Below are positions 1-64,000 of a stretch of 64,000 nt of DNA, in pieces (within the stretch, counting starts at the first letter, position 1; every line of letters starts with the position of its first letter). Under the pieces are notes generated by a model. The model saw only the letters and a program-made list of their open reading frames with translations, searched no databases and was not told the origin of the DNA. Source of the DNA: a virus (lineage: Duplodnaviria; Caudoviricetes); the IMG/VR virus record IMGVR_UViG_2832410175_000003, positions 64,001 through 128,000 of that record; one strand, 5' to 3'. Both the position numbers and the translations under genes were made by a program.

Positions 1-15
1 TTTCAAACGTAAAAT

Positions 16-3000
16 GTGAATTTGGAAGGAGAAAACATAATGAAAGTAAAGGTACCGTTCGGGTTTGATTCTGTTGGCTACATCGAAGTAGAGGCGACCA
101 ACCGTGAAGACGCATTCGCGAAGGCTCGTGATATCCTCGCGGAATCCGATCTGAGTGAATGCGTAAGCATGGCAGAACCGCTGTGGGATTCTATTGATGC
201 TGACGATGAAGGGTTGATTCTTAACGAAAACGGCGAGATCGTTATGAACTACTAAGGAAGGAGTACAAATCATGGGATATTATGCAAATGGCAGCGGTTT
301 CGCAACTCTTAAAAGAGATGCGGATATTACAGAATTAAAGGACAAACTGGATGCGCTCGATGTCCGTTTTGATTGGAACATCGACAAAGACAGTGTAGAT
401 TTCTACGAAAGCGATAAGTACTATGAAGACGAAACCATTGAGTTTCTTGACACCTTAGCACCGTATGTCGCAGAGGGTGAAGCAAATTATATCGGCGAAG
501 ATGGTTGTATTTGGCGTTTCCGCTTCGACCCAGATGAACAGGAATGGGTTGAAGAAACCGCCACGATTGACTACAACTTCGAGTCTTATACAGACGAGCA
601 GATGATCGAAGAATTGGACAGACGCAGCTATCTCGTACAGAAAAAGCCGCAGAGCAACTAAGAAAAGGAGAGTATATCATGGGAAACAGAGCAATCATCA
701 AAGGCGTCGGTACTAACATCGGCGTATATGTTCACTGGAATGGCGGGTACGATTCGGTACTCGCCTTTACTCAGTATTGCAAGCTGAAGGGTTACCGCAG
801 CCCTGAAAGCGATCCTGCATACGGTACGGCACGACTCGCACAGGTAATCGGCAACTACTTTGGCGGTAGCTGCTCGGTCGGTATTGAAAACATGAGCGGC
901 ACGACCGTTATGACGCCCGAGCTTGTCAGTGAATTATATCTTGACAATGGCGTTTACGAAATTGAAAAATGGAAAATTGTGAAGCATTGGAATCCCAATG
1001 TGATCGCTCTCGAAAACGAGTCCCATGAGGGCTACGACCTCACCGAAATGCTTTGTGCAATCGACGAATGCCAGCCGAAACAGGAGCAGCTTGGCACGGA
1101 ATTCATCACGGCTGAACTGGTAGACCCGAAAACGCTCAACCTCTATGATGAGGTTTTCATTCAGGATTTTACCGGCAAGGTTGAAAAGCATACCGTTGTA
1201 GGGTTTGCCCCGGCAAACACAAAGATGAACGGTCATTACGTAAGCAACCTGCCATTCATAGATAAATGGGGCGCTCCCGACTACGAAAACAATATAAACA
1301 ATTACCTGACGGACAAACTCGTCAGAAAAGCAAAGAAAGGGGAATAAATATGGGATTGGATATGTACTTAATGAAAGCTCCTCGACTGGACAGCGTAACA
1401 ATTCAACAGGTATGTGCTACTGAAGAATGGTTCGGCTACTGTAAACGGCCGAACGAATATAGGACTTCTTCTTTTGAAGAATGGTGCGGCGCAAGCCAAG
1501 ATGATCTTCCTTCGAAAAAAGTCATGGAATTGCTTCGTCCGTACTATGTCGAACGGTTTGCAAGTTGGGACACAAACCATGTATATCCGCATAGTGACAT
1601 TATCCAGAATGTTGGCTACTGGCGAAAAGCAAACCAGATTCACAGATGGTTCGTCGATAACGTTCAGGCCGGCGATGATGACTGCGATTATCACGAAGAA
1701 TGCACGAAAGGTATCCTTGAAGAGCTGCTGAGAACCTGCAAACGAGTGCTCAATTCTTCGAATCCTGTGTCGGAAGCGAAAAGATGGCTGCCGGTTCAGG
1801 AAGGATTTTTCTTCGGCAGCTACGAGTACGACGAGTGTTACTTCGATGACCTCCGACACACTGTCGAAGTCATTGAAAATGTTCTCGCAACCACAGATTT
1901 TGATAACGAAATGCTCTATTATGTGAGTAGCTGGTAAGAAGGAGGTGTCAAACATGACTGAATACCGCCACGAAGCAGTTGAGGTTTGCCCTCATTGCAT
2001 GGGAGAAAACACGGTGCCCGACTGGGCACCGGAAGACGGCTGGCGCACAACCTGCAAGCATTGCGGTGAACGAATTCTCTTGTGTGATGAATGCATCCAC
2101 AGGGAAGACAATCCGAGAGCGTTTTGCGATTGGGGTAATGGCCGCTGCTTCCGTGATATGGGCAACGACCCGATGGTTGAATGGTTCGAGGTTATCCGGA
2201 AGGGTGTAGGTCATGACCGCAACGCAGCTTACTGGTCAGATATCCAAGGAGAAATCCTTTGTGCAACCGAAGGGTTTGCTGAGTTGATGGCAGACCGGAT
2301 TGAAGAGCTGTACAGAAAACAGGGCGAAGAAGTGATGCTCTCTACCGGCTACTATGACCCGGAGGAAGATAAACGCAACCATGAAGAAGATGAATACACC
2401 GGTTGGTGGTATGTTGAAATCATCTAAATACGTGTTTCATAGGAAAGGAGAAATAATTATGACAGTATATGTACTTACAGTAGAAGATGAAGTTGTTGGT
2501 GTCTTCAATAAATACATGAAAGCATATGATATTGGATGTTCAAAATATAATGGAGACTTTGATATTGAAGAATTTGAAGTCGAATGACCTTACGTTGCTG
2601 TTTCCAAGAGGAGCTGAAATCTACGCTCCGGATGGGAACGAACGAGCAGAATGGAAAATTATCAACGAATCGGAGGATTCTGATGTAGAAGATCTCTGGG
2701 ACAATCTAACCGATATTCCCTTTAACCCCGAAACAGAAGAACTTGACGAACCTTATTACATCTGGCCAAAAGGAACCAACAAGGAAGATATTTGGTCTTG
2801 GTTCGATGAGCATCACAGCAAGGGCGTTGCATATCTTCTGGGATTCGCAGACTAAATAGTTAAGAGGTGAGATATTTATGACACTGATGGAAAAACTCGA
2901 AGCAGCCGGTTATCCGCGAGAAGAGATGTACCATCACGAATCTGATCTCTATGTGTTCCTCACTCCACTGACCAAGCGAGTGATTGACGAATGGTTCAAA

Positions 3001-5570
3001 GAAGAGGGTCTCACACGAAGCCTGTTCGTCAGCACATTCAGAGATCAGATTACTGGTAAGCCGATGTATGATGTTGCTTTCCAGTACACGCCAGCGTTTA
3101 ATCAAAGAATTTGATATTCAAGGAGAGTGCATAGTAATGTATTTCAAAACAGTCTGGGGCTTTAGCGGAACTGATGAGCAGAAGGATCTGCAAAAAGAAC
3201 AGCTCCGCGACGTGCTGACGAAGTTAGGCGCTGATGTAACGATAGACGATGTTGATCTCGACGGCGAAAAGGCGTTCGTGATCACCATCGAATCGTGAAG
3301 CGGGTATCTGAAAGGAGAGAAGACTATGAAAATCGAAGAAAAGATTGAGGAAATCCGCAAGCTCGTAAAGGAAATCAATTCCTACGATGATCTCCTCTTT
3401 ATGTATGAGGGCGACCGTATTGATCTTGAATGTGCAAAGTACGATTTGTGGGAGCTTCTGCAAGACTTATAAACGCAAAACAAGAGTCTCATAAGGAAGG
3501 AGAAAAATAAAATATGAAAATAAATGATAGATATGAAATTAGAGTGGTTGTAGTAGAACGGAAAGATGGAACTACTGGTGATGCATATGATAATTTCGAA
3601 GATTTCAAAAGAGAGCATCCTTTCAGTTCATATGAATTTGGATACGTAGTCTTTGATACTGAGTATGGATATGTTCCAGATAGTTGCAATGATTGGAATG
3701 ATAGTCCAGAAGAAGCAATGTTTGATTATGAGGAAAATTGTAAATGAAAGAAACGATGATTTCAAAAGTGGATTAAGAGGTGCAAAATGAGATTACCACA
3801 AGAAATATTTGCAGAAGCATTATGGGTAGAATGGTTTATTACTCACGGTAGTGTTCGTAAAAAGAAATTACCGGATTTATTAAGAAAGTATAATTTAAAA
3901 CTCAAAAAAGAGAAGACCTTAGATGATGTTATATTATCAATAGGTAGAGCTTTTAAAAATACTTCTTGTGTTTCTTCTAAGCAAAGAGAACGCATTGCAG
4001 AGGAAATAGACAAGGTTTGTATCATAGCTAACTGGGAAGATGCAGTTGCAAAATATAAGAAGTCCTGATGTATCCAACTCGCACAGATGTTAGAATTGCA
4101 AACGATTTCAGTCAAGATCGATATTCGAACGTTAGGAATAAGCAAACAAGAGTTTGGAGGTGATAAGATGGGACGAAAAAAGAAACAGCCAGAAGAGTAT
4201 CGTCTTCTGCCGGACGGTCAGATTTCGATGCGCTGCGGTGTTCCAATGCCGAGAAAATATCTCCGACCGAATCAAGAAAGGGTTGACAAGCTGGTTGCCA
4301 ATATGGTTGATTATGCAATCAAATGCCAAAACGAATATGTGATAAAAGAATTATCCGACATGATTAGGGAGCCGAATTTCGATAAGGCGATGGAGCATTT
4401 TCAGAATGTGTCTGACATGAACGCATATTTTGAAAGGCTGTTAGCTATCGTCAATCCCTCAGTGTATGAGGAAATCAGCAAAGAAAACGGCAATCCAGAC
4501 CAATAAAACGATGAACAGAGAGGAGAAAACACCATGGATGGAGCTTTCCAGAACAAATGCTTTGGCCTACCCGATGATTTTGATTGTGATAGCTGTCATT
4601 ACAACGTTGGTTTTCAAACCGGCTGGGGCGGTGTTGTAGGTCCTTGCGGACAGCAGAATTGCTGGTACTCCTGCACAGCTTGTATGTATAACAACGGCGG
4701 TGAATGCTATGCAGAAGATATAGTTGAAGACGGCGATGAATAAATACGATTGGGAGGTGACTCTACATGATCAAAAACAGATACTGCAAGCGATGCGGCC
4801 ATAAAGTCAAGCGAGAAACCACGAAGGGATTACGGAAAGAATATCCGTATTATTGCCCTTATTGCGACGAGAACATGTACAGGTTTGAGACTGTGAAACA
4901 TCGTTCTGAGAAGACGAATGGAGTGGAAATCAGAGTTTAAGATTTTCACAACAGCATAAAGCGAATGTTTGGATAAAATTCGTTTCCGGAATATATATAT
5001 AGAGAGAAAGAAACAAATAAAGGAGAAAAAAGATATGAAGGATGAGCTTTGGCAGTATATTTTGGATAATTTTACAATTGATAATGATGGAAGAAAGATA
5101 ATCTGCAATATCCTTGACTGGATTTGGCTTCAGTCGATTGATAAAGAAGATACAGTTAATACATTACTGATCCTTTTAGATGGAATTGGTATCGAAAAGG
5201 AAGAGATTGAGAAATTTGTTAACTGGGATTAAGCAATAAAGTGCGTATTGGGCATGAAAACGATGTTTAGGAGGTAATTATGAATTACATTGCATTACAA
5301 AAAGCTCAGGAAGAGCTCAATCTCACGCCAGCAGAAAAGGAACGCTACGACACTCTGACTGCAATGCACCATCTCGTAATGTGCATGAACGATGAAACTG
5401 CATACATGACGTGGATTTGGTCAGTTCCAGATGAAGCAAGCGCATATGACCTTGCCGATATTGCTAAGGAAAAGGACGAGTTTGACGGTGTCGTAAGACT
5501 TTTCAAAAAGCTCTGGAAGAAATACGCCGCAAGCGATTCCGGTTTATGCATCGGAAGAACAACCTATTAA
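16..5570 (+). other. Array of ~18 small hypothetical phage ORFs (e.g. 272-661, 679-1347, 1350-1937, 1954-2427, 2878-3114, 3514-3747, 3787-4068, 4168-4506, 4534-4743, 5035-5232, 5280-5570)
   Basis: Tightly packed + strand ORFs, mostly preceded by AGGAG/GGAGG RBS; no recognisable domains. Confidence 0.8.
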
Positions 5571-5597
5571 AATTGAATCCGTATAAAATAATGACAC

Positions 5598-5625
5598 AAG
5601 CAGGAGCCAACAGCTCCTGCTTTTT
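5598..5625 (+). terminator. Rho-independent terminator
   Basis: AAGCAGGAGC-caaca-GCTCCTGCTT followed by T-run. Confidence 0.75.
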
Positions 5626-5649
5626 ATATCCAAATAGGAGGTATACATC

Positions 5650-6345
5650 ATGAATAATAACATCAAGGAAAAAATCGCAAAGCTCCTCGCACTGGCAGAG
5701 TCCCCGAATGAAAACGAAGCGAAAGCCGCTCTTCTCAAGGCTCGCGCCCTCATGGCTCAGCATAAGCTCCGTCCGGAAGAGTGCACCGGCAAAAAAGAAA
5801 AGGTCGTGACCAAGGTTCTTGCCGATATCAAGTGCACGACCATGACCGACTTCTGGATTTACAAGCTGAGCGACGTGATCGCCAAGCATTATTGCTGCAA
5901 GAATTACTGCCGCAAACCGCCGCGCAGCAAGGCACTCACGATTATTTTGATGGGTCTTGAAAGCGATATTGAAATCGCCGAGCGCATCCTCCGCTACGCA
6001 ATTGACTGCGTCAAGAGGGAACAGCGCACCATTCATCACACGAGAAAGTGGCAGGGTTACAGCGCAACCGATATCCGCCTTGCCTGCAACGCTTACGGCG
6101 ACGGCTTCGTTGCCGGTCTCGATCAGGAATACCAGAAGCAGGACGCCGAGCATCAGGAGTGGGGACTGGTCATGATGACGCCGAAGGATGTGCAGGACGC
6201 CTATGGCAATCTCAGCATGAAAACGAGCACGTCTCATGCAAGAACCGCCGGAGCCTGGGCGAATAAGTACCGCGATCAGGGTGTAGAGCACGGACGTTCT
6301 TTCAAACCTGACCAGCGCCTTCACAATACCGCAATCGCAAGATAA
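5650..6345 (+). CDS. DUF2786-domain protein
   Basis: N-terminal IKEKIAKLLALAESPNENEAKAALLKARALM is typical of DUF2786. Confidence 0.75.
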   Translation: MNNNIKEKIAKLLALAESPNENEAKAALLKARALMAQHKLRPEECTGKKEKVVTKVLADIKCTTMTDFWIYKLSDVIAKHYCCKNYCRKPPRSKALTIILMGLESDIEIAERILRYAIDCVKREQRTIHHTRKWQGYSATDIRLACNAYGDGFVAGLDQEYQKQDAEHQEWGLVMMTPKDVQDAYGNLSMKTSTSHARTAGAWANKYRDQGVEHGRSFKPDQRLHNTAIAR

Positions 6346-6357
6346 GGAGGAATCGTT

Positions 6358-6855
6358 ATGATTGTATTCGCAGTATCTCAGCTTCGCAGTTATTACGACT
6401 GCGGAGAACGATATTTTGGCACCGAAGGTATTTTTCTTACTTACAAGGAAGCAAAGGAATTTATCAAGCAGGAGATTGACGATATCATCTCCGGTTCTAA
6501 CATAGACGACCATGAGACATTCTTCGGCTCGGACGACGAATTCGAGGACGAGGTGTCTTTGACTGATAATTCCATCTCGAGTTTCGGTCACAAGTTTCAA
6601 TGGGATATTTCGCCTGTTACATTGAAAAAATCTGTGAAACAGAAGGTTTTCGAAACCATCCAGCACGAAAACGATATTGAAGATATCAAAAATACTATCG
6701 AGGTCGAAGACGATCTGATCTACGACCATATCCGCGATATTTCGATTGACACCATGAACCGTATGGCATACCTCAAACGCGAGAAGGAAGACAACGGCAT
6801 GGCGTGGAACGATGCCGCATCCGCAGCATTCCATGAAGTAATCAACCAGCAGTAA
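6358..6855 (+). CDS. Hypothetical protein
   Basis: AAGGAGG RBS, 165 aa ORF. Confidence 0.7.
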   Translation: MIVFAVSQLRSYYDCGERYFGTEGIFLTYKEAKEFIKQEIDDIISGSNIDDHETFFGSDDEFEDEVSLTDNSISSFGHKFQWDISPVTLKKSVKQKVFETIQHENDIEDIKNTIEVEDDLIYDHIRDISIDTMNRMAYLKREKEDNGMAWNDAASAAFHEVINQQ

Positions 6856-6873
6856 ATAAGGAGTGTATACATT

Positions 6874-7485
6874 ATGACTATCAATACCAATATTAAGATC
6901 AGCCCGGGCAATTCCAAGATGGGAGCAATCCCGTCCGTCAGCCTGCCGGCCATTAAGACCTGCCGCGACTGCAAATGCAAAGAGAAGTGCTACGCAGCTA
7001 AGCTGGAGCGTCTGAGACCGACCGTAAGAAACGCCTACCAGCATAACCTCAAGGTGCTCCAGAGCGACCCTGAGACGTTCTGGAGAGAAGTAGAGGCAAC
7101 CGTAATGCTTAACCGGTACTTTCGGTTCCACGTCAGCGGCGACATTCCGAGCAAGGATTATCTGCTCCGCATGATCGGTATCGCCGAGCGCAATCGGCAT
7201 TGCGAAATCCTGTGCTTCACCAAGCGATATGATTTTGTAAACGCTGTCTTGAGTGACGGCAAGCATATCCCCGACAATTTACATCTTATTCTTTCCGGCT
7301 GGGTTGACCTTGAAATGGTCAATCCTTTTTCTTTACCCGAAGCGCACGTTCGCTTCAAGGATGGCACGACGACCGCAAGAGCAGATGCAAAGCCGTGCAA
7401 CGGCAACTGTGCCGAGTGTGCAATGACTGACACCGGCTGTTGGACGCTGAAGCGCGGCGAGCAGGTTGTGTTCAACGAACATTAA
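6874..7485 (+). CDS. Phage gp88-like Cys-rich protein
   Basis: GNSKMG, TC..C.C..KCYA, FRFHVSGD, FTKR and C-terminal CxxxCxxC motifs. Confidence 0.65.
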   Translation: MTINTNIKISPGNSKMGAIPSVSLPAIKTCRDCKCKEKCYAAKLERLRPTVRNAYQHNLKVLQSDPETFWREVEATVMLNRYFRFHVSGDIPSKDYLLRMIGIAERNRHCEILCFTKRYDFVNAVLSDGKHIPDNLHLILSGWVDLEMVNPFSLPEAHVRFKDGTTTARADAKPCNGNCAECAMTDTGCWTLKRGEQVVFNEH

Positions 7486-7825
7486 AACGACCGAACGAAA
7501 ACAACAAATCCGACCGATTGGAGGAATCAAAATGAAAAAAATCTATGTTCTGCGCTACTGGTACGATAATGAAGATAATTCTGGCGGCGAAGTAATCGCC
7601 GCCAGTGAGAATCTGCACACGCTGAACAGCATTATGCGTGACAGCGTAAAGCGCAGCGGTGTTCTGGATGAGGAGGAAATCGAGTGGGACGAGGACGAAA
7701 CCGAGTTCCTGACCGACGATCCCAACCAGATGTATGTCTGTTACTCTTTTTATTGCAGTCCCTGCAATTACGCAAAAACCGTGTGGGAAATCACCGAAAC
7801 CGAAGTGAAATAAGGAGGGAAAGAC

Positions 7826-8356
7826 ATGAAAAAGATTTACAAATGCACCGAGTGCGGCAAGCCGTTCACGCTTGACGATTGTGAGCTTCCCGAGCCGCGC
7901 ACCATCAACAATGACACAAAGCACGAAAGAATTGTCTGCGACACTTGTTTTGATAATATGTGGGACAACGATGACCTCACTCATTGTGATAACTGCGGAA
8001 TCTGGTTTGAGAACAAGCTCATTCATGAGGAAATCATCAGCGACCATTGTTTCGCTCCGTGTCCGAAGTGTGACCGCGATATCATCGACGGCATGACTCG
8101 AGAAGAGCTCCTCGACGAAGAGAACCCGAGCTTCGCAGCCACTTTTGCCTACGATGACGGCGACAATGCCACTTATCTCTTCCCGACGGAAGAAAAGCGC
8201 ATCGTGTTTATCGACCAGAGGATCAGAGACCTCAAGGAGGACGGCACCTATCTCGGTTCGGCCAGCATCCATCCCGATGCACTCGTTGTCATCACCGAGG
8301 ATGCAAACAGGAAAAAGCACCGTATGCAGATCATTAAGAGCAACATTTATCGATAA
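7826..8356 (+). CDS. Zinc-finger protein
   Basis: Four CxxC pairs. Confidence 0.65.
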   Translation: MKKIYKCTECGKPFTLDDCELPEPRTINNDTKHERIVCDTCFDNMWDNDDLTHCDNCGIWFENKLIHEEIISDHCFAPCPKCDRDIIDGMTREELLDEENPSFAATFAYDDGDNATYLFPTEEKRIVFIDQRIRDLKEDGTYLGSASIHPDALVVITEDANRKKHRMQIIKSNIYR

Positions 8357-8367
8357 GGAGAATATTT

Positions 8368-8769
8368 ATGAACGACAGAGACATTCGCCGCGGCGACATT
8401 TTTTACATCAAGAATGACGACAACGCAGTAGGCTTCGAGCAGAAGAAAACCCGACCGGCAATCATTGTATCCAATAACGCCAACAATCGCGCTTCCGGCG
8501 TGGTAGAGATCGTGTATCTTACCACATCGCAAAAGCATCGTCCGCTTCCGACTCACATTCGAGTTCGCGGTTACGTTCCGTCCATTGCTCTCTGTGAGCA
8601 GGTTGTGACGGTCGATGTGAGCCGCCTGATGGAGCGAATCGGCTCCTGCAGCTACGATGAAATGGAGGCGGTCAATTGCGGACTGGCGGTTTCGCTTGGG
8701 TTAAAGAGTGTAAATAGTTACTCGTATCAGCAGGTTAGAAGTGAAAAGCCGTGGTTATTTGCCAAATAA
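8368..8769 (+). CDS. PemK/MazF-family endoribonuclease (orphan)
   Basis: RRGDIF, EQKKTRPAIIVSN, LTT, CEQVVTVD motifs. Confidence 0.85.
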   Translation: MNDRDIRRGDIFYIKNDDNAVGFEQKKTRPAIIVSNNANNRASGVVEIVYLTTSQKHRPLPTHIRVRGYVPSIALCEQVVTVDVSRLMERIGSCSYDEMEAVNCGLAVSLGLKSVNSYSYQQVRSEKPWLFAK

Positions 8770-8796
8770 ATTGTTCACAAATTATTAACAGGTTTC

Positions 8797-8828
8797 CGCG
8801 TCCTTTTTTCGGGTCAGACGTATAGTAG
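8797..8828 (+). promoter_or_regulatory. Phage promoter-like motif CGCGTCC-N16-GTATAGTAG (copy 1)
   Basis: Same bipartite motif and spacing as at 13832 and 31541; upstream of repA. Confidence 0.55.
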
Positions 8829-8862
8829 ATAGTATAGGGAAAAAACTCGGAGGACAAAGAAA

Positions 8863-9831
8863 ATGAAAGAAAATACCAATCGAGTGAGCGACTTTCCGTT
8901 CATTCGCTTTCCGGCAGCACTGGTCAAGCTGCCCTGTTTTAAATCACTTTCCGCTGATGCCAAGCTCCTATACGCATTAATTGTAGACCGGTTCAATCTC
9001 TCTATCGCGAATAAATGGCGAGATGAAAACGGTACGCCGTATGTCTATTTTTCCATTGACTCAGTGATGGAAAGCATTGGCTGTGCAAAGGCAAAAGCGG
9101 TCAAGCTGATGGATACGCTCGAAGATTGGGGTCTCATTCGCAGAGCAAAACAAGGGCTCGGCAAGCCGAATCGTATCTATGTTCTCGACCCGGCCTTGCT
9201 CGACCAGTTCGAAAACCGAACCACTTTATCCACAAGCTCATCCACAGACCAGTTCGATTCTGATACCAGTTCGGAAATCAAACCGGTCGGAAATCAAACC
9301 ACTTTACCCACAGACCAGTTTGATTCTGAAACTACTTTATCCACAGACCAGTTCGATAATCAAACCAGTTCAGACCAGTTCGATTTTGAGACTAGTTCGA
9401 TTATCAAACCCAAGAAGTTTGATTTTCAAACCCCAGAAGTTTGGAAATCGAACCCTAATCAGACTAAGTATAATCAGACTAAGTCTAATCAGACTGAAAG
9501 GGAAGAGAGAGAAACGAAAGTCCCGGCTCTGGTCAGCGGCGTTATGAACCAGAATGCAAAGGAAATTCTTTGCAGAAGTTTTGACGAAGCCTTAGTGAAA
9601 CGGACAACCAGTCTGCTCTATGAACTCGTTGCAACACCAAGCCAACACGTTCGCATTGATAACACACTGACAAGCGGCTACGCTCTCAGCCAGCAGTTGG
9701 CTAATATCAGCGTAGAGCAAATCCAGTCGGCGCTGAATAACTTCACAGCAAGAACATTTCCTGTAGCAGAGGAACGAGATTACTTACTGACAGCATTGTA
9801 TGACGCAAGCAAGAATAACAGAACAGCATAG
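8863..9831 (+). CDS. Replication initiator, RepA N-terminal family
   Basis: FIRFPAAL..LSADAKLLYALIVDRFNLS..W.DENG..Y...GLIRR..QGLGKPNRIY matches Firmicutes RepA_N; low-complexity repeat middle. Confidence 0.85.
   Translation: MKENTNRVSDFPFIRFPAALVKLPCFKSLSADAKLLYALIVDRFNLSIANKWRDENGTPYVYFSIDSVMESIGCAKAKAVKLMDTLEDWGLIRRAKQGLGKPNRIYVLDPALLDQFENRTTLSTSSSTDQFDSDTSSEIKPVGNQTTLPTDQFDSETTLSTDQFDNQTSSDQFDFETSSIIKPKKFDFQTPEVWKSNPNQTKYNQTKSNQTEREERETKVPALVSGVMNQNAKEILCRSFDEALVKRTTSLLYELVATPSQHVRIDNTLTSGYALSQQLANISVEQIQSALNNFTARTFPVAEERDYLLTALYDASKNNRTA
9200..9496 (+). repeat. Iteron-like repeats and DnaA boxes inside repA (putative origin)
   Basis: Repeated GACCAGTTCGA/ATCAAACC units; TTATCCACA at 9226-9234 and 9337-9345, 1-mismatch boxes at 9238-9246 and 9304-9312; 3x TAATCAGACT near 9457-9496. 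Confidence 0.7.
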
Positions 9832-9842
9832 GAGAATGACAC

Positions 9843-10076
9843 ATGAACAAGATGAATCGCAAGCAGCTCAGTGACCTGATCAGCCGTATCGAAACCATCC
9901 ACGAGGAACTGGATGAAATCAAGGACGGTGAGGAAGAGAAGTTCGATAACATGCCGGAGAATCTGCAGGACAGCGAGAAGGGCGAAGCACTTTCCGAGAT
10001 CATCGACTTCCTCGATTCCGCATCGGAGAGTCTGAACGAATGCGTCGAGAGCATTCAGAGCGCAATCGACAACTGA
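9843..10076 (+). CDS. Small acidic coiled-coil phage protein
   Basis: DNMPENLQDSEKGE motif; RBS AGGAG. Confidence 0.7.
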   Translation: MNKMNRKQLSDLISRIETIHEELDEIKDGEEEKFDNMPENLQDSEKGEALSEIIDFLDSASESLNECVESIQSAIDN

Positions 10077-10106
10077 CACATAAGCAGCGAAAGGAGATTA
10101 CACAAT

Positions 10107-10934
10107 ATGGCAGCGGAAGTAATTAAACTTTATCAGGACGAGAACGTAGAGCCGTTGCAGAACATGACGAGGTATGCAGCGATTGACTACAATCTCCTTG
10201 CCTCCGCTCTGGCTGACGAAATGGAGCGCCGCCAGAAGGCAGAGCAGGCTCAGAAGAAAGCCGCCAGAGCAGAAGCCTCGGTCAAGCGCCGTACAACAGT
10301 CGGCGCGAACGGTACGGTCGATCCCATCCGCAACAAAGAAGACATCCTCAAGATTGCACAGTATTTCTACGACAAAGGTCAGCTTCGCAACGCACTGATG
10401 TTTCTCATTGGATGCAGTATAGGTTTACGATGTGGAGATCTCTGTAAGGCTAAAATCGGGGATATTGCAGAAGACGGTAAATGCCGCTTAAAAGAAGAAA
10501 AAACCGGTAAGTACAGGACAGTAGTGCTTAACAATTTTGCAATGCAGTGCTACCGTGAATTAGTGGCTTCGATTCCAAATCACACGAATGAAACACCACT
10601 GTTTATCTCTCAAAAAGGGGAAAATCAGAGTATTGAGCGCGGCTCGTTCGGCCGTATCCTCCGAAATGCCGGCAAGGATTTGAATCTCCCGTACAAGCTC
10701 GGCACGCATAGCATGAGAAAAACGTTCGGTTATCACCTGTTCATGGATAACCAGCAGTCGCCGGAGATTCTGGCGTATGTGCAAGAGATACTCAATCATA
10801 CAAGTGGGAGGACAACGCTTCGTTACATCGGTCTGGACGAAGAAAAGAAAAACAAGCTGTACGAGAACCTCGACTACGGCTTCACACTGGATGATATCAA
10901 AGGCAAAGACATTACAGAGAACGAGGAGAAGTGA
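10107..10934 (+). CDS. Tyrosine recombinase (phage integrase family), catalytic residues intact
   Basis: GLRCGDL, EEKTGK, HSMRKTF, LNH...TLRY. Confidence 0.9.
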   Translation: MAAEVIKLYQDENVEPLQNMTRYAAIDYNLLASALADEMERRQKAEQAQKKAARAEASVKRRTTVGANGTVDPIRNKEDILKIAQYFYDKGQLRNALMFLIGCSIGLRCGDLCKAKIGDIAEDGKCRLKEEKTGKYRTVVLNNFAMQCYRELVASIPNHTNETPLFISQKGENQSIERGSFGRILRNAGKDLNLPYKLGTHSMRKTFGYHLFMDNQQSPEILAYVQEILNHTSGRTTLRYIGLDEEKKNKLYENLDYGFTLDDIKGKDITENEEK

Positions 10935-11323
10935 GCGCAATGGCAAAAAAGCGAGTACCCGAGCGCGGCTCTGAAGAAGAGCGCCGCTATTATCTCACGA
11001 AAGAAGGTCTCAAAGATTTCGACAGCTACAAGGAATTCGATTGGCGTCGGGCGTTGGAGCTTTTGTTCGAGGATGCGCCTGACGTAAACTGGCAGAATTG
11101 CAGCGCAAACGACTTCAAGGAGCTCCGTGACAAAGGAGTGATCACTGAGGAAGAGTGCGATATGGCGCTTAGCATTGGTTCCAGAATGCTTTCGCAGGCA
11201 CTTCATTTCCCGGAAACGCCGCTTCACGAAAAAATTCTGATTGTGCTGTTCGGAGGCCCATGGTCGATTTACCTTTGGGTGTTCATTGCGGCCTTCGTGA
11301 TTCATTGTATACTTTTGGGCTGA
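10931..11323 (+). CDS. Membrane-anchored hypothetical protein (paralog A)
   Basis: C-terminal hydrophobic segment; clear similarity to 11367-11759. Confidence 0.75.
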   Translation: MSAMAKKRVPERGSEEERRYYLTKEGLKDFDSYKEFDWRRALELLFEDAPDVNWQNCSANDFKELRDKGVITEEECDMALSIGSRMLSQALHFPETPLHEKILIVLFGGPWSIYLWVFIAAFVIHCILLG

Positions 11324-11366
11324 ATAATTACGATAATGACAGATTTACGATAAGGAGATAATTTTT

Positions 11367-11759
11367 ATGAGTAAGAAAGTATTGAAGAGAGGTTCGGCAG
11401 AAGAACGGTGGTATTATACCACCAAAGAGGGTCTTGACAGCGTTGACATCGATGATGATTTTGATTGGCGGAGAGGGTTGGAATTGTTGTTTGAAGATGC
11501 CCCGGAAGTCAACTGGGAGCATTGCAGCATGGAAGATTTTCAAACTCTTCGTGATGCAGGTGTTATCACAAAAGAAGAATGTGATATTGCCTGTGAAATC
11601 GGAGCAACTATGATCGCTCATAAATTCTGCAGTGCACAGGCGAAAATGCCGCTTTCTGAAAAGATTCTGGTTGCCTTTTTCGGCGGCCCTTGGGCAGTCT
11701 GGACTTGGATGATTGTTCTTATCATTATCAGCGCTATTGTCCAGTGTATGAATAACTAA
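11367..11759 (+). CDS. Membrane-anchored hypothetical protein (paralog B)
   Basis: Shares RGS.EER.YY.TKEGL, FDWRR.LELLFEDAP.VNW and FGGPW with 10931-11323. Confidence 0.75.
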   Translation: MSKKVLKRGSAEERWYYTTKEGLDSVDIDDDFDWRRGLELLFEDAPEVNWEHCSMEDFQTLRDAGVITKEECDIACEIGATMIAHKFCSAQAKMPLSEKILVAFFGGPWAVWTWMIVLIIISAIVQCMNN

Positions 11760-11770
11760 GGAGGGATATT

Positions 11771-12361
11771 ATGTTACCCGGTTTCAAATTGATTCTCGGC
11801 TTGGGTGCTCTGTTTACAGCAGATGTACGCCAGCGGGCTGAACAGGCTAACAGACCAGATCAGGCCACGCCGGAGAGTATGGCTTTGTTCGATAAATATC
11901 TGGACATCAGATCGAAGTCTATTGAGTATCCAGACGAAGATTGGCCCAGATATCGTATCGCTAATAAAGGATTCAAAACAAACTGGAAGCGCCTCGCAGG
12001 GTATTGGAACACCAGTATCCACGGATTGCAGATTGAATATTTCGAGTGGAAGTGCGAGCAGCTCGGAATTGAATTTAATTATAAACTAGTGCATCGTGTC
12101 TATCACCGTGATGACGTAACGGGCAGAGGATGGCATTATCCGGAGTACGACATTGAGCCGTACTATCCGATTGATGAATCCATCGATCCCCGCGTAAAAG
12201 AAGACAAGGAGAAGAAACGCAAGGAAGAGGAGGCTGTGCGAAAGCAGGAAGCCTACTTGAACAGCGACGAGCGTAAAAAACTTGACGATGAAATTCGTCA
12301 GCGCCGCGCCGCTCACCGGGCGGAACGTCTGGCCAGAGAAGCAGCAGAAAAGCAAAAGTAA
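11771..12361 (+). CDS. Hypothetical protein
   Basis: RBS AAGGAGG, 196 aa. Confidence 0.7.
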   Translation: MLPGFKLILGLGALFTADVRQRAEQANRPDQATPESMALFDKYLDIRSKSIEYPDEDWPRYRIANKGFKTNWKRLAGYWNTSIHGLQIEYFEWKCEQLGIEFNYKLVHRVYHRDDVTGRGWHYPEYDIEPYYPIDESIDPRVKEDKEKKRKEEEAVRKQEAYLNSDERKKLDDEIRQRRAAHRAERLAREAAEKQK

Positions 12362-12375
12362 AAGAAGCAGAAGCG

Positions 12376-12406
12376 AGAAGTCCCTATATTGGGACTTCTT
12401 TCTTTT
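12376..12406 (+). terminator. Rho-independent terminator
   Basis: AGAAGTCCC-tatatt-GGGACTTCT then T-rich tail. Confidence 0.75.
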
Positions 12407-12423
12407 GCATGAAAAACTTACCA

Positions 12424-12483
12424 TTGCATAGACAAGGTAAAAATGGTATTATAAGCATATCGGAAAATACGAACACTTGTTCG
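12424..12483 (+). promoter_or_regulatory. SigA promoter with LexA (SOS) box
   Basis: TTGCAT-N17-TATTAT; CGAAC-ACTT-GTTCG at 12470-12483 matches Firmicutes consensus CGAAC-N4-GTTCG. Confidence 0.8.
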
Positions 12484-12502
12484 ATAAAATGGAGGAGCAG
12501 CC

Positions 12503-12820
12503 ATGACCACAATTTTCTTTAATGACTGGAGAAGTTTGAATCATTTTCTCCAAGAGGGGAACTTCATCAGCCTCGAGATGGAGCTTTCCCATCACGAAAA
12601 CGATACAGCCGCAATCGAAATGATTTGCGATTCGGTTGAACCTCTGGAAAACGGCGTGTACTTGGCAGCCGTGATGACCGGCAAGGTCTTCATCGAAGGC
12701 GACCTGCTCTGGGCGGTTGCGAAAGAAACCGAGCCGGACATTTTCTTTCTCAGCCTCCGCGTAGCAGGACAGTCTCCGTATTATTTCACGGTCGGCGTCG
12801 GAGAAGACGAAGACTGCTGA
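12503..12820 (+). CDS. Acidic hypothetical protein, predicted SOS-inducible
   Basis: GGAGGAG RBS directly downstream of LexA box. Confidence 0.7.
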   Translation: MTTIFFNDWRSLNHFLQEGNFISLEMELSHHENDTAAIEMICDSVEPLENGVYLAAVMTGKVFIEGDLLWAVAKETEPDIFFLSLRVAGQSPYYFTVGVGEDEDC

Positions 12821-12888
12821 TAGCCTTGTTAAATTCCTCGTATTTGTGTTATAATAGCCGTATCAGTATGAATGCGAGGAATTGCAGT

Positions 12889-13749
12889 ATGGACGGTAAA
12901 AGCGATTACAAGCCATTGAGAGAAGCGTATATGCAGTCGTTGGAGCACGAAGACTGCATCAAAATCAAAAGAATATTTGACCGATCTAAACCAATAGAGT
13001 TTGCAACCAGCAAATCGGTTGAAGAGTTTTCTGGAACGGAGTGGAATCAGCTTCTGAAAAACTCCGTCTGGGATAGACCGGAAACTGCGAGTAACGTGCG
13101 GTATGACGTGCGAAAGTATGCGGAATTTCTTCAGGAGCACAACGTTCCAAACACGCTGAATGCAATCGATGAGACAGTCGGTCAACCGGCTGGAGCATGG
13201 TCAGAACAGTTCTTTGATTCATTTGAAGAGATGAGCAACGTGCTCGCCTCAATCCCATTCCGTTCCGGCAGGAATAATAAAAAGGCTCTCGCTTTGGCTA
13301 TGTTCGCCTTGGGTTTGTCCGCTGATGAAATCGCGGAATTAACGACGGACGATATGGACGAGGACAGAATGCAGGTAAAAACAAAATCTCGCGTGATTAA
13401 AGAGGTGGAGCCTTTCATTTTTCGATTTGTTCCTTTGGAGAAAGGGCGGTTAATTCAACTCAATTCTTCCCGACCAGTCACCGCGGCGGCCATTCAAAAT
13501 CTTGTTTACCGACTGGATCGCTATCAGAAGTTTGAAGCGCCGCATTCTCTCGTGCCGCAATTTCTGGCGAAGTCTTATCTGTTTCTCAAAATAGAGCAGT
13601 ATGAGGAAATGTCCGGTGAGATTATAGGAGAGCTTAGCAAAAAAGCATGGTTCTTTGAGCAATGCCGAAATTGGAGCGGAATCGTCACCAATGAAAATCG
13701 TTTTTTATCGCTGATTCAAGAGTTCAACAGGCTTCAAAAGCTAAAATAA
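12889..13749 (+). CDS. Tyrosine-recombinase-fold protein lacking catalytic residues (candidate repressor)
   Basis: GLSADEIAELT resembles box I GLRxxEIxxL with R replaced; no HxxR; own promoter TTGTTA..TGnTATAAT at 12826-12855. Confidence 0.55.
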   Translation: MDGKSDYKPLREAYMQSLEHEDCIKIKRIFDRSKPIEFATSKSVEEFSGTEWNQLLKNSVWDRPETASNVRYDVRKYAEFLQEHNVPNTLNAIDETVGQPAGAWSEQFFDSFEEMSNVLASIPFRSGRNNKKALALAMFALGLSADEIAELTTDDMDEDRMQVKTKSRVIKEVEPFIFRFVPLEKGRLIQLNSSRPVTAAAIQNLVYRLDRYQKFEAPHSLVPQFLAKSYLFLKIEQYEEMSGEIIGELSKKAWFFEQCRNWSGIVTNENRFLSLIQEFNRLQKLK

Positions 13750-13766
13750 TATGTGCAATATAGATA

Positions 13767-13795
13767 AGGACGGCTAACATTAGCCGTCCTTTTGT
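13767..13795 (+). terminator. Rho-independent terminator
   Basis: AAGGACGGCTAA-ca-TTAGCCGTCCTT then Ts. Confidence 0.8.
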
Positions 13796-13829
13796 TGTGC
13801 AATCATACAAACCGAAAAAACTTTCAAAA

Positions 13830-13863
13830 TTCGCGTCCCAAAATCGCGATTTTTGTATAGTAG
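13830..13863 (+). promoter_or_regulatory. Promoter/operator repeat (copy 2) with palindrome AAAATCGCGATTTT
   Basis: 34 bp identical to 31539-31572. Confidence 0.75.
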
Positions 13864-13986
13864 ATAGTGTAAGGGAAAACACATGACCGGCGGACACCAA
13901 AAGGAAGAATGAGTATTGCATAGCAGCACAAAAGGAAGAACGAGTATAAATCCCTTGCGAGAAAACCAGAATCGGAGGGATTGCAG

Positions 13987-14502
13987 ATGATTGATGAAAG
14001 CCAATATCAAAAAGCGCTGCTCTTGTTTGAGCAGCATGACAAGATCAGATATTTCGTTATCCGCAAATATTACCCGACCTTGCTCTACAACGAGGATGTG
14101 GAGCAGGCGACAAAATGCGGATTGTGGCGAGCGGCCGTGACATACGACCAGAATAAGGATTGTACATTTTCCCATTATGCAATTTCCTGCATCATGGCGG
14201 AGATGGTTCCCTACACCAGAACCATCAATAAGCACAATAAAGCTACGGATAACGCGATCAAATGTTCCGATAAAAATCGCCGCCCAATGAATTCGCCGGA
14301 TGACGTCCTCTGCATTGACCTGCTGGACTTCCTCGCTCGGCTTCCAAGTGATCTGAAAGTTGTAGTTGATTACCGAAAAGTCGGCTATCGCTCTGAAGAA
14401 ATTGGTCAAATTCTCGGAATTACAAAGCGGTCGGTTGACCGCCGACTGGTAAAGGCTCTGAGAATGTGGCACGACTTTATCGATGATTCGTCCGCGGCAT
14501 AA
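13987..14502 (+). CDS. Phage sigma-70 family sigma factor
   Basis: Region 2 EDVEQATKCGLWRAAVTYD..FSHYA; region 4 GYRSEEIGQILGITKRSV. Confidence 0.85.
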   Translation: MIDESQYQKALLLFEQHDKIRYFVIRKYYPTLLYNEDVEQATKCGLWRAAVTYDQNKDCTFSHYAISCIMAEMVPYTRTINKHNKATDNAIKCSDKNRRPMNSPDDVLCIDLLDFLARLPSDLKVVVDYRKVGYRSEEIGQILGITKRSVDRRLVKALRMWHDFIDDSSAA

Positions 14503-14531
14503 CCTCGCGGGGCGAAAGCCCCGCAAAATAT

Positions 14532-14605
14532 GCGCTTGTGTTGTAATGGCAGCAAATCAGCTTCCCAAGCTGAGAGTGCGGGTTCGATCCCCGTCAGGCG
14601 CTCCA
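14532..14605 (+). tRNA. tRNA-Gly(CCC)
   Basis: Cloverleaf, TCAGC-TTCCCAA-GCTGA anticodon arm, GGTTCGATCC, encoded CCA. Confidence 0.85.
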
Positions 14606-14679
14606 CCCCGAAAGGGGTCATTGTTTAACTCTCCGACAATCCGGAAAGACGGACGGCGGCGTGGAATGCGCCGCAACAC

Positions 14680-14758
14680 GGGTCTTTAGCGCAACTGGTT
14701 AGTGCTTTCGGCTCATAACCGAAAGATTTTGCGGGTTCGAGTCCCGCAGGACTCACCA
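14680..14758 (+). tRNA. tRNA with CAT anticodon (Ile2-like, or Met)
   Basis: TTCGG-CTCATAA-CCGAA, GGTTCGAGTCC, CCA end; body resembles tRNA-Ile(CAU). Confidence 0.85.
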
Positions 14759-14812
14759 CCGACGCAAGTCGGCAACTCCTTTCAATGCTGGGAGGCGGCA
14801 ACGCCTCCAAAC

Positions 14813-14888
14813 CACCCATTAACTCAACTGGCAGAGTAATCGGCCTTTAACCGATAAGTTACGAGTTCGAATCTCGGATGGGTGACCA
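14813..14888 (+). tRNA. tRNA-Lys(TTT), atypical C33
   Basis: CACCCAT/ATGGGTG acceptor stem, ATCGG-CCTTTAA-CCGAT, CCA end. Confidence 0.75.
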
Positions 14889-15023
14889 CGTCCGCCGCGC
14901 AGGACAAAAATAATTCAAATTGGAGGAACTCCCAACCAAGGTTTCCAAGCCGCGCGGGGCACGACGTTGCCCAGACGTCAACAATTTCATAAACGGGTTG
15001 CCCGCCCCGTCAGCGGGTGATCT

Positions 15024-15082
15024 GCTCTCGTAGCTCAAAGCAGAGCAGGGAGATACCGGTTCAACTCCGGTCGAGAGCAGCA
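15024..15082 (+). ncRNA. tRNA-like RNA lacking the anticodon arm
   Basis: GCTCTCG/CGAGAGC acceptor, TA-GCTC-AAAGCA-GAGC D arm, 8-nt linker, ACCGG-TTCAACT-CCGGT T arm. Confidence 0.7.
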
Positions 15083-15086
15083 AAAT

Positions 15087-15162
15087 GGGGGAGTGGTGTA
15101 ACGGTCAGCACATTGCGTTTCTAACCCCAAAGGAGTGAGTTCAAGTCTCACCTTCTCCATCA
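15087..15162 (+). tRNA. Atypical tRNA, anticodon ambiguous (TCT Arg or CTA/TCTA)
   Basis: Good acceptor, D and T arms; anticodon arm TTGCG-TTTCTAAC-CCCAA; ends A-TCA. Confidence 0.6.
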
Positions 15163-15185
15163 GCAAAAAGAAAGGAAGATTAGCG

Positions 15186-15740
15186 ATGGACGAGAAGCAG
15201 TATTGTTTATTTTCACCATCCAAGATGGCTTATATCGCGGTAGACGGGAAATCACGAGCAACGATTACAACAAACCGCGATCTCGCTAAACGCTTCAGCC
15301 AGACGGCAGCAAGAAATTTTCTCAAACATAATGTAAAGCCATCGTTCGGTGCGTTTTGCATCACAGAGATCGAGCCGTCAGCCAGTCAGATCATAAACAA
15401 AAAGCCAGCCGCACAGGTTCCGAGCAAAACAAGACAGACCCTCGGCCGTGATTCTGTTCGCACCGTTCGCGGCGAATCCAAACTCCGTGAAATGATGGAC
15501 GAGCTTAAAGATGAGCAGAGTCAGTATGACATGCAGCTCAGCGACCTCTACCATTACGCCGGAGATCACCCAAGGCTTTCCGCCTGCAAAGGCTATAAGC
15601 TGTATAAAAAGCTGGTTGAAATCGTTAAGAAGCGGGCGGAAGTCAAGCTGCAGATTGCAGCTATTGAAGAAATGCTGCTCCGCGAATTTCAGCCGTACAA
15701 ACCCAGAACCGAGCTTTATAACGAGCTCGACAAAATGTGA
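15186..15740 (+). CDS. Hypothetical phage protein
   Basis: RBS AGGA; C-terminal Y.PRT.LY motif. Confidence 0.65.
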   Translation: MDEKQYCLFSPSKMAYIAVDGKSRATITTNRDLAKRFSQTAARNFLKHNVKPSFGAFCITEIEPSASQIINKKPAAQVPSKTRQTLGRDSVRTVRGESKLREMMDELKDEQSQYDMQLSDLYHYAGDHPRLSACKGYKLYKKLVEIVKKRAEVKLQIAAIEEMLLREFQPYKPRTELYNELDKM

Positions 15741-15750
15741 GGTGATTAAA

Positions 15751-16296
15751 ATGCCAACCCTTGTCGTAAATTTGTTCGGTGGCCCCGGAAGCGGTAAATC
15801 TACCGGTGCGGCGTATGTTTTCGCAAGATTGAAAATGCTGGGGTATAACGCTGAACTGGTAACCGAGTTTGCGAAAGACAAAACTTGGGAGAAAAACGAA
15901 GCTGCTCTCGCCGCACAGGACTACATCACAGCAAAACAGCATTACAGACTACGGCGCTGTGCTGATCAGGTAGATGTCGTTATCACAGATTCTCCGTTAC
16001 TTCTCGGACTGGTTTATCTTAATAAAGATGACCCATGTTACGGAGAGGCGTATAAGCAGTACACGCTGAACATTTGGAACACCTACAACAATCTCAATTA
16101 CTTTCTTGCTCGAGTGAAGGAATACAACCCGGCAGGACGCAACCAAACAGAGGCTGAAGCTGATGGTGTCGCCGAGCTCATCCTGAAAACCTTGAACCAA
16201 AACGGCATCGAATTCCAATACACAACCGGAGATATGATCGGATATGACCGTATTGTAGAGGATGTAATCGACCAACTGAAGAACAAAGGAGACTGA
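15751..16296 (+). CDS. P-loop kinase (AAA_28/NadR-like nucleotide kinase)
   Basis: NLFGGPGSGKST Walker A; VITDSPLL. Confidence 0.75.
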   Translation: MPTLVVNLFGGPGSGKSTGAAYVFARLKMLGYNAELVTEFAKDKTWEKNEAALAAQDYITAKQHYRLRRCADQVDVVITDSPLLLGLVYLNKDDPCYGEAYKQYTLNIWNTYNNLNYFLARVKEYNPAGRNQTEAEADGVAELILKTLNQNGIEFQYTTGDMIGYDRIVEDVIDQLKNKGD

Positions 16297-16298
16297 AT

Positions 16299-16898
16299 AT
16301 GAACAAGTACGCACTTCGACGAGCGGCGGCCGCAGCCGCCTGTTTGACCACTGTACTTACCGTAAGCGCCGGAGCAGTAAGTTCCGTGGACATCAAGAAG
16401 GATCTTGATACGGCGCTACAGCAGCGCAATGCAGCACACCAGCTCGCAGAAAATGCCCGCGCACTCGGCGCAGAAGAGCATCATTACACCATCTGGTACG
16501 CAAAGCAGATGTGGAATGAGCATAACGAAACCGTCATCGACCTGATCGCGCAGTACAACGCAGCGATTGCTGAGGAAAAGAAAAAGGCCGAGGAAAACTC
16601 CAAGGGTCGGCTTTTGGGAACTTTCCGCTGTACTGGCTACTCGAGTGACCCTTCGGAGAATGCAGGCTACAGCGTAACCGCAACCGGTGTACCTCTGGCT
16701 GGCAACGAGTGGGCGATCTGCGCAGTAGACCCGTCTGTTATTCCTCTTGGAACGAAAATCTATATTGAAGGTGTCGGAACTATGACCGCATGTGATACAG
16801 GTGGGGCGATTCGTGGCAACTCTGTTGATATTTTGATGCCGGCTTCCCAGATGAATTCTTGGGGTGTCCAGTACAGAAAGGTGTATATCAAGAAATGA
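16299..16898 (+). CDS. Secreted 3D-domain cell-wall protein
   Basis: Signal peptide; AVDPSVIPLGTKIYI..ACDTGGAIRGNSVDI. Confidence 0.9.
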   Translation: MNKYALRRAAAAAACLTTVLTVSAGAVSSVDIKKDLDTALQQRNAAHQLAENARALGAEEHHYTIWYAKQMWNEHNETVIDLIAQYNAAIAEEKKKAEENSKGRLLGTFRCTGYSSDPSENAGYSVTATGVPLAGNEWAICAVDPSVIPLGTKIYIEGVGTMTACDTGGAIRGNSVDILMPASQMNSWGVQYRKVYIKK

Positions 16899-18175
16899 TT
16901 CACAGAGAAAAGTATTTCCTCGGCGGCTTAATCGCCGTAATGATGGCACTCGGATTGACTGCATGCGATGTACAGCCTGCGGCAGCGGGCTTCGAAGACT
17001 CAACCAGTCTGCAGGCAAAATTCATAACAGTTTACGAAGCTGTGGATTACAGCATTGTGTATAACGCAGCAAATCGAGTTATGTATTCGGTGGTTAATCA
17101 CAATAGAGGAGCGGCCGGGGTTTTTACCCTGTTGGTTGACGAAAACGGTTCCCCAATGATTTGGAAGGGCTGATCCCATGAGTAAAAGCGTATATCTGGC
17201 TGCCTCCATTCTGGTTTTATTCCTGTTGGCGGCAACCGCAGTAAGTGTTATTTGAGGTGAGTCATTATGAAATCTGAATTTGGCATCTTAGGCGATGGCG
17301 AAAAGCACACGGTTACAGTTCTCGTCGATGGTTTCCGGTTATTCAAGATCGAAAATCCAGAGATTGAAGTAACTGTTGATAAGACAGAAGCCGTAAAGCA
17401 AATCGCTCCGGGCGTTTTTGAGAAAAAAATACTCGCAGACTCCGTTATTGCCAAAGTAGAAATCAAGGGCAGAATTGACATGACCACAGAGATTACGTTT
17501 GGAGGCGATTAAAGTGGAGCTTGGAAATGTCGCGTTCGACAGAATGGATCATTGGGGTGGCAATACGGAACTCTGGTTCTTCGCACCATCGGAATTATTT
17601 CCAAATCCTCCGGAAAGGATGCGTCGTGTGGTTCTCCAAATCACTTATCCGCACAGGATTATTCCTCATGCGAGGTATCGCCGGTCGGAAATAGAACTTG
17701 TTGCATTGGATTATGCAGATTATTTTTTGGCTGCGGTTGATTTTTCAATTACGGAAAAGTTTTTTAACCAACTCATCGAGTTAGCGGTAAGGGAGGTAAT
17801 TTGAAAGTGGACTTTCATGTAGGTGAGTATGTAGAACTTCTCACAGGAGAGTGTGGCTATATTAGCGATGTGAGTTCATTCCATGATATCACAGCTGAGT
17901 TGGGGATGGTGCTTACAATCAGCCTGATTTTTCCGGAGAGCATGAAGGGTGCCGAGATAAAGGTAAAGGTCAAACACAACGAATCGGTTTACGACCATTT
18001 TGCTCAAATCGGTTGCAGTAGGTTTCCAAAAGCAAAGGTTTCTTGCGAACCGATTAAGACGATTAACTTCGACGGCGTTTTTCTTGATACGGCCGAGCGT
18101 ATGCTCGCGCAGAAGGTAGACGAGTTAGTCGACGCAGTCAACAAAATCAACAAACAGTTAGCGAAGGAGCGATAA
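16895..18175 (+). other. Small hypothetical ORFs, including a lipoprotein (16895-17173)
   Basis: LTAC lipobox; packed ORFs with RBS. Confidence 0.65.
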
Positions 18176-18177
18176 AA

Positions 18178-18522
18178 ATGGCAGAGAAGAAACCCACGTT
18201 CTACATGATGGTCGGCGTGCCGGGTTCCGGCAAAACCACCTACGCCCGCCAGATTCCGAATGCAACCGTGCTCTCCAGTGACGATATCCGTGCTGAGATC
18301 GGAGCAGACGGCGGCGACAAGAAGATGCACAAGCAGGTCTTCGATATCCTGCATGAGCGCACAAAGGAAGCACTTTCCGCTGGCAACGATGTTGTTTACG
18401 ATGCAACGAATCTGCGTCATACGCGCCGCGCCGAAAGAGTTCCTGATGATGCAGTTCATGGGGCTCTGCGAGGAAGCCTCTCGTCGGCCGCAGCCAATCA
18501 AGCTGAGAATGATTCGCTATGA
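18178..18522 (+). pseudogene. Truncated polynucleotide-kinase-like AAA_33 protein
   Basis: MVGVPGSGKTT, SSDDIR, VVYDATN then family-like sequence ends after ~86 aa. Confidence 0.65.
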
Positions 18523-18606
18523 AGAAGAATGGAATCAGCTTGAGCAGCAGGTCAAACGGCTCGAGTTCAGCATTGAGTTCCGCAACAACAAATTCGGAGG
18601 CTGATT

Positions 18607-18714
18607 ATGAGAAGACAAACGTTAAATCGACTGGGCGACATCGCCGCAGGGATGCTCTTCGGCGCAGTAATGCTTATTCCGATGTTCCTCTACATTTGGG
18701 GCTACGGTGTATGA
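18607..18714 (+). CDS. 35-aa membrane peptide
   Basis: GGAGG RBS; MRRQTLNRLGDIAAGMLFGAVMLIPMFLYIWGYGV. Confidence 0.6.
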   Translation: MRRQTLNRLGDIAAGMLFGAVMLIPMFLYIWGYGV

Positions 18715-19142
18715 GCGGCGAGATTTTCCAATCGTTTCCGAATTTCACCCAGAATATGTGGAATGGAAACGAACCGAACTGCAAGGGTCATGATATGGTC
18801 GGCGGCGGGCAATCGCAGAAGTGGACATTCCGATACGGCAATGCAGAAACCTTTGAAGACCGTATCCTGTGTGCCAGCTTCAGCCTAAGCCCAAAGGTAA
18901 CGATTTCAATCGTCGGTGACACGCTGAATATCTTGGATTTTCGTTACAGCGGAAAATTCGACGAATGGAGTTACTGTAATAAGCCGACCGGCCGTATTCA
19001 TGAAACATTTATGGCTGCTCACCAGCACGAACTGGAGCCTGAGCGGATAGAAAAATACCTGAACACAAACATCTCAGACTGTAAAATTTGGGATATGATT
19101 CAGGCAAGAGCAAAAGAATTGTACAACCAAAGTCAAGTTTGA
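18711..19142 (+). CDS. Hypothetical protein
   Basis: ATGA overlap with upstream gene. Confidence 0.6.
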   Translation: MSGEIFQSFPNFTQNMWNGNEPNCKGHDMVGGGQSQKWTFRYGNAETFEDRILCASFSLSPKVTISIVGDTLNILDFRYSGKFDEWSYCNKPTGRIHETFMAAHQHELEPERIEKYLNTNISDCKIWDMIQARAKELYNQSQV

Positions 19143-19157
19143 GAGGAGAACGAGTTT

Positions 19158-20327
19158 ACGAAACATCTGGGAGATATCACAAAGATAAACGGCCGCGAAG
19201 TTCCGGTCGTTGATTGCGTCATCGGTGGCAGTCCTTGCCAAGATGTTAGTATCGCAGGATCTAAAGCGGGATTTGGTTTCCGCCTGTTCCCATGCGGGCT
19301 TGGAGTGTCGGCACACGCTGACCGCATTCTCTGATGACATCACAGGCGTGCGTCATATCAAGAATTATGCAGTCTTCGACTGGATCTCCAACGCTAGCCG
19401 CAGATACTCCGGAAGCTCCTTCTTGTTTCGTTCTGCTCTCTTCAGAATTCCCTGACACGCCTTTGCGCTCAAAAAGTATCTCGGGAGCGGATTCTCCTCC
19501 AAAATCTGCGACAAGTGCGATTCTACGGCGACTCTGGGGGACTCCCCAAAACTGTGCATTGAGTACGCGCCAAGCGATACTCCATCCGTCTCCCATGACG
19601 CATCCGGCAGTTCTCCATTTGCCCTTCGGAGGTTCAGGAATAACGGCATTTGGTTCGACGATCCTCGCGATTTCTTCGAGGACTCGTCGGAAATCTTCTC
19701 CTTTGTGGCTGCTGAAAGCTCCGACGACGTTTTCCCATACCATGTATCGAGGACTTGCTGTCCCTGAAGCTGCTTCACTGTGTTCCCTCATTTCTCTTAC
19801 AAGTCGTGTCTGTTCGAAGAAAAGAACTGATCGCTTCCCCTCAAATCCCGCTTTTGTTCCGGCCGGTTTGCGTAGGAAATGGACAGGCACACATTGCGAC
19901 ACATCTCACGCCGGATGTGTGCCAGACACTGAACTGCATGCACGACCCAATGGCGGTGATTGAAGTAAAGCCAGGCAGGGATAAATTCATTCGACGGCTG
20001 ACGCCACTTGAATGCGAAAGATTGCAGGGATTTCCGGATAACTGGACTGACATCGGAGAATGGATAGACTCAAACGGGAAGGTACATAAGGAGAGCGCAA
20101 ACACGGGGCGATACAAGGCAATGGGAAATTCGATTGCGTTGCCGCCCTGGCGATGGGTGCTTAGCAGACTGTATAAACAGTTTGACCGGCCGGCAACGAT
20201 GGCAAGCCTGTTTGATGGAGTTGGAGGTTTCCCTCTGATCTGGAGAGAGCTCGGGGGCGAAACACTGTGGGCAAGCGAAATTGAAAGCTTTCCAATAGAG
20301 GTCACCAAGAAACGATTTTCAGAATGA
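19158..20327 (+). CDS. Circularly permuted C5-cytosine DNA methyltransferase interrupted by an internal inversion (19263-19854)
   Basis: + strand KHLGDITKING..GGSPCQD; - strand ENV and QSRRR motifs; + strand RRLTPLECERLQGFP, MGNS, SLFDGVGG; flipping restores a 389-aa frame; start codon ACG. Confidence 0.85.
19263..19854. repeat. Inverted segment bounded by perfect 13-bp inverted repeats
   Basis: AAAGCGGGATTTG (19263-19275) / CAAATCCCGCTTT (19842-19854). Confidence 0.9.
19365..19778 (-). CDS. Nested out-of-frame MTase beta-subunit-like protein
   Basis: GAGGG RBS + GTG; LSQILE..P.PRYFLSAKACQGILKRA; similar nested ORF in the second MTase. Confidence 0.65.
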   Translation of the reverse strand: MKQLQGQQVLDTWYGKTSSELSAATKEKISDESSKKSRGSSNQMPLFLNLRRANGELPDASWETDGVSLGAYSMHSFGESPRVAVESHLSQILEENPLPRYFLSAKACQGILKRAERNKKELPEYLRLALEIQSKTA

Positions 20328-20342
20328 TTTAGGAGTGAGTGT

Positions 20343-21170
20343 ATGAGCAAGTATATTGAGCGAGAAGCAGCAATTATGAAGGCTGAAAAATATGGACTTG
20401 GATATGGCAGCGTGCTTGGACGCCATTCCGGTATTGCCGATTGTATAGCATCAGAGATTGCGACTTTGCCTGCCGCCGACGTTGTGCCGGTGGTACATGG
20501 ACGGAGGTACAGAATAATGCGAAATCCGTGCAAGGACTGTATCTACTACCACAAAGCGAGTCAAACTTGCCAGTCGAAGAAATGTGCTACGGGCAACGAC
20601 GGAAAAGTATCTTGGAATGACAGGATGTTTTGTTCTCCGCGAAAAGATGAATGGAGGCGCAGACAATGACTGAAGTGATTGGGCAGAAAACCGTTAAAAT
20701 ACGGAAAGACCATATGTGTTTTGGCTGCGGACGAAATTTTCATAAAGGAACTTTAATGGAACGCAGTTGCGTAATTGATAGCGACGGTATATGGACCTGT
20801 TATCTATGCCCCACTTGCAAAAAAATTTCCGCTTCGCTGAAATACGGCGATGAATTTGGTTTCGGTGAACTACGGGAAGAAGCTTTAAAAAAGGACGGAG
20901 GTGCGGACAATGGCTGAGTATCATGTTGGCTGTGGCGCTTTTGGCATCTACGCAGGAACACTTGAGCCAAAGAACAAATCCTTGTGGCGTAATAAGTCAG
21001 ACGTTACAGAAGAAGCGATTGAAGCTGTTCGTGACCATATGGTGATGGAACTACTTGGTGGTTTTGGTTGCTCTAAAGCGTCCTCAAGCGGATGGGCGTG
21101 GAAACTCAAAGATGGTCGAACGGTTGAATTGCGCGTGACGATCAAGGAGGAAAACAATGGCGATAAGTAA
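20343..21170 (+). other. Three small hypothetical ORFs (20343-20669, 20666-20917, 20910-21170)
   Basis: Overlapping start/stop codons; CxxC motifs. Confidence 0.65.
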
Positions 21171-21870
21171 GAAAATCCGCGAAGAAGTATACCGCAAATA
21201 CGACGGACACTGTGCTTATTGCGGAAGAGAGATGGCATACAAAGATATGCAAGTAGATCATTTTCTCCCACTGAGGGCATGGGGAATTGAAGATGCGGGA
21301 ACAGATGATATTTCGAATCTCATGCCGTCCTGTCGAATGTGTAATCATTACAAGAGAGCCAATACGTTGGAAACATTCCGGCGCTATATCGCAGAAATTC
21401 CGAGAAAGCTGCGTGAAAATTACATCTATAAGGTTGGCGTAGTTTACGGGAATGTGATCGAGAACGAAAAAGCGATTGAGTTTTACTTTGAGAAGCAGAA
21501 AAGTACAACTCATTGGAAAAATGGTGCGAAAATGGCTGAATACATTAACCGTAAAGCTGCGTTTGATGCTATAACCGATCTTGCAGGGAAAGCCCCGACG
21601 CGCTCAGCTTATGAAGCTATATGGAAATCAGCGAGAGTGTTGAAGAAAATCCCTGCCTCCGACGTTGTGCCAACTTCACAGGAGAGAATCTACAAAGATC
21701 TTTTAGATGCTCTGTTTGAAGACGTCAGAAGTCTTGATACCACGCTAGCCGATGAGTGCTGTATGTGCAGCAAAGGGGAATGCGACGACTGCAATTTGCG
21801 CACATTTGAGGACGAACTATTAGCAATCCTCGGACGCGCGTCCGAGAGGAAGAAACGAGTTACAGACTGA
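21157..21870 (+). CDS. HNH endonuclease fused to a second small phage ORF
   Basis: CAYCG..VDHF..NLMPSCRMCNHYK; internal MAEYINRKAA resembles a separate gene start. Confidence 0.8.
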   Translation: MAISKKIREEVYRKYDGHCAYCGREMAYKDMQVDHFLPLRAWGIEDAGTDDISNLMPSCRMCNHYKRANTLETFRRYIAEIPRKLRENYIYKVGVVYGNVIENEKAIEFYFEKQKSTTHWKNGAKMAEYINRKAAFDAITDLAGKAPTRSAYEAIWKSARVLKKIPASDVVPTSQERIYKDLLDALFEDVRSLDTTLADECCMCSKGECDDCNLRTFEDELLAILGRASERKKRVTD

Positions 21871-22151
21871 AATGTTTATTTAACGGAGAAACGAAAGTAG
21901 TTTACGGCCGGACATTGCATATCTTCGTGATGAAACGCTTATAAAACCATTGTTTAAGAGGATAAGAAAATGACAAATTATCGGTATATTTGCAAAGATT
22001 GCAAGAACATAATCGTCTACGATCCAGCATGTCTAAAATGGCAGAAAGCACAAGGTTTTGTGGTTTGCCGAGAAACTCAATCCCTATTTTGCCCGTATTG
22101 CGGCTATAAAAATACAATGCAAGATATCGTATATGCCAATGAGGTGAACCA

Positions 22152-22943
22152 ATGATCGGCACAATTATCGGAGATATTGTCGGCTCACGATTCGAGTACG
22201 ATAACATTAAAACCAAAGACTTTGAGTTGTTCACGGATGACTGCCACTTCACCGACGATACAGTTCTGACAGTTGCTGTCGCAGGTGCATTGTTAGACGG
22301 TGGCAGACCAAGTTATTCACAATTACAGAAGAGAACAAGAGTGTGGCTGCGCGGTCTTGCAAAGAAGTACCCCGCCGCAGACTATGGCACACGGTTTGAA
22401 GATTGGGTTAATAGCAAATCCGATGAGCCGACCAACAGCTATGGGAATGGAGCTGCGAGTCGAATTTCTCCTGTCGGCTTTGTTACCGCAAGCCGTGAAC
22501 AGACGATAACGCTCGCGGATACGATTACCGGCGTAACGCATAATCATGTTCACGCGCTCATTGGTGCCAGCGCGGTGGCTGTGTCAACGTATTATGCGCG
22601 AATCGGGTGGCCAAAAGAGCAGATCAAGAAACACATCAACGAATATTTTTACCAAATGGACTTCACTCTGGATGAAATTCGGCCAACGTATTCGTATTCT
22701 CTGGCGTGCTGGGATACCGTCCCGCAGGCGCTCGAAGCGTTTTTTGAATCGACCAGTTTTGAGGATGCTATCCGCAACGCGATTTCAATCGGTGGTGATA
22801 GCGATACGATTGCCGCAATTACCGGCGGTGTAGCCGAAGCATACTATGGCGTGCCGCAGGAATTAAGAGAAAAGGCCGAATCTTATCTGGATGAACGACT
22901 TCTTCGTGTTATCCATGCCTTTGAAAACCTATTTGAACGATGA
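22152..22943 (+). CDS. ADP-ribosylglycohydrolase (DraG/ARH family)
   Basis: GDIVGS, TDDT, SYGNG, TH, GGDSDTIAAITG. Confidence 0.92.
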   Translation: MIGTIIGDIVGSRFEYDNIKTKDFELFTDDCHFTDDTVLTVAVAGALLDGGRPSYSQLQKRTRVWLRGLAKKYPAADYGTRFEDWVNSKSDEPTNSYGNGAASRISPVGFVTASREQTITLADTITGVTHNHVHALIGASAVAVSTYYARIGWPKEQIKKHINEYFYQMDFTLDEIRPTYSYSLACWDTVPQALEAFFESTSFEDAIRNAISIGGDSDTIAAITGGVAEAYYGVPQELREKAESYLDERLLRVIHAFENLFER

Positions 22944-22955
22944 GGTGTTTGTAGC

Positions 22956-25900
22956 GTGACGTTAGACGAAGCCATTGAATACTGGCGCAAGAGAACAAAA
23001 GATTCTAAAGAAAACCGTTCTTATCAGTCAGCCAGTCTAAGCGAGCAGCATGTAAATTGGCTCGAGGAATTAAAAGAACTTCGTGCTGAAACGCAGAGAA
23101 GCAAAGATGCTCGGCCACTTACCCCATATGAACTGATGAGTATGGACGGCCAAGAAGTCTGGGTGGTTCTAAAAGAAACTCCTGATTATCCAAAAGAGAT
23201 TGTCCCATGCTTTGTCGATTCCATTAACATGAATATGATTGGAAACCGAGAAGAATATGTGGATTATATGTTGAGTTTTGCTCCTCAATCAGGCCGGTAC
23301 TGGAATGAGTGGGTAGCTTACCGTAACAAGCCGGAGGTTCGAGAGAAGTGAAAATACTTAAACACGGGTTTGATAGGGAGTTTACAGTCATCTGTGAAAG
23401 ATGTGGTTGTATTTACACAATCACCAAGGACGACGTTGAAATCGAAAAAAGCATGAAGCGCGGAAGAATGGTATATTCTGCAATCACTATCCATTGTCCG
23501 GAGTGTAACTGGGATCAGTGCCTTGATACCGACGTTGAAGAAGGAATGCGGCGGATGTTCGTGTGCGATAGGGGGTAAATAAGAATGTACTATAAGGCAG
23601 AATGCTTTGTAATGCTATTCAGTTTGTTGGCCCGCGCCGAAGTCGAAGGAGTGGAACTGTGAAAGTAATCACTCACGGAAAATTCGGCGCACGAAGACAT
23701 AGATGTGTCGGGTGCGAATGTGTATTTGAGTACACGACGGACGATATCCATCACGCGGGCACAGACGACTACGAGGGCACAGACGACGGCCGGAGATTAT
23801 TCGTTCTGTGCCCCGAGTGCGGCAGACCAGTAGCAGCTGTGTGGAGGAAGAGATAAACATGTGGGAAGATAACGACTACTGTTACGAATGCACCGGATAC
23901 GGTGATGACTGGTACGAGGATGAGAACGGCGAACTTCAATCTCGCTGCGGTGACTGCCCGTTTAATCCGTCATACGATCCCGAGGAAGATTGGTAATGTA
24001 CGACAGCTTCATCGACATTTGGGAGGGAAGCCCTATGTGGGGACAACACATCGAAGACTGGAAAACATCAGAAGAACAGAACGACGATTCATCCAACCGC
24101 TGGATTGTCGAGCTGGCGGATAACGGCTGGATGGATCACATCTGTCCTCGATGTCATTATAAGCGCAATCTGGACAACCATGTAATCAACACATATAGGT
24201 ATTGCCCGTACTGCGGCAAGCGACTTTATGGAGGAGGAAACGACGATGGGCCTCGACGTTACGATTAAGGAAGTACAAGAGTTCCGCTGTCCAGACTGCG
24301 GCAAGCTCGTAACGACAAAGGATGTCAACGAGGTCAACGCCGGAGGGCCTGACTGGTACGATTTCTTAAAGTCAATCGACTATTACGCTGAGGGCGGCGA
24401 TAGCGATTGGTACGGCAAAGATATGGTACTTACGGATGAACAGGCTCGTGAGCTTGCCAAGTATTCTGTCAAAAATGTTTACTGGCCGAACAACGATATC
24501 GAAAAGCTCGTGGCAGTCGCTCTGCTGAAAGGTCATAAGGTGGTTGTCAATGCAGACTGGTGATACACAAATCATTTATTGCCGAGACTGCAAGTTCTAC
24601 GGAGTAGGAGAGGGAGGCATTAAGGATTGTCTTAATCCGTTTGGATTACTTATCGCCAAAGAATTTGATTTTTGCAGCTTAGCAGAGTTAAAAAGTAATA
24701 GCGAAGGAGAACAAAATAAAAGCTGGCTTAATGCTCGCGGTTAATCCACAAGTAAAAGGAAGAATGAAGGAGAAAGAGCAAAAATGAGTTTTCCATATCG
24801 AGAAAAAATGAACAATCTCAGAACTGGCGATATTTTTGAGAAAGACGGGGTTATTTATGCAGCGTTAAGTGGACCCTCATATTTCGTGGACCTATCTTGC
24901 TGCACAATGATCGTGACAATACCAAAAATTATGAAAGAAAAAATGATTTTTGATGGCGATTTCGACTTCATTTTAGTCGTTCCGGAAGAAGAAGTTGAAG
25001 TAGTAGGCGTAGATATAAACGTGATAGCAAAACATAACGAAGTAGTTTGTCAGCAATCTAAAAAGAGGTAATTCAAGATGGACTTTCCACAGACAAAGAA
25101 AATGCGTGATCTCAGGACTGGCGACGTTTTTGTGCGAGACGACTTTACATATGTAGCAATCGCCGACCCATACTACGGCACAGTCTGGGTGACAAAGCCG
25201 GAATTCGTAAACGAAAATGGAGTATACAGCTGCACATCGGCTGATTTGCTGCAATACAAGCCAGACGATGAGGCAGAAGTCATCGGCCAAGATGAGCGCC
25301 CTCTGAAGATGTTCCGGCGAAAATACACTTATTCTAACGAAAAGGAGTAACCTAAATGCGACTTTACTGGCTCTTACTTATTATTCCGTTCTTTGTTCTG
25401 TCTGTCATAGACGTAAAGAAGACATGTAAGAAGATCAAAGAAACCCGCAGGAACCCGGCAATTCGTGATGACGCACTGAATCTCGGACTCTCCGTGTATG
25501 CGCTGATTGTCTGCACGGTGCTGATGATCCTGATGATGCTCGGGGTGGTCGGATGATCTTCTGGGTCTCGCTCTTCGTTATAACTGTGACAATGGATTGG
25601 CTTATTGTTAATGCGTCAACAGAAGAAGAAGAACTAGTCGCAGCAGTTCTCGGAATCATAGCAATGATTATGATACTTGTGTACTTTGCGCGGTAAGGAG
25701 ATTTTATGACAGCAGGAATTATTGCACTCTTATTCGGTGTGGCCGGGTTTATCCTAAACACGTCCTCTGGCCGAGTAAAAGGTGACCGAATTCTACGATG
25801 GCAGCTTAGAAGTGCCGCAGAATCGTGTTTCATCTTCTCGGTTTTGTTCTGGATGGCTTTCGCATTCCACTTGATTTGTACGATGAGAGGTGCGTAACGT

Positions 25901-26612
25901 GAAAAAATATGTGAATACGGCAATGATTACTTCTGGTTCCGCGGACGATTTTAATAAACGCTTAGCGAGTACGATTGAGGATTTTCAGAATCATGGCTGC
26001 GAAGTTGAGGTTCAGTATCAAACTGTGTTCAGAAAGTCTTCAGAACATTTTTTATACACCGCGTTGGTTCTCGCATATCGAATGGAGTGATTGTTATGTT
26101 TTTGAGATGGTATCGCAGAAAAATCGCAGAAGCAGTTGAAGCAAGAATGTCATATATGGCAACTTGCCTGAATGAGCGTGACATCATTTTGAACATTATC
26201 GCCCCAAAAGATTACAAACGAAAGGGTATACCACATTGTAGCACAGATTGCCACAACAAATCATGTTATTCCTATCGTGCCAATAAGAAAGGCTGATTTG
26301 ATTATGCAATACGTTCCAAAAATTCAAAAAGGTGATATTACTGACATATATGTGGCTGGCATGAAATTATTCTCGGTCAGACTCGGAGAGATTGATTGCT
26401 CTTTCGAAACGGCCGAAATCAGGAATGAAGTCAGGCCGGGTGTAGTTGAAGTGACAATTCCTGCGGATTTTGTACCTAACTGCAAAATCACAATAGAAGG
26501 AACTGTCCAGTCAGACGTAGAACTCTCCTTTACAAAATCCGTTTCGCCCGAGAGGGCCACTACGGCTGACGATATGATCAGCGAATTACAACAATTCATT
26601 ATCGAAAAGTAA
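22956..26612 (+). other. Array of small hypothetical ORFs, many zinc-ribbon or membrane peptides
   Basis: CxxC pairs, hydrophobic 45-66 aa ORFs, overlapping codons. Confidence 0.7.
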
Positions 26613-26639
26613 ATCTGAGCGTGAAAGGAACTGAATCAG

Positions 26640-27437
26640 GTGGCAAATAATAATTATTGGATAGGCAAAGAGGCACGAGCTAAAAGGGCTGCCGAATGGA
26701 CAACTAAGAATACGAGAGAACACAGCGAGGAAATAAGACGAAGCGTTGCCAACGCTAAGATCTACGATGATGAGGATGGACGCAAGCGCGTTTTCATGCC
26801 AGGCGCACCCACCTCTGTGCCGGTTCTTCGCTTGCTCGCAGAAGATTCTGTTACGGCACTTTGTAATTGCAAAGCAAAGCATCCCTCGCAAAAGGTCGCC
26901 GTGCTCAATTTCGCGTCCTACAAGAACCCCGGCGGCATGTTCCTAAAGGGCAGTCGTGCACAGGAAGAGTGCCTGTGCCACGAGTCGTTCTTGTATAATG
27001 TGTTGCGTGAGTTTGAGGAAGAGTATTATAGTCAGAATCGAAAAACGCTGCGCCGAGCAATGTACACCAATCGCGCCATTTATGCCCCTGATGTACACTT
27101 TTACCACAACGGGGGAGATGTGACCTGCGACGTCATTACATGTGCAGCTCCCAATTTTTCTGCAGGTGCTAAGTACGCGAACGTAGATCCCGCAACTAAC
27201 AGCAAAGCCTTATTTTCTCGTATTCGCTTTGTTTTGGACGTTGCCGCAGTGCAGAAAGTAGATACGCTGGTTCTTGGCGCGTTCGGCTGCGGTGTATTTG
27301 GACAGAACCCAACGGAGGTAGCTGAGATCATGCGAGACCTTGCAGGAAAATATCCTTTTGCTGAAGTCATATTCGCAATACCTGACCCAAACCATGAGAA
27401 TTATGTTTCGTTTGCTAAGGTTTTCGATAATCACTGA
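26640..27437 (+). CDS. TIGR02452 macrodomain protein (bacterial PARG-like)
   Basis: LNFASYKNPGGMFLKGSRAQEECLC, ITCAAPN, LVLGAFGCGVFGQNP. Confidence 0.9.
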   Translation: MANNNYWIGKEARAKRAAEWTTKNTREHSEEIRRSVANAKIYDDEDGRKRVFMPGAPTSVPVLRLLAEDSVTALCNCKAKHPSQKVAVLNFASYKNPGGMFLKGSRAQEECLCHESFLYNVLREFEEEYYSQNRKTLRRAMYTNRAIYAPDVHFYHNGGDVTCDVITCAAPNFSAGAKYANVDPATNSKALFSRIRFVLDVAAVQKVDTLVLGAFGCGVFGQNPTEVAEIMRDLAGKYPFAEVIFAIPDPNHENYVSFAKVFDNH

Positions 27438-27445
27438 TTTTCGGA

Positions 27446-30234
27446 TGAGTAATGACATCGAGTACATCGACATCTGGGCATCAGCACCGCCGAGTGAAGA
27501 ATATGCGTCTGAACTTTGCAGAATGTTCCTCGTAATCGAAAGAAACCTTAAAATTCCGAAACTGGCAGGAGAAATTCCGCAAGAGACACTCGATAACGGT
27601 TTGGAGCTCTTGATGGATAAAATATATCAAGAATGGGTGTTCTGATGAAAACAAACAAGGAAATCCAAATTTACAGAAGCGCGAGTATTTTTCGAAGAAT
27701 GTCAACTGTTCGATTTGCCGAGGAATACATGGGTATACAGTTGTTCCCTTATCAGAAGTTGTTGCTGTATCTGTTGGATGCAAAATATTACTTCGAAAAA
27801 GACTGGCCGATTCGACCGTTTGGACTCAACAGAAAGGTTTGGTGGAACTGATGTATATCAAGAAAAGCGAATACTCGGCAATGCAGGAAGAACTGAAAAC
27901 CCTTCGTCTGCAGGCGGAGGTAAATAGTGCCTGGACGGAAATGAAGAAGATTGACCCGAAGCCGGGGGAATATGTAATAGTAAAGTTCAAATACGGCCGA
28001 GTTAAATGGGATTCTCTTCAGTTTTTCATGAATAACTGCAAGAAGAAATTCCCGAACAATAAGGTATACGCGATTATCGATGATATGGATATGCAGGTTT
28101 GGGACGCCGGCAGACTGAACGAGTTTATTCGTAAGCTCAGAGAGGATGCAATTTCGAATGGAGCGTTCGATGACTGATAGAGAGCTCGAAAAACGCCTGC
28201 GAGCTATCCGAAAAGAAGGCCGCAAACGCGCAAGACATCGTAGTAGCATCCCATTGCTGACCAGACTGCGGCTGAATCTTCTCTTCTGGCTGTATATGGC
28301 GTGCCCGTATGGGTGGACAAACACCAGAGAGAGAATCAATAATCGCTGGACTGCGATATATCAGTAGAAGTTATAAACGAAAATAGAAAGGGAAATAGCG
28401 AGTGACTTGTGTTGCGTTTTGCCCGCAATGCGGGAAAAGTGTTTCGTATGACAAAGTGATAAGACCACAATGGGTGACAATCAAAGGAATAACTTTTTCT
28501 TATAATGAAAGACTTGCGCTCTGTCCAGAATGCAGAGAAGAGGTTTATGTTGCCGCAGTCAGTGATTTGAATGTGAGAACCCGAGAGCAAGCATATTTTC
28601 GAGCTTTAGAATCTTCCCGGACAAAGAAATGAGGTTTTTATATGGACTTTTCTGAGCGATTCCCTGACATGAAAGTCGGAGAAGCAAAGCACACACTTCT
28701 CAAGCATCAGATCAGCTTGCCATGCTGTATCTGTGGGAAGAAAACTCCATTCTCCGATCTCCGTTTTGGGCGACGATTTTGCAGTTCAGACTGCTTCAAC
28801 ATATTTTACGACGAGGTATACGAATGAGAAAAGTTTTTGTTGCCGCTATGATTATTTGCTTATTCTTGGTGACATTAACTGGCTGTTCGGTTACGGTGCG
28901 AGAGTCATCTGAAAATCCAGATGCCATCTCGACTACTGGACTTAGATCAAGCCAAGGAAGCGGAACGTTTTGTGATATCTGCGGTAAAGAGTTGAGTAAC
29001 CGAGAACGCGGCGAAAAATATCAGATTACGTTCTTCAGTGGGCGTATCGTGGAGGAGACATACAACTTAGTATGTCCAGATTGTGCAGACAACATTGAAG
29101 CATACATTGAACAATTAGGGAGTGAACAATAATGACCAGAGTATTTTGTGATATCTGTGGGAAAGAAATTTACCATGGATTGACGAAACCGCTATATGAG
29201 GTCAGTGTAAGTGCTGTGGGCGGATCTCTATCCAAGGAAGAAAGAGTGTATGTTCATGAGGAAGTTTGTTCTGAATGTGCAAAAGCCATCGAGTCTCATA
29301 TAAAAGAAATGGCCGGATCAATATCAACTAAGTTTCGATAACACAAAAGGTTAATTTGGAGTGACTCACAATGGGTGAAGCAAAACGAAAGCCCCGTCCA
29401 TCGGTTCCGCACTATGTCTGGTTCGACCGTGACGACTGCTGGTTTTGCAAGAACCCAAACAACTGCAACCAGTGCAAAGCAAATCGCAAATGGTTAAAAG
29501 AGAACGTGCCGAAGAAAGAGAAAGGGTATCACACTTGATTATAATGTTCAGAATTTTTCTATGCCTTATCGGTGTCGCTCTGTTCTTTGCAGGAATTCAT
29601 CTCGTGGGAGATTCAGATGTTGAATGGCTGCTCGGGGAAAATGACAACAAAGCGCTTCTGAAACAGGCTATTGGACAGTTTTGTGTGATTGGCAGCATCT
29701 TAATTCTTGCAGTATTGGGGTGGACATGCGGATGACAAAAGGCACATACACGCGCGATTTCTACATTCTGCCGACCATCTTGTTCCATAACGGTGAATGT
29801 TACGTTAGCATTGAACTGGCATGGCTTAAATGGTATATCGGCATTGTTTTAATGGAGGACGACTAATGAATCGCACGACTGTTAACATCTCGGATTTGAG
29901 CCCCAAAGCACAGGAGCTTTACCACAAGATTATGAGAGGCGAATATCTCACAGAACAGAGCGAAGACATTCCTCTGCCGATGCGCCGCTATTTTTGTCAG
30001 GCGCTCCATCTGGTTCGTGGATGGTTTGAAAGTCATCAAGATCAGCTGAAGCGGTACTGTATGAACAACACAGCCGGAACAATCGCCATCCTAAAGGAGA
30101 TGGAGAAAACCCCGGACGAGTTGATGAAGGGCGACTTCGCGGAGTTTCCAGTGCCGGAACCGTTTAACACAAAGTTCAATAAGATAGCAAAGAAAATGCG
30201 AGAAAAACTCGCAAAAAGAGAAAAGAGTGATTAA
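27446..30234 (+). other. Array of small hypothetical ORFs
   Basis: Packed + strand ORFs, several FCDICGKE zinc ribbons, one lipoprotein (28825-29132). Confidence 0.65.
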
Positions 30235-30413
30235 AAATCGGAATTCCACAGTTTATTGTCCTCGTATGGACAGTATTAGAACTCTACATTGGGTGGTATT
30301 ATCATGGACAACCGCTGCCGGGCAAAATTGATTTTCGCGTACAGGGAATTTCGTGCGCGATTAAACTCATTGTACTGGCAGCCGGCGGATTCTTCGATTA
30401 AAAAAAGTTGACG

Positions 30414-30755
30414 TCAATCGTCAGCTTTTAAGGTTTGAGCGAGTTTCTTTTTCTCGCGGCATTTCTTTATTCGCATTGAGTTCACAGTAGCGGCCCAATC
30501 TTTGCGTGGGCCTTTGCTGTATGGGAGGTAGGAAGATACAGTGCTGGTTGAAATTTTCAAGTGCTCGGCGATGGTTTTAATCGACATACCCGTAGCATAG
30601 AGATGTTGAATTTGTTCAGCACGTGCTGAAGTAAATAAACCGGCAGTAATGAGAGCTCTCCGGACAGTTAGATGAGAAATGTTCAACTCCGCGGCAACCA
30701 TTTTCATGCTTTCTAATGCTCTGTATCTTTCTAAAATGTCCGTATACTGACTCAT
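30414..30755 (-). CDS. Double helix-turn-helix DNA-binding protein
   Basis: SMKMVAAELNISHLTVRR and SIKTIAEHLKISTSTVSSY; GAGGTG RBS. Confidence 0.8.
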   Translation of the reverse strand: MSQYTDILERYRALESMKMVAAELNISHLTVRRALITAGLFTSARAEQIQHLYATGMSIKTIAEHLKISTSTVSSYLPYSKGPRKDWAATVNSMRIKKCREKKKLAQTLKADD

Positions 30756-30816
30756 TATCTCACCTCTTTATTGAATTATACCATAAATAAATTACAAAAA
30801 CAAGGAGTGACAACCA

Positions 30817-31461
30817 ATGGCAACATATGTAATGTCCGACATCCATGGCGAGATTGACCGCTATCACAAGATGCTGGAACTTATCAATTTCAGCTCGGAC
30901 GACCAGCTTTACATCATCGGAGACGTTATCGACCGTGGTGCTGATGGTGTCTCGATTCTTCTGGAAATCATCGATAAAGGAAACGTGCATTTTATCATCG
31001 GAAATCACGAAGATATGATGCTCGGAACGCTCAGCAAGGACTCATATCCGGAGGCTCGTTCGCTGTGGAGACAGAACGGCGGAGCAAAGACGCGCCGCGA
31101 GCTGCTTTATCATCGTACGACTGCCGAGCGAATCAAAATTCTGAAATACTGTTACTCGCGGCCAGCAATGGAGTCAGTTGAAGTGAACGGTATGATGTGG
31201 ACGCTTGTTCACGGCCGACCCTCAACCAAGTTCCTCGACATGATCTGGGGCAGGGTGGAAGCCGATGACGATTTCGGCAACGCACATTATATAGTAGGGC
31301 ACACGCCGACTTGCTATCTGACCAAGCGATACAAAGAGCCGTACCACATCTTCCACGGCAAGGGATTCCTTTGCATCGACTGCGGATGCGGGAACCTGAC
31401 GAATCCATACCGCCGACTGGCTTGTTTGAGGCTGGACGACATGGCTGAATATTACGTCTAA
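30817..31461 (+). CDS. Calcineurin-like metallophosphoesterase
   Basis: SDIHG, GDVIDRG, GNHE, VHG, GHTP, IDCG. Confidence 0.92.
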   Translation: MATYVMSDIHGEIDRYHKMLELINFSSDDQLYIIGDVIDRGADGVSILLEIIDKGNVHFIIGNHEDMMLGTLSKDSYPEARSLWRQNGGAKTRRELLYHRTTAERIKILKYCYSRPAMESVEVNGMMWTLVHGRPSTKFLDMIWGRVEADDDFGNAHYIVGHTPTCYLTKRYKEPYHIFHGKGFLCIDCGCGNLTNPYRRLACLRLDDMAEYYV

Positions 31462-31463
31462 AA

Positions 31464-31493
31464 GACGCCGCACAACTGTGCGGCGTTCATTTT
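31464..31493 (+). terminator. Terminator-like hairpin
   Basis: ACGCCGCACA-ac-TGTGCGGCGT. Confidence 0.65.
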
Positions 31494-31538
31494 CCCCTCA
31501 TTCAAAAATATTTTCAAAAAATCAAAAAAGTTTGGATT

Positions 31539-31572
31539 TTCGCGTCCCAAAATCGCGATTTTTGTATAGTAG
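31539..31572 (+). promoter_or_regulatory. Promoter/operator repeat (copy 3)
   Basis: 34 bp identical to 13830-13863; heads the RNA ligase/replication gene run. Confidence 0.75.
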
Positions 31573-31619
31573 TATATGTAGAGAAAAAACGAGAGCGACC
31601 ACAGAAAGAGAGTGAGCAC

Positions 31620-32270
31620 ATGAGAGAATACCACAAAATCGAAACCGTTTTTGAGCGAAGCACCGAGGGTGATAAGCGTCTGCAGCTTGGCAAGTTCCGT
31701 AACCCGACGGTTAAGTTTCTGAAAGACCTACCGTGGCAGTTTACCGAGAAGTTGGACGGCACAAACACCCGCGTGTACTGGGATGGCCATAAGGTTTCCT
31801 ACGGCGGCCGCACCGACCGTGCCCAGATGCCGGTACCCCTGATGAACTACCTCGTCTCCGTGTTCGGCACGCAGGAAGTTGAGGAGCTGTTCGAACAGAC
31901 TTTCGGTGAGCGTGAGGTCATTTTGTTCGGCGAGGGCTATGGCCCCAAGATTCAGAACGGCGGCGCGTACCGAGATGATGTGTCCTTCATGCTGTTCGAT
32001 GTACTGATCGGCGACAATTATCAGCCGCGCGAGATGGTCGAGAAAACCGCGAAGATGTTCGGCATTGACGTTGTTCCGATTGTCTGCGAGGGCACCATTC
32101 AGGACGGCATCGACTTCGTGACAAGTCATCCGAAGAGCACAATGGGAACCGCCATGATGGAGGGTGTTGTCGGGCGACCGGCGGTTGAGCTGCGAGACCG
32201 CTGCGGTAGCCGTGTGATCGTCAAGATCAAATGGAAAGACTTTAAGTATTTTGCCAAAAAGGAAGAATGA
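31620..32270 (+). CDS. ATP-dependent RNA ligase (Rnl2-like)
   Basis: YHKI, TEKLDGTN, FGEGYG, FDV, EGVV, KIK motifs. Confidence 0.88.
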   Translation: MREYHKIETVFERSTEGDKRLQLGKFRNPTVKFLKDLPWQFTEKLDGTNTRVYWDGHKVSYGGRTDRAQMPVPLMNYLVSVFGTQEVEELFEQTFGEREVILFGEGYGPKIQNGGAYRDDVSFMLFDVLIGDNYQPREMVEKTAKMFGIDVVPIVCEGTIQDGIDFVTSHPKSTMGTAMMEGVVGRPAVELRDRCGSRVIVKIKWKDFKYFAKKEE

Positions 32271-32512
32271 GTATGAGAAATCCGGCTAGAATTGACGAGT
32301 TCTGCGACCGTCTGAAGGTCGCGTGGAAGAAACTGCCTGATTGGCGCTTCGGTCAGTTCATGATGAACTGCTTGGGGTCTATGCACGTGCTAGGCTGCGA
32401 CCCGTTCTTTTCGGAAGAGCCGGAGATGATCGAGTTCATCGAAAAATACGCCGAAAAATACGGAGTCGGCGATTAAACAACCCAATAGAATTGCGAAAAG
32501 AGGGATTTTTTT

Positions 32513-33163
32513 ATGAGATTAGCGAAGGGAACACGCGCGAAAATTATTCATCCGTTCTTCAATTGTGATCGGATTGGAGACGTTTTCGAGGTTGCAGAAT
32601 GTAATTCCGAGTCTATTACGTTGAATCGGTGCTATTCCGATTCAAGATCTTGCCTGCAGGCGTCATACACCCTGCCGACAGACGAGTTCGGCGTTTTCTT
32701 CGAGATCATCGGCATGGAAGAGCCGGAAAAAACGTCCGACGACAGGGTAATTACACTCAGTTTATCCGAAGACGAGCTTGATGCTCTCTGGGCGAAGTCC
32801 ACTTCCTTCGAGCACTTCAAGAAGAAGCTGAAGCTCGCGGCTAAGAAAAAGGACAAGCCGCCGAAGGGAAAGCGACAGTGGACCCCGTGGACTACTCATC
32901 CGCTCACTGGTTTCACCTATTCGGTAAGCCATCCAACCGGGAAGTCGGCAAAGGTAAAGGTCGAGTCCTGCGGTTTTGTCGGTATTGCGTCTTGCAATCC
33001 GGAAGATGTTTGGGATCTTGATCTCGGAATTGAACTGGCTGCCGCACGCGCAGAAGAAAAGAGAGCCAGATTTTTGGCTACAAAGGCTGCAGACAATTAT
33101 TTAGAGAAGATGGATGATCTTCACTTCATTATGAACCGTATTTACGGAAGGGTGGGGAAATAA
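32513..33163 (+). CDS. Hypothetical protein
   Basis: C-terminal ASCNPEDVWDLDLGIELAAARA phage-type motif. Confidence 0.65.
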   Translation: MRLAKGTRAKIIHPFFNCDRIGDVFEVAECNSESITLNRCYSDSRSCLQASYTLPTDEFGVFFEIIGMEEPEKTSDDRVITLSLSEDELDALWAKSTSFEHFKKKLKLAAKKKDKPPKGKRQWTPWTTHPLTGFTYSVSHPTGKSAKVKVESCGFVGIASCNPEDVWDLDLGIELAAARAEEKRARFLATKAADNYLEKMDDLHFIMNRIYGRVGK

Positions 33164-33780
33164 TGGCGGACAAAACACAGTTTTTAAGCCCGGAGCAGTT
33201 GGCAGATAATCGGAGAGCGTTTCTTCAGGTTCTGCGCGACAACGTAAAGCGTGATGGCCTCGAAGACCTGATTACCTATCTGGAAAACAGTGACTTCTTC
33301 ACGGCTCCATCTTCAACCAGATTCCACGGCAACTACGAAGGCGGCCTCTGCGAGCATTCGTTGAATGTTTATCAGTGCTTGTGTGAACTTCGCAAGAAGT
33401 ATGATGTGGCCGAATACAGCGACGAAACCATCGCTATCACCGCATTAGGGCATGATTTTACAAAAATCCGCGTCTACTCAAAGCAGCCTGCCTTCCGCAA
33501 AGATGCAGATGGTCGCTGGGAGCAGTACATGTCGTATAAGTTCGACGAGGTGTTTCCGGGCGGCCACGGCGAGAAGTCTTGCTTTATCATTCAGCAATTT
33601 ATGGAACTGACACCTGACGAGTATCTGGCAATCCGTTGGCACATGAACGGTTTTGACAGCGCCGTCAAGGGCGGCGACCGGGCAATGAGCGCGGCAGCCG
33701 AGAAGTGCAAGCTCGTGCCGATGCTTCAGCTGGCCGACATGGAAGCCAGCCACATGAAGGAAATTACAGTGGAGCACTGA
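33163..33780 (+). CDS. HD-domain phosphohydrolase
   Basis: APSSTRFH..GGLCEHS, HD, GHGEKS, WHM, AD. Confidence 0.88.
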   Translation: MADKTQFLSPEQLADNRRAFLQVLRDNVKRDGLEDLITYLENSDFFTAPSSTRFHGNYEGGLCEHSLNVYQCLCELRKKYDVAEYSDETIAITALGHDFTKIRVYSKQPAFRKDADGRWEQYMSYKFDEVFPGGHGEKSCFIIQQFMELTPDEYLAIRWHMNGFDSAVKGGDRAMSAAAEKCKLVPMLQLADMEASHMKEITVEH

Positions 33781-33785
33781 TAAAT

Positions 33786-34821
33786 ATGGTAAAGAAAGAG
33801 ATTTTAGACACCGCTCCTAATAATCAGCTCATTCGGAATACATTACAGAAAGCTGACCTATTACTGGACAGCTATAAAAATCCGGTGTGTTCTATTAGCG
33901 GAGGCTCTGATAGCGATGTAATGCTCGATCTGCTGGAACGAGTTCGGAATGGGCGGAAGATTACGTATGTGTTTTTTGATACGGGTATCGAGTATCAAGC
34001 TACGAAGAATCACCTGAACGATCTGGAAGCCCAGTACGGCATTGAGATTGTACGGCGGAGAGCGAAAAAAACTGTGCCGGTTGGGTGCAAGGAATATGGC
34101 GTGCCGTTTTTATCCAAAATGGACGCAATGTATATCGGACGTTTGCAAAAAAAGAATTTCGATTGGCAAGATGATACGTTCGATGGAATGGCTAAAAAAT
34201 ACTCAAACTGCGTTTCGGCGCTAAAATGGTGGGGCAACGGATACGGTGAGAAAGGGCGCTTTCAGATTTCGACACACGCCGGACTGAAAGAATTTATGTT
34301 GGATACCCCCCCCAACATTTGCAATTAGCAATAAATGTTGCAAGGGCGCAAAAAAGGATACGGCGTACGACTTTTTGAAAGAACAAAATGCTATGCTGAA
34401 CATCGTTGGCGAACGCCGCGCAGAGGGTGGAATGCGAGCGACAAGCCATACGTCTTGTTTCGAGCCACTGCACAGTTCAGGCATTGCGCGGTATATGCCA
34501 CTGTACTTTTGGTCTGACGAGGACAAGCAACAATATAAGGAGCATTACGGCATTGTGTATTCGGACTGTTACGAAGTTTACGGATTAAAGCGCACAGGCT
34601 GCGCCGGTTGTCTGTTTAGCAGTAAGTTCGAGGAAGAGTTGGAGATTATCCAAAAATATGAACCGCAGCTTTATAAAGCAGTGAATAATATTTTCGGAAA
34701 ATCTTATGAATACACTCGAAAATACCGCGAATTCAAGGCTAATTTTAAGGGAACAAGAAAGAAAAACGACACATCTGAAGCCGAAACCTCGGGAGATAAA
34801 TCCGAGCAAACTGACTTTTAA
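33786..34821 (+). pseudogene. PAPS-reductase-family protein frameshifted at a C8 tract
   Basis: SISGGSDS, DTGIE; C8 at 34306-34313; removing one C gives ISNKCC..KK continuing to RTGCAGC. Confidence 0.8.
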
Positions 34822-34875
34822 CCAACACGCCCTGCAAGGGGTTATATAAATATCTTATTACGAGGAGTGAACAAC

Positions 34876-35040
34876 ATGGGAATCCCAAAGCACAAACCCA
34901 GCGCGAAGCAGAAGTCTCGCGCAAAGTATCAGAGCGAGAACCGTCTCGCAAAGAATAAGGAGCGCCGCCAGAAGAAGCACGAGAAGCGTCTCGAGTATTT
35001 CAAGAAGCGCCGCGAAAAGAAGCAGGAGGCAGCTAAGTGA
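34876..35040 (+). CDS. 54-aa highly basic peptide
   Basis: GAGGAG RBS; MGIPKHKPSAKQKSRAKYQSENRLAKNKERRQKKHEKRLEYFKKRREKKQEAAK. Confidence 0.7.
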   Translation: MGIPKHKPSAKQKSRAKYQSENRLAKNKERRQKKHEKRLEYFKKRREKKQEAAK

Positions 35041-35714
35041 GCGAAGCAACAAAGAGCATTTTCCAGACGCTGTATGATGCAGATGTCACCGGAAAGGTAA
35101 AGAAGAAGAACGGCTTGTCGTACATCAGCTGGGCAGCTGCGTGGGCAGAGGTCAAGAAGCGTTATCCTGACGCGACCTATCATGTCTACACCTGCCAGCC
35201 CGACCCGTATGAGGAAACCATTACGGAGTATGAGGACGGCGTTCCGGTTATGTCCCGCACTGTCAAGCGCACGCCGCAGCCGCGTCCGTGGTTTGACGAC
35301 GGAAAGAGCGCATGGGTTGAAGTCAGCGTGACCATCAATGGTCAGGAGGCGAAGGAAACCTATGCCATCATGGACTTCAAGAACAACGCTGTGAAGGCAG
35401 ATCAGGTCACCTCCACCGACGCCAACAAGGCAAAGATGCGTGCGCTGGCTAAGGCTTGTGCACAGCACGGCCTCGGATTATTTATCTACGAGGGCGAGGA
35501 CATGCCGGAAGGCGTCAAAAAGGAACGTACCGGTCTGGCCGACGCTCGTAAGAAGGTCGTTTCCGCCGCGCAGGCAGCCGTTAAGAAGGGCGTTGACCGC
35601 GCCAAGATTTACGCGCTGATTGCTGAGAAGAACAACGGCAACGATTCGCCGACCGAAATCCCGACCATCGCACTCTGCACCGAAATCACCACCGCCATTA
35701 AGGCGATGAAGTAA
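35037..35714 (+). CDS. Single-strand annealing protein (Sak3/DUF1071-like)
   Basis: LSYISWAAAW, MDFKN, RALAKACAQHGLGLFIYEGED. Confidence 0.85.
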   Translation: MSEATKSIFQTLYDADVTGKVKKKNGLSYISWAAAWAEVKKRYPDATYHVYTCQPDPYEETITEYEDGVPVMSRTVKRTPQPRPWFDDGKSAWVEVSVTINGQEAKETYAIMDFKNNAVKADQVTSTDANKAKMRALAKACAQHGLGLFIYEGEDMPEGVKKERTGLADARKKVVSAAQAAVKKGVDRAKIYALIAEKNNGNDSPTEIPTIALCTEITTAIKAMK

Positions 35715-35737
35715 AACACCAAGAAGGAGATATAAAT

Positions 35738-36139
35738 TTGAACAAGATCGTAATTATTGGCCGCCTGACTCGCGACCCGGAGCTCAAGTCCACCAACGCA
35801 GGCACTTCCGTATGCAACTTCTCTGTTGCCGTAGACCGTACTTACCGTGACAAGGAAGGCAATCGCCCGACCGACTTTTTCGACATTTCCGTTTTCGGCG
35901 CAACCGCTGAGTTCGTGTCCAAGTATTTCAAGAAGGGCAGCTCTATCGCTGTTTCCGGTGCTATGGAGTCCCGCAAGTTTGTGGACAAGGACGGTAACAA
36001 CCGCATTGCTTGGTCGCTCCATGCCGACGAAGTAAATTTCTGCGGCAGTAAGTCCGAGAACAACGGCGGCAACCAGAAGCCGAGTATTGACGAGGGCTAC
36101 TCCGGCGACCCGGTTGAGTCCGACGACGTACTGTTTTAA
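35738..36139 (+). CDS. ssb: Single-stranded DNA-binding protein
   Basis: IGRLTRDPEL, FSVAVDR, acidic C-terminus ending DDVLF. Confidence 0.95.
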   Translation: MNKIVIIGRLTRDPELKSTNAGTSVCNFSVAVDRTYRDKEGNRPTDFFDISVFGATAEFVSKYFKKGSSIAVSGAMESRKFVDKDGNNRIAWSLHADEVNFCGSKSENNGGNQKPSIDEGYSGDPVESDDVLF

Positions 36140-37006
36140 GTGAGCGAATTCACCGAAAAGCTGAAGAATAGAGTCTGGAGCTGGTCTTCTGCGGCGCAAG
36201 CGCACGAATGCCCCTACGGCTTCTATCTTCAGCGGCTCGCTGAGCCGAGGATTAAACAGGACGAAAACGTATTCGCCCAGTATGGCAGCCAGATGCACGA
36301 ATGGCTCGAACTGGTATTCAAAGGTATCATGCAGCCGGAGGAGCTTCTGGAACTGTATCTCACCGACTACGAATCAAAAATAACGCTCAAGTGGCCGTTT
36401 AACCGCTATGTAGACCTTGAGAAATCCTACTATGAGGACGGTCTCGCGTTCGCCCGTCATTTTAAGGGACTCTCGCCGAACTATGAAGTCATCGGTGTAG
36501 AGCTTGAGATGAAGGCGGAAATCGAGGGTTACAAGGTCATCGGTTATATCGACCTGCTGGTCAAGAACAAAAAGACCGGCGAGTACATTATCGTAGACCA
36601 TAAGAGTAAGAAGAAGTTCGCCAGCAAAGCAGAGGAGAAGAAGTACCGTAAACAGCTTGAGTTCTACGGTTATCTTGTCCATGAGAAGATGGGCGTCTGG
36701 CCGGCTTATACAGACCTCGACCTGTTTCGAGGGCAGAAGCATTACATCGAGCCTTGCACAGCAGAGGACTGCATCGCGGCCAAGGATTACTTCATTGAGT
36801 CTGTAAAGACCGCCTGCGAGACCGAAGAGTGGCTGGACAAGCATTCCATCAAGGCGCGTGAGAACTTCAAATCTGCCAAGGACGCGAAAAAGGCTGGAAA
36901 GGCTGACTTCTTCTGCACTGAAATCTGCTCCGTGCGTTCTCATTGCCCGATGTCCTCCGCTTATGTGAAACCGAAGAAAGAGAAAAAAAGTAAGAAAGCA
37001 GGTTAA
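36140..37006 (+). CDS. PD-(D/E)XK nuclease (Cas4/AddB-like)
   Basis: CP, GYIDL, IVDHK, QLEFY, C-terminal CxxxCxxxxxC. Confidence 0.85.
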   Translation: MSEFTEKLKNRVWSWSSAAQAHECPYGFYLQRLAEPRIKQDENVFAQYGSQMHEWLELVFKGIMQPEELLELYLTDYESKITLKWPFNRYVDLEKSYYEDGLAFARHFKGLSPNYEVIGVELEMKAEIEGYKVIGYIDLLVKNKKTGEYIIVDHKSKKKFASKAEEKKYRKQLEFYGYLVHEKMGVWPAYTDLDLFRGQKHYIEPCTAEDCIAAKDYFIESVKTACETEEWLDKHSIKARENFKSAKDAKKAGKADFFCTEICSVRSHCPMSSAYVKPKKEKKSKKAG

Positions 37007-37008
37007 AT

Positions 37009-38373
37009 TTGAACGTAAACGTAAACGACATCAAGAGCACAGAAAGCGAGGCCGGCGTTATTTCAACATTGTTCATTCATCCGGAATTCTGCTTCCATTC
37101 GGAAAACTTAAAGCCCCGCCATTTTACAGATCCGGAGAACGCCTGCCTCTATTATGCGATTACGGAACTTGCGAAGAACAACGTCGAAAAGGTTGATCCT
37201 TACAACCTTATGAACGTTCTAAATTCCAAGGAAAACATGAAAAAGTGGGCTGAAGAGTTCACTCCCGGCAAACTGAACGAGCTGATGGAGATGAGCCGTA
37301 TGGTTGCCCGCAGCTCGGTTGCTGAGTATATGCTTGCGGTCAACAACGTGTTGGATAAAGCGTTCCGGCGCGACGCTTATAAGAAGCTCGCCGAGTGCCA
37401 GAACCTTTGCTTCAGCGAGAACGAAGACCATATCGAGGAAAAGATCTATAACATTCTGGACGGCGTGCTCATGGATTATTCTTCGACCAACGAACTACCG
37501 GCTTATAAGGACGTCGTTGACGAACTCTGGCAGGAAATCGTAGACCGCCAGAATAATGGAATGGCCGGCGTGCCGTTTAAGTTCCCGGCGCTGAACAACT
37601 ACGTTCAGCTCGAAGCAGGCGAATTAGTGATCGTTGGTGCGAATGCTAAGCAGGGTAAAAGTATGTTTTTATTGAACGAAGCGGTTGACCTTTTGAAGCG
37701 AGACTACAGCGTTCTGTATCTGGACAGCGAGCTGAGCTCTCGAATGTTCACGCAACGCCTTATGTCGAATCTAACCGGCATCGAATACAGTCGCATTTGT
37801 TCCGGTCAATATACTGCCGAAGAGAATGACCGTCTTGAGCGGGCGAGAAGCTGGCTCAAAACCAGAAAGTTCACCCACAAGTATATGCCGATTTTTGACC
37901 CGAATGGAATTTACGCAGCCGCGAAGAAGTCTATTCATTCGCAGGGGACGCAGGTTCTGATAATCGATTACTTTAAGGGCGGCGGAAGCGGTGCTGGTGG
38001 AGGCGGCGTCGGTTCCGATGACGCATTCGCCACATATCAGCAGCTCGGACGTCTGGTCGATATGGTCAAGAATGTTCTTTGCGGTGACATGGGACTGATT
38101 GGTCTCGGAGCCGCGCAGACAACTTCAACTGGCAAACTGGCCGATAGCGCAAAGATTGCTCGAAACGCCTCTACGATTCTCACCATTGAGAACAAAACCC
38201 CGCAGGAGATCAGCCAAGACGGCATTGAATGCGGAAACAAGAAGCTCCGCGTAGTTCTAAACCGCAACGGCGAACAGATGTCCTCTGATGAGTATATCGA
38301 CCTGCAGTTCAACGGCAACCTTGTTTCCTACAAACAGGCTGCCAAACAGCACGACCCAAACGCCCCATATTAA
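37009..38373 (+). CDS. dnaB: Replicative DnaB-like helicase
   Basis: GANAKQGKS, DSEL, IIDY, LNRNG. Confidence 0.9.
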   Translation: MNVNVNDIKSTESEAGVISTLFIHPEFCFHSENLKPRHFTDPENACLYYAITELAKNNVEKVDPYNLMNVLNSKENMKKWAEEFTPGKLNELMEMSRMVARSSVAEYMLAVNNVLDKAFRRDAYKKLAECQNLCFSENEDHIEEKIYNILDGVLMDYSSTNELPAYKDVVDELWQEIVDRQNNGMAGVPFKFPALNNYVQLEAGELVIVGANAKQGKSMFLLNEAVDLLKRDYSVLYLDSELSSRMFTQRLMSNLTGIEYSRICSGQYTAEENDRLERARSWLKTRKFTHKYMPIFDPNGIYAAAKKSIHSQGTQVLIIDYFKGGGSGAGGGGVGSDDAFATYQQLGRLVDMVKNVLCGDMGLIGLGAAQTTSTGKLADSAKIARNASTILTIENKTPQEISQDGIECGNKKLRVVLNRNGEQMSSDEYIDLQFNGNLVSYKQAAKQHDPNAPY

Positions 38374-38388
38374 AGGTAAGGAGTAACT

Positions 38389-39378
38389 ATGGAAATCAGA
38401 GATGTGGTAGAACAAATTGATATCGTGGACTACATCTCCCAGTACCTCGAGGTCGAGCGGCGCAGCGAGAACGAATACGTCGCACTGTGTCCCTTCCATG
38501 ACGAGAACACACCATCCTTCACGATTACGCGCTCCAAAGGGTTGTATTACTGCTTCGGCTGCGGAGCTCGCGGCGATGTTGCCGATTTTGAGGTGCTGTA
38601 CAACCATGTATCTCTGCGAGAAGCGGTCAAGCGACTCAAAGCCTACGCCGGAATCACAGAGGGTGTGTCACTGCCGTCTACCCATCTGGCGGCTGTACAG
38701 GCCCTCAAGAAGTACGCGCCACGAAAAGAGCAGAAAAATGTGTGTGAACCACACAAAATCCTAGGGGAAAATGTGATGGAACAGTACGAATGGAGACCGG
38801 AGAAGTTCCAGTCTTGGCTCGATGAGGGTATCCCTCTCGACCAGATGAAGCGATTCGGCTACCGCTATGATGCGCTGTCAAACCGTATTGTTCACCCGAT
38901 CCGATTGCCAGACGGCCGGATTTTCAGTATCTGCGGCCGCACACTCGACCCTGATTTTAAGGAGAAAAAACTCCGCAAGTACACCTATCTCGTAAAGCTC
39001 GGAGCGCTCGACACGCTGTTCGGGCTTTACGAAAACCGCGAAGCAATCCTCCGGAAGAAAGAGGTCATCCTGTTTGAGGGCGCGAAGTCTGTACTCAAGG
39101 CGGCGGGCTACGGTTTCGATAACTGCTGTGCCGTACTGACCTCGCACATCAACCCTTACCAGACCAAGATTCTCCTGCAACTGGGTGTCCGTATTGTCAT
39201 CGCATTCGATGAGGAGGTTGACCCGCGGCAAGATGGAGAAATCAAAAAGCTGAAACGCTTTTGCAGGGTGGATTGGGTTCGTAACCGTGACAACCTGTTG
39301 GGCGAAAAGATGGCTCCCGTAGATAATGGAGCGGAAGTTTGGAATGAATTGTATCAGCGAAGGGAGCGGCTATCATAA
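38389..39378 (+). CDS. dnaG: DNA primase (CHC2 zinc finger + Toprim)
   Basis: CPFHDENTPSF..YCFGCG; FEG; FDE. Confidence 0.9.
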   Translation: MEIRDVVEQIDIVDYISQYLEVERRSENEYVALCPFHDENTPSFTITRSKGLYYCFGCGARGDVADFEVLYNHVSLREAVKRLKAYAGITEGVSLPSTHLAAVQALKKYAPRKEQKNVCEPHKILGENVMEQYEWRPEKFQSWLDEGIPLDQMKRFGYRYDALSNRIVHPIRLPDGRIFSICGRTLDPDFKEKKLRKYTYLVKLGALDTLFGLYENREAILRKKEVILFEGAKSVLKAAGYGFDNCCAVLTSHINPYQTKILLQLGVRIVIAFDEEVDPRQDGEIKKLKRFCRVDWVRNRDNLLGEKMAPVDNGAEVWNELYQRRERLS

Positions 39379-42300
39379 TTTTTCAGAACTACCACAAACA
39401 CACAACCTACAGTAACCCTCGCGTCAGCGACTCGGTCGTGACCTACGAGGATTACGCCAAACGTGCCGTCGAGCTCGGACATTCCATTCTGTCCAGCTGC
39501 GAGCATGGCTGGCAGGGGAGATATATCGAGTGCTACGACCTCGCAAAGCAGTACGGTCTGAAGTTCCTGTTCGCCGCTGAGGCTTACTGGGTCTGGGATC
39601 GTCACGAGGAAGACCGTTCCAACTGTCATATTTGGGTTGGCGCGAAGAACGAAAACGGCCGCGAATGGATTAACGAGGTTCTCAGTCAGGCGAACGAGGA
39701 TGGTTTCTACTACCAGCCGCGACTGGATGAAGAGCTTCTCGACCTGCTTCCGGCGGGCGACGTTTGGATCACAACTGCCTGTGTTGCCGGATGGAAGTAT
39801 CTCGGCGAAGAAGAAGAACGGCTCAAGGCTCTATGGAAGAAGCTGTACGACAAACATGGTGACAACTTCATGTTTGAGGTGCAGTACCACCCCTCTGAAC
39901 GGCAGAAAGAGCTGAACCGTTACATTCTGAATCTGCGAAAAGAGATTCCCGCACCGATTATCATGGGCTGCGACAGCCACTACATCGAGGAAAACGGCGC
40001 AGAACTCCGCTCCGACTTTCTTCTTTCCAAAGAAGACCGCAAGGCTTACGATGACGAGGAAGAATGGTTCATGGATTACCCGGATGGCGACACTGCCGTC
40101 CGACGCTTCCGCGAGCAGGGTGTCTTGACAGAAGCTGAGATCACGGAGGCAATCGACCGGACAAACTGTTTCCTCGAAGTTGAGGAGTACGAGTGCGATA
40201 TCTTCGACGACAGCCTGAAGCTGTTCTCACTCCACCCAGATTGGACACAAGAGCAGAAAAATGCCGAGTATCTTCGTTTGGTTGATGAAGGCTGGCAGAA
40301 CTACAAGGCCGAGGTTGCCACGGATCTGCTTTCAAAATATGAAAAAGAGATCAAATCCGAAACCGACACGGTTGTCGAGTGCCACATGGCAGACTACTTC
40401 ATTGATAATTACCACGTCATCAGGCGAGGAAAAGAGCTCGGCGGCCATTTGACTAATACTGGTCGAGGAAGCGCGGTTAGTTTCTTTACCAACAAGCTGC
40501 TCGGATTTACTGAGGTTGACCGAATCGCAGCCAAGGTAAAGATGTATCCTGAACGCTTTATGACCGCAACTCGAATCCTCGAAACCCACAGTTTGCCGGA
40601 TATTGACTTCAATGTAGCTGAACAGGATATCTTCGCAGAAGGTCAGGCTCAGGTCTGCGGCCGTGACCATGCGGTTCAGATGCTTGCTTACGGCACGCAA
40701 AAAGCGTCAGCTGCGTGGAAGATGTTTGCGAAGTCACAGAATATCGACTTTGCTACGGCGAATGAAGTGTCCGCCCAGATTAAACGATATGAGAACAAGC
40801 TCCATACCGTTGATGAGGAAGAGAAGGACACCATCGACATCATGGACTACATCGACAAGCGATTCCATGACGTTTACCTCCGTTCGACCGAGTATCAGGG
40901 CATCATCACGAGCTGGTCCCCAGCACCGTGCGCGTTCCTGTTATATCAGGGCAGTATTCGCCGCAAGATTGGTCTTGTAAAGATCAAAGACAGAATCTGC
41001 TGCGCAATGGATGGTCACTGGGCGGAGAAGAATCACTTCCTGAAGAATGACTTGCTCCGTGTTGCCGTGGTTGACCTTATCAATAAAGGGTACACTCGTG
41101 CCGGTCTTAAAGTCCCGACCGTGAATGAACTGCTCGCTATGTGCCCGTCGGAAGACCCCGTGTGGGATATTTACCGCAAGGGCTGTACACTCGGTATCAA
41201 TCAGGTTGAGCAGCCGGGAACTGCCAGCCGAGTAGGCGTTTACGCGCCGACCAATATTTCCGAGCTTTGCGCGTTCATCGCCGCAATTCGCCCGGGATTT
41301 AAGTCAATGTATAAGATTTTCGAATCTCGACAGGACTTTTCGTATGACGTTAAGCCGTTCGACGACCTGCTTCGCACGGAAGAGCTACCGCAGTCGTTCT
41401 GCTTGTATCAGGAACAACAGATGGCAGTGCTGAACTACGCCGGCTTTCCGATGTCAGAATGTTACGCGGCGATTAAGAACATTGCTAAGAAACGTAAAGA
41501 GAAAGTTCTTGCTTATCATGAGCGATTTATCAACGCATTCTCAAAACGACTGGTCGAACAGGAAAACATCAATAAAACTGATGCCGCTGAAAAGGCTAAA
41601 AATGTTTGGAAAATCATCGAAGATGCTGCCCAGTATGCCTTTAATAGCAGTCATTCGTACAGTGTTTCTTTGGACTCCCTTTACGGTGCATGGCTCAAAC
41701 AGCATCATCCTCTCGCGTTCTATGAAACCTTCATGCGTATCATGGACGAGAAGGGAGACAAGGACAAGCTCGCCGCCGCCAAGGATGAAGCCGAAAGCTA
41801 CTTTAATATCAAGTTCCCGCCGTTCAAATTTGGTCAGGATAACCGAAAGGTAACCGCAGACGAAGAGAACAACGCAATCAGCAACGCGCTGACCTCTATC
41901 AAGGGATTCAACAAGGCTGCCGCCGTTGCTCTTTATGAGCTCGGGCAGGAGCCGCCGAAGTACCTTTCCGACGTTCTTCTGGCTCTCCGACCAAAGAGCA
42001 TTATGAAGTCCACCACCGAGCCTCTGGCTCAAATCAGCTACTTCTCAAGCTACGGCAACGACCGCGAGGTTCTAAACATCATCGCTCTGTGCGAGGAGTT
42101 CGGATACGGTGCAAAAGCATCCATGCCGCGAGAGCGCGTTGATAACAGCTTTCTGGCTGATATTGTACCGAAGTACGCCGACGGTCTCAAGAAGGACGGC
42201 CAGCCAGCGACAAGATATACGTTCACGAGCCTGCAGATGAGTACCTTGAAAGACGAAAAAAAGCGGCTCGCGGCCGCTCTTAAAAAGAACCCAACGCCGG

Positions 42301-42731
42301 AACTGGAAGAACAGCTTCTCGCTGTCGAGCAGGAAATTGCTGAGGAACTGAAGCGAATCGTCGCTCAGGTGCTCCGCGAATGTGAAGACCGTGTACTGGC
42401 GGCAGGTATCGAAGACCTTCCGTTCCGCGTGAAGATTGAGAACCAGCAGGAAATTCTCGGGTATGTGGACATCCGGACAGGCAAGGAAGAAGACCGCAGA
42501 CTTGTTCTCGTGTCGGATTTTCGGCCACTTTTGAGTAAAGACACCGGAAAACCGTGGGGTTATGCTTGCTTTACACAGTCACTTGGTTCTGGTAAGCGCA
42601 TTCGATTGACGCTTCGGTCGCGGCAGTACGACCAGAATCCAATCAAAAACGGCAGCATCATTTACGTTGACCGATGCACGAAGAACAAATCCGGCTATTG
42701 GTATCTTGACCAGTATCATCTGGTCGGTTAA
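39375..42731 (+). CDS. dnaE: DNA polymerase III alpha subunit (start probably non-canonical ATA/ATT)
   Basis: PHP NYHKHT lies upstream of the first GTG (39438); DSHY, GRGSA, PDID, RPG, YQEQ, FNSSHS. Confidence 0.9.
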   Translation: MIFQNYHKHTTYSNPRVSDSVVTYEDYAKRAVELGHSILSSCEHGWQGRYIECYDLAKQYGLKFLFAAEAYWVWDRHEEDRSNCHIWVGAKNENGREWINEVLSQANEDGFYYQPRLDEELLDLLPAGDVWITTACVAGWKYLGEEEERLKALWKKLYDKHGDNFMFEVQYHPSERQKELNRYILNLRKEIPAPIIMGCDSHYIEENGAELRSDFLLSKEDRKAYDDEEEWFMDYPDGDTAVRRFREQGVLTEAEITEAIDRTNCFLEVEEYECDIFDDSLKLFSLHPDWTQEQKNAEYLRLVDEGWQNYKAEVATDLLSKYEKEIKSETDTVVECHMADYFIDNYHVIRRGKELGGHLTNTGRGSAVSFFTNKLLGFTEVDRIAAKVKMYPERFMTATRILETHSLPDIDFNVAEQDIFAEGQAQVCGRDHAVQMLAYGTQKASAAWKMFAKSQNIDFATANEVSAQIKRYENKLHTVDEEEKDTIDIMDYIDKRFHDVYLRSTEYQGIITSWSPAPCAFLLYQGSIRRKIGLVKIKDRICCAMDGHWAEKNHFLKNDLLRVAVVDLINKGYTRAGLKVPTVNELLAMCPSEDPVWDIYRKGCTLGINQVEQPGTASRVGVYAPTNISELCAFIAAIRPGFKSMYKIFESRQDFSYDVKPFDDLLRTEELPQSFCLYQEQQMAVLNYAGFPMSECYAAIKNIAKKRKEKVLAYHERFINAFSKRLVEQENINKTDAAEKAKNVWKIIEDAAQYAFNSSHSYSVSLDSLYGAWLKQHHPLAFYETFMRIMDEKGDKDKLAAAKDEAESYFNIKFPPFKFGQDNRKVTADEENNAISNALTSIKGFNKAAAVALYELGQEPPKYLSDVLLALRPKSIMKSTTEPLAQISYFSSYGNDREVLNIIALCEEFGYGAKASMPRERVDNSFLADIVPKYADGLKKDGQPATRYTFTSLQMSTLKDEKKRLAAALKKNPTPELEEQLLAVEQEIAEELKRIVAQVLRECEDRVLAAGIEDLPFRVKIENQQEILGYVDIRTGKEEDRRLVLVSDFRPLLSKDTGKPWGYACFTQSLGSGKRIRLTLRSRQYDQNPIKNGSIIYVDRCTKNKSGYWYLDQYHLVG

Positions 42732-42740
42732 GGAGGAAGA

Positions 42741-43366
42741 CATGATTAAGAGACACATAGTAGAAATCATCGAAGAATTGGACAAGGACGGGAAGGTTGT
42801 CTCCCGAACGACGACTACCACGGATGAGACAGACGACAACCATTACGGAAGTTATTATCCGCCGATTACGCAGAACCCGTTTTACGCGGAAACGCCGGAG
42901 GACTCAAAGTACGCCGTATGATTCCTAAATTCCCAAACCCTAAGAACCCACGAGATCCCGATTATGTTCCGGAGATTATCGGCCGCTGTGAAAACTGCGG
43001 CAATGAGTTATCTCCGGATTGGGAGCTCTGGAAAGATAAAGACAGCAACCTGTTTTGCTGCGAAGAATGTGCCATCTCGTATAATGGCATCCGCGAAATC
43101 GACGACCTGTTTTAAGAAAGAGAGTGATGAGAATGGAAGAAATGTCAAAGACCGCGATGGAAACCATCGTAGACTACAACCAGCAGGACGACACAGCACA
43201 TGTGTTCACATATGACCCTGCGCTCCAGAAGAAGATGGACAAGCTCTGCGCCGATCATCCCGAAGAGGTTTGTATGACAATTGAGTGCAACGGTTCTAAG
43301 AACTACACGTTCCCAAAGAGCTGGCTCAAGATTACCGCACCGCGCAAGAAGAAGGTGACCGCGTGA
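42741..43366 (+). other. Three small hypothetical ORFs
   Basis: RBS and overlapping codons. Confidence 0.6.
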
Positions 43367-44217
43367 ACGTAAAGTTACTCGCTTGGACACCAATGCCGGA
43401 ACTTGTTGTCGCGGCGGCCGGCAAGGGTTGTTACTCTTCCGGCACGGCTGCGGATATTCTGGGGGACATTACTCCGGAACAGGCGGCAAAGTTCATCCGA
43501 CAGATTAAACGTTCCGGTCATACTTCTGTTCTAGAGCATGCGTCTTTTACGTTCGGTATCGACGGGATATCCCGCTCTCTGCTTGCACAGATTACGCGCC
43601 ATCGTATCGCATCTTTTTCGGTGCAGAGTCAGCGCTATGTCAATATGGCAAAGCCGGAGTTCGTGATGCCGGAGGCTGTAAAGAATAATCTGGCCGCCAA
43701 GCTGATGTTCGAGAACTGCATGGAGACGATCAGAGCGACCTACAGCGACATTCACGCAACACTCATGAGCGAAAAGCTCCGTGAGAAGTACGCGCAGTAC
43801 GCAATCGGCGACTTCAATATCGAGTTCCGCAACAGCGGCCAGTTCTTCTATCTGCAGCTTGACGCCATTATGGAGCAGAAGAAGAACGAGGACGAAGCGC
43901 TGTATAAACAGTACAAGAAAGATCGCTCGGCGGCTGAAAAATACGCTAACGAGAATGCCCGCTGCGTGCTCCCAAATGCCGCAGGAACGTCGTTCTCTGT
44001 AACCATGAATGCACGCGAATTGCTCAGTTTCTTCGCTCTACGGTGCTGTAATCGCGCACAGGACGAGATTAGAGAGCTGGCGGAGCAAATGTTAGTTTTA
44101 TGCCAGAAGGTTGCGCCGACTATCTTTGAAAACGCCGGTGCGCCGTGTGTTTCCGGCTCCTGTCCCGAGGGTGTCATGACATGCGGACATCCGAAGACCC
44201 GCCAGAAGGGAGAATAA
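43363..44217 (+). CDS. thyX: FAD-dependent thymidylate synthase
   Basis: GHTSVLEH, RHRIASFSVQSQRY, NAR, AQDEIR. Confidence 0.95.
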   Translation: MNVKLLAWTPMPELVVAAAGKGCYSSGTAADILGDITPEQAAKFIRQIKRSGHTSVLEHASFTFGIDGISRSLLAQITRHRIASFSVQSQRYVNMAKPEFVMPEAVKNNLAAKLMFENCMETIRATYSDIHATLMSEKLREKYAQYAIGDFNIEFRNSGQFFYLQLDAIMEQKKNEDEALYKQYKKDRSAAEKYANENARCVLPNAAGTSFSVTMNARELLSFFALRCCNRAQDEIRELAEQMLVLCQKVAPTIFENAGAPCVSGSCPEGVMTCGHPKTRQKGE

Positions 44218-44218
44218 G

Positions 44219-44758
44219 TTGGCACATATCATCATTGTAAATGGACCCGCGAGAAGCGGAAAGGACACATTTTGTTCTTTGTGCCGAGACCGGGCTTATT
44301 TCTACGATATGCTGATCGCACAGATCAGCTCTGTAGATATCATCAAGGAAGTCGCTCGACGGCTTGGCTGGAACGGTGAGAAGGACGACAAGTCCAGAAA
44401 GTTCTTGTCTGACCTGAAAGACCTGTCGACGCAGTATTCCGACGCGCCGCTTGAGTATCTGACCAAGGAATTCAATCGGGTAAAGGATCACGACAACGTC
44501 ATGCTGTTCATGCACATCCGTGAACCGGAGGAGATTCAGCGAGCCAAGGAACGTTTTGACGCTCTGACGCTGCTGATTAAGCGACCGGGTTACGAGCCAA
44601 TCCAGAGCAACCACGCCGACCGTGATGTTGACCAGTTCGATTACGATTATACGATTGTAAATAACGGCACGATGCAGGATCTGGAACAGCAGGCCAGCGA
44701 TTTCATCGAAAAGGTAAAGGGCGGCTACTTTGAAAAACGCCGCGAGGAAGTTAAGTAA
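44219..44758 (+). CDS. P-loop (deoxy)nucleotide kinase-like protein
   Basis: NGPARSGKDT; WNGEKDDKSRKFL. Confidence 0.7.
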   Translation: MAHIIIVNGPARSGKDTFCSLCRDRAYFYDMLIAQISSVDIIKEVARRLGWNGEKDDKSRKFLSDLKDLSTQYSDAPLEYLTKEFNRVKDHDNVMLFMHIREPEEIQRAKERFDALTLLIKRPGYEPIQSNHADRDVDQFDYDYTIVNNGTMQDLEQQASDFIEKVKGGYFEKRREEVK

Positions 44759-44769
44759 GAAGGGTGCCT

Positions 44770-47220
44770 ATGCTAAAAATCCAGAAGAAAGATGGTTCTA
44801 TCGAAGCGTTCTCCAGTCAAAAGATCGTTTCCGCGATTCGTAAGTCCGCTAATCGTGCTATGTATGACCTGTCCGATGAACAATGCCGCCGCGTTGTTGA
44901 TTTGACGTTGACTCACCTTGCAGAGCATGGCGGGGACGTTGCTCCGGTTGCAAACGTACACAATGCAGTCGAGAGAGCTCTGGACGATGTAGCTCCAGAT
45001 GTGGCCAAGTGTTATCGCGATTATCGCAACTACAAGCAGGATTTTGTCCATATGCTCGATGATGTCTACCGCAAGAGTCAGGCAATTCGTTATATCGGTG
45101 ACCGAAATAATGCCAACACGGATTCCGCTCTGGTTCCGACTCAGCGTAGTTTGATTTACAATGAGCTGTCCAGTGCATTGTATAAGAAATTCTTCTTGAA
45201 TCGAGAAGAGCGCGAGGCTATGAAAGACGGTTACATCTACATTCATGACCGATCTGCACGACTTGACACGATGAATTGCTGCCTTTTCGACATGGAGAAC
45301 GTCCTAACTGGCGGCTTTGAGATGGGCAATGTCTGGTACAATGAGCCAAAGACGCTTGACGTGGCGTTCGATGTTATCTCCGATGTTGCAATCAGCGCGG
45401 CCGCTTGTCAGTATGGCGGATTCACCATCCCTGAAGTAGACAAGATTTTGGCTCCTTATGCCGAAAAATCGTACCAGAAATACTTTGAGGAGTACACAGA
45501 AATTGCGGTTTACAACAATCTTGGCGACCACGAGGATGTACTGACCGCCGCCGATGAGTATGCTGTGAAGAAGGTTCAGCGTGATATGGAACAGGGATTC
45601 CAGTCTTGGGAATATCGTTTCAACACGGTTGGTTCCAGTCGCGGTGATTATCCGTTCATTGCGGTTTCGTTTGGTCTTGACAATTCTCGCTTCGGCCGAA
45701 TGGCATCCATGACTTGTATGAACGTTCGAGCAGGCGGACAGGGAGCTGCTGGGCATAAAAAGCCAGTGCTGTTCCCGAAACTGACGTTCCTTTATGATGA
45801 GGAGCTTCATGGAGAAGGGAAACCGATGGAAGACGTCTTTGAGTGTGGAGTAGATTGCAGTACCAAGGCCATGTATCCAGATTTTCTTTCGTTGACCGGC
45901 GAGGGCTATATTCCTTCTATGTATAAGAAGTATGGCCGTGTCGTGTCACTCATGGGTTGAGAAAAGCACCGTAGCCCATGTAAAATTCCGCGAACCTGCA
46001 AATGCAGGGTGTGAGGGCGGCGTTTAGTGTGAGTAGGAAATGACTCGTTAACGTCCTTGCTAACAGGGAAGGCTTGTGAAAGCAAGATAATCGCTGTGCT
46101 ATGAAAATGTGAAACGACTACCGAAAGGGTATCTGAGGCGAAAGTAGGGTTGCCTCAGAGAGTAACCGAGTAGGGTACACAGTAGGTGAGAATCCTGCTG
46201 TGGAAGCGCGGAAAGCTGACCTAACAGCTATGATATAGTCTGAGCGGCATAGTCCGCTTGTGCAGAGCTTCGCTCTCGCCTTGGTTTGAACGAGGAGGAG
46301 AGCACCCAGAAGACGAGAACGACAAGCCCGTCTTCGTTGGCCGATTTAATCTCGGCGCAATTTCCCTTCATTTGCCGATGATTTTGGCAAAGTCCCGTCA
46401 GGAGAACCGCGACTTCTACGAGGTGCTTGACTACTACCTCGAGATGATTCGAAATCTCCATAAGAAGACCTACGATTATCTGGCCGAGAAGAAGGCTTCT
46501 ACCAATCCACTTGGTTTCTGTCAGGGAGGCTTCCTTGGCGGCCATCTTGAACCAGAGGAGAAGATTGGCAAGCTGCTCCCGCCAATGACCGCATCATTCG
46601 GTATTACTGCTTTGAATGAACTGCAGGAGCTGTATAACGGCAAGTCTATCGTCGAGGATGGCGCGTTCGCGCTGGAAGTGATGCAGTACATCAACAAGAA
46701 GGCCGAGGAGTTCAAAAGGGCAGACCACATTCTGTACGCTCTCTACGGAACGCCGGCCGAATCCCTTTGTGGATTACAGATTGAACAGTTCCGCAAGAAG
46801 TATGGCATCGTAAAGGGCGTATCCGACCGACCGTATGTATCGAATAGCTTCCATTGCGGTGTTTGGGAGAACATCACTCCGCCGCAGAAGCAGGATCTCG
46901 AAAATCGCTTCTGGGATTTGTTCAATGGCGGCAAAATCCAGTATTGTCGATACCCGGTATCTTACAACAAAGGTGCCCTCCGTTCGCTGATTCGCCGAGC
47001 GATGAAACTGGGATTCTACGAAGGCGTAAACCTGTCGTTGGCGTACTGTGAGAAGTGCGGGTATGAACAGCTTGATATGGATGTCTGCCCGAAGTGCGGA
47101 TCGACTGACGTCACAAAGATTGATAGGATGAATGGCTATCTTGGTTATACTCGTGTTCACGGCAAGACACGATACAACGACGCTAAGAACGCAGAAATCA
47201 AAGACCGCGTCAGCATGTAA
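44770..47220 (+). CDS. nrdD: Anaerobic ribonucleoside-triphosphate reductase, split by a group I intron (exons 44770-45957, 46261-47220)
   Basis: ATP cone, IHD, NCC; spliced MG|CRASL; TPAESL, CxxC pairs, RMNGY glycyl-radical motif. Confidence 0.93.
45958..46260 (+). ncRNA. Group I self-splicing intron (303 nt, no ORF)
   Basis: 5' exon ends in T, intron ends in G; P7 pair GACTA (46116-46120) / GATATAGTC (46232-46240); P9 hairpin AGCGG..CCGCT; removal restores frame. Confidence 0.88.
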
Positions 47221-47230
47221 GAGGTGAAGC

Positions 47231-47734
47231 ATGAATTATCATAACATTACCAAGGATGACATGCTGAACGGAACCGGCCTGCGTGTCGTATTATGGGTAT
47301 CGGGGTGCGCTCATGCGTGCCCCGGTTGCCAGAACCCACAGACGTGGGAACAGATGTCTGGTATCCCATTTGACAAAGAAGCGATGGACGAGATTCGTGT
47401 AGAGCTTCAGAAAGATTATATCGACGGAATTACACTGTCTGGCGGTGACCCTCTGTTCCCGGGTAATCGTGGAGCGGTAACTCGCTTGCTCCAGACAATC
47501 CGTGAAGAGTTTCCGGATAAAACCATTTGGCTGTATACTGGCTATTCGTATGAGCAGGTATGCACTTTACCTGCTGTGGAACTGGCCGATGTCCTTGTCG
47601 ATGGAGAATATCTGGAGACCAAAAGAGACGTAAACGCGCCGTGGGTCGGAAGTACCAACCAGCGCGTAATTGATATTAAAAAGACCGCGACGAGCGGGAA
47701 AATTACCTTGTGGGAGGACAAACATTGTATTTAA
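47231..47734 (+). CDS. nrdG: Anaerobic RNR activating enzyme
   Basis: GCAHACPGCQN radical SAM motif, GGDPL, GSTNQRVI. Confidence 0.95.
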   Translation: MNYHNITKDDMLNGTGLRVVLWVSGCAHACPGCQNPQTWEQMSGIPFDKEAMDEIRVELQKDYIDGITLSGGDPLFPGNRGAVTRLLQTIREEFPDKTIWLYTGYSYEQVCTLPAVELADVLVDGEYLETKRDVNAPWVGSTNQRVIDIKKTATSGKITLWEDKHCI

Positions 47735-48240
47735 CCGTAGCAGAATTTGACACCGTGAGCTATCCGCAGTTCACGGCAGACGTAAAAAAATGCAACCCGC
47801 TCATTTCGGAGGGTTGCATCGAAGATATGTGGCGCGACCTTGTTTTCCCTGATCGCGCGACTGAAGGCAGTGCAGGATATGACTTCCGCGTGCCGTATGA
47901 CATTATCCTTGAACCGGGTGAGTCGGCACTGATCCCGACCGGTATGCGCTGCCAGATCGAAGAAGGCTGGGTGCTGATGCTGTTCCCACGTTCCAGTATG
48001 GGCTTCAAGTACCGTATGCAGCTTGATAATGGCACAGGTATTGTGGACGGGGACTACATTTTCGCCGAGAACGAAGGTCACATCATGGCAAAGATTACGA
48101 ACGACAGCCGCGAAGGCAAGACAATGCACCTGCGAGCGGGTGACCGATTTATGCAGGGCGTGTTCGTTCCTTACGGCGTCACGGTTGATGACGAGCCAAG
48201 AGGGAAGAGAACCGGCGGCCTCGGCTCCACTGGCAATTAA
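47725..48240 (+). CDS. dut: dUTPase
   Basis: SAGYD, PRSSMG, GIVDGDY, RTGGLGSTG. Confidence 0.92.
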   Translation: MYLTVAEFDTVSYPQFTADVKKCNPLISEGCIEDMWRDLVFPDRATEGSAGYDFRVPYDIILEPGESALIPTGMRCQIEEGWVLMLFPRSSMGFKYRMQLDNGTGIVDGDYIFAENEGHIMAKITNDSREGKTMHLRAGDRFMQGVFVPYGVTVDDEPRGKRTGGLGSTGN

Positions 48241-48284
48241 AAAGAGACGTCGAGGTACCTTCTCAACGTCTCGGTGGCAGCCAG

Positions 48285-48380
48285 TTACTTGTTGCCAAAG
48301 AACTTTCGCTCAATCCAGAACCATGCACCCGCCGAAGCGATGCCGATTATGAACTGAACTACCATTAGTTGCAGTGACAT
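48285..48380 (-). CDS. 31-aa hydrophobic peptide, type I toxin-like
   Basis: MSLQLMVVQFIIGIASAGAWFWIERKFFGNK; TTGACT-N18-TATAAT promoter; SD sequestered in CTCCTTT-TTCG-AAAGGAG hairpin; terminator near 48241-48272. Confidence 0.7.
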   Translation of the reverse strand: MSLQLMVVQFIIGIASAGAWFWIERKFFGNK

Positions 48381-48605
48381 GAGTTTCCTCCTTTCGAAAA
48401 AGGAGAATAGCAAATTGATCCGTATTACCAAAGGCCACCAACGGCATTATACTGCAGTGGATAGCGAATAGTCAAATAAAAAGAGCCGGCTCACTAACAA
48501 TTACAACAACGTGCTCGCGACTGCCTTAAAGATCGCAAACAACAAAGAACAGCGATTCAAGAAGAAAAAAGGAGCGGCTTTGCCGCTCCAAGCACCGAAG
48601 AGACT

Positions 48606-48716
48606 TCAGGTAAGCTGTTCAATGAAGAATTTCAGCGCGCCCCAAAGGGCGGCCGCAAGCACTCCATACGCTACCGTAGCAGCGGAACAGCAAACTTTAG
48701 ATCGAAAGTCTCTCAT
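48606..48716 (-). CDS. 36-aa hydrophobic peptide, type I toxin-like
   Basis: MRDFRSKVCCSAATVAYGVLAAALWGALKFFIEQLT; AAGGAGG RBS; TTGACG-N17-TATGAT promoter; GGAGCGGC-aaa-GCCGCTCC-T6 terminator. Confidence 0.65.
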   Translation of the reverse strand: MRDFRSKVCCSAATVAYGVLAAALWGALKFFIEQLT

Positions 48717-48881
48717 AGTAACCTCCTTTTACAGAAGGCGACGCAGTCGAGTAGGTAAGAGACTGCGAAAATCCGCCGAATTGCGGGTGATTCTGGTGGT
48801 GCAATACCAATCATACCGCGTTTTCTAAAATTCGTCAAGGTTCGCTGTATCCGTAAAAAAAAGGCACCCGAAAAGGGTGCC

Positions 48882-49172
48882 TCACCTATTGGGATGGATA
48901 TACCACACGCCCTCGGGCGTTTTCCAAACCTTCGTCCGATGATTGCCGATTTTAACCCCGTACTCGGTAGCACGAAGGTCTTTATTGAACATGCAGCCGG
49001 TGACGAGACGTATACGATAGCCTTTGTTGAGATAGCTTATCAGCTCTGGTTGTGATGTGTGCGGATTGAGTGTCACACTAACTTCGGCAAACCCTGCGCG
49101 CTGTTCAATCGGCGGCAGAGTAACCGGAGAATACTTTGCATATGCGGCGTTGCCGCTGATGGGGTCGTACAT
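48882..49172 (-). CDS. Hypothetical protein, predicted SOS-inducible
   Basis: GAGGTG RBS; terminator at 48855-48882. Confidence 0.7.
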   Translation of the reverse strand: MYDPISGNAAYAKYSPVTLPPIEQRAGFAEVSVTLNPHTSQPELISYLNKGYRIRLVTGCMFNKDLRATEYGVKIGNHRTKVWKTPEGVWYIHPNR

Positions 49173-49189
49173 AGTATCACCTCAAACCC

Positions 49190-49218
49190 ATTATAGAACA
49201 AATGTTCGATAAAATCAA
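49190..49218 (-). promoter_or_regulatory. SigA promoter with LexA box in the spacer
   Basis: TTGATT-N17-TATAAT overlapping CGAAC-ATTT-GTTCT (49195-49208). Confidence 0.82.
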
Positions 49219-49319
49219 GCGTACAATTAAATAAAGGTTTAGGGCGCTTCGCACCCCATTTTTTTCGAATTATTGTAAACCTTATAAAAGTATGCTATTA
49301 TAAAGAAAGGTTCTAATAG

Positions 49320-49526
49320 ATGAAAACTTATAAATTGCTGACTGCCGATGAAGTGTCCAAGTCATTAGGCGTTTCGGTGTCCTATGCTTATAAGATTATC
49401 CGCCAGTTGAATGATGAACTTCAAAATCAAGGGTATCTTACAATACATGGGAAAATCGATTCGTCATATTTTCAGAAGCGGTTCTTCCCCTCTTTTGGGA
49501 AGGAGGATATTTATGCCTCAGTATAA
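49320..49526 (+). CDS. xis: Excisionase-like HTH protein
   Basis: EVSKSLGVSVSYAYKIIRQLNDEL..GYLTIHGKI..YF..RF; overlaps int. Confidence 0.75.
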   Translation: MKTYKLLTADEVSKSLGVSVSYAYKIIRQLNDELQNQGYLTIHGKIDSSYFQKRFFPSFGKEDIYASV

Positions 49527-50622
49527 GTACACTACAAAAAAAGGAGTGAAGTGGTACTCAAAGTTCAACTATCTCGATGCTCAAACTAATAAGTTTGTAA
49601 CTACGCTGAAACGCGGATTTTCATCAAAACGAGAGGCGAGAGCGTTTGAAGAAAATTTTTTGGATGAACTAGATTCTCAGTCTCAGTCTTCGACAACGCA
49701 TACCATAACGGATATTTATAACGAATATCTTTCTTCGTTTAAGCGTTCGGATATGAAACAGTCTACTCTGCAGACCAAACACAACATATTTGCCAGCTAT
49801 ATCGCTCCGTATTTTGAAGGCATCCCAGTTGAAGAAATTACAGCCGCAGACATCGCCGCATGGCAGAAAAATGTCAAGGAAACAAAAAAGTCAAACGGTC
49901 AGCCGCTTTCTCCGGCTTATCTGCGAACGGTACAATCTCAGCTCAACGCTTTGATAAACTATGCAAGTGGCAAAGGGTATATTTCTATCAACCCTCTGGT
50001 TGACATCAAGAACATGGGAGTGAAAGGTAGACGACTTCTTTTCTGGAGTTACGAAGAATATGAAAAGTTTGCATATGAAGCTATGAATTTTCCAACTTAC
50101 TATTATGCTTATGAAGTCTTATATTGGTGCGGCATTCGAGAAGGCGAATTACTCGCTCTCACGCGCGAAGATATAGACTTAGACAATCAAACGATTCGCA
50201 TCAATAAGACATATAGCCGAGTTGGGCGAAAAGACATTATCACAACTCCTAAAACACAAAGCTCCGTAAGAACGATTAGCATTCCTCGATTTCTTTGTGA
50301 TGAATTGACGGAATACTTTGCAATGAAGTATGATTTAACGCCAGACCAGCGTATCTTTGTTTTTACAAAGCACGGATTATCGAGCAATTTCCATTCTTTG
50401 ATTGCAAAAGCTAATGTCCCAGATATGCCAATCCACGGATTGAGACATTCTCATGTGTCCCTTCTTATCAGTAAACAATATAACATTTTTGAAATTTCAA
50501 AACGTATTGGCCATAAATCCATCAGTACAACACAAGATATTTACGGCCATTTGTTTGACAATGTTCAAAAAGCTATTGCGGACGATCTCAATTCAATGAG
50601 GAGTGTTAGAACGGATGTCTAA
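49513..50622 (+). CDS. int: Tyrosine integrase with arm-binding domain
   Basis: KRGFSSKREA, GIREGELLAL, PKT, HGLRHSH, RIGH..TQDIY. Confidence 0.95.
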   Translation: MPQYKYTTKKGVKWYSKFNYLDAQTNKFVTTLKRGFSSKREARAFEENFLDELDSQSQSSTTHTITDIYNEYLSSFKRSDMKQSTLQTKHNIFASYIAPYFEGIPVEEITAADIAAWQKNVKETKKSNGQPLSPAYLRTVQSQLNALINYASGKGYISINPLVDIKNMGVKGRRLLFWSYEEYEKFAYEAMNFPTYYYAYEVLYWCGIREGELLALTREDIDLDNQTIRINKTYSRVGRKDIITTPKTQSSVRTISIPRFLCDELTEYFAMKYDLTPDQRIFVFTKHGLSSNFHSLIAKANVPDMPIHGLRHSHVSLLISKQYNIFEISKRIGHKSISTTQDIYGHLFDNVQKAIADDLNSMRSVRTDV

Positions 50623-50947
50623 GAAAAACTGCGATAGAGACGGTCGCGTGAGGACAAAAACATGTGCGTTTCGCGTTTCACCCAAAGAATATGAACAGAT
50701 CGAACTAGCTGTTTCTCTCAGTGGAATGATGAAACAAGATTACCTTCTAAATAAGGCGCTTGATCGGCAATTTGTCATCCAAGGTAATTGTAAGGTTCAC
50801 CGAGCTGTTTGCGATAGACTCGACGCTTTGTTGGTGAAGCTACAAGCATTAAACGACCTGAACGGATACAATGACTATTTATCCGCTGATATAAAAATGA
50901 TTGCTCAGCTAATAAAGCAACTGTATTCGTCGGGCGACAGTGAATAA
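50615..50947 (+). CDS. MobC-like ribbon-helix-helix protein
   Basis: CAFRVSPKEYEQI..SGMMKQDYL..IQGN. Confidence 0.6.
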   Translation: MSKKNCDRDGRVRTKTCAFRVSPKEYEQIELAVSLSGMMKQDYLLNKALDRQFVIQGNCKVHRAVCDRLDALLVKLQALNDLNGYNDYLSADIKMIAQLIKQLYSSGDSE

Positions 50948-50954
50948 CTTCTTC

Positions 50955-51148
50955 TTTTTTGATACATTTTTTGATACAAAAAAATGTGTACTCAGAATAA
51001 CATGGATAATACAAATAATATACCACAAAATATAGAATATATGTGCGTATGGACACCACAAGATATATTCTTGAAATTGAGTGGGAATAATCTTCTCTGG
51101 CTAACATCTTGAAAACGCAAAAAAATTTTTGCAACACTTTTGTAACAC
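50955..51148. repeat. Tandem direct repeats, candidate integrase arm sites near the element end
   Basis: TTTTTTGATACA x2 (50955-50978); TTTTGCAACAC/TTTTGTAACAC (51127-51148). Confidence 0.5.
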
Positions 51149-51186
51149 GTTAGTAATTTTCGAATACGAAACATCCTAAAAAATTG

Positions 51187-51230
51187 GCCGCCAACTCGCT
51201 TGCCCATTCCGAGTTGGCGGCTTCTTTTTT
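51187..51230 (+). terminator. Rho-independent terminator
   Basis: GCCGCCAACTCG..CGAGTTGGCGGC + T-run. Confidence 0.75.
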
Positions 51231-51608
51231 GTGTTAATGTGTATACACACAGTCAAATTATTATACAGACGAGTGAGATCCCGTCAAGATTTATGCGAAA
51301 AATTATTTGCAGACTCGATAAGGTACAATAAGTTACGCAAACTAAAAAGATAGCGTATAATCAAGTTCGCAAAAGCAAATAGGCAATAGCCAAGCCATCA
51401 GGGCTCTTGTAAAATGAGATAGTTGTCGAAAAAAACATGATGTAAAGGAGAGACCCTAATGGCTCACAAAAAGAATACCACAAATCTGACAGAATTGCTA
51501 CTGCAATGTGTGACGCGGTCATCCAGGCAGGGATTGCTGCACTATGCTGTTATGAGAATGCAATATATATATTGAAGAAAAAGTACAGCGGTTTGCAAAG
51601 CAAGCAGC

Positions 51609-53115
51609 GGGACTATCCCGAATTCTGTGTAACCGCCCAAATGCGGTATAAAATAGAACTTATATTTCAAGGCGGGAGCGGCGTTGGCTGCGCCCGCCTT
51701 GTTTACAACATAACGCCGACATGGGCGGAAGTCAAGGGACACCCTCGTCCATTGGAGCCTCGCCGGCGGCGTAGCGCCCCTTGACCTTCGAGCCGGGTTG
51801 TTAATCAGGCATCCGATCCTCAAAATAGATTGCCAGCTGGGCATGAATCATACTCCAGTCCTGTCTGTGGCCGGTCCACTTCCGGGTAATATCCATCATC
51901 GCCAGATACAGCATCTTAAACAGGCTGTCATCGGTCGGAAATACAGATTTTGCTTTTGTCACTTTGCGAAGCTGACGGTTGAAGCCTTCGATAGTGTTGG
52001 TCGTATAGATCAGCCGCCGAAGTTCTTGAGGAAACTTAAAATAAGTGCTGAGATTTGCCCAGTTATCCCTCCATGACTGAGAAATCTTAGGATACTTCTT
52101 GCCCCAGTGTTCTGCAAACGTGTCTAACGCGTCCAAAGCAGCCGGTTCATCTACCGCTGCGTAGACTGCTTTCAAGTCAGCCATAAGTGCCTTCAAATCC
52201 TTGTAGGAGACATATTTGCTGGAATTTCGAATCTGGTGAATAATGCGGTTTTGAATCTCAGTTTTAGGGAAAACTGCCTCAATCGCCGCAGAAAACCGGT
52301 CAAATTATCCGTACAGGCAATGAAAACATCCTCGACACCCCGATTTTTCAGGCTGTTCCGTACGGTAGCCCAGAATTTCACACTTTCGTTCTCGCCAACC
52401 CACATACCGAGAACATCCTTATGCCCGTCCAGATCAATGCCGATCGCGATATAAACGGCCTTCTTCACGATATATCCCTCACTGCGTACATGATAGTGAA
52501 TCGCATCCAGGAAAACAACCGCATAAATGGACTCCAGCGGCCTCTGCTGCCACTCTTTCGCTACGGGAAGGTTTGGAAGGTTTTATCTGTGATACGGCTT
52601 ACTGTGGTATCAGAGACATCTACGCCGTAAATATCCTGAATATGTGCTTCGATATCGCTGGTCGTCATGCCCTTGCATACATCGACAGGATCTTCTCCTC
52701 GATGTCCTGGCTGACGCTGGTCTGATTTTTCCGCAGCACCTTGGGTTCGAATTCGCTCTTGCGATCCCACGGCACAGATACCTCTACATCGTCAAAACTG
52801 GTGCGCAGGGTTTTGATGCTGTGCCCGTTCCGGCTGTTATCCGTGTCCTTGTTCTTGTAGTCATACCGGCTGTAGCCCAGCTGATCGTCCAGCTCGGCCT
52901 CCAGACCGTTTTCCATGAACTCCGCGATAGTGTCATTGAACAGTTCCTGAATGTCATCCATGCTGCCTACATTCGCCAGCTGCAGCAACTCACGAATTTT
53001 TCACGACGTGTGTTTTCTTCTGGGGTTTTTCCCTTCTTGCCATTGTGATTACCTCCGTCATCCTACTTCTATTCTACACCTTGTTGGAGGTTTACACAAA
53101 GTTTGGGATGGAGTC
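51609..53115 (-). mobile_element. IS256-family insertion sequence with frameshifted transposase
   Basis: Transposase fragments (NSRNGH, GMTT, KKAVYIAIG, YTTNTIEGFN) at 51801-53043 in several frames; imperfect terminal IRs GGGACTATCCCGAATTCTGTGTAA / GACTCCATCCCAAACTTTGTGTAA. Confidence 0.85.
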
Positions 53116-53269
53116 ACAACAGCAGATAAAACTTGGCAGTTCCGCCTAAATTTTCGGCAGCACTACCAATTTTTACTTTGCAATTTCGGTGATACTGCCA
53201 GATGCTCTGTGCTTGACATTAACCGATCCGTTGCGTTATAATTTTTATGCAAAGTTTATTAGCCGAATC

Positions 53270-53345
53270 GGGGGCGTAGCTCAGCTGGGAGAGCGTTTGA
53301 CTGGCAGTCAAGAGGTCATGGGTTCGATCCCCACCGTCTCCACCA
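53270..53345 (+). tRNA. tRNA-Ala(GGC)
   Basis: Canonical cloverleaf, G3:U70, loop CTGGCAG, CCA; TTGACA..TATAAT promoter at 53213-53242; terminator near 53373-53402. Confidence 0.95.
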
Positions 53346-53739
53346 AAATGTGTTGATGAAAGATGCAACGCCGAAAACGCCGCACGAAAGTGCGGCGTTT
53401 TCGCATATAATGTGCCACTTTTGGAATGAAAAAGTTGCAAAAACTCGATTTTTCAAAATTTCAGTTTTCCCCCGCGAGAGGCGACATTTCAGAGATGCAG
53501 CCGGTCGTTTTTATGGACTGGTGTAACTCGAACACCGAGGCTTAAAAAAGAATAAAGAATAAGAAGGCAGGCCGCCGTTCGGCTCCCTATGTGGGAGCGG
53601 ACGGCGGCCTTTTTCGTCTCATTGGTGCTTATGTTGCTTTCGCTTCGTTTGTCTGCCATTCCTTGGTGGTGTTGGTAATAGCTTTCTCGTAACCTTTCGA
53701 GTATGCTTGCGTTACAAAAAACGAAGGAGGTATCCGAGA

Positions 53740-54171
53740 ATGGCAACTACCAAAAACTTGTGTGCTCAGATTCCCATCGACCTACATGAGCGGGTCAGCG
53801 AAGAACGGGAACGGCTGGGCCAGACCACCAGCGAGTACATCGCCAACCTCATCCAAGGCTATTACAACATGATGGAAAATCAGAAAGGCGGCATTCAAAT
53901 GACTGAAAAAGGCAGAACCATGGCATTCCAGATTCCCGAAGAACTCTTCCAGCGCATCAAGCGTCACTTGGAGCGCGAGATGCTCCGCAGCGGCAAAAAG
54001 CTCACTCAGCGAGACTTCGTGCTGAACCTGATCACGCAGGCGCTGGACGAAGCGGACGCTGAGAACGCCGCAGAGCAGAACGCCCCCACTGAGCCCCCTG
54101 TCGCGCCCCATGTGGCCGACGTGATCACTCCAGCGGACACGGACACCCCCAACGAAGATAACGCCGTGTAA
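53740..54171 (+). CDS. Double ribbon-helix-helix DNA-binding protein
   Basis: NLCAQIPIDLH and TMAFQIPEELF repeats. Confidence 0.65.
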   Translation: MATTKNLCAQIPIDLHERVSEERERLGQTTSEYIANLIQGYYNMMENQKGGIQMTEKGRTMAFQIPEELFQRIKRHLEREMLRSGKKLTQRDFVLNLITQALDEADAENAAEQNAPTEPPVAPHVADVITPADTDTPNEDNAV

Positions 54172-54213
54172 GCCTGCAAACGCCGAAGTAAAAAAACGAA
54201 TCATACATGGAGA

Positions 54214-54262
54214 AAGCCGCCCTGGGCATCTGAGATCATCAGATGCCCAGGGCGGCTTTTTG
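54214..54262 (+). terminator. Rho-independent terminator
   Basis: AAAGCCGCCCTGGGCATCTGA..TCAGATGCCCAGGGCGGCTTT. Confidence 0.8.
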
Positions 54263-54294
54263 CGTTTCATCAAAGAAAGAAGGAGGCACACATC

Positions 54295-55212
54295 ATGGCA
54301 AGCGAGATCAGAAATCGCTTCACAGACACAGAAATGCAGATCGCCAGAGAGACGGACCTGCCAGAGCTGCTCTCCCACCTCGGCTATCAGGTCAAGCGCG
54401 TGGGACGCTTCCATACTACCGCGGAGATGGACAGCCTGCGGATCAAGGACCGGCGTACCTGGTTCCGGTATTCCCAGAATACCGGCGGGGATGCCATCAC
54501 CTTTCTCCAGCAGTTTTGCGGAAAATCCTTTCCGGAAGCGGTGGAGTACCTGCTGACCTTCCACGGGAAAGCCAGAGACGCACCCGCTCCACAGCCAAAG
54601 TCAATCAGCCAGAAGCAGGCGCTTTCCCTGCCGCCCCGCAATGCGGATGACAGAAGGGTCTTCGCCTATCTCCGTAAGCGGGGTATCGCTGCCCAGGTGA
54701 TCCGACAATTTCTGAATGCCGGTCTGCTGTATGAGGATGCGGTACATCATAACTGCGTCTTCGTCGGCAGAGATGAGTCCGGACAGGCAAAGTTCGCGGG
54801 GCTGCGCGGCACCTATGATCTGGACAGCCCCGGCTTCAAGGGGGATGCACCCGGCAGCGACAAAAGCACAGGCTTCTCCCTCCCGCACGATCCGCGGTCA
54901 GATCTGGTGCGTGTTTTTGAAGCGCCCATCGACCTGATGAGTTACCTCACGCTCCATAGAGACGCAACCAACGCCGTTGCTCTGTGCGGGCTCTATGACG
55001 GCGCACTGCAGACCTATTTGCAGGCGCATCCGGAGATCCGCCGTATTGCACTGTGTCTGGACGCGGACGAGCCTGGGCAGAAAGCCGCTCGGCAATTACA
55101 GGAAAAGTATCAGTTACAGGGGTATGCCGTTGTCGTGGAGAAACCGCGCTGCGGCAAGGATTGGAACGAGTATCTGCAAAGAAAGATTTGCAGCCGGGAA
55201 AGGGGGCGATAG
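54295..55212 (+). CDS. DUF3991/Toprim primase-like protein
   Basis: GGDAITF, YLRKRGI, FEAPIDLMS, CLDADEPG, KDWNE. Confidence 0.85.
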   Translation: MASEIRNRFTDTEMQIARETDLPELLSHLGYQVKRVGRFHTTAEMDSLRIKDRRTWFRYSQNTGGDAITFLQQFCGKSFPEAVEYLLTFHGKARDAPAPQPKSISQKQALSLPPRNADDRRVFAYLRKRGIAAQVIRQFLNAGLLYEDAVHHNCVFVGRDESGQAKFAGLRGTYDLDSPGFKGDAPGSDKSTGFSLPHDPRSDLVRVFEAPIDLMSYLTLHRDATNAVALCGLYDGALQTYLQAHPEIRRIALCLDADEPGQKAARQLQEKYQLQGYAVVVEKPRCGKDWNEYLQRKICSRERGR

Positions 55213-55267
55213 CCAAAAGAACAGCATTTTCAACGCGGATAAAAAACAAAAAATATAAGGAGGATCT

Positions 55268-58200
55268 ATGAATCTGAAACAGAACCATTATTCCCGCAGG
55301 GCGCTGGCACTGCTGCTGACGCTGGTCATGTGCGTGGGCATGATCCCCACCGCCTTTGCCGCGCAGCAGAACAGCTACCACGACCCCGCCGAGCACTGGA
55401 TGCAGGCATCCGGCCGCACCAACGAGCTGGACGCCAACAGTGTCGTGACCCGCGAGACCTTCAAGTGCGGTGAGTGCGGCAAAGCCACATCTTTTGAGGT
55501 GTTCCGCGTTCCCGAATATACCCGCAATGGTCAGCCGGCACTCAGCCGCAATGTGAAATATTCGGACGGCACGATGGTGGATGGCGTCGGTAAGGGTGAT
55601 ACAATGGACGGTATTCCCGGCAAGGACGCCGCCTACACCGGATATCACTACACCAAAGCCGTCTGCGAAACCTGCGGCGGCATCAACACAAATATGAGCA
55701 AAAGCGAGTACGGCTATCTGAAGAATGTCTACTGGCTGTACGACTGTGCCGCCGCATTTACGCAGGAACTGGATGAAACCGTGACCTACGAATACACGGA
55801 TGATACCTATCACACTGTCACCACTAAAGGCGGCACCTACTGCGCGTTCTGCTACGGTACCAATCATACGGTCAGCCGCAAGCTGGAGCGCCACGATATG
55901 GTGACGGAAGTCCTGCCCCAGCCGGCGAATGGCCGCTTTGCAGTGGTGGAGAAGTGTAGCCTGTGCGACTACGTCCACTATGACTACACGGCGGCAAAGG
56001 CGGTTGTTGCGGACTATTACGGCGTGGTTGACGGAAAGCCCCACACCATCACGGTCAGCGATCTCTCCGAAGCCGGTGTCCGCACCTCTATCCGCTACGG
56101 CAACAGTGCGGATAGCTGCACCATGACCTCCGCACCCAACTACACGGAGGAAGGTCAGTACATGGTCTACTACGAGATCACCTACAGCTACAAGGGCGTG
56201 GAGATGACCGAGAACGGCGTAGCGAAGGTTTGGCTCCGTGACGAATCCACCAAGGATGACGGCTCTTGTGCCTGCGGCTGCGGGAATCCAAACTGCGGCT
56301 GCCAGAACAAGAATTGCAACGGAAATTGCTGCACCGACAAGGGCTGCGGTGAAAACCACAAGTATATTCTGCTGGACAGCACCAAGGCCGGCTGCACCAC
56401 CCTCGGCTATGACCGCTACCTCTGCACGGACTGCGGCAAGATCGAAAAGCGCGACTATGTGGACTCCCTCGGTCACGCATGGCAGAGCATCGTCATCCGC
56501 GACGCCACCTGCGAAACGGACGGCAAGCTGCTGGAACTGTGCTCCCGCTGCGGCGAAATGAAGCAGACTGCCACCCCCAAGGGCGAACATAAGTACAGAA
56601 CCTATCCCGTAGCTGCTACCTGCACGACTCCCGGTTACACCGTCCGAGAGTGCTCCGTCTGCGGCGACCGTCATATCGAGGACATCACGGCGGCGCTGCC
56701 TCACAATTACGAATCCCATGTCATCGCCGCTACCTGCGAAACCGGCGGCAAGACCATCCACCGCTGCGACGGCTGCGGCAGCAGTTTCGTCACAGACTAC
56801 ACCGATGCGCTCGGTCATAGCTGGGATAAGGGAACCCTCGTCACCAACGCCACCTGCACCGGCGAGGGCGTGATGGAATACCGCTGTACCCGCTGCGGCT
56901 ATCACCGCATCGAGGGTAACAAGGCGGCAGGTCATGTGCCCGGTACGCCTGCGACTTGCACAGAACCCCAGCTTTGCACCAAGTGCGGCGCAGTGCTGAA
57001 AAACGCGCTGGGACATGATTACAAGTCCGAAGTGACCGCCCCCACCTGCACGGAGATGGGCTACACCACCAACACCTGCACCCGCTGCGGCGATACCACC
57101 AAGACCGACTATACCGAGCCTGCCGGTCATAAACCCAGCGACTGGATCGTTGACAAGCAGCCGACCACCGACTCTGAGGGTAGCAAGCACAAGGAGTGTA
57201 CCGTGTGTGGCGAAAAGCTGGAGACACAGCCCATTGAAAAGATCTACAACAGCGCCACCACGGACAGCAGGGGTGAGGCCATTGTGGGCGGATACCTTGT
57301 GACCGTCACGGATACCGACACCAAGAATCCCGTAGCAAACGCCGCCGTGGCGCTCCATAAGGATAACAGCATCTCCATCCGTCTGCCGAACAGCCGCCTG
57401 CTGGACTACGCCGACCAGACCACCGTGACCGTGCAGCTTGTAAAGGACAAGAGCGCTGTGCCGAACATGAGCATCGCTGTCACGGACAAGAACGACAACT
57501 ATGCCACAGACAAAACGAACAAGGCAGGTCAGATCACCGTTCCCACCGGCAGCGGCGTGACCAATGAGGACGGCAAGGTCACTACTGGCTATGAGGACGC
57601 GGACGGCGACCGCTGGACGCTGACCGTCAAGGTCATCCGCACGGACACGAAGCGCCCCATCTCCGGCAGTGCAGTGTCCATCGGCAAGACCGGCAATATC
57701 ACAGTGAAGCTGCCGGACGGCGCGGATCTGGACGCCAAGCATCAGGTGACGGTCATTGTCACCGACCACAAGAAGGCTCCCCAGCAGGGCAAAAATGTTG
57801 CGGTCAAGGGCGATCTCGGCCAGTCTGCCGCAGGCAAGACCGACAAAAACGGTGAGCTGACCGTCCCCGAAGTGGAGCAGACCGAGCGCCACGGCGTTTA
57901 CATCGTCGGCTACACGGACGGCACCTTTGGCCCCAGCCGCAGCATGACCCGCAGTGAAGCCGCCGCGATTTTCGCAAGACTGCTTGCCGAGAAGAACGGC
58001 GATACCATTTCCACAGCCGCAACAACCAAGTTCGCGGATATTCCGGCTCATGCCTGGTATAGCGGCTATGTGAAATACCTCGCCAACAACGGCATTACCT
58101 ACGGCAAGAGCAAGACCATCTTTGCCCCCAACGATGCCATTACCCGTGCTGAGTTTACCACGATGGCTGTCCGTTTCTTTGATGTGTACGGCGACGGCGA

Positions 58201-58534
58201 TGCGGAGATCATGGAGCAGTTCAGCGGCTTCCACGATGTTTCTTCCGGCTATTGGGCGGCTGAATACATCAAGTACGCGGCGCTCCACGGCTGGATCAAT
58301 GGCTACGGGGACGGCTCGTTCCACGCAGAGCGCGAGATCAACCGCGCCGAGGTTGTCACCATCGTCAACCGCCTGCTGGGACGCGAAGCGGACGAGGACT
58401 ACATCGCGGACAATCTCCGTAAGCTGAACACCTTCCCGGATGTCAGCCGCAAGCATTGGGCGTATTATGCCGTCATGGAAGCCGCCAACGCTCACACTGC
58501 TGTGCTTGGCGAGAGCGAAAGCTGGAACAAGTAA
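55268..58534 (+). CDS. Secreted S-layer homology protein with Cys/His-rich repeats
   Basis: Signal peptide; repeated TC..G..CxxCG..H units; three C-terminal SLH motifs (TRSEAA, TRAEF, NRAEV). Confidence 0.88.
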   Translation: MNLKQNHYSRRALALLLTLVMCVGMIPTAFAAQQNSYHDPAEHWMQASGRTNELDANSVVTRETFKCGECGKATSFEVFRVPEYTRNGQPALSRNVKYSDGTMVDGVGKGDTMDGIPGKDAAYTGYHYTKAVCETCGGINTNMSKSEYGYLKNVYWLYDCAAAFTQELDETVTYEYTDDTYHTVTTKGGTYCAFCYGTNHTVSRKLERHDMVTEVLPQPANGRFAVVEKCSLCDYVHYDYTAAKAVVADYYGVVDGKPHTITVSDLSEAGVRTSIRYGNSADSCTMTSAPNYTEEGQYMVYYEITYSYKGVEMTENGVAKVWLRDESTKDDGSCACGCGNPNCGCQNKNCNGNCCTDKGCGENHKYILLDSTKAGCTTLGYDRYLCTDCGKIEKRDYVDSLGHAWQSIVIRDATCETDGKLLELCSRCGEMKQTATPKGEHKYRTYPVAATCTTPGYTVRECSVCGDRHIEDITAALPHNYESHVIAATCETGGKTIHRCDGCGSSFVTDYTDALGHSWDKGTLVTNATCTGEGVMEYRCTRCGYHRIEGNKAAGHVPGTPATCTEPQLCTKCGAVLKNALGHDYKSEVTAPTCTEMGYTTNTCTRCGDTTKTDYTEPAGHKPSDWIVDKQPTTDSEGSKHKECTVCGEKLETQPIEKIYNSATTDSRGEAIVGGYLVTVTDTDTKNPVANAAVALHKDNSISIRLPNSRLLDYADQTTVTVQLVKDKSAVPNMSIAVTDKNDNYATDKTNKAGQITVPTGSGVTNEDGKVTTGYEDADGDRWTLTVKVIRTDTKRPISGSAVSIGKTGNITVKLPDGADLDAKHQVTVIVTDHKKAPQQGKNVAVKGDLGQSAAGKTDKNGELTVPEVEQTERHGVYIVGYTDGTFGPSRSMTRSEAAAIFARLLAEKNGDTISTAATTKFADIPAHAWYSGYVKYLANNGITYGKSKTIFAPNDAITRAEFTTMAVRFFDVYGDGDAEIMEQFSGFHDVSSGYWAAEYIKYAALHGWINGYGDGSFHAEREINRAEVVTIVNRLLGREADEDYIADNLRKLNTFPDVSRKHWAYYAVMEAANAHTAVLGESESWNK

Positions 58535-58546
58535 ATCGTATCCCTC

Positions 58547-58581
58547 TGCGGGTGGTCTGATAGCAGACCACCCGCATTTTT
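58547..58581 (+). terminator. Rho-independent terminator
   Basis: TGCGGGTGGTCTG-atag-CAGACCACCCGCA + Ts. Confidence 0.8.
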
Positions 58582-58621
58582 ATCCAAATCTAAAAACACT
58601 CAAAATAAAGGAGAACTGAAT

Positions 58622-58996
58622 ATGCTGAAGATCACTGCCATTGGCAACCTGACCCACGATGTGGAACTGAAGATGAACGAGAATACCGGCAAGCCCTACG
58701 CCATCCTGCGGATCGCCTCGGACCGCCGCTACAAGGATAAGGCCGGCAACCGTCTCACCGACTTTATCTCCATCAAGGTGCGCGGCCCTCTGGCCGAGCG
58801 CTGCGCTGAGTTTGCCTGGAAGGGCTGCAAGTTGGCGGCGTTCGGTGATTTCGAGACCATCACCTTTGAGAATGAGCCGGAGCGTCAGCCCGGTTTCCTC
58901 ATCAAGGCCAGCGATGTGGAGTTCCTGTCTCCCCGCAAGGCGGAGGACGCGGCACAGGCTGTGGATGCTGAGACTGTCTGTGAGGATGCCGCCTGA
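58622..58996 (+). CDS. ssb: Single-stranded DNA-binding protein
   Basis: IGNLTHD, IASDRRY..TDF, VEFL. Confidence 0.85.
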   Translation: MLKITAIGNLTHDVELKMNENTGKPYAILRIASDRRYKDKAGNRLTDFISIKVRGPLAERCAEFAWKGCKLAAFGDFETITFENEPERQPGFLIKASDVEFLSPRKAEDAAQAVDAETVCEDAA

Positions 58997-59973
58997 TGAA
59001 AAATACCGGGATCACATATACCAGTGCTGAACGCAGCCCTGTGATCCTGCCGGAGATGGCCGAGCTGCTCCCGCCTTTGAGCGCGGAGCAGTCTGCCGCT
59101 CTGGAAGAGGATCTGCTGCGAAACGGCTGTTACGCCCCCATCATCGTCAATGAGGACATGGTGATCATCGACGGGCACAACCGTCAGGCGCTGTGCGAAA
59201 AGCATGGTCTGCTCTATATGATGGCGGTGTTTTCCTTTGAGGATTTGCTGGAAGCCAAGCAGTGGGCGCTGGACACACAGAAAAATCGCAGAAATCTGGA
59301 AAAGTGGGAGCTGGGCAAGATCGCCCTGAAGCTGAAGCCGGAGATTGAGGCAAAAGCCAGGGCAAATATGGTAGCCGGTGGGCAGAATTATCGTCCGAAG
59401 GAAGGTTTGACAACATTGTCAAACCTTCCTTCAGTAGAAACTGCTGTCAATACTCGTAAAGAACTGGCGGATGCTGTTGGTATCGGTGAGGTCACGATGG
59501 GCAAGGTCATGCAGATCGATGAGAACGCCCCGGAGGTCATCAAGGAGGCTCTGGATAAGAAGAAACTGTCCATCAACAAGGGCTATGACCTGACCCGGCA
59601 GCTTCAGGACCTTCCGGAAGAGCAGCGGGAGCAGGCGGCCGCCGAAGCGCTGGAATACGAAAAAGCGAAAAAAGAACTGAAAAAGCAGGATGCCGAGATC
59701 GACCGGAAAGGAAAGATCGCGGCGCTTTTCTGCAAAGCGTATGAAAAAGCCGTCCTGCTGACGCCGTCCGAAGAAAATATCCGCTGCTGGACGGACGGGA
59801 CGCGAATGACTCCGGAGGAAATGCGGGATACCGTGAAGGAATCCCGCGAGCTGGCGGAGGTGTTCCGGACGATTGCGGATATCATCGAGCAGAAGATCCT
59901 GCCCGCGGATTGGAGGTGTGCCGATGCAGAAAGCGAAGAAAACGATGCCCAGCCGGACGGGAATCCCGCCTGA
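58996..59973 (+). CDS. ParB/Srx-domain protein
   Basis: PIIV..IIDGHNR, RRNL, HTH. Confidence 0.8.
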   Translation: MKNTGITYTSAERSPVILPEMAELLPPLSAEQSAALEEDLLRNGCYAPIIVNEDMVIIDGHNRQALCEKHGLLYMMAVFSFEDLLEAKQWALDTQKNRRNLEKWELGKIALKLKPEIEAKARANMVAGGQNYRPKEGLTTLSNLPSVETAVNTRKELADAVGIGEVTMGKVMQIDENAPEVIKEALDKKKLSINKGYDLTRQLQDLPEEQREQAAAEALEYEKAKKELKKQDAEIDRKGKIAALFCKAYEKAVLLTPSEENIRCWTDGTRMTPEEMRDTVKESRELAEVFRTIADIIEQKILPADWRCADAESEENDAQPDGNPA

Positions 59974-60352
59974 CGCGCAGGCGGAGATTTTGCAAAAGCT
60001 GTCCGCCGAGACGAAGATCACTTCCTGTGAGATCGCGGAGATCTTGAAAAAGCATGATGTCTGCGGAGATATGTATGCGCTCCAGGACGCCTACCGGAAA
60101 CGGCTGGGACAGCGGCTCCTGTCCAGCATCCGGGACGAGAACGGCAAGCGGGAAATCCTCTCCACCAGCGGCGGCGAGTATGTCATCGTAGATTGCTGCA
60201 ATGACCCACAGAAGTTGAAAGCCATTCAGCGCCGCATTCAGGCGCAGATGAATGGGCTGGATGTGTCTGCCGGGAAGGTGCATGGGCGCGTTCACTTTTT
60301 AGAGCGTTTTGCGGGCTGGGTAAGAAAGGAGCGGTCAGATGGAGCAGCATGA
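59924..60352 (+). CDS. Hypothetical protein
   Basis: GGAGGTG RBS. Confidence 0.65.
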   Translation: MQKAKKTMPSRTGIPPDAQAEILQKLSAETKITSCEIAEILKKHDVCGDMYALQDAYRKRLGQRLLSSIRDENGKREILSTSGGEYVIVDCCNDPQKLKAIQRRIQAQMNGLDVSAGKVHGRVHFLERFAGWVRKERSDGAA

Positions 60353-61394
60353 GGAAATGCTGTCCCCGGAGGAACAGTACGCGCAGCTTGCACCGACGCT
60401 GGACACAGACGGTTTCTCGCTGTATGCCGCCGCGGAAGAAGTCACCGGGCTCAAGGTCTGTGAGGAATTTCCCTATGAGGGTAACCGGGGAATGTTTGAG
60501 CTGGCAGCCGGACACACGCTGCTGCGGTATCTGGAAGCGGCATACTTTGGGACCGTTACCTGGGAGATCGTCCCCGGCACACCCTATGAGCGTGCTATTC
60601 TCGGTGAAGTGGACAAAACCACACCGGAGTATCGCGCGTTTTATCAGAAGATCTGCGCGGGTGCAGCAGCGCACATCAAAAAACGTATTGGGAAGGAGAC
60701 ACAGAATGTGAAGGAACCGATCTCAGAGATCAACAAAGAATCCTTCTGGGACCTGATCCATGAGGCAAAAAACGCCTGCGGGCAGGACATGGATGCCATG
60801 CTGGCCTATCTGAAAGACCGGCTGGTTTCTATGGGCCCCACGCAGGCGCAGAATTTTCACGACATCATCCACGCCTATGAAGATCTCGCGGACAAGTTCG
60901 GCTTGTGGGACGCGGCAGGGATCATGAAGGAATACGGCTGCAGCGATGATGGGTTTATCGACTTCCGCGCCTGGCTCATCGCACAGGGGCGCGAGGTCTA
61001 TTTTGCCGCGCTGGCAGACCCGGACAGCCTTGCAGATGTCGTTCCCTACGGCGATTGCTGCTTTGAGCAGTTGAGCTATGTCGGGGACTATGCCTACGAG
61101 CAGCTCACTGGGAAAAGCGCCTATGATCAGACAGATTGGAGCGCATATGAAGCTCTTTTGATGAAGCTGGAACAAGATATCGTCTATAAGGACGGCATCG
61201 AGTTTCCCAGAGAGGGCGCGGATCTGAAGAAATATCTGCCCCGGCTCTGCGCGAAGCATCCGGAGTGGGACGGTCAAACGCGCTGGAATCTGCAGCTGAA
61301 GGAGATCCGGGATCTGATCCATGCCGGAAAGGACTATGACCGACGCCAGACATCAAATAAGAAGAAACGCAGCCGTGGAGGTGAGGCAAGATGA
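60339..61394 (+). CDS. DUF4240-domain protein
   Basis: FWDLI, CSDDGFIDFRAWLIAQG..DPDSL. Confidence 0.8.
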   Translation: MEQHEEMLSPEEQYAQLAPTLDTDGFSLYAAAEEVTGLKVCEEFPYEGNRGMFELAAGHTLLRYLEAAYFGTVTWEIVPGTPYERAILGEVDKTTPEYRAFYQKICAGAAAHIKKRIGKETQNVKEPISEINKESFWDLIHEAKNACGQDMDAMLAYLKDRLVSMGPTQAQNFHDIIHAYEDLADKFGLWDAAGIMKEYGCSDDGFIDFRAWLIAQGREVYFAALADPDSLADVVPYGDCCFEQLSYVGDYAYEQLTGKSAYDQTDWSAYEALLMKLEQDIVYKDGIEFPREGADLKKYLPRLCAKHPEWDGQTRWNLQLKEIRDLIHAGKDYDRRQTSNKKKRSRGGEAR

Positions 61395-62317
61395 GCGAGT
61401 CCATGATTGTTGGTGTTGACCACGGCTATGCCGCTATGAAAACGGCCCATTTCTCGTTCCCCTCCGGTCTGGTGGCATATGAGCATGAGCCATATACGCT
61501 GAAGGACGTGCTGGAATACGGCGGAAAGTTCTATGTGGTAGGCAGCGGGCGGCAGGCGCTGCAGAAGAACAAAACGCGTACAGAGGATTATTACCTCCTC
61601 ACGCTGGCCGCTATCGCAAAGGAGCTCTCCTTCCGTCATGCGGAGCCTGCGGCAGAGATCCATCTGGCGGCCGGACTGCCCCTCACCAGCTTTGGACGGG
61701 AGAAAAACGCATTCCGGGACTATCTGCTCCGAGATGGGAAAACGGTGAATTTCCGCTATGAAGGACAGGACTACTCCATCGTCATCCGTAAGGTGTCACT
61801 GTTCCCGCAGGGCTATGCCGCAGTCTTGACCCAGAGCATCCTGCTGGATGAGCCTTCTGTGATCGTGGCGGATATCGGTGGATGGACCGTGGATCTGATG
61901 CGCCTGGACAACCGTATTCCCAATGCATCGACCTGCCGCAGTCTGGAACTTGGCATGATCCGCTGTCTGGATGAGATCGGCGAGCAGATCCGCCGCACGC
62001 TGGGCCTGTCTATGACGGCGGCACAGATGGAAAGCGTGCTGCGCGGCGATGCTGTCCATATCAACGAGGATGCCAGAAAAATTATTGACCGGCAGGCAGA
62101 CGCCTATGTCCATCGCCTGCTCTCCGCCATTACGGAGAGCGGACTGGATACCCGTGCCATGCCTGCTGTTTTTCTGGGCGGCGGCGCGGCGCTGCTGAAG
62201 CGGAATGTATCCGCTGCGGACGGCCTTTGCCGCCCAGTCATCCTTGACGATGTATCCCTCAACGCCAAAGGCTATGAGCGGCTGGCAGAGCGGCTCACAA
62301 AGAACGATGAGCAGTAA
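61391..62317 (+). CDS. ParM/StbA actin-like ATPase
   Basis: GVDHGYAAMKT, AGLP, PQG, DIGGWTVD, GGGA. Confidence 0.88.
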   Translation: MSESMIVGVDHGYAAMKTAHFSFPSGLVAYEHEPYTLKDVLEYGGKFYVVGSGRQALQKNKTRTEDYYLLTLAAIAKELSFRHAEPAAEIHLAAGLPLTSFGREKNAFRDYLLRDGKTVNFRYEGQDYSIVIRKVSLFPQGYAAVLTQSILLDEPSVIVADIGGWTVDLMRLDNRIPNASTCRSLELGMIRCLDEIGEQIRRTLGLSMTAAQMESVLRGDAVHINEDARKIIDRQADAYVHRLLSAITESGLDTRAMPAVFLGGGAALLKRNVSAADGLCRPVILDDVSLNAKGYERLAERLTKNDEQ

Positions 62318-62609
62318 CAAAAAGCGGATCAATCTGTCATTTTCCATGTCCTCACCCATCCAGCGCAGGGCGTGGAAGAAGCTGACGGAGATTCCCGCAG
62401 GACAGCGCACCGCCGCGGTCTGCCGCATGGTCTGTGAGTATAAGGGACAGCAGGAATTGCTGGATGCCGTTCGCCAGACCATCCGGCAGGAACTGCGGGG
62501 TGCGCAGCTTACCAAAGAAGAAGCGCAGGATAGCGGCAGCGCCGTGGATGTAGATGAAAGCGTCCTCGGCTTTTTGCTTGCCCTGCAGGAAGGAGATGAG
62601 ATGACCTGA
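62307..62609 (+). CDS. ParR-like adaptor protein
   Basis: Small ORF overlapping the parM stop; KRINLSFS N-terminus. Confidence 0.6.
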   Translation: MSSNKKRINLSFSMSSPIQRRAWKKLTEIPAGQRTAAVCRMVCEYKGQQELLDAVRQTIRQELRGAQLTKEEAQDSGSAVDVDESVLGFLLALQEGDEMT

Positions 62610-63769
62610 TCCGATATTTTGATATGTTCGCCGGCATCGGCGGCTTCCGCACGGGATTGACCCGCGCGGGCGGTTTCCAGTGTGTAGGACACTGCGAGAT
62701 CGACAAATATGCCAATGCCAGCTATGAGGCCATTTATGAGCCGGGAAAGGAGGAACGATATTATCCCGATGCCACAAAAATCGACCCCGCAGATCTGCCG
62801 GACTTCGACCTTCTGTGCGGAGGATTCCCTTGTCAGGCATTTTCAATCGCTGGCAGAAGAAGGGGCTTTGACGATACCCGCGGCACTCTCTTCTTTGAAA
62901 TCGCCCGATTGGCTCAATCCAAACGACCTTCGTATCTTCTGCTCGAAAACGTTCCAGGACTGCTGTCGCATGACAAAGGCCGGACGTTTTCTGTCATCCT
63001 CGCCACGCTTAATGACCTGGGGTACCGCGTGGAATGGATGGTGCTTAACAGCAAACATTTTGGAGTCCCGCAATCCAGAAGGCGGCTGTTCCTTATCTGC
63101 TATCTTGATCCCCGATGCGCCGGAAAAATATTTCCTATCTTCGGCACAGGTGGAAAAGCTCTTATACAAGTCCTCGGAGGCTCGCAAGGCTCCCGTGTCT
63201 ACGACGCAGACGGAATAGCCTGCACGCAGACTGCCGGCGCTGGAGGTGTGGGCGGCAAAACAGGATTGTATATCATTCCGCAGGACAGACCCTTTGTGGA
63301 TCTATGTGCAGGGGAGGCGAGACAAACGGAGGCCGCCCGCTGTCTCACTGCCCGTTACGGTCAGACAACGCTGTCCAATCATAGAGCAGAGCGTTCCGGC
63401 GTTCTGCTCATCAAGGAAGCCACGAAAAAAGGCTATAAGGAGGCGAATCTCGGTGACAGCGTTGATCTCGGCTTTTCCGGGAGCAACACCCGCCGTGGTC
63501 GTGTGGGACAGGATATCGCACACACATTGGAGACGAGCTGTATCCAGGGCATCGTGGAACGTGGCGGACGCATCCGGCGTCTGATGCCGCGGGAGTGTCT
63601 GCGGCTCCAGGGCTTTGAGGAATGGCAGATCGACCGCATCCTCGCCATCCAGTCCGACGCACAGGCGTATAAGCAGGCAGGCAACAGCGTCACCGCCAAT
63701 GTCATTGAAGCCATCGGACGCCGTATCCGGGAGGTGGATGCGGAACTGAAAGCCGGTGCTGCCGCATGA
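62606..63769 (+). CDS. C5-cytosine DNA methyltransferase (probable CTG start)
   Basis: IRYFDMFAGIGG, GGFPCQ, ENV, QSRRR, RLQGF, GNS. Confidence 0.92.
   Translation: MIRYFDMFAGIGGFRTGLTRAGGFQCVGHCEIDKYANASYEAIYEPGKEERYYPDATKIDPADLPDFDLLCGGFPCQAFSIAGRRRGFDDTRGTLFFEIARLAQSKRPSYLLLENVPGLLSHDKGRTFSVILATLNDLGYRVEWMVLNSKHFGVPQSRRRLFLICYLDPRCAGKIFPIFGTGGKALIQVLGGSQGSRVYDADGIACTQTAGAGGVGGKTGLYIIPQDRPFVDLCAGEARQTEAARCLTARYGQTTLSNHRAERSGVLLIKEATKKGYKEANLGDSVDLGFSGSNTRRGRVGQDIAHTLETSCIQGIVERGGRIRRLMPRECLRLQGFEEWQIDRILAIQSDAQAYKQAGNSVTANVIEAIGRRIREVDAELKAGAAA
62970..63218 (+). CDS. Nested out-of-frame MTase beta-subunit-like protein
   Basis: CSLSAILIPDAPEKYFLS motif shared with the 19365-19778 product. 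Confidence 0.55.
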   Translation: MTKAGRFLSSSPRLMTWGTAWNGWCLTANILESRNPEGGCSLSAILIPDAPEKYFLSSAQVEKLLYKSSEARKAPVSTTQTE

Positions 63770-64000
63770 TCGGGCTGAAGGACCAGTGCTTCGGCGTGGA
63801 AGTGGAAATGACCGGCATCACCCGTGAACAGGCGGCAACAGCGCTGGCCGCGTATTTTGCAACGGACGCCCGCTATGTGGGCGGCGCTTACGATAAATGG
63901 TGTGTGACGGATCAGGACGGCAAAGAGTGGACGGTCATGAGCGACTCCAGCATCCACGGGGAGCAGAAGATCGGCAGCGGCTATCGTGCAACGGGTGACT
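63766..64000 (+). CDS. Putative amidoligase (partial, runs off window)
   Basis: FGVEVEM, W.VMSDSSI. Confidence 0.75.
   Translation, partial: MIGLKDQCFGVEVEMTGITREQAATALAAYFATDARYVGGAYDKWCVTDQDGKEWTVMSDSSIHGEQKIGSGYRATGD

What the first reader, a model, noticed from the sequence alone, without database searches (positions are those of the whole stretch)
19158..20327. Phage DNA methyltransferase switched off by an in-frame intragenic inversion between perfect 13-bp inverted repeats
Seen: the + strand encodes the N-terminus (KHLGDITKING..GGSPCQDVSIAGSKAGF) and the C-terminus (QIPLL..RRLTPLECERLQGFP..MGNS). The middle (FEGKRSVLF..ENV..QSRRR..GTGGN) is on the - strand. The breakpoints are AAAGCGGGATTTG (19263-19275) and CAAATCCCGCTTT (19842-19854). 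Flipping 19263-19854 gives one stop-free 389-aa frame; as deposited the gene stops after 58 codons (TGA 19332-19334). No other stop or frameshift is present, so the inversion is recent or reversible. Inference: an invertible ON/OFF switch of phage genome methylation (bet-hedging between restriction systems that cut unmethylated versus methylated DNA). It could be driven by the intact stand-alone tyrosine recombinase at 10107-10934.
Basis: partly seen in the sequence, partly recalled or inferred. Interest (0 to 1): 0.9.

Follow-up and report, generated by a model that had tools for sequence, protein, structure and literature searches.

The report
Invertible on/off switch in phage methyltransferase
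A 592-bp piece inside a gut-phage DNA cytosine-methyltransferase gene flips repeatedly in nature between two 13-bp inverted repeats, so the same phage strains are found with the gene intact or broken; in this window it is in the broken state.

Summary
Perfect 13-bp inverted repeats lie at 19263-19275 and 19842-19854. Flipping 19263-19854 restores one open frame for a C5-methyltransferase; as deposited it stops after 58 codons.

My first comparisons pointed to a one-off event. Six IMG/VR relatives, 10 JGI contigs and contigs of 4 pig-gut runs were all un-inverted. Exact look-ups of ORFs that only the inverted allele creates then found 33 further inverted contigs in ENA and Logan assemblies.

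- Of 24 distinct 1185-nt haplotypes, 4 occur in both orientations with zero differences.
- One inverted/un-inverted pair is identical over 3.47 kb except one SNP and the flip.
- Well-supported branches force at least 9 orientation changes.
- All 28 full-length inverted alleles, the window's included, keep a perfect repeat and an intact frame when flipped.
- Their private mutations are mostly synonymous (12 of 17).

So this is a real, recurrent and apparently reversible intragenic inversion. Assembly artefact and single accident are excluded. The enzyme is unknown, and within-population switching and the methylation phenotype are untested.

The gene is also unusual. It is a natural circular permutant (motifs III-X, then I-II), has ACG at the start position, and holds a conserved +1-frame ORF inside the invertible segment.

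The parts
19143..19148 (+). GAGGAG Shine-Dalgarno-like element, directly after the TGA (19140-19142) that ends the upstream ORF
   Evidence: Read from the sequence. It lies 9 nt upstream of codon 19158-19160 and is conserved in all close relatives, even where the upstream gene differs.
19158..19160 (+). ACG at the position of the family's ATG start codon (inferred initiation site)
   Evidence: Distant homologues start M-K/Q-HLGDITK here. It is ACG in 11 of 12 close alleles first compared and ATG in L112 and P0126. Codons from ACG to the first ATG have dN/dS 0.15. ACG can initiate in E. coli (bioRxiv 10.1101/063800).
19158..19262 (+). 5' part of the methyltransferase gene: motif III (GDIT) and motif IV (catalytic PCQ)
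   Evidence: PF00145 profile positions 43-79. Aligns to M.HhaI residues 58-112.
19263..19275 (+). Left 13-bp inverted repeat (AAAGCGGGATTTG), a breakpoint of the inversion
   Evidence: Strand-switch joints with 13 shared letters.
19276..19841 (-). Invertible core, here in the OFF orientation: motifs V, VI (ENV), VII, VIII (QSRRR) and the start of the TRD, read on the - strand
   Evidence: It is the only strand-switched block against five relatives over 44-56 kb.
19332..19334 (+). Premature TGA that ends the + strand frame in the inverted state
19365..19778 (-). 137-aa ORF in the +1 frame of the methyltransferase, wholly inside the invertible segment, with the conserved peptide LSQILE..KY.LSAKACQGIL.RAERRGK.LP
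   Evidence: The conserved peptide lies in the +1 frame relative to motif VIII in 144 of 145 loci. No Pfam family.
19842..19854 (+). Right 13-bp inverted repeat (CAAATCCCGCTTT), a breakpoint of the inversion
19855..20327 (+). 3' part of the gene: rest of the TRD, motif IX (RRLTPLECERLQGFP), motif X (GNS), then motifs I-II (MASLFDGVGGF...ASEIE...) at the C-terminus, and the stop at 20325-20327
   Evidence: PF00145 profile positions 266-316. In the collinear relative L002, residues 349-389 align to M.HhaI 15-55.
10107..10934 (+). 275-aa tyrosine recombinase: a candidate invertase only, with no evidence linking it to the inversion
   Evidence: PF00589 and phrog_216. Sub-threshold Xer and FimB/E-type matches. 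Present at 65-89% identity in five un-inverted relatives.

Best explanation
A 592-bp segment (19263-19854) inside a phage orphan C5 cytosine-methyltransferase gene inverts recurrently, and apparently reversibly, by recombination within two perfect 13-bp inverted repeats. In one orientation the gene is a single 389-codon frame: a circularly permuted enzyme with motifs III-X followed by I-II. In the other orientation, which is the state in this window, motifs V-VIII lie on the opposite strand, translation stops after 58 codons, and no active enzyme can be made. Shown here: the two states, their exact breakpoints, their recurrence on identical genetic backgrounds in many samples, and continued purifying selection on alleles found inverted. 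Inferred: the flip toggles methylation of phage DNA and gives mixed methylated and unmethylated progeny, and a site-specific recombinase catalyses it. Neither the enzyme nor the phenotype is identified.
For: Anatomy. Un-inverted relatives have breakpoints inside the 13 bp. The inverted allele is real and widespread. The 176/160-aa ORF ending '...GGNQIPL*' exists only in the inverted state and forms a cluster of 46 distinct sequences. All 33 fetched contigs from different ENA and Logan assemblies are inverted, and L219 spans both junctions at 100% identity to the window. Recurrence: 4 of 24 distinct 1185-nt haplotypes occur in both orientations with 0 differences. L246 (inverted) and L252 (un-inverted) differ by 1 SNP plus the flip over 3466 nt. 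The tree needs 12 orientation changes, at least 9 forced by strongly supported branches, and no bootstrap tree allows one origin. There are no fixed differences between the classes at 69 variable sites inside the segment. Products shared by the haplotypes seen in both orientations are carried by similar numbers of contigs: inverted-type P0174 and P0175 by 8 and 9, un-inverted P0140 and P0123 by 8 and 7. Reversibility: all 28 full-length inverted alleles, the window's included, are stop-free when flipped. Private mutations of inverted-only haplotypes are 12 synonymous, 5 non-synonymous and 0 stops, against 77% non-synonymous expected neutrally. Role of the repeat: it is perfect in all 28 inverted alleles, and the 4 haplotypes with an imperfect repeat were never seen inverted. 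The gene is functional in the clade: dN/dS is 0.10-0.21.
Against: No reads from a sample holding the phage could be laid, so coexistence of both states within one population is not shown. The four runs that were laid held only un-inverted relatives. The repeat is only 13 bp (19 of 22 when extended) and has no evident dyad of a recombinase core site. It is absent at the homologous sites of 33 distant homologues and is no better conserved than neighbouring sequence. No invertase lies next to or inside the segment. Three un-inverted products were chosen because they matched inverted haplotypes, which inflates the apparent mixing on the tree. The window's own haplotype (the window, four full-length contigs identical over the gene, and five partial contigs) has so far been seen only inverted. 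Phage mosaicism could account for part of the tree incongruence, though not for identical haplotypes in both states. Methylation was not measured.
Confidence: 0.8

Rival explanations
1. The inversions are recurrent but unprogrammed. Spontaneous template-switch or short-homology inversions at a chance 13-bp repeat repeatedly knock out the gene. They rise in frequency because loss of methylation is sometimes favoured, for example under methyl-dependent restriction or because the gene is dispensable in lysogeny. Reversion is rare or absent.
For: The repeat is short, specific to this clade and drifting. There is no adjacent invertase. The only nearby recombinase is unassigned and is also present in un-inverted genomes. 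Template switching between short inverted repeats is known to invert spacers (PMC8604942).
Against: All 28 full-length inverted alleles are intact when flipped. Private mutations on inverted-only haplotypes are strongly biased towards synonymous changes. Fourteen distinct haplotypes are seen inverted. The products of the haplotypes found in both states are carried by near-equal numbers of contigs in each orientation. That frequency is hard to reach through rare 13-bp events without catalysis or very strong selection.
Confidence: 0.17
2. A single old inversion produced two allelic classes that persist, and recombination in the flanks scatters them over the gene tree.
For: On the tree of the inner segment alone, strongly supported branches force only one change, and orientation is more clustered there.
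Against: There are no fixed differences between the classes at 69 variable inner sites. Four haplotypes are identical over the whole gene in both orientations, and one pair is identical over 3.47 kb. No bootstrap tree, even of the inner segment, has a single origin.
Confidence: 0.02
3. Assembly or library artefact: the inverted arrangement does not exist in any real genome.
For: The IMG/VR and JGI collections held no other inverted junction. The four laid runs were un-inverted.
Against: Thirty-three independent contigs from different runs, studies and assemblers, some up to 150 kb long, pass through the inverted junctions. A 13-bp repeat is shorter than any assembly k-mer, so the junction words must be present in the reads.
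Confidence: 0.01

Closest known systems
Intragenic invertons of gut bacteria (Chanin et al., PMC10028968; Nature 2024)
   Same: An inverted-repeat-flanked segment lies wholly inside a coding gene, and one orientation introduces a premature stop. Both orientations occur in natural populations, and the invertase is usually unidentified and not adjacent.
   Different: This one is in a phage genome and targets an orphan C5-methyltransferase. The evidence is identical haplotypes in both states across samples, not reads or PCR within one culture. The segment also carries a conserved overlapping ORF.
Epigenetic invertons and gene-altering programmed inversions in R-M systems (Type I hsdS, BREX PglX, DISARM; PMC7672463, PMC9881135, PMC11741434)
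   Same: DNA inversion changes a DNA-methylation gene and so creates epigenetic heterogeneity.
   Different: Those systems swap alternative specificity cassettes between paralogous copies through longer repeats, usually with a recombinase gene next to the locus. They change specificity rather than switching the gene off. Here there is a single gene, 13-bp repeats, plain ON/OFF and no adjacent recombinase.
Phage invertible segments (Mu G/Gin, P1 C/Cin tail-fibre switches); resemblance recalled from general knowledge
   Same: A phage carries an invertible segment that diversifies its progeny.
   Different: Those use an adjacent serine invertase and roughly 26-34-bp sites, and they switch host-range tail fibres, not DNA modification.
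Spacer inversion by template switching between short inverted repeats (PMC8604942)
   Same: Very short repeats and no dedicated enzyme are needed.
   Different: Such events are rare and sporadic. Here the same inversion recurs on many backgrounds at high frequency while the gene stays intact.
Natural circularly permuted C5-methyltransferases (M.BssHII, M.Alw26I and others, 'Type H') and engineered 'Type B' permutants (Slaska-Kiss et al. 2018, PMC5944983)
   Same: All ten motifs of a C5-methyltransferase are present in circularly permuted order.
   Different: Known natural permutants begin in the variable region, with IX-X before I-VIII. This family begins between motifs II and III. [quoted passage not shown]

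Membership tests
Programmed (site-specific) DNA inverton | Segment bounded by inverted repeats with breakpoints inside them | tested here: met
   Perfect 13-bp repeats; the joints share 13 letters.
Programmed (site-specific) DNA inverton | Both orientations occur on the same genetic background | tested here: met
   Four haplotypes are identical over 1185 nt in both states, and one pair is identical over 3.47 kb, each in different samples.
Programmed (site-specific) DNA inverton | Both orientations coexist within one clonal population or sample | not testable with these tools
L219 ends 61 and 64 nt outside the repeats, as a graph bubble would, but this is only suggestive.
Programmed (site-specific) DNA inverton | A dedicated recombinase that catalyses the flip | tested here: inconclusive
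   The record holds three tyrosine and two large serine recombinases, none adjacent. The 10107 gene is unassigned and is also present in un-inverted relatives.
Programmed (site-specific) DNA inverton | Recombination sites conserved beyond coding constraint | tested here: not met
   The repeat is imperfect in 4 of 24 haplotypes and is only 5-8 nt at the homologous sites of 33 distant homologues.
C5 cytosine DNA methyltransferase (PF00145) | Motifs I (FxGxGG), IV (PCQ), VI (ENV), VIII (QxRxR), IX and X (GNS) | tested here: met
   All are present in the flipped frame and in relatives. They align to M.HhaI, and the model's catalytic domain matches HhaI, HaeIII and MpeI.
Type B circular permutant of C5-methyltransferases | New N-terminus between motifs II and III, with motifs I-II following motif X | tested here: met
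   Residues 4-58 align to HhaI 58-112 and residues 349-389 to HhaI 15-55. The same order is seen in most of the roughly 40 viral homologues inspected, and the GTDB prophage copies match collinearly over residues 2-389.
C5 cytosine DNA methyltransferase (PF00145) | Methyl-transfer activity on DNA | not testable with these tools
   No biochemical or methylome data. Purifying selection argues only that the protein has a function.

The most novel reading that the evidence does not exclude
A phage-borne programmed epigenetic switch: a site-specific recombinase, from the phage or the host, flips the segment at an appreciable rate. Each lysogen or burst then yields both methylating and non-methylating phage, a bet-hedge between hosts that restrict unmethylated DNA and hosts that restrict methylated DNA. 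The flip also reorients a conserved overlapping gene carried in the same segment.
Probability: 0.4. Interest if true: 0.85.

Novelty: new variant of a known kind. Interest (0 to 1): 0.72.

Why it matters
Phase-variable DNA methylation is well known in bacteria, through hsdS shufflons, phasevarions and intragenic invertons. I found no description of a phage switching its own protective methyltransferase on and off by an intragenic inversion, though the literature search was limited.

If the flip is frequent, phage progeny would be epigenetically mixed. That bears on how temperate gut phages cope with hosts carrying both classical and methyl-dependent restriction.

The system is directly testable. 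Dozens of public samples hold each state. At least one isolate genome (Butyricicoccus sp. AM28-25, protein RHT78819.1) encodes a product that spans both junctions in the un-inverted order.

The target gene is also of interest to methyltransferase specialists. It is an abundant natural example of a circular permutation reported as absent from nature. It has a conserved ACG at the start position and a long stretch conserved in two reading frames.

Tried and rejected
- Megablast of 18000-21500 against GenBank phages gave no match.
- The look-up of sequencing runs found no run holding more than 24% of the sampled words, so the source sample was not available.
- Contigs of the four best runs held only un-inverted relatives. 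Together with 0 inverted junctions in IMG/VR and JGI contigs, against 5 and 10 un-inverted, this first led me to read the inversion as a one-off or an artefact. That reading was abandoned.
- A search for phage annealing or recombination proteins in the early region found nothing recognisable.
- NCBIfam could not assign the 10107 recombinase to an invertase or Xer family; all scores were far below cut-off.
- The AlphaFold model of the intact relative had mean pLDDT 59 with an unmodelled TRD. It supports the catalytic fold but adds nothing on the permutation beyond the sequence alignment.
- BLAST for the window's tcta tRNA in five contigs whose methyltransferase has the TAGA insertion found nothing.
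- I found no convincing dyad symmetry of a recombinase core site in the 22-nt extended repeat (by eye).

Full report
**1. The observation**

The window is bases 64001-128000 of a 175,415-bp IMG/VR record classed as a provirus. AAAGCGGGATTTG (19263-19275) and its exact reverse complement (19842-19854) are the only two copies in the whole record.

The + strand encodes C5-methyltransferase motifs III-IV up to 19262, and the TRD remainder, IX and X from 19855. Motifs V-VIII lie on the - strand between the repeats. As deposited, the frame from 19158 ends at TGA 19332-19334. Reverse-complementing 19263-19854 gives one open frame, 19143-20327.

**2. What the gene is**

The restored frame ends in '...MGNS...DRPAT-MASLFDGVGGF...ASEIESFPIEVTKKRFSE*', so motifs I-II follow motif X. 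In the collinear relative L002, residues 4-58 align to M.HhaI 58-112 and residues 349-389 to M.HhaI 15-55. This is a clean circular permutation with the new termini between motifs II and III.

Most of the roughly 40 viral homologues I inspected show the same motif order. Matches in 80 loci of gut Clostridia genomes (Oscillospiraceae, Lachnospiraceae, Christensenellales and others) are mostly collinear with it over residues 2-389. They are annotated only as generic cytosine methyltransferases.

Slaska-Kiss et al. 2018 (PMC5944983) reported that all natural permuted C5-MTases begin in the variable region ('Type H'). [quoted passage not shown] This family is Type B. I found no later report of it.

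The family normally starts M-K/Q-HLGDITK. In the window's clade that codon is ACG (19158-19160), 9 nt after GAGGAG. It was ACG in 11 of 12 alleles first compared, and later in all 27 fetched full-length inverted contigs. It is ATG in L112 and P0126. The codons between ACG and the first in-frame ATG, which include the catalytic Cys, have dN/dS 0.15, the same as the rest of the gene. So they are translated. ACG can initiate in E. coli (bioRxiv 10.1101/063800). Gene callers truncate these genes to 333 or 353 aa.

**3. First comparative pass: the inversion looked unique**

- Six close IMG/VR relatives have the contiguous un-inverted gene.
- Contigs of four pig-gut runs from four studies show strand-switch joints exactly at 19262/19854 and 19263/19855 relative to the window, so they are un-inverted.
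- The diagnostic inverted junction was absent from IMG/VR and JGI contigs, whereas the un-inverted junction occurred in 5 and 10 contigs.
- Against five relatives, over 44-56 kb each, the ~600-bp segment is the only strand-switched block.
- The repeat carries 1-2 mismatches in half of the un-inverted copies.
- It is absent (5-8 nt) at the homologous positions of 33 distant homologues.

At that stage I favoured a one-off event or an artefact.

**4. Second pass: the inverted allele is common and recurrent**

The inverted state creates ORFs that the intact gene cannot give. One is a 176-aa product ending '...GGNQIPL*'. Another is a separately called C-terminal piece.

Exact look-ups found these ORFs in other assemblies. 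L219 is 100% identical to window 19202-19918 and spans both junctions. L220, L221 and L222 span the right junction.

The 176/160-aa product belongs to a cluster of 46 distinct sequences. Fetching contigs for four of them gave 29 more loci from different ENA and Logan runs, on contigs up to 150 kb. All are inverted. A 13-bp repeat is shorter than any assembly k-mer, so the junctions must be present in the reads. Artefact is excluded.

**5. Same haplotypes in both orientations**

Un-inverted products P0123, P0140 and P0143 are identical to the flipped translations of inverted haplotypes. I fetched their contigs.

- Among 24 distinct 1185-nt haplotypes, 4 occur in both orientations with zero nucleotide differences.
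- L246 (inverted) and L252 (un-inverted, on a 258-kb scaffold) come from different samples. They differ by one SNP plus the flip over 3466 nt.
- On the gene tree, with the repeat columns removed, orientation needs 12 changes. Strongly supported branches force at least 9, and no bootstrap tree allows a single origin.
- On the inner segment alone the tree is poorly resolved: 4 changes on the best tree, but only 1 forced by strongly supported branches.
- There is no fixed difference between the two classes at 69 variable inner sites.
- The products shared by the haplotypes seen in both states are carried by similar numbers of contigs in each orientation: 8 and 9 inverted against 8 and 7 un-inverted.

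Caveat: I chose those three un-inverted products because they matched inverted haplotypes. The tree statistics therefore overstate the mixing. The identical pairs themselves do not depend on that choice.

**6. Reversibility**

All 28 full-length inverted alleles (27 fetched contigs plus the window) are stop-free when flipped, and all have a perfect repeat. The 4 haplotypes with an imperfect repeat were never seen inverted (Fisher p = 0.02, uncorrected for relatedness and for how sequences were chosen).

Mutations private to inverted-only haplotypes are 12 synonymous, 5 non-synonymous and 0 stops. Neutral change would give 77% non-synonymous. Binomial p is about 4e-5 by my own arithmetic.

Alleles found in the OFF state have therefore evolved under selection for the intact protein. 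That is expected if they return to ON. Import of variation by recombination from unsampled ON alleles is the alternative.

**7. Mechanism**

Shown: breakpoints within the 13-bp identity, recurrence, and the consequence for the reading frame.

Inferred: catalysis by a site-specific recombinase. Thirteen base pairs is short for homologous recombination, and the event is frequent. However, no invertase is adjacent.

The record holds three tyrosine and two large serine recombinases. The 10107-10934 protein is a small tyrosine recombinase with only sub-threshold Xer and FimB/E-type matches. It is also present in five un-inverted relatives, so it is a candidate and nothing more.

The rival reading is unprogrammed template-switch inversions that rise under selection. 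It fits the short, drifting, clade-specific repeat. It fits less well with the intact inverted alleles and the near-equal frequencies. I put it at about 0.17.

The phenotype is inference: methylated against unmethylated phage DNA, hedging between classical and methyl-dependent restriction.

**8. Also inside the segment**

A peptide '(E)S(R/H)LSQILE..KY.LSAKAC.GIL.RAERRGK.LP' is encoded in the +1 frame relative to motif VIII in 144 of 145 loci. It overlaps motif VIII. Downstream of 'ILFE' it is better conserved than the methyltransferase frame.

In the window it is the 137-aa ORF 19365-19778 (-), wholly within the invertible segment. In some homologues the +1 frame carries the whole C-terminal half of the enzyme. 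It has no Pfam family. The flip therefore also reorients this overlapping coding unit.

**9. Verdict**

The driver enzyme, within-population dynamics and the methylation phenotype remain open.

It is a new variant of a known kind: an intragenic inverton and phase-variable methylation, here in a phage and in an unusual permuted methyltransferase.

Noticed in passing
window 19158-20327; L002-L193: The methyltransferase belongs to a large family of natural circular permutants (motifs III-X, then I-II) in prophages of gut Clostridia. This is the 'Type B' topology that Slaska-Kiss et al. 2018 (PMC5944983) reported as not occurring naturally.
   Followed up: yes
window 19143-19160: ACG sits where the family's ATG start codon is, 9 nt after GAGGAG, in nearly all alleles of the clade (ATG in L112 and P0126). 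Yet the downstream codons up to the first ATG are under purifying selection (dN/dS 0.15). Gene callers therefore truncate the protein to 333 or 353 aa and lose the catalytic Cys.
   Followed up: partly
window 19365-19778 (-); L002-L182: A long dual-coding stretch. A conserved peptide (LSQILE..KY.LSAKACQGIL.RAERRGK.LP) is encoded in the +1 frame over motif VIII in 144 of 145 loci. In some loci (for example L035, L042, L135, L182) the +1 frame carries the whole TRD-IX-X-I-II half, which suggests split-subunit or frameshift forms.
   Followed up: partly
L055 ~5640-5660, L068, L087, L053, L009, L093 (motif IV): In several distant homologues, four of them in complete phage genomes with terminal repeats, a 4-nt insertion TAGA (TAGC in L093) sits directly after the catalytic Cys codon (GGSPC-TAGA-QDLSIAG). 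The enzyme could be made only by a +1 shift or by quadruplet decoding.
   Followed up: partly
window 15086-15161: ARAGORN calls a tRNA with a four-base anticodon 'tcta', which would pair with UAGA. It lies in a cluster with tRNA-Gly, tRNA-Met and tRNA-Lys. No similar tRNA was found by BLAST in the contigs with the TAGA insertion.
   Followed up: partly
record G000:C1 1-4431 and 110106-115115 (window 46106-51115): In relative G004, the block matching record 110-115 kb is followed, about 1 kb later, by the block matching record 1-4.4 kb. The 403-aa integrase (window 49411-50622) lies near that joint. The phage may therefore be roughly 116 kb, with the rest of the record (which holds two large serine recombinases at 147 and 166 kb) being other DNA.
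   Followed up: no
protein P0181 (cluster 5): A 188-aa variant joins '...GGNQI' directly to 'EEFPIAVTKRRFGQ'. This looks like a different rearrangement (a deletion) of the same gene in another sample.
   Followed up: no
window 8368-8769 and 22152-22943: A MazF-like growth inhibitor and an ADP-ribosylglycohydrolase are encoded in the early region of the phage (PHROG matches).
   Followed up: no
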